From an uncultured Burkholderia sp. (GTDB lineage Bacteria; Pseudomonadota; Gammaproteobacteria; Burkholderiales; Burkholderiaceae), in the NCBI GenBank assembly GCA_964414365.1, contig CAYPWK010000005.1:1-38072 (forward strand): DNA of 38,072 nt, in the 5' to 3' direction. The notes below the pieces were generated by a model that made no database searches, was not told the DNA's origin, and saw only the letters and a list, made by a program, of their open reading frames with translations. Made by a program: the position numbers and the translations under genes. This document shows, in pieces, positions 1-38,072 of this stretch (position 1 is the stretch's first letter; each line of letters begins with the position of its first letter).

Positions 1-927
<927 letters not shown>

Positions 928-954
928 TCAATCCTTCCAGTACCGCTTCAATCT

Positions 955-1509
955 TCAATGCCAGGCGAGCGCGACCCAGTACGTCTTCAGCGCGATGAGA
1001 TAGGTCACAATGAGCGGCAGCCACCGCACCTCGTGATACCAAAGGCCGATTGCGACGAACATCGCAACCGTCACCCCCATCTTCAGCGCTTCCCCGATCA
1101 TCCATGTCAGGATCGATGCGGATGCGCCTGCCTTTTTGAGACGTGCCGCGAACAACGCGCTCGGCACCCAACAAATCGCCCCGCCCAGGAACGCTGACAG
1201 CGCAGCAGCGCCCGGCGGCTCGTAAAACAGCCACCAACACAACGACGCGACCAGGGACAAAACCATTTGCGCCATCACGACCTTGAACGGCGTGACGCGC
1301 GATGGGCGGCTCACCTTCGGACCGAACAGCTTCTCAGCTTCGGCCCGCGTGAGCGGAACGGTATTTATTTCATGCTGCTCGGCATCCCACGCATCGTCAA
1401 AATTTGCGCCGTGACCGACGCTCGCGGTGTTGGGCGCGCGGTTGGGCGCGGTCTCGGGCGAGCGTGTCTCCTGCCTTTTGTTTGGCTTTTGATCCGCCAT
1501 CGCCGTCAT
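955..1509 (-). CDS. atpI: ATP synthase subunit I (AtpI)
   Basis: Hydrophobic C-terminal half (SAFLGGAICWVPSALFA, GEALKMGVT) directly upstream of atpB. Start is uncertain (1509 or 1500; track ORF begins at 1560). Confidence 0.9.
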   Translation of the reverse strand: MTAMADQKPNKRQETRSPETAPNRAPNTASVGHGANFDDAWDAEQHEINTVPLTRAEAEKLFGPKVSRPSRVTPFKVVMAQMVLSLVASLCWWLFYEPPGAAALSAFLGGAICWVPSALFAARLKKAGASASILTWMIGEALKMGVTVAMFVAIGLWYHEVRWLPLIVTYLIALKTYWVALAWH

Positions 1510-1634
1510 CCTGCAAAGACCCTTTCTACCCGCCACTACCGCCGCTTGCATCGCGCGCACTGTGACTTCCCGCAGTGTGACATCACGTCGCCTTTCGCCG
1601 TGCTTACGGGCTGCCTAGCTGATAAATCCGGGCG

Positions 1635-1663
1635 ATTGTAAGCGATAGTTGCAAGTGATTCAA
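1635..1663 (-). promoter_or_regulatory. sigma70-type promoter of the atp operon
   Basis: Minus strand reads TTGAAT-17 nt-TACAAT, about 125 nt upstream of atpI. Confidence 0.7.
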
Positions 1664-1758
1664 GACTTTAGCCGCGACGAAAATGTGCGGTGAAGCGACG
1701 TTCCGATGAGGGCCGCGCGACTATCAATCGACTTTCAGTGTGCGTGCGAGATGCGGCG

Positions 1759-2916
1759 TCAATGCAAGCTGAGCAACCAGGCGCCCAGCGCGCAAGCGAC
1801 GACCCAGAATGGAATCGAGACGAGATGAAAGCCGAGCCAGACACCGCGCTCTTTAGCAAGCCTGACGGCGATCAGATTCGCGAGCGAGCCGATGGCGATG
1901 CCAAAGCCCCCGACGCTGACGCCGAAGGCAAGCGCTCGCCAGTCCTTGGTGAATTCGGCCAGCATGATCGCAGCCGGCACGTTGCTGATGCCTTGCGAGA
2001 GCACGGCCGCTGAGAGGTAGGCCGAAAGCGGCTTGGCGAGCTCGAAGGTTGCGATCGTCTCGCGTATCGACGGCAATGCGGCGACGCTGCGAAGCACGAT
2101 GAACATCAGCACGAAAACGAGCAGCAGGACCCAGTCGATTTTCAGCACGGCATCGCGCCGCCAGACGAGAAAGCCCATCGCGACGCCGGCAAGGCCGATG
2201 CCGGGATGATGGGAATCGGCGAGCAGCACGAACGCGACGAAAAGCAGCGCCGCCGTGCCGGCGTAAGCGCGATCGACGGGCTCCGTGGGCGCGTCGCGCG
2301 AGAGATCGAGCGGCTTGCCCGCGAACGCAAAGGCGGCGATACAGTAGAGCATCGCCATCAATAGGGCGCAAAGCGGCGCGAGCGCGAGCACGAAGCGCCC
2401 GAACGACACGCCGCTCGTTTGCCAGAGGAACAGATTCTGCGGATTGCCGAGCGGCGTCAGGACCGAGCCCGCATTCACGGCGAGCGCCGTGAAGATCGCA
2501 AGCCGCTTGACGGGCAACGGCGTCAGCCGGTTCAGCGACAGCACGAGCGGGACGACGACGAAGAGCGCGACATCGTTCGTGACGAGCATCGAGAGGACGG
2601 CCGCAAGCCCGATCAGGAGGAACGCAAGCGCGCGCTCGGAATGCACGCGGTGCACGACACGATGCGCAAGCCACATCAGAAAGCCCGACAACTCGACCGC
2701 TTTCGTCAGTATCAGCAGACCCGCGAGCGTCAGAACGGTCGGCCAGTCGACGAGGTGCGGCAATTTGTCCCATGGGCGCGGATGGAGCCATTGCAGCGCG
2801 AGCAGCGCGACAACGAGGATCGACAGGATCGGCTCCCGCGCGGCGAACGAGAGCCATTGCAGAAAGCGGGTCGGGCCGCTCGCGCGGGCTGGCCGCGCCT
2901 TGTCAGCTGTTGTCAT
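1759..2916 (-). CDS. SLC13/ArsB-NhaD family anion permease (YbiR-like)
   Basis: Multi-TM protein with LVTNDVALF, GSVLTPLGNPQNL, SNVPA and IGSLANLI motifs. Confidence 0.85.
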   Translation of the reverse strand: MTTADKARPARASGPTRFLQWLSFAAREPILSILVVALLALQWLHPRPWDKLPHLVDWPTVLTLAGLLILTKAVELSGFLMWLAHRVVHRVHSERALAFLLIGLAAVLSMLVTNDVALFVVVPLVLSLNRLTPLPVKRLAIFTALAVNAGSVLTPLGNPQNLFLWQTSGVSFGRFVLALAPLCALLMAMLYCIAAFAFAGKPLDLSRDAPTEPVDRAYAGTAALLFVAFVLLADSHHPGIGLAGVAMGFLVWRRDAVLKIDWVLLLVFVLMFIVLRSVAALPSIRETIATFELAKPLSAYLSAAVLSQGISNVPAAIMLAEFTKDWRALAFGVSVGGFGIAIGSLANLIAVRLAKERGVWLGFHLVSIPFWVVACALGAWLLSLH

Positions 2917-3001
2917 GATCTCGCGCGAATGAGCGTTCTACGGCGACGATCGGTGAACCGGAGCGGCATTTGCCCCGGCGCCGCGAGAGGCGTGCCGCGG
3001 C

Positions 3002-3892
3002 TCACGCAGCCGGGCCACCGCGCAAGCGCACGAGGATTCCTTCGAGGGCGTCCAGATCGCCGAAATCGATCTGCAGCTGGCCGCGCCCTCGCCGCCCCAG
3101 CTTGATCTTCACAGAGGCCGCCAGCAAATCGGAAAGCTCCTCCTCGAGCCTCCGAGTGTCGCGGCCGCCGTCATGATCATTGACGCGCGCCTTGACGGCC
3201 GGAGCCGCCTTCGTCGTCGCGGCGACAAGCCGCTCGGTCTCGCGCACCGACATCCCCTTGTTCACGACCTGATTCGCCAGCGTGATTTGCGACGCGGCGT
3301 CCACCGCAAGCAGCGCACGCGCGTGGCCCATGTCGAGATCGCCGGCAAGCAGCATCGTCTGCACCGGTGTGGCGAGGTTCAGCAGCCGCAGCAGGTTCGA
3401 GACGGCGCTGCGCGAGCGCCCCACCGATTCGGCGGCCTGCTCGTGCGTGAAGTTGAACTCGTCAAGCAGCCGCTGGATGCCCTGCGCCTCTTCGAGCGGA
3501 TTCAAATCCTCGCGCTGAATGTTCTCGATCAGCGCCATCGCGGCGGCGGCCTGGTCCGGCACGTCCTTGACGAGCACCGGCACCTCTTCCAGACCCGCGA
3601 GATGCGCCGCGCGAAAGCGCCGCTCGCCCGCAATGATTTCGTACTTCTCGGCCGATACGGGGCGAACGAGGATCGGCTGCATGAGGCCTTGCGCGCGGAT
3701 GCTGGCCGCAAGCTCCTGCAGGCTGCCTTCGTCCATGCGCGTGCGCGGCTGGTACTTGCCCGCCTGCAACCGCGCGAGCGGCAACACGTGCGGAGCACCC
3801 TCGCTTTTCACAGCGGCCGTGATATCGGTGCTGCCGCCGAGGAGCGCCTCGAGACCACGCCCCAACCCTTTCTTCTTCGCCACCGCATTCAT
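3002..3892 (-). CDS. parB: Chromosome partitioning protein ParB
   Basis: KKKGLGRGL N-terminal peptide, YQPR, IIAGERRFRA, ENIQREDL and an HTH region (SRSAVSNLLRLL). Start placed at MNAVAKKK. Confidence 0.97.
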   Translation of the reverse strand: MNAVAKKKGLGRGLEALLGGSTDITAAVKSEGAPHVLPLARLQAGKYQPRTRMDEGSLQELAASIRAQGLMQPILVRPVSAEKYEIIAGERRFRAAHLAGLEEVPVLVKDVPDQAAAAMALIENIQREDLNPLEEAQGIQRLLDEFNFTHEQAAESVGRSRSAVSNLLRLLNLATPVQTMLLAGDLDMGHARALLAVDAASQITLANQVVNKGMSVRETERLVAATTKAAPAVKARVNDHDGGRDTRRLEEELSDLLAASVKIKLGRRGRGQLQIDFGDLDALEGILVRLRGGPAA

Positions 3893-3932
3893 TTCGTTTC
3901 CTCGCGATCCGCTTTCCGTACCGCGCCGCGCG

Positions 3933-4703
3933 TCAAAGCGCGCGCACGCGTTCAATCATCTCCGCGCCAAACTGCACATAGGCTTGCGCGCCGCGCGACG
4001 CCCTATCGAACACGACGCCCGGCAATCCGTAGCTCGGCGCTTCCGCGAGCCTCACGTTACGTGGGATCACGGCGTCGAACACTTTGTCGCCGAAGTGCTC
4101 TTTCAATTGATCGGAAACCTGCTGCTGCAGCGTGATTCGAGGGTCGAACATCACGCGCAAAAGGCCAATCACTTTGAGATCGCGATTGAGATTCGCGTGC
4201 ACCGTCTTGATCGTGTTGACGAGGTCCGAAAGCCCTTCGAGCGCGAAATATTCGCACTGCATGGGGATAACGACGCCGTGCGCCGCGCAGAGGCCGTTCA
4301 GCGTCAAAAGTGAGAGCGCCGGCGGACAGTCGATCAAGATGAAGTCGTAGTCGTTCGCGACGTGTGTGAGCGCTTCCTTCAGCTGGCGTTCGCGATTTTC
4401 TACGTCGACGAGTTCGATTTCAGCGCCGGCAAGTTCACGGTTCGCCGGCAAAACGTGGTAGCCGACCGCCTCCGGCTTCTTGCGCGCATCGGCCACCGAG
4501 ACACCGTCGACGAGCACTTCGTAGACCGTGTGCTCGCATTCGGCCTTGTTGATGCCGCTGCCCATCGTTGCATTGCCCTGCGGATCGAGATCGATAAGCA
4601 GGACGCGCTGCTCCTGCGAAACGAGACTCGCGGCGAGGTTGACTGCCGTCGTCGTCTTGCCGACACCGCCCTTCTGATTCGCGACGCAGAAGATTTTTGC
4701 CAT
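3933..4703 (-). CDS. parA: Chromosome partitioning ATPase ParA/Soj
   Basis: Deviant Walker A NQKGGVGKTT, DLDPQGN, IDCPP, IPRNVRLAEAPS. Confidence 0.97.
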   Translation of the reverse strand: MAKIFCVANQKGGVGKTTTAVNLAASLVSQEQRVLLIDLDPQGNATMGSGINKAECEHTVYEVLVDGVSVADARKKPEAVGYHVLPANRELAGAEIELVDVENRERQLKEALTHVANDYDFILIDCPPALSLLTLNGLCAAHGVVIPMQCEYFALEGLSDLVNTIKTVHANLNRDLKVIGLLRVMFDPRITLQQQVSDQLKEHFGDKVFDAVIPRNVRLAEAPSYGLPGVVFDRASRGAQAYVQFGAEMIERVRAL

Positions 4704-4776
4704 CGTTTTCCTGGATCCTCGAAGCTACCTGAGTTCTTATGCCGCGCTGTTTGCCGCGAGCCCGTGCTGCATACGC

Positions 4777-5487
4777 CTACCGCGAGCCGGTTGGCTCCCT
4801 GCGGTCGATGATGACTTCGACCAGATGCCGCTCCGCATCGAGCGACGGCACCGCCAACCGAACGACCTGCGCCGCATGCGCATCAGCGGGCAAACGTGAA
4901 ATCTCCTCGTCCGGACGCACGCCCTTCATCGCCCAAATCGATCCGCGCTCGCTGACCAGGTGCCGCGAAAGTGTAACGAAATCGGCGAGCTCTGCGAATG
5001 CGCGCGAAACAATAGCGTCGAATTTTCCCGACACTTCAATGCCGGGATGCAAGTTTTCAACGCGCCCCGTCACTACCGAGAGATTAGCAAGCCTGAGCTC
5101 GGCCTTTGCCTGCGCCTGAAAGGCCGTTTTTTTCTGGACGATGTCATTGAGCGTAATCGCCCGCTCAGGAAATGCGATGGCTAACACGATCCCTGGCAAT
5201 CCGCCGCCCGATCCGACGTCAAGAACCGACGCGCCCTCGCGCGCAGCCAAATGCGGAACGATCGAAAGTGAATCCAGAATGTGCTGCACGAGCATCTGGC
5301 GCGGATCGCGAATGGCCGTCAGGTTATAGACGGCGTTCCATTTGGCGAGCAACGCCACGTAATCGAGCAGCCGCTCCACTTGTTCGTCGCGGAGATCGAC
5401 GCCGAGGGCGGCCGCCCCACTGCGCAGCGGCTCCTCGAGGGCGCTTCGGTCGATCGCTTGTCGCGAGTTCTGCCGCGATGCCGTCAT
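4777..5487 (-). CDS. rsmG: 16S rRNA m7G527 methyltransferase RsmG (GidB)
   Basis: [31 protein letters not shown]. The start ATG overlaps the mnmG stop (ATGA). Confidence 0.96.
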
Positions 5488-7448
5488 CGCGCAGCCGGTG
5501 CGGCATCCGAGCCACAATCGTCGGTGGTGACGGGCGCTGCACGCCGACCGAGCCCTTTCTTCAGATGAACCATCAGCAGCGAGATCGTCGCGGGGGTGAT
5601 CCCCGAGATCCGCGACGCTTGGCCAATCGTCTCAGGCCGGAATTGATTGAGCTTTTGACGCGCTTCGAACGATAGCCCTCGAACTGCCATGTAATCGATG
5701 CCTTCCGGCAGACGCGTGTTCTCGTTGGCCTCGTTGCGCTCGATCTCGTCGGCCTGACGTTCGATGTACCCCTGATACTTGACGCCGATCTCGATCTGCT
5801 CCTTGATCTGCGCGAGCAGAACGGGATCGTCTGCCAGCGGCTCGTCCGGCCCGCACTCGCCACCGCGAAGCCCGCAAATACCGTCATACGTTACGCCGGG
5901 GCGCCGCAGCAGGTCTGCGAGGCTGTATTCGTGGTCAATCGGCTTGCCGAGCAGCGCAGTCGCCTCGTCGGCGGCAAGCGTCTTAGGATTGACCCACGTC
6001 GCGCGGAGCCGCTCTGTTTCACGTGAAACAGCATCGCGCTTGCGGCAAAACGCATCCCAGCGGGCGTCATCGACGACCCCAAGCTCTCGCCCAACTTCGG
6101 TCAGCCGCATGTCCGCGTTGTCCTCTCGAAGGCTGAGCCGGTACTCGGCGCGGCTCGTGAACATCCGATACGGCTCAGAGACGCCGCGCGTCACGAGGTC
6201 GTCGACGAGAACCCCGAGGTACGCCTGATCGCGCCGCGGCGACCACGGCGCCTTGTCGAGCACGTAGCAACCCGCGTTGATGCCGGCGAGGAGCCCTTGC
6301 GCGGCAGCCTCTTCATAGCCCGTGGTGCCGTTGATCTGCCCCGCAAAAAAGAGGCCCTGGATCGCCTTCGTCTCGAGCGACGCCTTCAGCGCGCGCGGAT
6401 CGAAATAGTCGTATTCGATCGCATAGCCGGGGCGCAAGATGTGCGCGTTTTCGAGTCCACGCATCGAGTGCACGAGTTCCAACTGCACGTCGAAAGGCAG
6501 ACTGGTGGAAATCCCATTCGGGTAGAACTCGTTCGTCGTCAGCCCTTCGGGTTCAAGGAAGATCTGATGCGACGTCTTCGATGCAAACCGATGAATTTTG
6601 TCTTCGATCGACGGGCAATAGCGCGGCCCCACTCCCTCGATGACGCCGGTATACATCGGTGACCGATCGAGCCCGCCGCGAATGATATCGTGCGTCCTCT
6701 CATTGGTATGCGTCACCCAGCACGGCAACTGCTGCGGGTGCTGCTCTACGCGACCGAGAAACGAAAAGACCGGGATCGGATCAAGATCGCCGGGTTGCTC
6801 TTCGAGCATCGAGAAATCGATCGAGCGCCCGTCGATACGCGGCGGTGTCCCCGTCTTTAGCCGTCCCTGCGGAAGCTTCAGCTCTTTCAGCCGAGCCGAA
6901 AGCGTCACGGCGGCCGGATCGCCTGCGCGGCCACCGGTGTAATTGTTGAGCCCGACGTGAATCTTGCCGTCGAGGAACGTGCCGGCCGTCAGAACGACAG
7001 CGCGCGAACTAAAGCGGATCCCGATCTGCGTCACGGCACCGACGACACGGTCCCCTTCGACGATCAAGTCCTCGACAGCCTGCTGGAACAGCCAGAGATT
7101 CGGCTGGTTTTCGAGCCGATGGCGAATCGCCTTCTTATAGAGGACTCGGTCGGCTTGCGCTCGCGTGGCGCGGACCGCAGGGCCCTTCGACGAATTGAGG
7201 ATGCGGAACTGAATGCCGGCCTCGTCCGTCGCGGCTGCCATCGCACCGCCCAGCGCGTCGACCTCCTTGACCAGATGGCCCTTGCCGATCCCCCCGATCG
7301 AGGGGTTGCAGCTCATTTGGCCGAGCGTTTCGATATTGTGCGTAAGCAGCAGGGTCTTTGCGCCCATGCGCGCGGACGCCAAAGCGGCTTCAGTGCCGGC
7401 GTGACCGCCGCCGACCACGATGACGTCGAATTCAGTGGGATAAAGCAT
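5484..7448 (-). CDS. mnmG: tRNA uridine-5-carboxymethylaminomethyl synthesis enzyme MnmG (GidA)
   Basis: [53 protein letters not shown]. Confidence 0.98.
6015..6030. promoter_or_regulatory. parS site (inside mnmG)
   Basis: TGTTTCACGTGAAACA, a perfect match to the canonical 16-bp chromosomal parS palindrome, about 2 kb from parB. Confidence 0.93.
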
Positions 7449-7508
7449 TGCGGATCCCGCGCAACGCGCGTGCGCCTGCGCGGGCCTTTCAGGAGAAGTG
7501 GATGCGAA

Positions 7509-7529
7509 ATTATAGCGGGTTCACCCGCT
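7509..7529 (-). promoter_or_regulatory. Putative mnmG promoter -10 with an adjacent inverted repeat
   Basis: TATAAT on the minus strand at 7509-7514, with AGCGGGT-TC-ACCCGCT at 7514-7529. No clear -35. Confidence 0.45.
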
Positions 7530-7665
7530 TCCCACGCCTGTGCCGAATGGGCGGGAGCCGCCTGACATCGAAAAAAACGGCGGATCAAGTCTCGAGCAGT
7601 TCGCCGAGCGGCCTTAGCCGGGTTTGGCGAACGCTATGGGGAGGGGTTACGCCACTCGCACACAC

Positions 7666-7718
7666 TCGCCGAGATCCCAGCCCTTCAGGCGGGCTCCCCT
7701 TCCAGGCGGGGTTTCAAA
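7666..7718 (-). repeat. Degenerate, shortened copy of the ~80-bp palindromic repeat, inverted relative to the other two copies
   Basis: TCGCCGAGATCCCAGCCCTTCAGGCGGG...GCGGGGTTTCAAA aligns with the reverse complement of 20223-20302 at both ends. Confidence 0.55.
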
Positions 7719-7821
7719 GTAAGTCGGTCTTAGGATGAAGGCCGTCGAGCGCGCGATCGATTCGGGCAAGCTTGGATCGAGCGACCCTCTCCTTCAGTGA
7801 CCTGATGTATGACGGCCGCAG

Positions 7822-7837
7822 CGTTTCACGTGAAACA
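7822..7837. promoter_or_regulatory. parS site (intergenic)
   Basis: CGTTTCACGTGAAACA, 15/16 match to the canonical parS. Confidence 0.9.
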
Positions 7838-7898
7838 CTTCACGGTTTCACAGCGATCCGCATCCCGCATCTGGCCCGCGGCGGTCTGCCTCGTCGCG

Positions 7899-8645
7899 CT
7901 AGGCAGTTTTCTTGACCAAGCCAAGATAGGTTTCGATGATGCGCGGGTTATTCGCGAGCTCGGTTGCCGGCCCCTCGATTGCAAGCTCTCCCGTCTCGAG
8001 CACATAGCCGTAATCGGATATCTGCAGTGCGGCGCGCGCATTCTGCTCGATCAGAAGCGTCGCCACGCCTGTCGCCTTCAGTGCGCTGATGACATGGAAG
8101 ATCTCTTTTACGATGAGCGGGGCCAAACCGAGGCTTGGCTCGTCGAGCATGAGGATGTCCGGCTTGGCCATGAGCGCGCGCCCGAGCGCCAGCATTTGCC
8201 GCTCGCCGCCCGACAGCGTGCCCGCGGCCTGCTTCCGACGTTCCTTGAGGCGCGGAAACAGGTCGAAGACGGGCCCCAATTGGCCGAGGAAGTCGCGGTC
8301 GCCGGCGCGTTTGCGGCGATAGGCGCCGAGCACGAGGTTGTCCTCGACCGTCATCGACGCGAACAGCTCGCGTTTTTCCGGCACGAGGCACATACCGCGA
8401 GCGACGCGTGCCTCTATCGGCAGCATCGCGACCTCTTCGCCGCGGTACCGGACCTGCCCCGTTGCGTACCCGCCCGGCGGCAAGGCCCCCATGACCGCGT
8501 TCAGCAGCGTCGACTTGCCCGCACCGTTGGGCCCAATTACGCTGACGATTTGACCGGGACGTACTTCGATCGAGACCCCATGTAGCGCCTCCACCTTCCC
8601 GTAGCGCACTGCGAGCCCTGATGCCGCGAGAATCGGCTCTTTCAT
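7899..8645 (-). CDS. Branched-chain amino acid-type ABC transporter ATP-binding protein (LivF-like)
   Basis: [24 protein letters not shown]. Start placed at MKEPILAA. Confidence 0.93.
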
Positions 8646-8656
8646 CGCAAATCTAT

Positions 8657-8734
8657 GCCTCGGTTGGAAGCCCGGCCTTTTGGCCGGTGAGCCGGGGCCC
8701 CGGCCTGAAGGCCTGGAGTTTCGGCGATTCTTTG
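8657..8734 (+). repeat. ~80-bp palindromic intergenic repeat, copy 1
   Basis: About 70/80 positions identical to 20223-20302 by manual alignment; contains the GCCGGGGCCCCGGC palindrome. Confidence 0.85.
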
Positions 8735-8788
8735 GGAGCGTGCAAACCCCTCCCAAAAGTGTTATGCCAAACCGGCCGCAATGCCGGT

Positions 8789-8797
8789 TGTGGATAA
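8789..8797. promoter_or_regulatory. Isolated consensus DnaA box
   Basis: TGTGGATAA (= TTATCCACA on the minus strand) in an intergenic gap. Confidence 0.5.
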
Positions 8798-8816
8798 CTG
8801 CTGATTTCGCTCATCG

Positions 8817-10646
8817 TCATTCCACCCCGCCAAGATAGGCTTCGACGACGGCTGGATCGTTCTGGACGTCCTGAGGCAGACCGTGCGCAATACGTGTCCC
8901 GAACTCCATGACGACGATCCGATCCGCCAGATTCATGACGAAGTCCATATCATGCTCGACGAGCAGCACGCTCATTCCTTCGGATTTGAGTTTCCGCAGC
9001 AACTCGGCGAGCTGCTGCTTTTCCTGGTAGCGAAGCCCGGCGGCCGGCTCGTCCAGCAACAGCAGCACCGGGTCGCAGCAAAGCGCGCGTGCGATCTCGA
9101 GGATGCGCTGTTGCCCGAGGGCAAGGCTGCCTGCCTCGTCGTACGTATGCTGCGCGAGCCCGACGCGCTCCAGCTGGCTGGCGGCTTCTGTCATCAGGCG
9201 GCCCTCCTCCGCTGCGTTCAGGCGCGCGATGCTGCGCCAGACGCCCGTCGATCCGCGCAGATGAGCGCCGAGCGCGACATTCTCGAGCACCGTCATCCCA
9301 GGCAGCAGCTTCACGTGCTGGAACGTGCGACCGATGCCGCGCCGCACGATTTCACGTGAACGGAGCGTATCGACCCGCTCGCCGGCGAAGCGGATCGTTC
9401 CGCTCGTCGCACGCAGGACGCCCGTGACCAGATTGAACGTCGTCGATTTGCCGGCGCCGTTTGGCCCGATCAGAGCGACGATTTCGCCCGATGCAACTTC
9501 GAAGCTGACGTCGTTGACCGCGACGAGCCCACCGAACTCCTTGCGAGCCTTCTCGACGACGAGCAAGGTCTCGCCGGCTGCGGGTTTTGTGCGCCGCGGC
9601 AAAGGGGTCCCCACCGCGCCGGTCGTATTCCCGCCCACATCGGGTGCATGCGCGGGTGCATGCGCGGAGGGCTCGCGTGGAAACCAGCGCGCAACGAACG
9701 GCCAGACGCCACGCCGCGCGTATTGCAGCAGCAGCACCATCAGCACCCCGAAGACGATGATTTCGAAGTTCCCGCTCTGGCCGAGCAGCCCGGGCAACAG
9801 ATTCTGCAAATAGTCCTGAAGCACGGTGAGGATCGCGGCACCGAGAACCGCACCCCAGACGTGCGCGACGCCGCCCACGACAGCCATGAATAGATATTCG
9901 ATCCCGTGATTAAGGCCGAAAGGCGTCGGATTCACGGCTCGCTGCAGGTGCGCGTAGAGGAAGCCGGAAATGGCCGCGAGCACGGCGGCGTAGACGAAAA
10001 TGACGATCCGCATCCAGACCGTGTCTACGCCCATTGCTTCTGCCATCACGCTTGCGCCGCGCAATGCGCGGATCGCGCGGCCTGGGCGGCTGTTGAGCAG
10101 GTTCTGCACGGAGACGACCGACGCGAGCGCCACGGCCCAGATGAGGTAGTAGATGGTGCGGCCTGACGCGAGCGAGAGGCCGAAGACGGAAAGTGCCGGA
10201 ATGCCGTTGATGCCGTCGTATTTGCCGAGCCAGTCGACGTTGCCAAAGAGGTAATAGAGCGAGAGGCCCCAGGCGATCGTGCCGAGCGGCAGAAAATGCC
10301 CTGAGAGACGCATCGTTACTCCGCCGATGACCAGCGCGACGGCCGCTATCAGCACGATGCCGACGATGAGCGCAAGCCATGGCGACAGCGAAAAATGCGT
10401 CGTCAGGTACGCCGTGACATAAGCACCGATTCCGACGAACGCCGCCTGCCCGAAGCTCGTCATCCCGCCGATGCCCGTTAGCAGAACGAGGCCGACTGCA
10501 ACGATCGAATAGAGCCCGATATAGTTGAAGAGCGTGATCCAGTACTCGGGGACGCGAATCGGCGCCGGCAAGACGGGCAGCACGAAGATAGCCACGAGAA
10601 AGAGCCAGAACGGCTTCTTGAGCGGTTGCAGACGGTTCGCGCTCAA
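8817..10646 (-). CDS. Fused LivM-type permease / LivG-type ATPase of an ABC importer
   Basis: N-terminal permease (SFGQAAFVGIGAY, RLSGHFLPLGTIAW) joined to an ATPase ([26 protein letters not shown]). TTG start. Confidence 0.92.
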   Translation of the reverse strand: MSANRLQPLKKPFWLFLVAIFVLPVLPAPIRVPEYWITLFNYIGLYSIVAVGLVLLTGIGGMTSFGQAAFVGIGAYVTAYLTTHFSLSPWLALIVGIVLIAAVALVIGGVTMRLSGHFLPLGTIAWGLSLYYLFGNVDWLGKYDGINGIPALSVFGLSLASGRTIYYLIWAVALASVVSVQNLLNSRPGRAIRALRGASVMAEAMGVDTVWMRIVIFVYAAVLAAISGFLYAHLQRAVNPTPFGLNHGIEYLFMAVVGGVAHVWGAVLGAAILTVLQDYLQNLLPGLLGQSGNFEIIVFGVLMVLLLQYARRGVWPFVARWFPREPSAHAPAHAPDVGGNTTGAVGTPLPRRTKPAAGETLLVVEKARKEFGGLVAVNDVSFEVASGEIVALIGPNGAGKSTTFNLVTGVLRATSGTIRFAGERVDTLRSREIVRRGIGRTFQHVKLLPGMTVLENVALGAHLRGSTGVWRSIARLNAAEEGRLMTEAASQLERVGLAQHTYDEAGSLALGQQRILEIARALCCDPVLLLLDEPAAGLRYQEKQQLAELLRKLKSEGMSVLLVEHDMDFVMNLADRIVVMEFGTRIAHGLPQDVQNDPAVVEAYLGGVE

Positions 10647-10650
10647 CGCT

Positions 10651-11706
10651 TCACTCCTCTTCTTCTTCCACGCGCGGGCTCGCGACGCTACGCCAAAGCA
10701 GCACCGGGATGATCAGCGTGAAGACGATGACTTCCTTGTAGGCGCTCGCCCAGAATGACGAGTACGATTCGAGCAGCCCGACGAGCAACGATCCGGCCGC
10801 GGCGAGCGGATAACTGACGAGGCCGCCGATGATCGCGCCGACGAAGCCTTTCAAGCCGATCAGAAAGCCGGAGTCGTAGTAGACCGTGGTGAGTGGCGCG
10901 ACGAGCACGCCCGAAAGCGCGCCGAGCCCCGCCGCAAGCGTAAATGCGAGCCGCCCGGCCTGCGCCGTGCCGATGCCGACAAGACGTGCGCCGAGGCGGT
11001 TGATCGACGTCGCTCGCAATGCCTTGCCCGAAATCGACCGCTCGAAATAGACGTAGAGCGCGATCATCAACACGAGCGCGGTCACGACGACCCATAGGCT
11101 CTGCCCGGCCACCGAGAGGCTGCCCACGCTCAACGACGCGTCGGAAAACGGCGTCGTGCGGGAGCCCTCGGCGCCGAACATGAGGAGCCCGAGCCCGACC
11201 ATCACGAAATGAACGGCCACGGCCACGATCAGCAGCAAGAGCGTCGTCGCTTCGGCTATCGGCTCGTAAGCGAGCCGATAGATGAAGGGGCCCATCGGCA
11301 CGACGATCGCGAGCGTGAGCGCGATCTGCGCGCTCATCGGCAACGCGAGCGGCGCGAGGCGAGTGCTTAACGCATAGACCGCGAGAGGAAACAGCAGATC
11401 GCGGCCGGCGATCAGCGCGAGCGTGCGCGGCCAATGCCGCCGCCGTTCGGGCCGCCGCGCCATGGCGATTGTCTCGGCGACGAAAGCGGCCCCACCGAGC
11501 GCCATCAAAAGGACCGCGGTGGGCGGGGCCTTGTTCGCTTGCAGCATCGCAAGCGTCAGCGCGCCGTAGGAGACGAACTCGCCTTGCGGGATGAAGATGA
11601 CGCGCGTGACAGAAAAGACGAGCACGAGCGCCAGCGCAAGCAACGCGTAGACCGCGCCCGTCGTGATGCCGTCTTGCGCGAGAATGGCCGCGATCGATAG
11701 ATCCAT
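10651..11706 (-). CDS. LivH-type ABC permease
   Basis: DGITTGAVYALLALALVLVF; GLKGFVGAIIGG. Confidence 0.92.
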   Translation of the reverse strand: MDLSIAAILAQDGITTGAVYALLALALVLVFSVTRVIFIPQGEFVSYGALTLAMLQANKAPPTAVLLMALGGAAFVAETIAMARRPERRRHWPRTLALIAGRDLLFPLAVYALSTRLAPLALPMSAQIALTLAIVVPMGPFIYRLAYEPIAEATTLLLLIVAVAVHFVMVGLGLLMFGAEGSRTTPFSDASLSVGSLSVAGQSLWVVVTALVLMIALYVYFERSISGKALRATSINRLGARLVGIGTAQAGRLAFTLAAGLGALSGVLVAPLTTVYYDSGFLIGLKGFVGAIIGGLVSYPLAAAGSLLVGLLESYSSFWASAYKEVIVFTLIIPVLLWRSVASPRVEEEEE

Positions 11707-11710
11707 GCTC

Positions 11711-12868
11711 TCACTCGCCGATCAGCTTCCACTTGCCGTCGACGATTTGCACAAAGACGCGTGCGCGCTTGTCGAGGCCGTTGTGATCGGTAGCCGAGAT
11801 CGTCATGATGCCGTGCGAGACCGGCAGGTCCTTGAGATCCTCGAGCGCCCCGCGCAATGCGGCGCGAAATGCCTCGCTACCCGGCTGCGCCGACTTCAGC
11901 GCGACGGGGATTGCCTTTTGCAGCATCTGGCCCGCGTCCCAGGCATGGCCGCCGAACGTGACGACCGAGCCCTTGCCGTATTTCGCCTCATACGCCGTTT
12001 TGTATGCAAGAGCGGACTGCTTGACCGGGTTCGAGGCCGGCAATTGATCGGCGACGAGGATCGGGCCGGTAGGCAGGATTTCGCCGTCGCAATCCTTTCC
12101 GCAGACGCGCAGAAAGTCGTTGTTGGCGACGCCGTGCGTCTGATAGACCTTGCCCTTGTAGCCTCGCTCCTTGAGCTCCTTCGCCGGCAGCGCCGCAGGC
12201 GTGCCCGACGCCGCGATCAGCACCGCGTCGGGGTGCGCCGCGACGAGCTTGAGCACCTGGCCCGTCGTCGACGTGTCGGTGCGGTTGTACTTCTCCTCGG
12301 CCACGACCGTAAGCCCATGCGTGCTCGCCGCGCGCTTGAACTCGCCGAGCCAGCTCTGCCCGTAGCCATCCGCGAAGCCGATGAAGCCGACCGTCTTCAC
12401 GCCCGCCTTCTGCATGTGCTCGGCGATGGCATCGGCCATGAGGCTATCGTTTTGCGGTGTCTTGAAGACCCACTTGCGCTTGTCGTCCATCGGCTCGACG
12501 ATCTTGGCCGATGCGGCGAGCGAAATCATCGGCGTCTTGCTTTGTGCGACCACATCGATCATCGCGAGCGAGTTCGGCGTGACTGTCGAGCCCACAATTG
12601 CATCGACATGGTCTTCGTCGATGAGCTTGTGCGCGTCTTGCACTGCCTTGGTGGTATCGGAGGCGTCATCGAGCACGATGTACTGCACGCTCTTGCCGCC
12701 GATCTCCTTCGGCAGCAGATCGATCGTGTTCTTTTCGGGGATGCCGAGCGAAGCCGCAGGCCCGGTCGTAGAAAGCACCACGCCGACCTTTACTTGCGCG
12801 AAGGCCGCGCCCGCTCCGCACATCAAAGCTATGGCGAAGCCGCCACGTACCCACTGTCTTATCGTCAT
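11711..12868 (-). CDS. ABC substrate-binding protein, Liv/PBP1 family (resembles the aromatic-acid-binding CouP/RPA1789 group)
   Basis: Signal peptide ending AFA-Q; TGPAASLGIPEKN, YQTHGVAN and FGGHAWDA motifs. Confidence 0.88.
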   Translation of the reverse strand: MTIRQWVRGGFAIALMCGAGAAFAQVKVGVVLSTTGPAASLGIPEKNTIDLLPKEIGGKSVQYIVLDDASDTTKAVQDAHKLIDEDHVDAIVGSTVTPNSLAMIDVVAQSKTPMISLAASAKIVEPMDDKRKWVFKTPQNDSLMADAIAEHMQKAGVKTVGFIGFADGYGQSWLGEFKRAASTHGLTVVAEEKYNRTDTSTTGQVLKLVAAHPDAVLIAASGTPAALPAKELKERGYKGKVYQTHGVANNDFLRVCGKDCDGEILPTGPILVADQLPASNPVKQSALAYKTAYEAKYGKGSVVTFGGHAWDAGQMLQKAIPVALKSAQPGSEAFRAALRGALEDLKDLPVSHGIMTISATDHNGLDKRARVFVQIVDGKWKLIGE

Positions 12869-12986
12869 TCTTCAATCTCCAGATGCTTCAACACGAAAGC
12901 GTTTCGTCGTTGCCGGCCGGCACGCCGCTGAATTCGTTGTTTCGGATTCCGAACAAAAAAGGAATCGTATCGCGCGATGAGCATGC

Positions 12987-13003
12987 ACCGACAATGGTCG
13001 GAT
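12987..13003. promoter_or_regulatory. Palindromic operator candidate upstream of the SBP gene
   Basis: ACCGAC-AATG-GTCGGAT inverted repeat about 120 nt upstream of the start codon. Confidence 0.45.
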
Positions 13004-13201
13004 AAAAATCGGGGGCACTCGTGAAAGGGGTGACCGCGCGAGAGACGAATCCACCGGGCGAGCCGCAATACTGAACGAAAGGAGAGGCGAAACGATCGAA
13101 AGAGCCGATGAGATCGGACGCCGTACAAGCGGCGGGAGCGCCCTTGAAAAGGGCGGACGCGAGGCGCGAATATCCGAATGCACGAATCGAAGGCACAAAT
13201 G

Positions 13202-13237
13202 AAAAGCGCTGTTGGATTCCGTCCAACAGCGCTTTTT
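13202..13237. terminator. Strong hairpin, probable bidirectional intrinsic terminator
   Basis: AAAAGCGCTGTTGGA-TTCCG-TCCAACAGCGCTTTT: perfect 15-bp stem with a T-run on each strand. Confidence 0.75.
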
Positions 13238-13458
13238 CGTGGGCACTTTGTGCCTCAAATGTCTCCTCGTTCTCCACCTGCAAATTCGGTGCATCAGAAC
13301 TGGAACGAAGATTAAACGCCCCAGCCAGATGCCACAACCTAGCACTTTCCCTAGTGGTGCAAGCCCGCACGGAATTAGCGCATTTCAAGGCGAGACGTGC
13401 GCAAATAGAGCGCTTTTCGCCGACACTATGCTAAGGCCTCGTCGACGGCATAACCGCC

Positions 13459-14430
13459 CTACGCTCGCAATGTCCGAACGCGTGCGACGACTTCGCCGAC
13501 GATGCCGCGCCGGAATGCAAGCACACAGGCAATGAAGATGAAGCCGATCACGATCGTCGTCGATTCGCCGAGCGTGCCGAACCACGTGATGCCCGTGGCC
13601 GATGCGATGAACGAGCCAATATCGCCGAGCCTGTCTTCGAGCGTCACGATGAGCGTGGCACCGAGTAAAGGTCCGAACAGCGTGCCCATGCCTCCGACGA
13701 GTGTCATTAGGATGACGAGCCCCGACATCGTCCAATGCGCGTCGCTGAGCGTTTCAAACCCGAGCACGAGCACTTTCATCGAACCTGCCAGACCGGCGAG
13801 GCCGGCCGAGAGCACGAAGGCGAGCAGCTTGAAGCGATCCGTGTCGTAGCCGAGCGAGATCGCGCGCGGCTCGTTTTCGCGGATCGCCGTCATGAGCTCG
13901 CCGAACGGCGAATGCACGACGCGCACGATGAGGAGAAACGCAAGCGTGATCACCACGAGCACGAAGTAATAAAGGGCGATGTCGGACGAGAGATCGACCA
14001 GGCCGAAGAGCGTCCCGCGCGGCACGCCTTGCAGGCCGTCCTCGCCGTGCGTGAAAGGCGCCTGCAGATAGATGAAGTAGACCATCTGCGCGAACGCGAG
14101 CGTCACCATCGCGAAGTAGATGCCCTGCCGCCTGATCGCAAAGAGACCGACGACGAGACCGAGCAGCGTCGCGCTCGCGATGCCGGCGAGGATTCCGAGG
14201 ATCGGCGAAAGACCGATCGACTGCATCGTGTAGCCGGTGACGTAGCCCGCCGTCGCGAGAAACATCGCATGACCGAACGAGAGCAGTCCCGTATAACCGA
14301 TGAGCAGGTTGAAGGCCGCCGCGAAGAGCGCGAAACAAAGCACCTTCATGACGAAAATCGGGTAGACGCCTGCCCACGGCGCGACGACAAGGCCCAAAAG
14401 CAAAAGGCCGTATAGCGCTTTTCTCTGCAT
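13459..14430 (-). CDS. LivM-type ABC permease
   Basis: MQRKALYG...FNLLIGYTGLLSFGHA...GIYFAMVTLAFAQ. The real start lies inside the 637-aa track ORF and overlaps the livH stop. Confidence 0.92.
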   Translation of the reverse strand: MQRKALYGLLLLGLVVAPWAGVYPIFVMKVLCFALFAAAFNLLIGYTGLLSFGHAMFLATAGYVTGYTMQSIGLSPILGILAGIASATLLGLVVGLFAIRRQGIYFAMVTLAFAQMVYFIYLQAPFTHGEDGLQGVPRGTLFGLVDLSSDIALYYFVLVVITLAFLLIVRVVHSPFGELMTAIRENEPRAISLGYDTDRFKLLAFVLSAGLAGLAGSMKVLVLGFETLSDAHWTMSGLVILMTLVGGMGTLFGPLLGATLIVTLEDRLGDIGSFIASATGITWFGTLGESTTIVIGFIFIACVLAFRRGIVGEVVARVRTLRA

Positions 14431-15314
14431 CACCGTTCCTTGCCGAAAAGACCCGCGGGCCGAACGAGCAGCACGATCGCCATGATGACGAACACGACCG
14501 TGGCGGACGCCTGCGGATAAAAAACGCGCGTGAAGCCTTCGATTACGCCGAGCATCAAGCCCGTCACGATCGAGCCCATGATCGAGCCCATCCCGCCGAT
14601 CACGACGACGGCGAAGACCGTGATGATCATCGACTGGCCCATCAGCGGCGAAACCTGAATCACGGGTGCGGCAAGCACGCCCGCGAATGCGGCGAGCGCC
14701 ACCCCGAAGCCGTAGGTGAGCGTGATCATCACGGGCACGTTGACGCCGAACGCTTCGACGAGCTTCGGATTTTCCGTGCCAGCACGAAGATACGAACCGA
14801 TTCGTGTCTTCTCGATCACGAACCAGGTCGCGAAGCAGACGACGAGCGAAGCCACGACCACCCAGGCGCGATAGTTCGGCAAATACATAAAGCCGAGATT
14901 CGTTGCGCCCGCAAGCAATTCCGGCACATCGTAGGGCTGGCCAGAGGATCCATAGACCGAGCGGAAGATGCCTTCGATCACGAGCGTCAGGCCGAACGTC
15001 AGCAAGAGCCCGTAAAGATGATCGAGCCGATAGAGCCAGCGCAGCATCGAGCGTTCGATCACGATGCCGAATGCGCCGATGACGAGCGGAGCGAGCACGA
15101 GCATCGCCCAGTACGGCAGGCCCAGATAGTTGAAGCCGATCCAGGCGAGCATCGCCCCGAGCATGAACAATGCGCCATGGGCGAAGTTGATCACGTTGAG
15201 CATGCCGAAGATGACAGCCAGCCCCAGACTCAGGATCGCGTAGAACGATCCGTTGACGAGCCCGAGCAGAAGCTGGCTCAGCAAGGCCTGCAAGGGGATG
15301 CCGAAGATGTCCAT
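14430..15314 (-). CDS. LivH-type ABC permease
   Basis: GLVNGSFYAILSLGLAVIFGMLNVINFAHG; FAVVVIGGMGS. Confidence 0.93.
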   Translation of the reverse strand: MDIFGIPLQALLSQLLLGLVNGSFYAILSLGLAVIFGMLNVINFAHGALFMLGAMLAWIGFNYLGLPYWAMLVLAPLVIGAFGIVIERSMLRWLYRLDHLYGLLLTFGLTLVIEGIFRSVYGSSGQPYDVPELLAGATNLGFMYLPNYRAWVVVASLVVCFATWFVIEKTRIGSYLRAGTENPKLVEAFGVNVPVMITLTYGFGVALAAFAGVLAAPVIQVSPLMGQSMIITVFAVVVIGGMGSIMGSIVTGLMLGVIEGFTRVFYPQASATVVFVIMAIVLLVRPAGLFGKER

Positions 15315-15372
15315 TGAACCTGCCGTCAAAGTGAGATCGATGCAGACGCTCGCGCCGCCGCAGTTCCCGCAA

Positions 15373-16596
15373 TCATTTCCAGAGATCGCACTGCGTCTCC
15401 GCCTTGGTGCCGAATGCTTGGTCGCCCGAAATCGTCGACTTCAGCGTGTAGTAGTCCCACGGTTTCTTCGACTCGGACGGCGTCTTCACCTGGTAAAGGT
15501 ACATGTCGTGGATCATCACGCCGTCGGGACGAACCTCGCCTTTCGCGAAGAAATCGTCGACCTTCTGCTTCCGGACTTGCTCGATCACCTTATCAGGGTC
15601 CGTCGAGCCGGCTGCCTTCACAGCATTCAGGTAATGCATCGTGGCAGAGTAATCGGCAGCCTGCAGGCTCGACGGCATCTTGCCGCCAGCCTTCTTGGCG
15701 TACTTTTCAGCCCACGCGCGCGTCTTCTCGTTCGTATCCCAGTACCAGCTATCGGTGAGCAAGAGGCCCTGCGCGGTCGGCAAGCCAACGCTGTGTACGT
15801 CGTCGATGAACATCAGCAGCGCGGCGATCTTCATCGTCTTCGTGATGCCGAATTCCTTCGCGGCCTTCAGCGAGTTGACGGTATCGTTGCCCGCATTGGC
15901 GAGACCGAGCACCTGCGCCTTCGACGACTGGGCCTGCAGCAGGAACGACGAGAAGTCCGACGCCGATAGCGGATGGAAGGCATGACCGAGCACTTTGCCG
16001 CCGTTCTTCTCGACGACTTCGGTCGTATTCTTGTCGAGCGACTTGCCGAACGCATAATCGGCGGTCAGGAAGTACCAGTTCTTCAACCCCTCTTTCACGA
16101 TCGCGGCACCGGTTCCCCTCGCCAGCGCAGTGGTGTCATACGCATAGTGAACCGTGTAAGGCGTGCACTGCTTGTTGGTAAGCGCATCGGTGCCGGCGCC
16201 AATGGCGAAGAACGGACGCTTCTTTTCTTTGACGACGTCGTTCATCGACAGCGCCGTCGCCGAATTCGTTCCCCCGATCAGCATGTCGAGGCCTTGAGTG
16301 TCGATCCACTTGCGCGCCGTCGTCGCGGCGATGTCGGCCTTGTTCTGGTGATCGGCGGTCAAAAGCTTGATTGGCTTGCCATTCACCTTGCCGCCGAAAT
16401 CGTCGATGGCCATTTGAATAGCCGTCGCACCGCCTTTGCCATCAATGTCGGCATAAAGACCCGACATATCGGTAATGAAACCGATCGTGACTGCGTTCTC
16501 GTCGGCCGCGGCATGTTGCACGGGCAAGGCCGCGGCGCATGCCGCGCTTGTCATCGCGAGAGTTCGTACCACGCGTGCGAGGAACTTCGTCTTCAT
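15373..16596 (-). CDS. Liv-family ABC substrate-binding protein
   Basis: AAGGAG ribosome-binding site before MKTKFLAR; signal peptide; DMSGLYADIDG, ADHQNKAD, TADYAFG. Confidence 0.92.
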   Translation of the reverse strand: MKTKFLARVVRTLAMTSAACAAALPVQHAAADENAVTIGFITDMSGLYADIDGKGGATAIQMAIDDFGGKVNGKPIKLLTADHQNKADIAATTARKWIDTQGLDMLIGGTNSATALSMNDVVKEKKRPFFAIGAGTDALTNKQCTPYTVHYAYDTTALARGTGAAIVKEGLKNWYFLTADYAFGKSLDKNTTEVVEKNGGKVLGHAFHPLSASDFSSFLLQAQSSKAQVLGLANAGNDTVNSLKAAKEFGITKTMKIAALLMFIDDVHSVGLPTAQGLLLTDSWYWDTNEKTRAWAEKYAKKAGGKMPSSLQAADYSATMHYLNAVKAAGSTDPDKVIEQVRKQKVDDFFAKGEVRPDGVMIHDMYLYQVKTPSESKKPWDYYTLKSTISGDQAFGTKAETQCDLWK

Positions 16597-16749
16597 TCGT
16601 ATCTCCTTCTCTGCGTTATTGGTTCTGGCGTGCAACGTAAGACGTAAGATATGCGATGTGGCAACCGCCGTAAGACGACGCACGGCAAGAAGTGCGAGCA
16701 GCAAGTGCAAACTAAGCGCGCCCCCTCTCCCTGCGCTTTCCGATGCCGC

Positions 16750-17517
16750 TCAAACGCCGAGCAGATCGTGCAGCACCGGCATCTTGCTTTCGAGCTCGCT
16801 CGCGACGAAGCGCTCGACGATGCGGCCGTGCTCCATTACATAGAAGCGGTCTGCAAGCGGCGCGGCAAAGCGAAAGTTCTGCTCGACCATCACGATGGTG
16901 TAGCCGCGCGCCTTCAGCGTCAGGATCATGCGGGCGAGCGTCTGGACGATCACGGGCGCGAGACCCTCGGAAATCTCGTCGAGCAAGAGCAGATTCGCGC
17001 CCGTGCGCAGTATCCGCGCGACGGCAAGCATCTGCTGCTCGCCGCCGGAAAGGCGCGTGCCCTGACTCGCGCGGCGCTCCTTGAGATTCGGGAACATCTC
17101 GTAGATCTCGTCGATCGACATGGCATCCTTCGCGCTGCCCACCATCGGCGGAAGAATCAGGTTCTCCTCGCACGAGAGGCTCGAAAAAATGCCGCGCTCC
17201 TCGGGACAAAAGCCGACGCCGCAGTGCGCGATCTTATGCGTGGGCAGCCCGATCGTCTCGCGCTCGCCGATCTTCACCGAGCCCGTGCGGCGGCCCGTGA
17301 GCCCCATGATCGCGCGCAGTGTCGTCGTGCGCCCCGCTCCGTTTCGCCCGAGCAACGTCACGACCTCGCCGCGATTCACGGTCAGATCGACGCCGTGCAG
17401 AATGTGGGATTCGCCGTACCAGGCCTGCAACCCTGTGATCGTCAGCGCCGGAGTGCCTTGCTGAATTTCCTCGATCACGCCGCCCGCCTCGATGTTTTCG
17501 CGTTGCATGTCGTTCAT
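16750..17517 (-). CDS. LivF-type ABC ATPase
   Basis: GRNGAGRTT, LSGGEQQM, LDEISEGL. Confidence 0.92.
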   Translation of the reverse strand: MNDMQRENIEAGGVIEEIQQGTPALTITGLQAWYGESHILHGVDLTVNRGEVVTLLGRNGAGRTTTLRAIMGLTGRRTGSVKIGERETIGLPTHKIAHCGVGFCPEERGIFSSLSCEENLILPPMVGSAKDAMSIDEIYEMFPNLKERRASQGTRLSGGEQQMLAVARILRTGANLLLLDEISEGLAPVIVQTLARMILTLKARGYTIVMVEQNFRFAAPLADRFYVMEHGRIVERFVASELESKMPVLHDLLGV

Positions 17518-18293
17518 CCGTGCGCCCCCGTCAATGCGGCGTCCGCGCTGCCCATATAGGCCTGCATCACGAGCGGGTTCTTCGATACCTCCGCATAGCT
17601 GCCTTCGGCAAGTACCTCGCCGCGCTGCAACACCGTGATCGTATCGGAGATGCCCGCGATGACGTTCATGTTGTGCTCGACCATCAAGATCGTTCGGCCG
17701 GCGGAGACTTTCTTGATCAGCGCTGTTACACGATCGACATCTTCGTGGCCCATTCCCTGCGTCGGCTCATCGAGCAACATGAGCTCGGGCTCCATCGCAA
17801 GCGTCGTCGCGATCTCGAGCGCACGCTTGCGACCGTACGAGAGCTCGACCGTCAGCGCGTCCGCAAAATCCGTCAGACCGACCTGTCCGAGCAGTTCCCT
17901 CGCGCGCTCGTCGAGTTGGCGCAGCACGCGGTCGCTGCGCCAAAAGTGATAAGCGGTGCCGAGCGTGCGCTGCAACCCGACGCGCACGTTTTGCAAGACG
18001 GTCAGATGCGGAAAGACGGCGGAGATCTGGAACGAGCGGATGATGCCGCGCCGCGCGATTTGCGCGGGCCGCTCACGCGTGATGTCGATATGGTTAAAAA
18101 CGATTTGCCCGGCCGTCGGCTCGAGGAACTTCGTAAGTAGATTGAAACAGGTCGTCTTGCCGGCGCCGTTGGGACCGATCAATGCGTGGATCGAACCGCG
18201 GCGCACGCGCAGATTCACCCCGTTGACGGCCGTGAACCCCTTGAACTCTTTGGTGAGGCCGCGCGTTTCGAGAATCGTATCGCCCAGGTTCAT
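17514..18293 (-). CDS. LivG-type ABC ATPase
   Basis: GPNGAGKTT, LSYGRKR, LDEPTQG. Start at MNLGDTIL after a G-rich RBS. Confidence 0.92.
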   Translation of the reverse strand: MNLGDTILETRGLTKEFKGFTAVNGVNLRVRRGSIHALIGPNGAGKTTCFNLLTKFLEPTAGQIVFNHIDITRERPAQIARRGIIRSFQISAVFPHLTVLQNVRVGLQRTLGTAYHFWRSDRVLRQLDERARELLGQVGLTDFADALTVELSYGRKRALEIATTLAMEPELMLLDEPTQGMGHEDVDRVTALIKKVSAGRTILMVEHNMNVIAGISDTITVLQRGEVLAEGSYAEVSKNPLVMQAYMGSADAALTGAHG

Positions 18294-18502
18294 GTCCCCT
18301 TCCATGCGAAGTGACGAAGCATGCCGTTCTTGGAGCGCGCCGCGTCGGCGTCGCCATTCGTGACGGGGCCTAGATGTCGTGCCAAGCCCCGCTTCTTCGG
18401 CATGGTGCACCATTGCGGGGAGGTCGGCCCCGCACCATGCGGCACCGCGCATTGTCGCGCCGTTGATGCAGCGCAATCATTGGGATTTGCACTTAGGTCT
18501 GA

Positions 18503-20212
18503 TTACGTAATCGGCGTGGAAATGGCGCCCTGCGCGGACACAACGGGAATGCCCCTCGTTCGTGCACGGCGGTCCGCGCGAATCATCTCGCTTGCGCGCT
18601 CAGCGATCATCAGTGTGGGCGAGTTTGTATTGCCCGACGTAATCGTCGGCATCACCGAAGCGTCGACAACGCGCAAGCCCTCCACACCGATCACGGAAAG
18701 ACGTGCGTCGACCACGGCGCCCGGGTCGTCGATCGCTCCCATTCGGCATGTGCCGACCGGATGAAAGATCGTGGTGCCGATCGCGCCGGCCGCTTTCACG
18801 AGCTCATCTTCGGTTTGAAACTCGATGCCGGGCAGAATCTCCTGTGGCGCGTAGCGCGCGAGCGCGGGCGATGCCACGATGCGACGTGTGAGACGCAAGG
18901 CATTGGCCGCCACGTGCCGGTCATAATCAGTCGAGAGGTAGTTCGGCGCGATGAGCGGCGGGGCATGCGGATCGGACGATTCGATATGAATGCTGCCGCG
19001 CGAAGTCGGCCTCAAAGGGCACGCCGATGCCGTGAATGCGTTGAAGCGATGCAGCGGCTCGCCGAAACGATCGAGCGTGAGCGGCTGCACGTGGTATTCG
19101 ATGTCGGGACGTGTGATCGATTTGTCGTCGGTCGAGGACTTCGCAAATGCGCCCAGTTGCGATGGCGACATCGACATCGGACCGCTCCGCGAAAGCGCAT
19201 ATTGCGCGGCGATCCAAAGTTTGCCCCACCAGTGCGCCGAAAGCGTGTTGAGCGTGCGCACGCCCTCGACACGATATGCCATGCGCAATTGCAGATGATC
19301 CTGCAGATTCTCGCCGACGCCGCGCAGGTCCTGGACAACCTCGATGCCGAGGCGTTGCAGCCGTTCGCCGTTGCCGATGCCTGAGAGTTCCAGCAACTGC
19401 GGCGAATTGACGGCACCGGCCGCGACGATCACCTCGCAGCGTGCACGCGCGATGAACCTGCGAGCATCGTTGTTGCCTCGCCGATACTCGATCCCCGTGC
19501 AGCGTTTGTCTTCGATGGCGAGCCGGTGCACATGGGCGTCCGTGACTATCGTCAGATTCGGACGTGAGAGCGCGGGCCGCAAGAACGCTTTCGATGCGTT
19601 CCAGCGCACGCCGCGTTTCTGATTGACTTCGAAGTAGCCGACGCCTTCATTGTTGCCGCGATTGAAGTCGTCAGTCGCCGGAATGCCCGCCTGCTGCGCC
19701 GCTTCGTGGAACGCCTCGAGTATCTTCCATTTAAGGCGCTGTTTTTCGACGCGCCACGGACCGCCGGCCCCGTGCCATTGGTTGGCGCCGCCATGATGAT
19801 CTTCGCTGCGCTTGAAAACAGGCAGGACAGCGTCCCACGACCATGACGGATCGCCCGTGACGCGCGCCCACTCGTCGTAGTCCTCGCGCTGCCCGCGCAT
19901 ATAGATCATGCCGTTGATCGACGAACTGCCGCCGAGCACGCGTCCGCGAGGATACGACAGCGCGCGCCCGTTAAGGCCCGACTCATTGCACGTCCGGTAA
20001 AGCCAGTCCGTGCGCGGATTGCCGATGCAATAGAGATAGCCGACGGGCACATGGATCCACGGATAGTTGTCCTTGCCCCCCGCCTCGAGCAGCAGCACGG
20101 TCACGTCGCGATCCTCGGAGAGCCGGTTGGCCAGCACACAGCCGGCCGTGCCTGCGCCGACGATCACGTAGTCGAATTCGCCTTCGAGGATCGTTTCCTC
20201 ATGCCTGTTCAT
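18503..20212 (-). CDS. GMC-family FAD oxidoreductase (choline dehydrogenase-like; context suggests 3-hydroxypropionate dehydrogenase HpdH)
   Basis: GAGTAG, LGGSSSINGM, GENLQDH, HPVGTC, SGNTN motifs; downstream of mmsA. Confidence 0.88.
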   Translation of the reverse strand: MNRHEETILEGEFDYVIVGAGTAGCVLANRLSEDRDVTVLLLEAGGKDNYPWIHVPVGYLYCIGNPRTDWLYRTCNESGLNGRALSYPRGRVLGGSSSINGMIYMRGQREDYDEWARVTGDPSWSWDAVLPVFKRSEDHHGGANQWHGAGGPWRVEKQRLKWKILEAFHEAAQQAGIPATDDFNRGNNEGVGYFEVNQKRGVRWNASKAFLRPALSRPNLTIVTDAHVHRLAIEDKRCTGIEYRRGNNDARRFIARARCEVIVAAGAVNSPQLLELSGIGNGERLQRLGIEVVQDLRGVGENLQDHLQLRMAYRVEGVRTLNTLSAHWWGKLWIAAQYALSRSGPMSMSPSQLGAFAKSSTDDKSITRPDIEYHVQPLTLDRFGEPLHRFNAFTASACPLRPTSRGSIHIESSDPHAPPLIAPNYLSTDYDRHVAANALRLTRRIVASPALARYAPQEILPGIEFQTEDELVKAAGAIGTTIFHPVGTCRMGAIDDPGAVVDARLSVIGVEGLRVVDASVMPTITSGNTNSPTLMIAERASEMIRADRRARTRGIPVVSAQGAISTPIT

Positions 20213-20222
20213 CTTGGATCCA

Positions 20223-20302
20223 GCCTCGGTTTGAAACCCCGGCTTTTAGGCCATTGAGCCGGGGCCCCGGCCTGAAAGGCCCGGGGTTTCGGCGATTCTT
20301 TG
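20223..20302 (+). repeat. ~80-bp palindromic intergenic repeat, copy 2
   Basis: GAAACCCCGG...CCGGGGTTTC outer inverted repeat; matches 8657-8734. Confidence 0.85.
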
Positions 20303-20318
20303 CTCAAAAGGCCCCCGC

Positions 20319-21839
<1,521 letters not shown>

Positions 21840-22028
21840 GAATGTCCTCGCTCGTGATGTCCCGGTGACCTGACTGGATCGTCCCTTTCCGCCGACGGAT
21901 GAACTGCCCGTTTTCGCGAAACGCGCCGCAGTCGTTGCTGCGCCGCCGTGTAGGGCCTTCGCGCTTCTTTTGCATCGAAGCGTACCCACGCCGACGCGCT
22001 GAAATCCAATCAGTAATGCTCAATTGCG

Positions 22029-22047
22029 ATATAAGCAGCGCTAATAT
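22029..22047. promoter_or_regulatory. LysR-type T-N11-A binding box
   Basis: ATATAAGC-AGC-GCTAATAT dyad just upstream of the LysR start, in the divergent promoter region. Confidence 0.6.
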
Positions 22048-22052
22048 CGGGC

Positions 22053-22949
22053 ATGGACCTGACACTGCTGCGTGCTTTCGTGACGGTGGCGCACGTCGGC
22101 AATCTGACGCGCGCCGCCGCCCAATTGCACTTGACGCAACCGGCCGTCAGCCTGCAGGTCAAGAACCTGCAGGAGACGCTCGGCGTCGCGCTCTTCGCGC
22201 GCACGGCGCACGGGCTCGTGCTGACGCGCGACGGACAGGCGCTGCTGCCGCATGCCGAGCGCGCGCTCGCGGCGGCAAGCGATGTCGAGCGCGCGGCCGC
22301 CGCGTTGCGTCAGGAGGTGCGCGGCAAGCTGCGCATCGGCACGATCCTGGATCCCGACTTCCTGCGGCTCGGCGGTTTTCTAAAGCAGCTGGTCGAGACC
22401 TATCCGCAGATCGAGCCGGCGCTCAGGCACGGTATGTCGGGCTGGGTGGCCGAGCAGGTGCGCGCGGGCGAGCTCGACGTCGGTTATTACATCGGACGTC
22501 CGGCCGAGGAAGGCATGCCTGCCGGACTCTTTCACGCCGCCACGCTGACGCGCTTCCAATACCGCGTGCTCGCGCCGGCGGGATGGAAAGATCGCGTGAG
22601 CGGCGCGCGCGACTGGCGTGCGCTTGCCGCGCTGCCTTGGATTTGGACGCCGCCTGCATCGGCGCACCAGCGCCTTTTATCGCGCCGTTTCGCCGAAGCC
22701 GGTGCCAGCCCGGTCAAAGTGGCGGAAGTCGATCAGGAAACGTCGATGCTCGACCTCGTGAAATCGGGCGTCGGCTTGACGCTTGCGCGCGACGCGATCG
22801 CGATCGCCGAGGCGCATGCGCATGCGCTGACGATCGTCGAAGGTGTGACGGTGCCGACCGAACTCGCCTTCATCGCGCTCGCGGCCCGTATGGAAGAGCC
22901 GGCCATCGCCGCCGCGTTCAAGCTCATCGAAGCGCAGTGGATGGCATGA
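22053..22949 (+). CDS. LysR-family transcriptional regulator divergent from mmsA
   Basis: GNLTRAAAQLHLTQPAVSLQVKNLQ HTH followed by an LTTR substrate-binding domain. Confidence 0.95.
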   Translation: MDLTLLRAFVTVAHVGNLTRAAAQLHLTQPAVSLQVKNLQETLGVALFARTAHGLVLTRDGQALLPHAERALAAASDVERAAAALRQEVRGKLRIGTILDPDFLRLGGFLKQLVETYPQIEPALRHGMSGWVAEQVRAGELDVGYYIGRPAEEGMPAGLFHAATLTRFQYRVLAPAGWKDRVSGARDWRALAALPWIWTPPASAHQRLLSRRFAEAGASPVKVAEVDQETSMLDLVKSGVGLTLARDAIAIAEAHAHALTIVEGVTVPTELAFIALAARMEEPAIAAAFKLIEAQWMA

Positions 22950-23098
22950 GGTTGAAAGGACCCGTGCTCGCTTCGTTCGACTTCATTCTGTAACGGCCCG
23001 TAACGAAGACGATTTACGAGCCGATTTTCTGAAACGGCCGATCGCGATGCCGCGTTGCGGCCCCTATGAACCGGCCCGGATGCCCCGCCGCTGCTAGC

Positions 23099-23320
23099 TC
23101 AGTCGCGGTGCGCCTGCCGATAAGCCTCCCACGCCGCGCGCGCAGCCGGCTCCAGACCTTCCTCCGGCAATGTCGTCCGACGCTGTACAATCAGCAACGC
23201 ATACGGCTTGGAGAGCGCGCTTGCCTCCTTGCACAAGCTCAGTTCATCGCCTGTCGAAGGCGACCGGGCTCGCCAGAAGTTGATCGCGGCTTCCAGCTCG
23301 TTGATCGTGATTTCGGACAT
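23099..23320 (-). CDS. DUF3717-like small protein
   Basis: MSEITINELEAAINFWRARSPS...LC matches my recollection of this Burkholderiales family. Confidence 0.75.
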   Translation of the reverse strand: MSEITINELEAAINFWRARSPSTGDELSLCKEASALSKPYALLIVQRRTTLPEEGLEPAARAAWEAYRQAHRD

Positions 23321-23462
23321 GATTCTCGTGATGGATATCCGCCGCTTTCGGTCGATCGCTTGTGGCGGCACGCGCTCGATATGGCGGAGGGGCCCCGCAA
23401 ACGGAGTGCCAGCCTTGCGAGTCGCGTGCTGAACGCTAACCCATTGTACTTGAGCGACTTAC

Positions 23463-24149
23463 ATGCGACTTCTCCTGATCGAAGACGACCGCCCCATCGC
23501 GCGCGGTATCCAAAGTAGTCTCGAACAAGTCGGCTTCACCGTCGACATGGTTCACGACGGTATCTTCGCCGAGCAAGCTCTGACGCAAAACCGCCATGAG
23601 CTCGTCATTCTCGATTTGGGCTTGCCCGGCATCGACGGCATGACGCTGCTCTCGCGATTCCGTCAAGGCAACCGCCATACGCCCGTGATCGTCCTGACAG
23701 CGCGCGACGAACTGAACGACCGCGTCCAAGGACTCAACGCCGGCGCCGACGACTACATGTTGAAGCCGTTCGAACCCGCCGAGCTGGAAGCGCGCATTCG
23801 CGCCGTGATGCGCCGAAGCGGCCCCGCGCACGACATGCCGCGGCCCGAAGTCTCGTTGGGCGGCGTGCGTCTTTCGGGCGTCGATCGCCGCATCTTCAAC
23901 GACGACAAGCCGCTCGAGCTCTCGCCGCGCGAGTTCGCCGTGCTCGAGATGCTGCTGTTACGCCATGGCCGCGTCGTCAGCAAGGCACAGCTGCAGGACC
24001 ACCTGACGCATTTCGGCGGCGATCTCGGCGACACGGCCATTGAGGTCTATGTCCACCGCGTTCGCAAGAAGCTTGAAAACTGTCGCGTCGAAATCGTGAC
24101 CGTGCGCGGCTTCGGCTATCTGCTGCAGGAAATTCGTCAGCTGTCCTAA
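23463..24149 (+). CDS. OmpR-family response regulator (TctD/QseB-like)
   Basis: LLIEDD, LDLGLP, GADDYMLKPF, IEVYVHRVRKK, TVRGFGY. Confidence 0.95.
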   Translation: MRLLLIEDDRPIARGIQSSLEQVGFTVDMVHDGIFAEQALTQNRHELVILDLGLPGIDGMTLLSRFRQGNRHTPVIVLTARDELNDRVQGLNAGADDYMLKPFEPAELEARIRAVMRRSGPAHDMPRPEVSLGGVRLSGVDRRIFNDDKPLELSPREFAVLEMLLLRHGRVVSKAQLQDHLTHFGGDLGDTAIEVYVHRVRKKLENCRVEIVTVRGFGYLLQEIRQLS

Positions 24150-24169
24150 GGATCGCGTCTCAACCGATC

Positions 24170-25672
24170 ATGCACGACCCCGTTGCAATCAGTCTGCGCC
24201 GTTCGCTGCTGCGGCGCCTCGCGGGGCCGCTCTCGCTGCTCGCCTTGATGAGCGGCCTCATCGCCTACTGGCTCGCCTGGCAGTACACGCAGCATGTAAT
24301 CGACCGGTCGCTCGTGGATCTGGCGGCGGCCATGTCGAAGCAGATTCAGATCGCGGGACCGAATGCGCGCACTTCGGTGCCGCCGCTCGCACAAGCGATG
24401 TTCTCCGACCCGAAGCAGCACTTGATCTATCGGATCAACGATGGCGAGCGCGAACTCGCCGGCGACCCGGACCTTCCGCTATTCGGTAAGAGCGTGCGTC
24501 TGATGCACTACGCGTACGTTTTCGAGGCGCAGTATCGCAACATGACTGTGCGCGTCGCGCAAGTCCGTTTCACGCAGCCCAACGGCCGTCCGATGGTGGT
24601 CGAAGTGGCGCAACAGCTACGCCATCGATATCGGATCGCGGCCGAGTTCCTCGTCGCGATCATGATGCCGCTGCTGTTGCTGCTGTTAGCCGGTTGGGGG
24701 ATCGTCTGGAGCGTCGTCAATCAGCAGCTCGGCCCGCTGACGGCGCTTGCCGATTCGCTGAACCGGCAGACGCACATGTCGCTCGAGAAAGTCGACGAAA
24801 CACTCGTGCCGACCGAGATCCGTCCGCTCACGAGCGCATTGAACGCGCTGCTTGAACGACTGAAGGCAGCACTCGAGGCCCAGCGCAAGTTCATTGCGGA
24901 TGCCGCGCATCAGTTGCGCACACCATTGACGGCGGTGAAGCTGCACGCCGAACAGGCGGCCAGCGCGCGTGATCCGTACCAGACCCTCGCGGCCGTTCGC
25001 GAATTGCGCGCGGCGGCCGACCGGGCCGTCCGGCTCTCCAACCAGCTACTTTCACTCGCGCGAGCAGAACCGGGGGCACAGACGGCCCGTTTCGTCGACG
25101 TCGATATTGCCGCGCTCGCGTTCGAAACCGGCGCCGAATGGGTGCCGAGAGCGCTGGCCGCTCACGTCGATCTCGGCTTTCAGCGGCTCGACGATCCGAG
25201 CAATGACACGCCGCTCATCGTGCGCGGGAATCCGATCCTGTTGCGGGAAGTCGTCGGCAATCTGCTTGACAATGCGCTCAAGTATGCGCCTTCGGCTGGC
25301 CGCGACGGCGCGCGTGTGACGGTAACGGTCACGCGGATCGAGGCTGCCGATGGGGTACCGCTTGCGCAGATCGTCGTCGAAGACAACGGCGCGGGCGTCC
25401 CTATCGCATTGCAAGCCGATCTCTTCAAGCGGTTCTTCCGCGGCGACAGGAACGACTCGGAGGACGCCGGCGTCGATGCGGGTGCGGGCCTCGGCCTTGC
25501 CATCGTCCACGACATCATGAATTTGCATGGCGGCAAGGTGCAATATGCCGATGCGCCCGATGGCGGCGCTCAATTCATCCTACGCATTCCCCTTGCCGCA
25601 CAGGCGCAGGTACCGGCACCGACCGACGCAAAATGTCACGACGAAGCGACTTCGTCGCTTCGCGATAACTAG
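24170..25672 (+). CDS. Sensor histidine kinase (TctE/QseC-like)
   Basis: Two TM segments, HAMP, H-box DAAHQLRTPL, NLLDNALKY, DNGAG, GAGLGLAIV. Confidence 0.95.
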   Translation: MHDPVAISLRRSLLRRLAGPLSLLALMSGLIAYWLAWQYTQHVIDRSLVDLAAAMSKQIQIAGPNARTSVPPLAQAMFSDPKQHLIYRINDGERELAGDPDLPLFGKSVRLMHYAYVFEAQYRNMTVRVAQVRFTQPNGRPMVVEVAQQLRHRYRIAAEFLVAIMMPLLLLLLAGWGIVWSVVNQQLGPLTALADSLNRQTHMSLEKVDETLVPTEIRPLTSALNALLERLKAALEAQRKFIADAAHQLRTPLTAVKLHAEQAASARDPYQTLAAVRELRAAADRAVRLSNQLLSLARAEPGAQTARFVDVDIAALAFETGAEWVPRALAAHVDLGFQRLDDPSNDTPLIVRGNPILLREVVGNLLDNALKYAPSAGRDGARVTVTVTRIEAADGVPLAQIVVEDNGAGVPIALQADLFKRFFRGDRNDSEDAGVDAGAGLGLAIVHDIMNLHGGKVQYADAPDGGAQFILRIPLAAQAQVPAPTDAKCHDEATSSLRDN

Positions 25673-25689
25673 AAAAATAGAAGCCGACC

Positions 25690-26151
25690 TCAGGCCTTGC
25701 CGTTGCGCTTGGGCGCGAGCATCGTGCCTCGGCATTTACGCGCGCCACAGCGGCAGGCGTACTCTTCCTTGAGCTTCTTCGTGAGGCGCACGTCCACTAC
25801 GAGGCCGTAGTCGTAGAACAGTTCCTCGTCGGCGGCAATGTCGCGCAGCGCGCGAATGAACACGCGTCCCTCGATTTCCTCTGCCTCGCAATTCGGTGCG
25901 CATGAATGATTGATCCAGCGCGCGCTGTTGCCGCCCACGTTACCGTCGATGACGCGACCGTCCTCGAGGGCGAAATAGAACGTATGGTTCGGGTCGTCTG
26001 GATTGTGCGGATGCCGGCGCTGGGCCTCTTTCCATGAAATCCGCTCACCCTTGTATTCCATCAGCCGCTCGCCCGCGCTGAGCGGTGCGGCGGCAAACAC
26101 GCCCTTGCCATGCACACCCGAACGGCGCACGACCAACTTGCGTGAACTCAT
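25690..26151 (-). CDS. SET-domain protein lysine methyltransferase with post-SET Cys motif
   Basis: GKGVFA, RWINHSCAPN, EELFYDY, CRCGARKC. Confidence 0.93.
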   Translation of the reverse strand: MSSRKLVVRRSGVHGKGVFAAAPLSAGERLMEYKGERISWKEAQRRHPHNPDDPNHTFYFALEDGRVIDGNVGGNSARWINHSCAPNCEAEEIEGRVFIRALRDIAADEELFYDYGLVVDVRLTKKLKEEYACRCGARKCRGTMLAPKRNGKA

Positions 26152-26234
26152 TGACGAATCCTCTGAAAACCAACAATGCCGCTACCGCGCGGCGCACGTC
26201 GCCGCACATGAGAGCGCTTTCGATCACGGGATAG

Positions 26235-26262
26235 AAAACGCGGCGCCCATAGGGCGCCGCGT
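26235..26262 (-). terminator. Intrinsic terminator downstream of the MarR gene
   Basis: Minus strand ACGCGGCGCCC-TAT-GGGCGCCGCGT followed by TTTCTAT. Confidence 0.6.
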
Positions 26263-26443
26263 CGGCACATGACGTCATGTACGTCACAAAGCGTGATCGT
26301 ACACGCTGACGATATCTTCGTTCAACGTCGCACGGCAGAATATGAAAAAAAGCGTGCAGCGGGCTGCTGAAAGCCGGTTAAGTCGACCACGGGCGACGAC
26401 AAGCGCGGTCGTTGAAAGCAAGCACGCTTCGCTTAGAGGGGAT

Positions 26444-27085
26444 TCAGCCCTGCGCGAAGATCTTCCAGATCCGCTTCTGGGCCATCGAGTCGGCTTCCTC
26501 ATGCACGTCGCAGTCAAGGCGAAGCTCGACATCGCCCAACGAGGCGCCGAGCGCCAGGCACCGATGCGGCGCCTTTTTGACGTTCTTGCTCGGTTCGAAA
26601 TGGCGGCACGTCATGCACATTCTGTGCGGCGGAATGTCGCCCTGCACCTGCAACTGGCGAATCATCTTCAGGAGCGTTCGATAGAAGACGGCCTGCTCGT
26701 CGCCGCCAAGCGTGTCGATCGCCGCGCTGAGAAAGTCGGGCCACTGGAGCGCCCGCTTGGCTGCCGTACGACCCTTCCCCGTCAAACGAACGGCAAGCGC
26801 GCGCCCGTCCTCGTGCGCGCGACGCTTTTCGATAAGGCCTTTCGCTTCGAGCGTGCTGACGGCGTCGCTCGTCGTTGCGGCCGTGAGTGCCGTCTCGCGC
26901 GCAATCTCCCCGAGCCGCAAGGGCGTCTTGCGCTGCATAAGCAAAACGAGAATCTCCCCTTGCGTCGGTGTCAACCCGGCGCTTTCGGCCCATTCCCACG
27001 CCTGGCTGCGCATCGCCGTGTTCAGCCGCAGCAAGCTATGGGTCACACGCCCCGTCGCTTGCTCTCCGTATGCACCTTCGCTCAT
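26444..27085 (-). CDS. MarR-family winged-helix regulator with a Cys-rich C-terminal extension
   Basis: GLTPTQGEIL, TSDAVSTLEAKGLI, DGR wing; C-terminal CMTCRHF...HRC...LDC. Confidence 0.9.
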   Translation of the reverse strand: MSEGAYGEQATGRVTHSLLRLNTAMRSQAWEWAESAGLTPTQGEILVLLMQRKTPLRLGEIARETALTAATTSDAVSTLEAKGLIEKRRAHEDGRALAVRLTGKGRTAAKRALQWPDFLSAAIDTLGGDEQAVFYRTLLKMIRQLQVQGDIPPHRMCMTCRHFEPSKNVKKAPHRCLALGASLGDVELRLDCDVHEEADSMAQKRIWKIFAQG

Positions 27086-27389
27086 GGTCTTTCTTCGCTA
27101 TTTCGCCATTGACAGCATCCGCTGCTGATCCGGTCGCCAGTGTGCGCCTACCGCGCGACGCGCCGCAAGCTCCGCTGGACGACTCGCCCTCTCGAGCCTA
27201 TCGAATTTTACTATTCCAGAGTCTTTCGCTTGGCCCGACAAAAATATCAAGCATCGGGACAGGATGGCGCTCGCACGGCAGTACCCTCGCAAGCCATGCA
27301 CGGCGTTCGCGCTAAAACCGTTGGAAGCGACGAGTTCGCCATTTTAAGCGAGACAAGCCGCCTGTCGAGCCCACTTATTCTCGAAATTG

Positions 27390-27615
27390 TGTGGATAACT
27401 TTTGTATAACCGCGTGAATCTTCTGTGACGGAATGTTCGTAACCCGTCCGTCCCAAAAAATGCGGCTCAGGTTATGCGCTACACCTTCGCCCGACGCACG
27501 CGCGATCCACGCGGTTATCGTTTTCCCAACCCATTGAAGCGTCGGCAAGTTTTGCGGTTTTCCACAGCGGCGGCGGTCGCTTGTTAACTATTACTACTTT
27601 TGTATACGTATTAAC
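27390..27615. other. oriC-like module A (DnaA boxes, IHF-like site, DnaA-trio/AT-rich element)
   Basis: TGTGGATAA 27390-27398, TTTGTATAA 27401-27409, IHF-like site 27527-27539, TTTTCCACA 27558-27566, GC-rich spacer, then TTGTTAACTATTACTACTTTTGTATACGTATTAA. Confidence 0.75.
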
Positions 27616-27625
27616 GAAGACAAAC

Positions 27626-28744
27626 CTAGAAACTGCGCCAGCGCACACACTGTTGCCGTACCGCTTCGTGGAGCGATTTTTCTTTGGCCACGACGCTGCG
27701 CAGCCACGTCGCATCGTTCATTTGTTCTCGCGCGATAACGGCGATCTGCTCGAGCGCGGCACCCGAGTGAAGGGCCCGAGCATGGGGCGCGATGGTTTCC
27801 AGTGTTTCGAGGATGTCTTCGAAGATCGTGCGGCGAGCGCCGGTTTGCGGATTGATGCAGGTTCCGCCAAGACCGAAACGACACGCTTCGAAGCGGTTGA
27901 ACGTGTAGACGAGGTAGTCGTCCTCTCTCGGCATGAACGGCTTATCGACGAGCAAATGCCTCGCGAGCGTCTGGATGTAGCACGCGATCGCCGCGGCGCG
28001 GTCGATCGATAGCGGCGTATCCATGACGCGTACCTCGATCGTGCCGTAACCGGGCTTCGGCCGAATATCCCAGTAGAAGTCCTTCATGCTGTTGACGACG
28101 CCTGTCGCGACCATCTTCGAAAAGTACTCCTCGAAGCCGTCCCAGGTCAGCACGAACGGTGCGCGACCCGAAAGCGGGAATGCGAACACCGAGTTGAGAC
28201 GCGCCGAGTGGAACCCCGTATCGACGCCCTGCACGTAAGGTGAGGACGCCGAGAGCGCGATGAAGTGCGGAATGAACCGCGACATGGCGTGTAGCAGAAA
28301 GAGCGCGCTGTTCGCGTCGGGGCAGCCGATATGGACGTGTTGGCCAAATACCGTGAACTGCTTTGCCAGATAGCCGTAGAGCTCGGAAAGGTACTGAAAG
28401 CGCGGCGCGTCGAAGATTTGCCGCTCCGTCCAGTGCTGGAACGCATGTGTACCGCCGCCGCAAAGACCCACGTTGAGTTGATCCGCCGCGGCGACAAGCG
28501 TGTCGCGAATCGTGCGCAACTGCGAGAGCGCTTCTTCGTGCGACGTGCAAACGCCCGTGGAAAGCTCGATCATGCTTTCGGTGATCTCGGGCGTGATGTT
28601 TCCCGGAATCTTCTGGTCCTTGACGAGACGCATCAAATCGGATGCCGCTTTCGTCAGATCGTAGTCGTGCTTGTTGACGACTTGGATCTCTAGCTCGACA
28701 CCGAACGTGAACGGTTTGGAATCGACGAAGGGTTCAAGTGCCAT
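27626..28744 (-). CDS. YbdK-family carboxylate-amine ligase (glutamate--cysteine ligase 2)
   Basis: [37 protein letters not shown]. Confidence 0.93.
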
Positions 28745-28835
28745 GTTGGTGTCCTATGGTGAAACGGCCCTGCGCGCACTGAAGCGGTCCACGCGTCGGC
28801 GAAAAAAGTTTGGAATTCTGGAACGGGTGCTCATG

Positions 28836-30038
28836 TCACTCGCGGCGCTCACCAACGAGCGTCAGGCTGCGATAGACGATCCAGGGCCCGACGAGCTGCA
28901 AGACGACGATAGCGCTGAGCGCAACCGCCCGCAGCGTCGGATCGAACTGCGGGTAGAGCAGATAGGTGTCATCGACGAGCAGGTAAGCAAGCGCCGACAT
29001 AGGCGCAAGCGACAAGCCCAGCGCAACGCCCTGCTTCCAGTCGAGCCCGCTCGGCTTCGCGAACGCGAGCACGCCAACGAGCTTGGCCACGAAGCGCGCC
29101 ACGATGAGGCCGATCGCCGCGACGCCACCGATCGCGAGATCCTTCCATTGGAACGACGTAAGCGTAAGCACGAACAAAATGACGGTCAGCAGCCAGCCCG
29201 CCGTGCCGAAGTGCTGCGGCCATAGCTGCGGCTTTTCCTCGAAGTTCTTCACGATGATCCCGGCGGCAAGGAGGCTCAGGATGGTCGAGACCTTGAAGAT
29301 GTTCGCGATGGCGATGGCAAGCAGCACGAGCCCGAACAGCGCGACGAAAGAATGCTCGTCTTGCATGTTGACGCGCCGGTAGAGCAACATGCACGCGCGC
29401 GCAAGCAGGTAAGCGACGACGAGCGAGCCCGCGATGAGATAGAGCGGCTGAACGATCGTAGCGAAGACATTGCCGTAGACCTCCTGATGAAGCCAGGCCG
29501 AAACGATCTTCTCGACGACGACGGCATACATGCTGTTGAGCGCGGTCAGCGTGAGAAGACGCTGCGTCACCTGCCCTTCCGCACGTAATTCCGTCTTGAG
29601 CTGAATCACCATCGCCGGCGAAGTCGACATCGAAATGGCCGCCAACACCGTCGCAACGGTTGGCGATACTTTCGCAAACAGCAAGACCACGAGCACAAGC
29701 ACGAACGTCAGCGTGGCTTCGGCGAGGCTCGAGAGGATCAGCCAAGGATTGCGGCGGACCCAGCGCAAATCGAGCCGGCTACCGAGCTCGAACAGCAACA
29801 ATCCCAGCCCGACGTCTAGGAGAAGTCGCGACGTTTCGATCATGTCGGCATCGATCGCACCGAAGCCGGCCGAGCCGGCGATGAGACCGATGACAGCATA
29901 CCCGGACACGCGAGGCAGGCGCCATGCCCGGTAGCAGAGCTCCCCGCAAAGACCCGCGACAAACAAGGCGAGTCCCGCCCAGAAAATACCGCTCAGCGGG
30001 AACGGCCAACTCGGCAGAAACGAAAACGCCGATGTCAT
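28836..30038 (-). CDS. Cation:proton antiporter (CPA2 / Na+/H+ exchanger family)
   Basis: Multi-TM protein, GLLLFELG, STSPA. AAGGAG RBS before MTSAFSF. Confidence 0.88.
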   Translation of the reverse strand: MTSAFSFLPSWPFPLSGIFWAGLALFVAGLCGELCYRAWRLPRVSGYAVIGLIAGSAGFGAIDADMIETSRLLLDVGLGLLLFELGSRLDLRWVRRNPWLILSSLAEATLTFVLVLVVLLFAKVSPTVATVLAAISMSTSPAMVIQLKTELRAEGQVTQRLLTLTALNSMYAVVVEKIVSAWLHQEVYGNVFATIVQPLYLIAGSLVVAYLLARACMLLYRRVNMQDEHSFVALFGLVLLAIAIANIFKVSTILSLLAAGIIVKNFEEKPQLWPQHFGTAGWLLTVILFVLTLTSFQWKDLAIGGVAAIGLIVARFVAKLVGVLAFAKPSGLDWKQGVALGLSLAPMSALAYLLVDDTYLLYPQFDPTLRAVALSAIVVLQLVGPWIVYRSLTLVGERRE

Positions 30039-30300
30039 GAATAGCTTCTCCTTACGGACAAGCCGCTTTCGAACATCTGGGAAGCGGCCGATGTGCGTGT
30101 TCGCCCGATCGGGCGTGAAGCCGTCGGACGCAAATGGCGGCAACCGGCGAACCGGCCCGCGGGCCGCAAAGGAGTCACCAGGGCCCGGCGAGACCCGCTC
30201 GACTGCGACGGGCCAGCCTACGACGAATTGCCGGCAGCGAGTGCGCGATGAACGGCGCTCACACTGCCCGGCGCGATGAATGGGAACGGACGTAGCCGCT

Positions 30301-30387
30301 CAGGTCTGGGATTCCGAACTGGCTTTCGCCGTTCCACCAGTACCGGCCGTGTTTCGGGGTACCGACGTGCAAACACCTGCAGGAAGA
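30301..30387 (-). ncRNA. Candidate structured leader RNA or sRNA upstream of the antiporter
   Basis: Extended -10-like TGGCACAAT at 30394-30402 (minus), followed by helices that could form a multi-way junction, including a GGC-GAAA-GCC tetraloop hairpin. Family not recognised. Confidence 0.35.
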
Positions 30388-30612
30388 ACGCGGATTGTGC
30401 CATAACCTGCACGTTCTCGAGCTATTCGTCACCGTTATTCAGGCATTTCGGTACAAATGACGCAAAACCAGTCGCAAGCTGGAAAAATCATCCGATTTCT
30501 AGGCCTCGGGGCTGTCCGCATCCGACGCCTGTCAGCGCCAGTCCGCCAGCACCGGATGCCGTGTTCGGGAAAGCCCGTACCACTTAGCTGGGCCGATGGC
30601 TAGCGAGGACCG

Positions 30613-30875
30613 GGTTTACAGGTTTACGTATGTATACACGTAGTAGCAGTTAACAAACCGCGCCATTTTCTGTGCATAACGCCCATTTTTCGCTTTGAAT
30701 CAAGCAGTTGGAGAACGCATAACCGTTTGCGCACGATGTGCGGGACGGTCCGGTTTCGCGGAACAACTTTTTCGCGTCCTTCGCCTGCCAGCAGGTTGTC
30801 CCGTTTACGTCCACATCGAGTTCACAGCGATTTCAGCGGCTCTTCAGGCACTTACCCACAAGCAGCGGTGGACAA
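30613..30875. other. oriC-like module B (mirror image of module A)
   Basis: GTATACACGTAGTAGCAGTTAACAA, DnaA box TGTGCATAA 30671-30679, perfect IHF consensus AATCAAGCAGTTG 30698-30710, opposite-orientation box TTACCCACA 30852-30860. Confidence 0.75.
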
Positions 30876-30878
30876 GTC

Positions 30879-32861
30879 TCACGCGGACGAGTCCGCCAGA
30901 CCGTGCCGCAACGCACGCAGCAGATAACGCGCCGGGTCGAGCGATTCGGCGAGGTCGCGTTCGAGCGGCCACGGCTCTCCCTCGATTTGAGAAGCGATGA
31001 GCTCCCCGGCGAGCGCCGCCCAGACGAGTCCGCGCGAACCGAACGCGAAAGCGCCGTAGAGTCCGTCCGCCCGCGGCAAATCGAGCGGCCACGCGCCGCG
31101 CAGGCCGGCGGCTTCGCGCTCGCCGGCTTTTTCGTCGGCGAGTTGCCCCGCCATCGGCAGGCGATCGCTCGTGACACAGCGAAAGCCGACTCGGCCGGCG
31201 AGCGTTGCCGGATCGATCGCGCTCAACGCCGATGCCCACGCCGGAATCAATTTCGAAAGCCGCATGAGGTTTTCGGCATGGCCCGACTCTCGAATCGCCT
31301 TCTCTTCATCGTCGGCTTCGTAGGTGGCGCCCGTCAGCAAGCCGTCGGCCAGCGGCACCGCATAGCCGTCACCGATCACCGGTACCGCCAAGCCGGTCGC
31401 CAAGTGTGGGGGGAGCTGCGTCAATTGGCCGCGGACGATGCGCGTCGGCGCGTGGCGCAAGCGCGCGAGACGAACCGCGTCGCGCGCGTTCGCCAGGATG
31501 ACGACGGGAGCCCGCGCTACAACGTTGCCAAGCTCGTCGAAGACGGCCCAGCCTTGGCCATCGCGCTCGATGCGCGCTGCTTGCACGCCGCCGCGCCACG
31601 TCAGCGCATGCCCCGCGGCCGAGCACAGCGCGGCCACTAGCGCGGCCGGGTTAAGAGAGCCGCCCTGGGGATAAAAACAGCCGCTACCAGATAGACCTGT
31701 CAGCGCCGTTCCTGCGAGGTGTCGTGCCTCGGCCGCCGACAGGATCCGTGCGAACTCGCCGGGGTAGGCGAACGTCTCAACGGCTTCGGCGAGCGTCTGT
31801 GCTTCGCCCTCGTTGGCAGGCAAATGAAGCAGGCCGTTCAAAGTGCGTTCGAATCGATGGCCGGCGTCTTCGAGTATTCGCCAGCGACTGATCGCATAGA
31901 GGAAACCCGCGCGAGAGATTCGGGAAGCGACGCTGTCGTCGCGCGAGAGCAGCGGATGGAAGACGCCGGCGCGGTTGCCCGACGTCTCGTGCGCGACATG
32001 TGCGTGCCGTTCGATCAGCGTCACGCGCCAGCCGCGCGAGGCGAGCCGCTCGGTCGCCGCACAGCCGGCGAGACCGGCGCCGATGACGACGGCGTGTCGC
32101 TCCCCGCATTCGATCGGCATGGGCGGCTCGTGACGGCGCACGCGCCAGCGCGGCGCGAATGTGCCGACGAGCATCTCGCGTTTGCCGGCAAAACCCTGTG
32201 CTTTGGTGCATGCGAAGCCAGCCGCTTCCAGCCCGCGCCTGACATGACCGGCGCTCGTGTAAGTCGCGAGTGTGGCGTCCGTGCCGGCGAGCCGCGCGAG
32301 CGCCTTGAAGACGGGCGGCGACCAAAGGTCGGGATTCTTTGCCGGCGAGAAGCCGTCGAGATAGAAGGCGTCGGCACGCAGCCAAAGCTTCGGCAGCAGC
32401 TCGAGGGCATCGCCGAAAGCGATCGTCAAGGTGACGCGCCCTCCTTCGAACTCAAGGCGGTGAAGGCCGGAAAGCGGCAACGGCCAGGCGTCGGCGAGCT
32501 CGCGGGCGAGCCGCGAGATGGTTGCATCTGCAACGATGTGCGAGTGAAGCGCGCGCAGATCGTTAGCCGCGAACGGGTGTTTCTCGATCGAGACAAAAGC
32601 AAGACGTTCCGACCGTGCGGCATCGCTGCGCCAAGCCGCCCAGGTAGCGAGGAAATTGCCGCCAAGCCCGAAGCCCGTTTCGAGAATCGTGAAAAGACGC
32701 CTGCCGCGCCAGCGCGACGGCAGCCCGTTGCCGCCGACGAACACATGCTGCGCCTGCGCGAGCGCGCCGGCCGCGCTGTGATAGACGTCGTCATAGGTCG
32801 GCGAAAACGGCGTGCCGTCGTCGCGGAAGGCCAGCGTGGCAGGTTGCAGCGGAGCGGTCAT
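30879..32861 (-). CDS. mnmC: Bifunctional tRNA mnm5s2U34 methyltransferase / FAD oxidoreductase MnmC
   Basis: YDDVYHS, ETGFGLGGNFL, YLDGFSPAKNPDLW, VIGAGLAG, SGN. Start placed at MTAPLQPA. Confidence 0.96.
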   Translation of the reverse strand: MTAPLQPATLAFRDDGTPFSPTYDDVYHSAAGALAQAQHVFVGGNGLPSRWRGRRLFTILETGFGLGGNFLATWAAWRSDAARSERLAFVSIEKHPFAANDLRALHSHIVADATISRLARELADAWPLPLSGLHRLEFEGGRVTLTIAFGDALELLPKLWLRADAFYLDGFSPAKNPDLWSPPVFKALARLAGTDATLATYTSAGHVRRGLEAAGFACTKAQGFAGKREMLVGTFAPRWRVRRHEPPMPIECGERHAVVIGAGLAGCAATERLASRGWRVTLIERHAHVAHETSGNRAGVFHPLLSRDDSVASRISRAGFLYAISRWRILEDAGHRFERTLNGLLHLPANEGEAQTLAEAVETFAYPGEFARILSAAEARHLAGTALTGLSGSGCFYPQGGSLNPAALVAALCSAAGHALTWRGGVQAARIERDGQGWAVFDELGNVVARAPVVILANARDAVRLARLRHAPTRIVRGQLTQLPPHLATGLAVPVIGDGYAVPLADGLLTGATYEADDEEKAIRESGHAENLMRLSKLIPAWASALSAIDPATLAGRVGFRCVTSDRLPMAGQLADEKAGEREAAGLRGAWPLDLPRADGLYGAFAFGSRGLVWAALAGELIASQIEGEPWPLERDLAESLDPARYLLRALRHGLADSSA

Positions 32862-33314
32862 GAAAGCCGAAAAGTGAAAATCCATCGGTGCGCGGCGAGC
32901 GTCTTGGCCCGCTCGGGCATCACATCGCCGTGCCGCGGGCCAAAAACGCCGCGCCATGCGGGTTGCCGGGCGGCTCGAGGCCGCGAAAAACGGCCCTCGA
33001 GAACGTTGGCAAAATCCAACGTCGGCGCGCTGCAATTCCGCGAAACCCTTGGCAGGCGGGGTTTTCGAGTACGACAATGCGTCAAACCCAGCAGCGACAA
33101 GGTTAAGAAGCGTTAAATTCTTTGGAAGCCTTGCCGTTATTGGGTTTGCGCTGAGCTATCATAGCAAGCGCCGCACGACCGTTGCGCCGGGGCCCGGTGC
33201 CGCAGCCGGTGGCGCTCGCTTCGCCACAACAGCTACAGGACGGCACAGCTTGCGTACGATGATCGGCGCGGTCAGCGCCGTCAGTGTGACTTCAATCTGA
33301 AAAGAGGAACGTTA

Positions 33315-33593
33315 ATGAACAAACAGGAACTGATCGACGCCGTCGCAGGTCAGACGGGCGCCAGCAAGGCTCAGACTGGCGAAACGCTGGACACGCTGCT
33401 CGAAGTGATCAAGAAGGCGGTGTCCAAGGGGGACTCGGTTCAATTGATCGGCTTCGGCAGCTTCGGCTCGGGTAAGCGCGCAGCCCGCACGGGCCGCAAC
33501 CCGAAGACGGGCGAAACGATCAAGATCCCGGCCGCGAAGACGGTGAAGTTCACGGCAGGCAAGGCCTTCAAGGATGCCGTCAACAAGCGTTGA
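33315..33593 (+). CDS. HU-family DNA-binding protein
   Basis: [11 protein letters not shown]...VQLIGFGSF...[10 protein letters not shown]...[12 protein letters not shown]; GAGGA RBS. Confidence 0.97.
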
Positions 33594-33621
33594 GCCCCGC
33601 ACGGCACGACGTCTGGTCGAC

Positions 33622-33645
33622 AACCCGCCTGAGGCGGGTTTTTTT
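33622..33645 (+). terminator. Intrinsic terminator of the HU gene
   Basis: AACCCGCC-TGA-GGCGGGTT followed by TTTTT. Confidence 0.85.
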
Positions 33646-33684
33646 CCGCCCTTTTTTGGCGCGCCGTGCGAGGAAAGCCGTACG

Positions 33685-34971
33685 TCAATGCACGATCTGG
33701 CCGGTCCCGTCTTCCTCGCTGTCTTCGGCACCGAGATCCCACATGGGGAAAGGATCGGTAAAGCCGGCCCATCCGGACGGTCCGAGCGCATATTCGTCGT
33801 CGGTCAAAAGGCACGCATCGAGCTTCGTGCGCCAATATGCGGCATCGAGATCGATGCCGATCATGACGAGCTCCTGGCGCCGATCGCCGATCGAGGCGTC
33901 GGTCGCGTCGCCGTGCCAGTCGGCCGCGATCTCCGCGGCGAGCTCGGCGTCATCGGGCCATTCTTCGCGCGGCTGCGCCGCCCACCAGAAGCCTGCCGGA
34001 CCATGCCGGCAGGCGCCGCCCGCCTGAGAAAGCGATCCGATTACGTCGTGACGCGTCGCAAGCCAGAAGAAGCCTTTGCTGCGCAAAACGCCGCGCCATT
34101 CCTCGTGCAGTAGCGCCCATAGCCGCTGTGGGTGAAACGGCCGTCGCGCGCGGTAGACGAAGCTGTCGATTCCGTACTTGTCGGCTTCTCCCGCGTGTTC
34201 GTGATGCCCGTGCGCATCGCCGTGTCCGTGCTCGTGCCCGAGCGACGCGAGCCAGCCCGGAGCACTTTGCGCTTCGTCGAAATCGAACCGGCGGGTGTCG
34301 AGCACTTCGCCGAGCGGCACGGCGCCGAAGCGGCTCACGATCTGGACCGCGCGCGGATTGAGGCGCGCGAGAATCCGCTGCAGCCGGTCGAGCGCCTCGG
34401 CATCGACCAGGTCGGCCTTGTTGACGACAAGGACGTCGCAGAATTCGACCTGCTCGATCAGAAGCTCGACGAGCGTGCGGTCGTCTTCTTCGCTGGCGGC
34501 GAGACCTCGCTCCGCGAGCGCGTCGGACGAGTCGTAGTCGCGCAGGAAGTTGAGGGCGTCGACGACCGTCACCATCGTGTCGAGCCGCGCGACCTCCGAT
34601 AGCGTGACGCCTTCATCATCGGTCATGGCGAACGTTTCGGCGATCGGCATGGGCTCGGCAATACCCGTCGACTCGATCACGATCGCATCGAAACGGCGCT
34701 CGCCGGCAAGCTGGCGGATCTCGGTCAGCAAATCGTCGCGCAACGTGCAGCAAATGCATCCGTTCGACATCTCGACGAGCCGTTCCTCCACTTGCGACAG
34801 CGCGGCCGCATCGCGCACGAGCGAGGCGTCGATATTGACGGCCGCGAGATCGTTGACGATGACGGCCACGCGCAGGCCGGCGCGATTGGCGAGGATGTGC
34901 TTCAGTAGCGTGGTCTTGCCCGCACCGAGAAAACCCGAGAGGACGGTAACGGGCAAAGGAGGCTGATTCAT
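33685..34971 (-). CDS. COG0523/CobW-family metallochaperone GTPase (YciC/ZigA-like)
   Basis: SGFLGAGKTT, GCICC, ESTGIAEP, NKAD, His-rich linker HEHGHGDAHGHHEH, LRSKGFFW. Start MNQPPLP. Confidence 0.93.
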   Translation of the reverse strand: MNQPPLPVTVLSGFLGAGKTTLLKHILANRAGLRVAVIVNDLAAVNIDASLVRDAAALSQVEERLVEMSNGCICCTLRDDLLTEIRQLAGERRFDAIVIESTGIAEPMPIAETFAMTDDEGVTLSEVARLDTMVTVVDALNFLRDYDSSDALAERGLAASEEDDRTLVELLIEQVEFCDVLVVNKADLVDAEALDRLQRILARLNPRAVQIVSRFGAVPLGEVLDTRRFDFDEAQSAPGWLASLGHEHGHGDAHGHHEHAGEADKYGIDSFVYRARRPFHPQRLWALLHEEWRGVLRSKGFFWLATRHDVIGSLSQAGGACRHGPAGFWWAAQPREEWPDDAELAAEIAADWHGDATDASIGDRRQELVMIGIDLDAAYWRTKLDACLLTDDEYALGPSGWAGFTDPFPMWDLGAEDSEEDGTGQIVH

Positions 34972-35184
34972 GACGATCGAAGGAAGAGAAGAAAGAGGGG
35001 CGCACCGCGGGCTTTGGCGCTGCAGCGCGCATTTTGCACCAAACGCCGCAATGCCGGGCGTTTGGGTGCGCGTTCGCGCCGATAGAGGGCGCGATGAGAC
35101 GAGATCGCGCCACGATCGACGCAAGTCGAGGAATTGCTGTTAGAATGCCGCCCTGCACGACATGCGCTGTATTCCGCGATTCAG

Positions 35185-35706
35185 CTAACGTTGCGCCTGC
35201 AACAGTTTCCAGCGGCTGAGAATATCGACGATCTGGCGCGCATAACGGTCGCGCAGGGCCGGGGTTTCAGAGTGGTACGCACCCACGGCTTCCCAAGTGT
35301 TCCCGTACTTGTTCATCTTCTGCCGCAGATGCCAGGCTGCGATGTAGACGTTCTTGCACGGCTCCATCAGCGTCTCGGTCGAAATGCCGTACTGCGATAG
35401 CGTGGGCAGATGCACCGAGTTGATCTGCATGAGGCCGTAATCGGTCGAGCCGTTGACGTTCTTGTGTAGCGCGTCCGGCGTGTTGTGTGACTCTTGCCAG
35501 GCGATCGCGCGCAGAATCAGCGGGTTCACCTTCTGGTAACGGGCCGCTTCGTCGAAGCAATCCGCGCGTGCGCCGAAGCTCGCGAGACTTGCGGACAAGC
35601 CCGCCGCAAACATCAAGATGGCTCGCGCGACGAGCCTCGTCCGTTCGTTGCGAACGGGCGCCGAATCGATCGTTCGACGAACTGTCAGTTCAGAGTCGCC
35701 TAGCAT
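35185..35706 (-). CDS. Lytic transglycosylase (SLT; IagB/EtgA-like), divergent from the T2SS operon
   Basis: Signal-like segment then DCFDEAA, AIAWQES, GLMQINS, AVGAYHS. Start is uncertain. Confidence 0.9.
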   Translation of the reverse strand: MLGDSELTVRRTIDSAPVRNERTRLVARAILMFAAGLSASLASFGARADCFDEAARYQKVNPLILRAIAWQESHNTPDALHKNVNGSTDYGLMQINSVHLPTLSQYGISTETLMEPCKNVYIAAWHLRQKMNKYGNTWEAVGAYHSETPALRDRYARQIVDILSRWKLLQAQR

Positions 35707-36193
35707 CTTCTTACCTTGTCTTGCCTATGTCTTGTTCGTATCGCCCTTTACGTCTTAGCAATGAAGCGAAGCGTACGCGGCTTCCCTCCCGGGAAAACCC
35801 GAGTCACCGGCGCATTCCACCGGAGATGCGCGCTCGTATCATACCGGCTGACCGACCGCCCGCAACCCAGCCGGACGGACATAAGCGAGCCGGACCCGGA
35901 CAACTTCATGACGCGCGGCTTACAGCGGGCCTGCGGCTTACGGCCGCTCCCGGTGGCGCTCGTCGCGCGGCTTACCGTCGACGGTGCGCCCCGGTCGCAA
36001 GCCCCCTTACGCGGAAGTACCGCCTTGGGAAACGAAGCCCGGTTCGAACTTTTGTGATTATTGGGACATAAAAAGCTGCTAATGTTCGGCTTTTAAGCGG
36101 CGGCGCACCGGCGTGAAAGGGCCGCGCCCAGGGCCGCCGCGGAGACTGCCGCGACGAGCCGCCTTATCGCTTTTCGCATTCAATACTCATTCC

Positions 36194-38072
36194 ATGACAA
36201 GAAACCCTAGGGCCTTGCGCCGCATCGCCACCGCGTTCTTGATCGCGGGCTTGATGACGACACGATTCGCGTATGCGGACGTCTCCCTCAACTTCGTCAA
36301 CGCGGACATCGATCAAGTCGCGAAGGCGATCGGCGCCGCTACCGGCAAGACGATCATCGTCGATCCGCGCGTGAAGGGGCAGCTTAACCTCGTCTCGGAA
36401 CACCCGGTTCCCGAGGATCAGGCGATCAAGACGCTCGAATCCGCGCTGCGGATGCAAGGCTTCGCGCTCGTGCAGGACCATGGGGTGCTCAAAGTCGTTC
36501 CCGAGGCCGACGCGAAGCTGCAAGGGGTGCCGACCTACGTCGGCAACTCCACGCCCGCGCGCGGCGATCAGGTGATCACCCAGGTCTTCCAGCTCCATAG
36601 CGAGTCGGCAAACAATCTGTTGCCGGTGCTGCGCCCTTTGATATCACCGAACAACACGATCGCCGCCTATCCCGCCAACAACACGCTAGTCGTCACCGAT
36701 TACGCTGACAACGTGCGGCGAATTGCCTCGATCATCGCGGGGGTCGATAGCGCGGCCGGGCAGCAGGTCGACATCGTGCCGCTCAAAAACGCCAATGCAA
36801 TCGATACGGCGCAGGCGCTATCGAAGATGCTCGATCCCGGCGCAATCGGCAGCACCGACGCGACACTGAAAGTGTCCGTTCAGGCCGACCCGCGGAGCAA
36901 CGCGCTCCTCATCCGCGCTTCCAACAAGGCGCGGCTCACGATGGCGAAGAAGCTCGCGCAACAACTCGATGCGCCAAGCTCGCAGCCCGGAAACATGCAC
37001 GTCGTCCGTTTGCGCAACGCCGACGCTGTGGCACTCGCGAAGACGCTGCGCGGCATGATGGGCAAAGGCGGCGCAGAAGGCGCCACGTCGAGCGCGGAAA
37101 CGAGCAGCACAAGCACGTTCAACCCGGGCGGCGTGGCGGGCGGTGCGCTGTCCACTGGCACGTCGGGTACGCCGCCGTTACCCTCTTCCTATAGCGGATC
37201 GTTAGGCACCAGCGGCGGCGGATTGGGCTCGTCGTCAGGCGGCACGACCGGCGGCATGGGCAGAGCCGGTTTTCTGGGACAGCAGCAAGGCGGCGCCGCC
37301 GGCGGCACGGAAGAGAATCCGCCCGGCGGCATGATCCAGGCCGATTCGGCGACGAACTCGCTCATCGTCACCGCATCCGATCCCGTCTATCGCAACCTGC
37401 GCGCGGTCATCGACCAGCTCGACGTGCGGCGTCCGCAGGTCTACATCGAGGCGCTAATCGTCGAGCTGACCGCGACCCACCAGGCGAATCTCGGCATTCA
37501 ATGGCAGGTCGCGACGGGGGCGCTCTACGGGGGCACCAACCTCTCGACGGGGCAGAGCGGCCTCGGCAACAGCATCGTCGACCTGACAGCTACTTCCGTT
37601 GCGAAGGGCACGCCTACTGCTCTGGCCACCTTGACCGGTGGACTGAATATCGGATGGCTGCGCAACATGTTCGGCGTGCAGGGACTTTCCGGTCTGCTGC
37701 AGTACTTTTCGGGCACGAACGACGCCAACGTGCTGTCGACACCGAACCTTGTCACGCTCGACAATCAGGAAGCTCAGATCGTCGTCGGCCAGAATGTGCC
37801 GATACCGACGGGTCAGTACACAAGCCTGACGAGCGGTACGGGAAACACCGCGTTCAACACGTTTGATCGACGCGACGTCGGTCTTACGCTGCACGTGAAG
37901 CCGCAGATTACGGATGGCGGAATCCTCAAGCTGCAGATCTATACTGAGGACTCGGCCGTCGTTGCCACCACGCTGAATTCGGCAGCCGGCCCAACCTTCA
38001 CCAAGCGTTCGGTGGAGTCCACCGTGCTTGCGGACAACGGCGAGATCATCGTGCTCGGCGGCCTCATGCAGG
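36194..38072 (+). CDS. gspD: Type II secretion system secretin GspD (3' end runs off the window)
   Basis: Manual translation from ATG 36194: signal peptide, LNFVNADIDQV, IIVDPRVKG, LDVRRPQVYIEALIVE, STPNLVTLDNQEA, VGQNVP, in frame to the window end. Confidence 0.96.
   Translation, partial: MTRNPRALRRIATAFLIAGLMTTRFAYADVSLNFVNADIDQVAKAIGAATGKTIIVDPRVKGQLNLVSEHPVPEDQAIKTLESALRMQGFALVQDHGVLKVVPEADAKLQGVPTYVGNSTPARGDQVITQVFQLHSESANNLLPVLRPLISPNNTIAAYPANNTLVVTDYADNVRRIASIIAGVDSAAGQQVDIVPLKNANAIDTAQALSKMLDPGAIGSTDATLKVSVQADPRSNALLIRASNKARLTMAKKLAQQLDAPSSQPGNMHVVRLRNADAVALAKTLRGMMGKGGAEGATSSAETSSTSTFNPGGVAGGALSTGTSGTPPLPSSYSGSLGTSGGGLGSSSGGTTGGMGRAGFLGQQQGGAAGGTEENPPGGMIQADSATNSLIVTASDPVYRNLRAVIDQLDVRRPQVYIEALIVELTATHQANLGIQWQVATGALYGGTNLSTGQSGLGNSIVDLTATSVAKGTPTALATLTGGLNIGWLRNMFGVQGLSGLLQYFSGTNDANVLSTPNLVTLDNQEAQIVVGQNVPIPTGQYTSLTSGTGNTAFNTFDRRDVGLTLHVKPQITDGGILKLQIYTEDSAVVATTLNSAAGPTFTKRSVESTVLADNGEIIVLGGLMQ

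Follow-up and report, generated by a model that had tools for sequence, protein, structure and literature searches.

The textbook rule is that a bacterial chromosome has one origin of replication. In E. coli, DnaA boxes accompanied by an IHF site also occur outside the origin, in datA and DARS1/2, where they lack an unwinding element and DnaA trios. Dual origins are known from Pseudomonas aeruginosa (oriC1/oriC2, or oriCI/oriCII) and have been predicted in the Pseudomonadaceae and Halomonadaceae (PMC13438810; bioRxiv 2025.08.05.668638); oriCII of P. aeruginosa replicates a plasmid, yet it is dispensable, and it regulates a promoter (PMC13438810). For chromosome 1 of Burkholderia cenocepacia J2315, the published passages on the origin note two DnaA-box clusters, close to nucleotide 1 and to the minimum of the skew, report that CACAG at the DnaA boxes and GTWWAC between the boxes are methylated, and call the exact origin not clear (Du et al. 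2016, PMC4948915; PMC7364216).

The window (the whole stretch of DNA analysed, 38,072 nt) contains two complete oriC-type units about 3 kb apart: module A, a likely secondary origin, on the minus strand (27370..27631; profile match over model positions 3-267 of 271), and module B, the likely primary origin of chromosome 1, on the plus strand (30612..30879; model positions 9-266). We consider it probable, at roughly 0.6, that the two are old paralogous oriC layouts at the chromosome 1 skew switch, B likely being primary and A likely a redundant or conditional origin that is competent for initiation. The sequence-only reading of this DNA had aligned 27513-27607 (95 nt), taken as its reverse complement, with 30632-30724 (93 nt), and this alignment holds, as do its spacer lengths of 14, 18 and 14 nt and the positions of its named boxes; the common architecture in fact extends beyond these first 95 nt to the whole of about 260 bp. 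Identity between A and B is 84-97% in the motifs vs 35-41% in the spacers, which supports the earlier view that the architecture is under selection and the duplication old rather than recent. Two of its statements apply fully to B and less well to A: the distance between the first and the distal box, put at about 180-190 nt, is 181 nt start to start in B (outer span 190) but 168 nt in A (outer span 177), and the IHF-like site has no mismatches to the consensus in B but two in A, where it is weaker.

When module A was used as a query against the 6.35-Mb assembly, B, at E=0.0056, was the sole other match with an E-value below 1, the one after it having 6.5. A profile compiled from 23 modules found in other genera recovered B (E=5e-46) and A (E=1e-33), the next match having an E-value of 0.064. 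Since both searches single out A and B, a chance match can be dismissed. An assembly artefact is ruled out by contigs of run X4, from another study, which cover A without differences, and B on a contig that has seven differences plus one gap over 3.2 kb.

Module B comprises, on the plus strand, a predicted AT-rich unwinding element (30608..30657) with four GTWWAC motifs (30614, 30622, 30632 and 30649), three DnaA-trio-like repeats (30641..30649), an invariant 8-mer after them (30649-30656), an R1-type DnaA box (30671..30679) with which a CACAG motif overlaps, an IHF site of consensus sequence (30698..30710; +27 relative to R1), conserved internal motifs that are likely low-affinity DnaA sites (30763..30815, with a fifth GTWWAC at 30803) and, +181 from R1, a distal box of the R4 type (30852..30860). 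Its unwinding element holds the assembly's only cluster of at least three GTWWAC within 60 bp, and is among the lowest 0.13% of the window by duplex stability, calculated from duplex energy only. Module A, on the minus strand, has a predicted AT-rich unwinding element with two GTWWAC (27583..27632; motifs at 27583 and 27602), which by duplex energy only, with no supercoiling model, is the least stable 50-bp duplex of the window. It further has three trio-like repeats (27588..27596; trio definition of PMC8287927) followed by an invariant 8-mer (27581-27588), an R1-type box overlapping CACAG (27558..27566), the IHF-like site with its two mismatches and conserved core at +27 (27527..27539), and a perfect distal R4-type box at +168 (27390-27398) with a second box nearby (27401-27409). 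The trio-like repeats, the GTWWAC and CACAG methylation-motif clusters and the family-wide multiplicity described below were not part of the sequence-only reading.

Between the modules lie two minus-strand genes: ybdK (27626..28744; carboxylate-amine ligase, NCBIfam NF010040 over cut-off), whose 3' end adjoins the unwinding element of A, and a Na+/H+ exchanger family gene (28836..30038; Pfam PF00999, start codon from sequence), whose transcription leaves that of B. mnmC (30879..33077, minus strand; NCBIfam NF002480) is transcribed into B from the distal end. parS-like sites, gidA and parA are found 20-24 kb from the pair, and the genome has both dnaA, on another contig, and IHF-alpha. An adenine methyltransferase gene is present between trpB and trpA, where the GTWWAC enzyme has been placed (bioRxiv 2020.03.09.983379). 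A non-coding RNA was dropped as an explanation after an Rfam scan of 25500-31500 gave no match of weight (one chance match, E=0.23), and a promoter and terminator scan gave a result at chance level. An origin of a chromid or plasmid was also rejected, for in near-complete genomes all matches are on the largest contig, one fragmented 1.2-Mb genome excepted; PLSDB had no blastn match to module B or to an island copy, and an exact pattern search of viral contigs found none.

The E. coli-type layout proposed earlier is borne out by several features. A profile made from these modules alone recovers E. coli oriC at E=1.2e-4, and the E. coli origin (NC_000913.3, 3925744-3925975), like B, has an unwinding element, R1, IHF site and distal box, and its neighbouring genes are transcribed away from it on the unwinding side and towards it on the distal side. 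Both A and B have an AT-rich unwinding element by duplex energy, and a reverse-oriented R1 that matches TTWTNCACA without mismatch and lies 21 bp from the trios, in line with the two or so helical turns expected between R1 and the unwinding element. Counting from R1, the IHF site, defined by a conserved C 21 bp after R1, has the same place, +27, in both modules as in E. coli, with the core TCA there in 109 of the 132 loci of a collection scan. The distal box, at +180 in E. coli vs +181 in B and +168 in A, is oriented opposite to R1 in both modules at about the 180 bp expected, and across the same 132 loci its distance from R1 is bimodal (167-172 in 59, 179-181 in 63). An origin is also expected to have the gene on its unwinding side transcribed away from it (bioRxiv 2025.08.05.668638); B, which the antiporter gene leaves, conforms to this as E. 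coli oriC does, whereas A does not, ybdK ending at its unwinding element.

Unlike E. coli oriC, the modules have no GATC 13-mers and carry GTWWAC and CACAG motifs instead, with 0-1 GATC per module vs 14 in the E. coli stretch, so that they fall outside the dam-clade type; a search of the 89% complete assembly for SeqA did not find it. They also differ in having explicit TAG trio repeats, in occurring in at least two copies per chromosome, and in the length of A-type copies, which fall short by about one helical turn. With the Basal unwinding system (PMC8287927) they share a DnaA box, a GC-rich spacer and three TAG-type repeats on the expected strand and side, although the invariant 8-mer between spacer and trios separates R1 from the canonical trios by 21 bp. 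The published search rule asks for at least three NAN trios no further than 16 bp from a DnaA box (PMC8287927). Here the three TAG-type trios, starting at 21 bp, lie past that limit, and two more NAN triplets occur at 14 bp, out of register by one base.

Conservation in relatives had been suggested as a check. At least two modules were present in 33 of 33 genomes of the same genus (likely Trinickia), with the inverted 3-kb pair in 29 of them; in the family, 68 of 72 large genomes had at least two matches and 20 of 49 small genomes had no match, all these counts including related and hence non-independent genomes. Within the genus, trios, R1 and IHF core are conserved at 0.93-0.97 and spacers at 0.43-0.55 among 16 A modules, 17 B modules show the same excess of motif over spacer conservation, and the A copies of three genera are united in a single clade with support of 97/90. 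Copies per chromosome reach 3-5, with positions that vary between genera and distances from about 0.4 kb (in tandem, in genera g20 and g31) up to hundreds of kb. In five genomes (G005, G066, G125, G044 and G081) A is decayed or truncated, and a further full or contig-cut copy is found 40-147 kb off; taking all cases of decay in A together, the distance is 40-240 kb. The genes around such replacement copies (glmS, eut, sigma-factor genes, islands) are unrelated. One copy sits on an island common to two genera. We considered whether modules generally ride on serine-recombinase islands, but in the fetched stretches only two of 10 island loci, near-identical to each other, have one, and this is therefore a single case rather than a rule. 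Single copies are found directly after dnaA in genus g28 (6/6 genomes), and, in genera g15 and g34 (6/6 genomes), on the side of ybdK where B lies and in the orientation of B. These small-genome relatives, with their one copy beside dnaA or at the B position, point to B as the likely primary origin.

The GC-skew minimum, another suggested check, falls within the pair in the complete same-genus genome G093 and about 10 kb or less from B in G125, G146, G066 and G081, in an analysis of 140 kb around the pair that does not separate sites 3 kb apart and is confounded by gene strand. To see whether a second copy fires, we also looked for a "mini-terminus" between copies. In three genomes of genus g27 the half-interval adjoining the second copy had a skew of 0.000, -0.013 and +0.023 vs about -0.035 on either side, which is a hint only, since orthologues of those genes are all but missing from the control stretches, and foreign or accessory DNA accounts for it equally well; elsewhere, G081 was flat between copies, G060 had one minimum only and G089 was ambiguous.

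Both copies have the complete layout and relatives keep at least two, and the dual-origin interpretation put forward earlier is thereby supported. By analogy with E. coli as well as B. subtilis, DnaA would bind R1 and the distal box in each module, with IHF bending the DNA at +27 and a filament of DnaA opening up the AT-rich element where the trio repeats lie. With a spacing of 3 kb the first copy to fire would passively replicate the other, so that the cell would act as a one-origin cell. Transcription of the antiporter gene and ybdK, away from the unwinding element of B and into that of A, would favour B, and methylation at GTWWAC and CACAG, in place of the GATC of E. coli, may tune timing. 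The unwinding element of A is predicted to be less stable than that of B, in the window as well as in 10 of 16 genomes, and this is at odds with a simple picture of B as the stronger origin. A is probably usable as a second origin and may fire in the chromosome, although the precedent of P. aeruginosa oriCII means that a complete layout is no proof of chromosomal firing.

That precedent is also the starting point for a different and rather unlikely, though by no means negligible, explanation, namely that only B fires in the chromosome and A is an oriCII-like DnaA/IHF site serving DnaA titration or control of the marR promoter. The MarR-family regulator gene (26444..27085, minus strand; Pfam PF12802) starts about 300 bp past the distal box of A, and in B. 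cenocepacia the promoter region of BCAL0003 (MarR) has a methylated CACAG (PMC7364216, Table 1). ybdK transcription enters the unwinding element of A, the remnants at the A position in G066, G125 and G044 retain the distal part and have lost the unwinding end, and at one remote copy (in G085, at a distance of about 810 kb) the skew does not switch. Against this, trios and AT-rich element are conserved in A as in B, where a pure binding site would need neither, and replacement copies in unrelated contexts show no tie to one promoter. The earlier alternative of a datA/DARS-like decoy finds no support, A having kept its unwinding element and trios under selection as strong as that on B.

It is improbable that A and B fire equally or that A is dominant. 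A does have the least stable duplex of the window and the perfect distal box, the raw skew minima of G093, G125, G146 and G066 lie on the ybdK side of B, and G124 has its strong copy at the ybdK 3' side only. However, single-copy genomes with ybdK retain the B position in 6/6 cases, A is the copy that decays, skew on the 3-kb scale is confounded by gene strand, and the G124 copy clusters, weakly, with B-type sequences. Still less credible is a bipartite origin, also raised earlier, whose halves need to loop as in B. subtilis or H. pylori: the inverted arrangement with its near-constant 3-kb spacing in 29/33 genus genomes would suit it, but each copy is complete, spacing elsewhere varies from about 0.4 kb to hundreds of kb, small genomes manage with one copy, and BCAL0001-0003, as we match these tags to the genes here, are absent from the B. 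cenocepacia candidate essential list (PMC4993015 supplement). That A has no function and is just left over from an old duplication, as its loss at this position in some lineages might suggest, is very hard to credit, being largely refuted by motif-over-spacer conservation across three genera and at least two modules in 33/33 genus genomes.

The modules are base-level candidates for the chromosome 1 origin in a large, much-studied family whose published origin map is uncertain, an uncertainty that the presence of a second or further origin-like unit explains. With copies naturally paired at 0.4, 3, 45-60 and 130-150 kb, the old question of multiple DnaA origins per chromosome becomes directly testable, and GTWWAC methylation is a possible SeqA-independent origin timer. 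More tentatively, and with the odds against it, large-genome Burkholderiaceae and other Burkholderiales may be natively multi-origin, much as haloarchaea are with their mobile and dormant origins. Chromosome 1 would then have 2-5 working oriC cassettes that in the course of evolution undergo duplication, movement (sometimes on serine-recombinase islands) and replacement, and selection would always maintain a second origin, whether firing or dormant.

Compared with known systems, the pair occupies the same region as the two DnaA-box clusters of B. cenocepacia J2315, which the origin passages of those reports do not describe as two complete homologous origin units; a literature search, with DoriC, subscription journals and bioRxiv supplements outside it, turned up no account of full origins being duplicated in Burkholderiaceae. 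With datA and DARS1/2 the modules share DnaA boxes and an IHF site, extra to the origin, but differ in having an unwinding element and trios. In the bipartite oriC of B. subtilis and H. pylori there is one unwinding element, and the second part, split off by dnaA, consists of DnaA boxes only, whereas A and B each have an unwinding element and trios and are split by ybdK and the antiporter gene. As in the dual oriC of Pseudomonas and Halomonas, two complete layouts lie a few kb apart on one chromosome, are old paralogues, and one of them is repeatedly downgraded. There, however, the sites are fixed, at rpmH-dnaA and upstream of mnmG, whereas the modules here adjoin neither dnaA nor mnmG (a profile search found no module match upstream of gidA, 20 kb away, within the window), the pair is inverted with its unwinding ends facing, and copies number up to 3-5, shift position between genera and in one case sit on a mobile island.

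The two mirror-image modules claimed in the sequence-only reading are both present in the window, module A at 27370-27631 (minus strand) and module B at 30612-30879 (plus strand). They bracket ybdK and a Na+/H+ exchanger gene, with marR and mnmC as outer neighbours and gidA, rsmG and parA 20-24 kb from the pair. A search of the 6.35-Mb assembly with module A as sole query returned B as the only other match with E < 1, and a profile built from 23 modules of other genera picked out B (E = 5e-46) and A (1e-33) alone, with the next hit at 0.064. Since both searches return only the A and B sites, their similarity is not due to chance. Both modules are also covered by contigs from a study other than the one from which the assembly may derive. 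Among the 80 named loci listed, the closest sequences are Trinickia records, which makes a Trinickia the likely source of the DNA. The origin region is flanked by a SET-domain gene (25690-26151) and an HU gene (33312-33590); these genes also flank a module in genome G060 (locus L274), with different genes in between. A gene-free stretch of 570 bp (30039-30610) separates module B from the antiporter start, and no Rfam match was found in it. Elsewhere in the window there are an isolated perfect DnaA box (8789-8797) and, in and upstream of gidA, parS-like palindromes at 6015-6030 and 7823-7836.

An alignment of 36 modules, in which the A and B labels are swapped for G014, G009 and G011 (loci fetched in opposite orientation), defines a shared unit of about 260 bp. 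It begins with an AT-rich element carrying GTWWAC motifs, three TAG-type repeats, an invariant 8-mer and a GC-rich spacer, and continues with the first DnaA box (R1), an IHF-like site, several short conserved internal motifs and a distal box in opposite orientation. Counting from R1 as zero, the IHF site is at +27 in E. coli oriC, A and B, and the distal box at +180 in E. coli oriC, +181 in B and +168 in A; a model made solely from these modules matched E. coli oriC at E = 1.2e-4. Among the 132 loci listed as matches in a collection-wide pattern scan, the distal distance falls into two classes that differ by roughly one helical turn, 167-172 in 59 and 179-181 in 63 (two others have the box at 162 and eight have none). 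The TAG-type repeats agree with the DnaA-trio consensus (PMC8287927), yet start 21 bp from R1. Module B is the sole site in the assembly with at least three GTWWAC inside 60 bp, and GTWWAC and CACAG, the core methylated motifs of Burkholderia, are reported at Burkholderia origins (PMC7364216; bioRxiv 2020.03.09.983379). The genome has the gene order trpB-adenine methyltransferase-trpA, encodes IHF-alpha and carries dnaA once; no SeqA match was found in the assembly, which is 89% complete.

A first set of loci was collected through ybdK homology and not through motifs; both modules were present in 15 of 16 genus relatives and B only in the remaining one. All 33 sampled genomes of the genus, seven of which had fed the model, contain at least two module matches: 29 have the inverted 3-kb pair, three have it split over contigs, and in G005 (contig C23, locus L002) module A is decayed at its usual position and a second copy, truncated by the contig end, lies 40 kb off. 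G005 is a reduced member of the genus (3.8 Mb). Between A and B the motif columns are 0.84-0.97 identical and the spacers 0.35-0.41; among A copies the values are 0.93-0.97 and 0.43-0.55, the anchor motif value being partly by construction, as the same motif was used for picking modules. This contrast between motifs and spacers supports the proposed selection on architecture in both copies. A copies from three genera form one clade (support 97/90), which places the duplication before those genera and, as had been claimed, makes it not recent.

Module position was compared in 34 near-complete genomes, three of which lack a match. A single module directly follows dnaA in all six g28 genomes, and in all six genomes of genera g15 and g34 the single module has B's side and orientation relative to ybdK. 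In G066, G125 and G081, B is full, the remnant at A is truncated and a further full copy lies 48-147 kb off, G124 has a strong copy at the 3' side of ybdK and a weak one following dnaA, and genomes of g16 and g35 carry two or three copies 65-90 kb to either side of ybdK. GC skew, proposed as a check on origin location, points to the same region: over the 140 kb scanned, the minimum falls inside the pair in G093, a complete genome of the same genus, and about 10 kb or less from B in G125, G146, G066 and G081. It also lies near one of the two copies in G060, and no skew switch was seen at the remote copy in G085. The transcription context of E. coli oriC is matched by B, not by A. Taken together, single-copy positions, skew minima and transcription context make it very likely that this region is the chromosome-1 origin, in duplicate, with B as the most probable primary unit. 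The unwinding elements do not fit a simple ranking of B over A: that of A is predicted to melt more easily than that of B, in the window as well as in 10 of 16 genomes.

Multiplicity extends beyond the genus, although the counts are descriptive, since kin are not independent. Module matches occur in 100 of 121 family genomes; 68 of the 72 genomes of at least 3.3 Mb have 2-5 (some being truncated remnants, and one miss only partly scored), whereas among the 49 smaller genomes three have two or more and 20 have none. Among the layouts are pairs inverted at 3 kb, pairs in tandem at 0.4-0.5 kb and pairs separated by tens to hundreds of kb. The profile matched none of 11 genomes from the small-genome genera g38 and g39, whose origins may therefore have another layout. 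Order-wide, 64 of 141 sampled genomes have a match, including two or three close copies in all four genomes of family f10 (G197, G027, G239, G276). In other Burkholderiales families, two or three close modules in the same direction are thus seen in f10 and in G237, G269 and G164 (L267-L271 in part).

The gene contexts of extra copies vary. Those in G123:C24 (L026) and G081:C1:1017k (L025) lie close to the downstream end of glmS, a site often used for integration. One copy, a full oriC-type module, sits on a 3.7-kb stretch that is 97% identical across two genera, whereas flanking genes are mostly 68-82% identical, a sign that this origin cassette has recently been transferred horizontally. Its chromosomal position, close to tRNA-Phe, is shared by G125 (C1:3269700-3273400, L021) and G098 (C48, L036), and the copy adjoins a large serine recombinase; G125 also has RepB/ParB-like genes. 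The module may let the excised island replicate using host DnaA. None of eight other related island loci carries one within the stretch analysed.

Does the second copy fire? Two things suggest that it may be competent for initiation: its unwinding element and trios are conserved, and a replacement copy has repeatedly appeared where A decayed. In the g27 genomes G125, G146 and G066 the half-interval adjoining the second copy has lost its skew or shows the opposite sign. Dual firing would predict this, but the control with orthologues gave no usable comparison, so that it counts as no more than a hint. Evidence against firing comes from the P. aeruginosa precedent, for which Jiang 2006 and Yee and Smith 1990 are also cited. 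There, oriCII replicates a plasmid, yet the cell can do without it, and it controls the promoter of gidA (PMC13438810).

The module pair itself is real and conserved. Our literature search found no description of homologous complete origin copies in Burkholderiaceae. The chromosome-1 origin of B. cenocepacia is described as without clear location, with a second DnaA-box cluster noted and marker-frequency bins of 10 kb (Du et al. 2016, PMC4948915). For C. metallidurans, box clusters are given at two places separated by 130 kb (PMC2864759), and R. pickettii 12D is listed with putative double origins from box counts (Gao 2015, PMC4403523). A term search of PMC13643167 gave no mention of the group. 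P. aeruginosa is an established case of dual origins, and they are predicted for 88 of 91 Pseudomonadaceae and 138 of 163 Halomonadaceae (bioRxiv 2025.08.05.668638); Burkholderia, Ralstonia and Betaproteobacteria are absent from the main text of that preprint. Judging by their likeness to E. coli oriC, the modules would work as it does, and as a pair they resemble the dual origin of Pseudomonas but differ from it in location, arrangement, number of copies and mobility.
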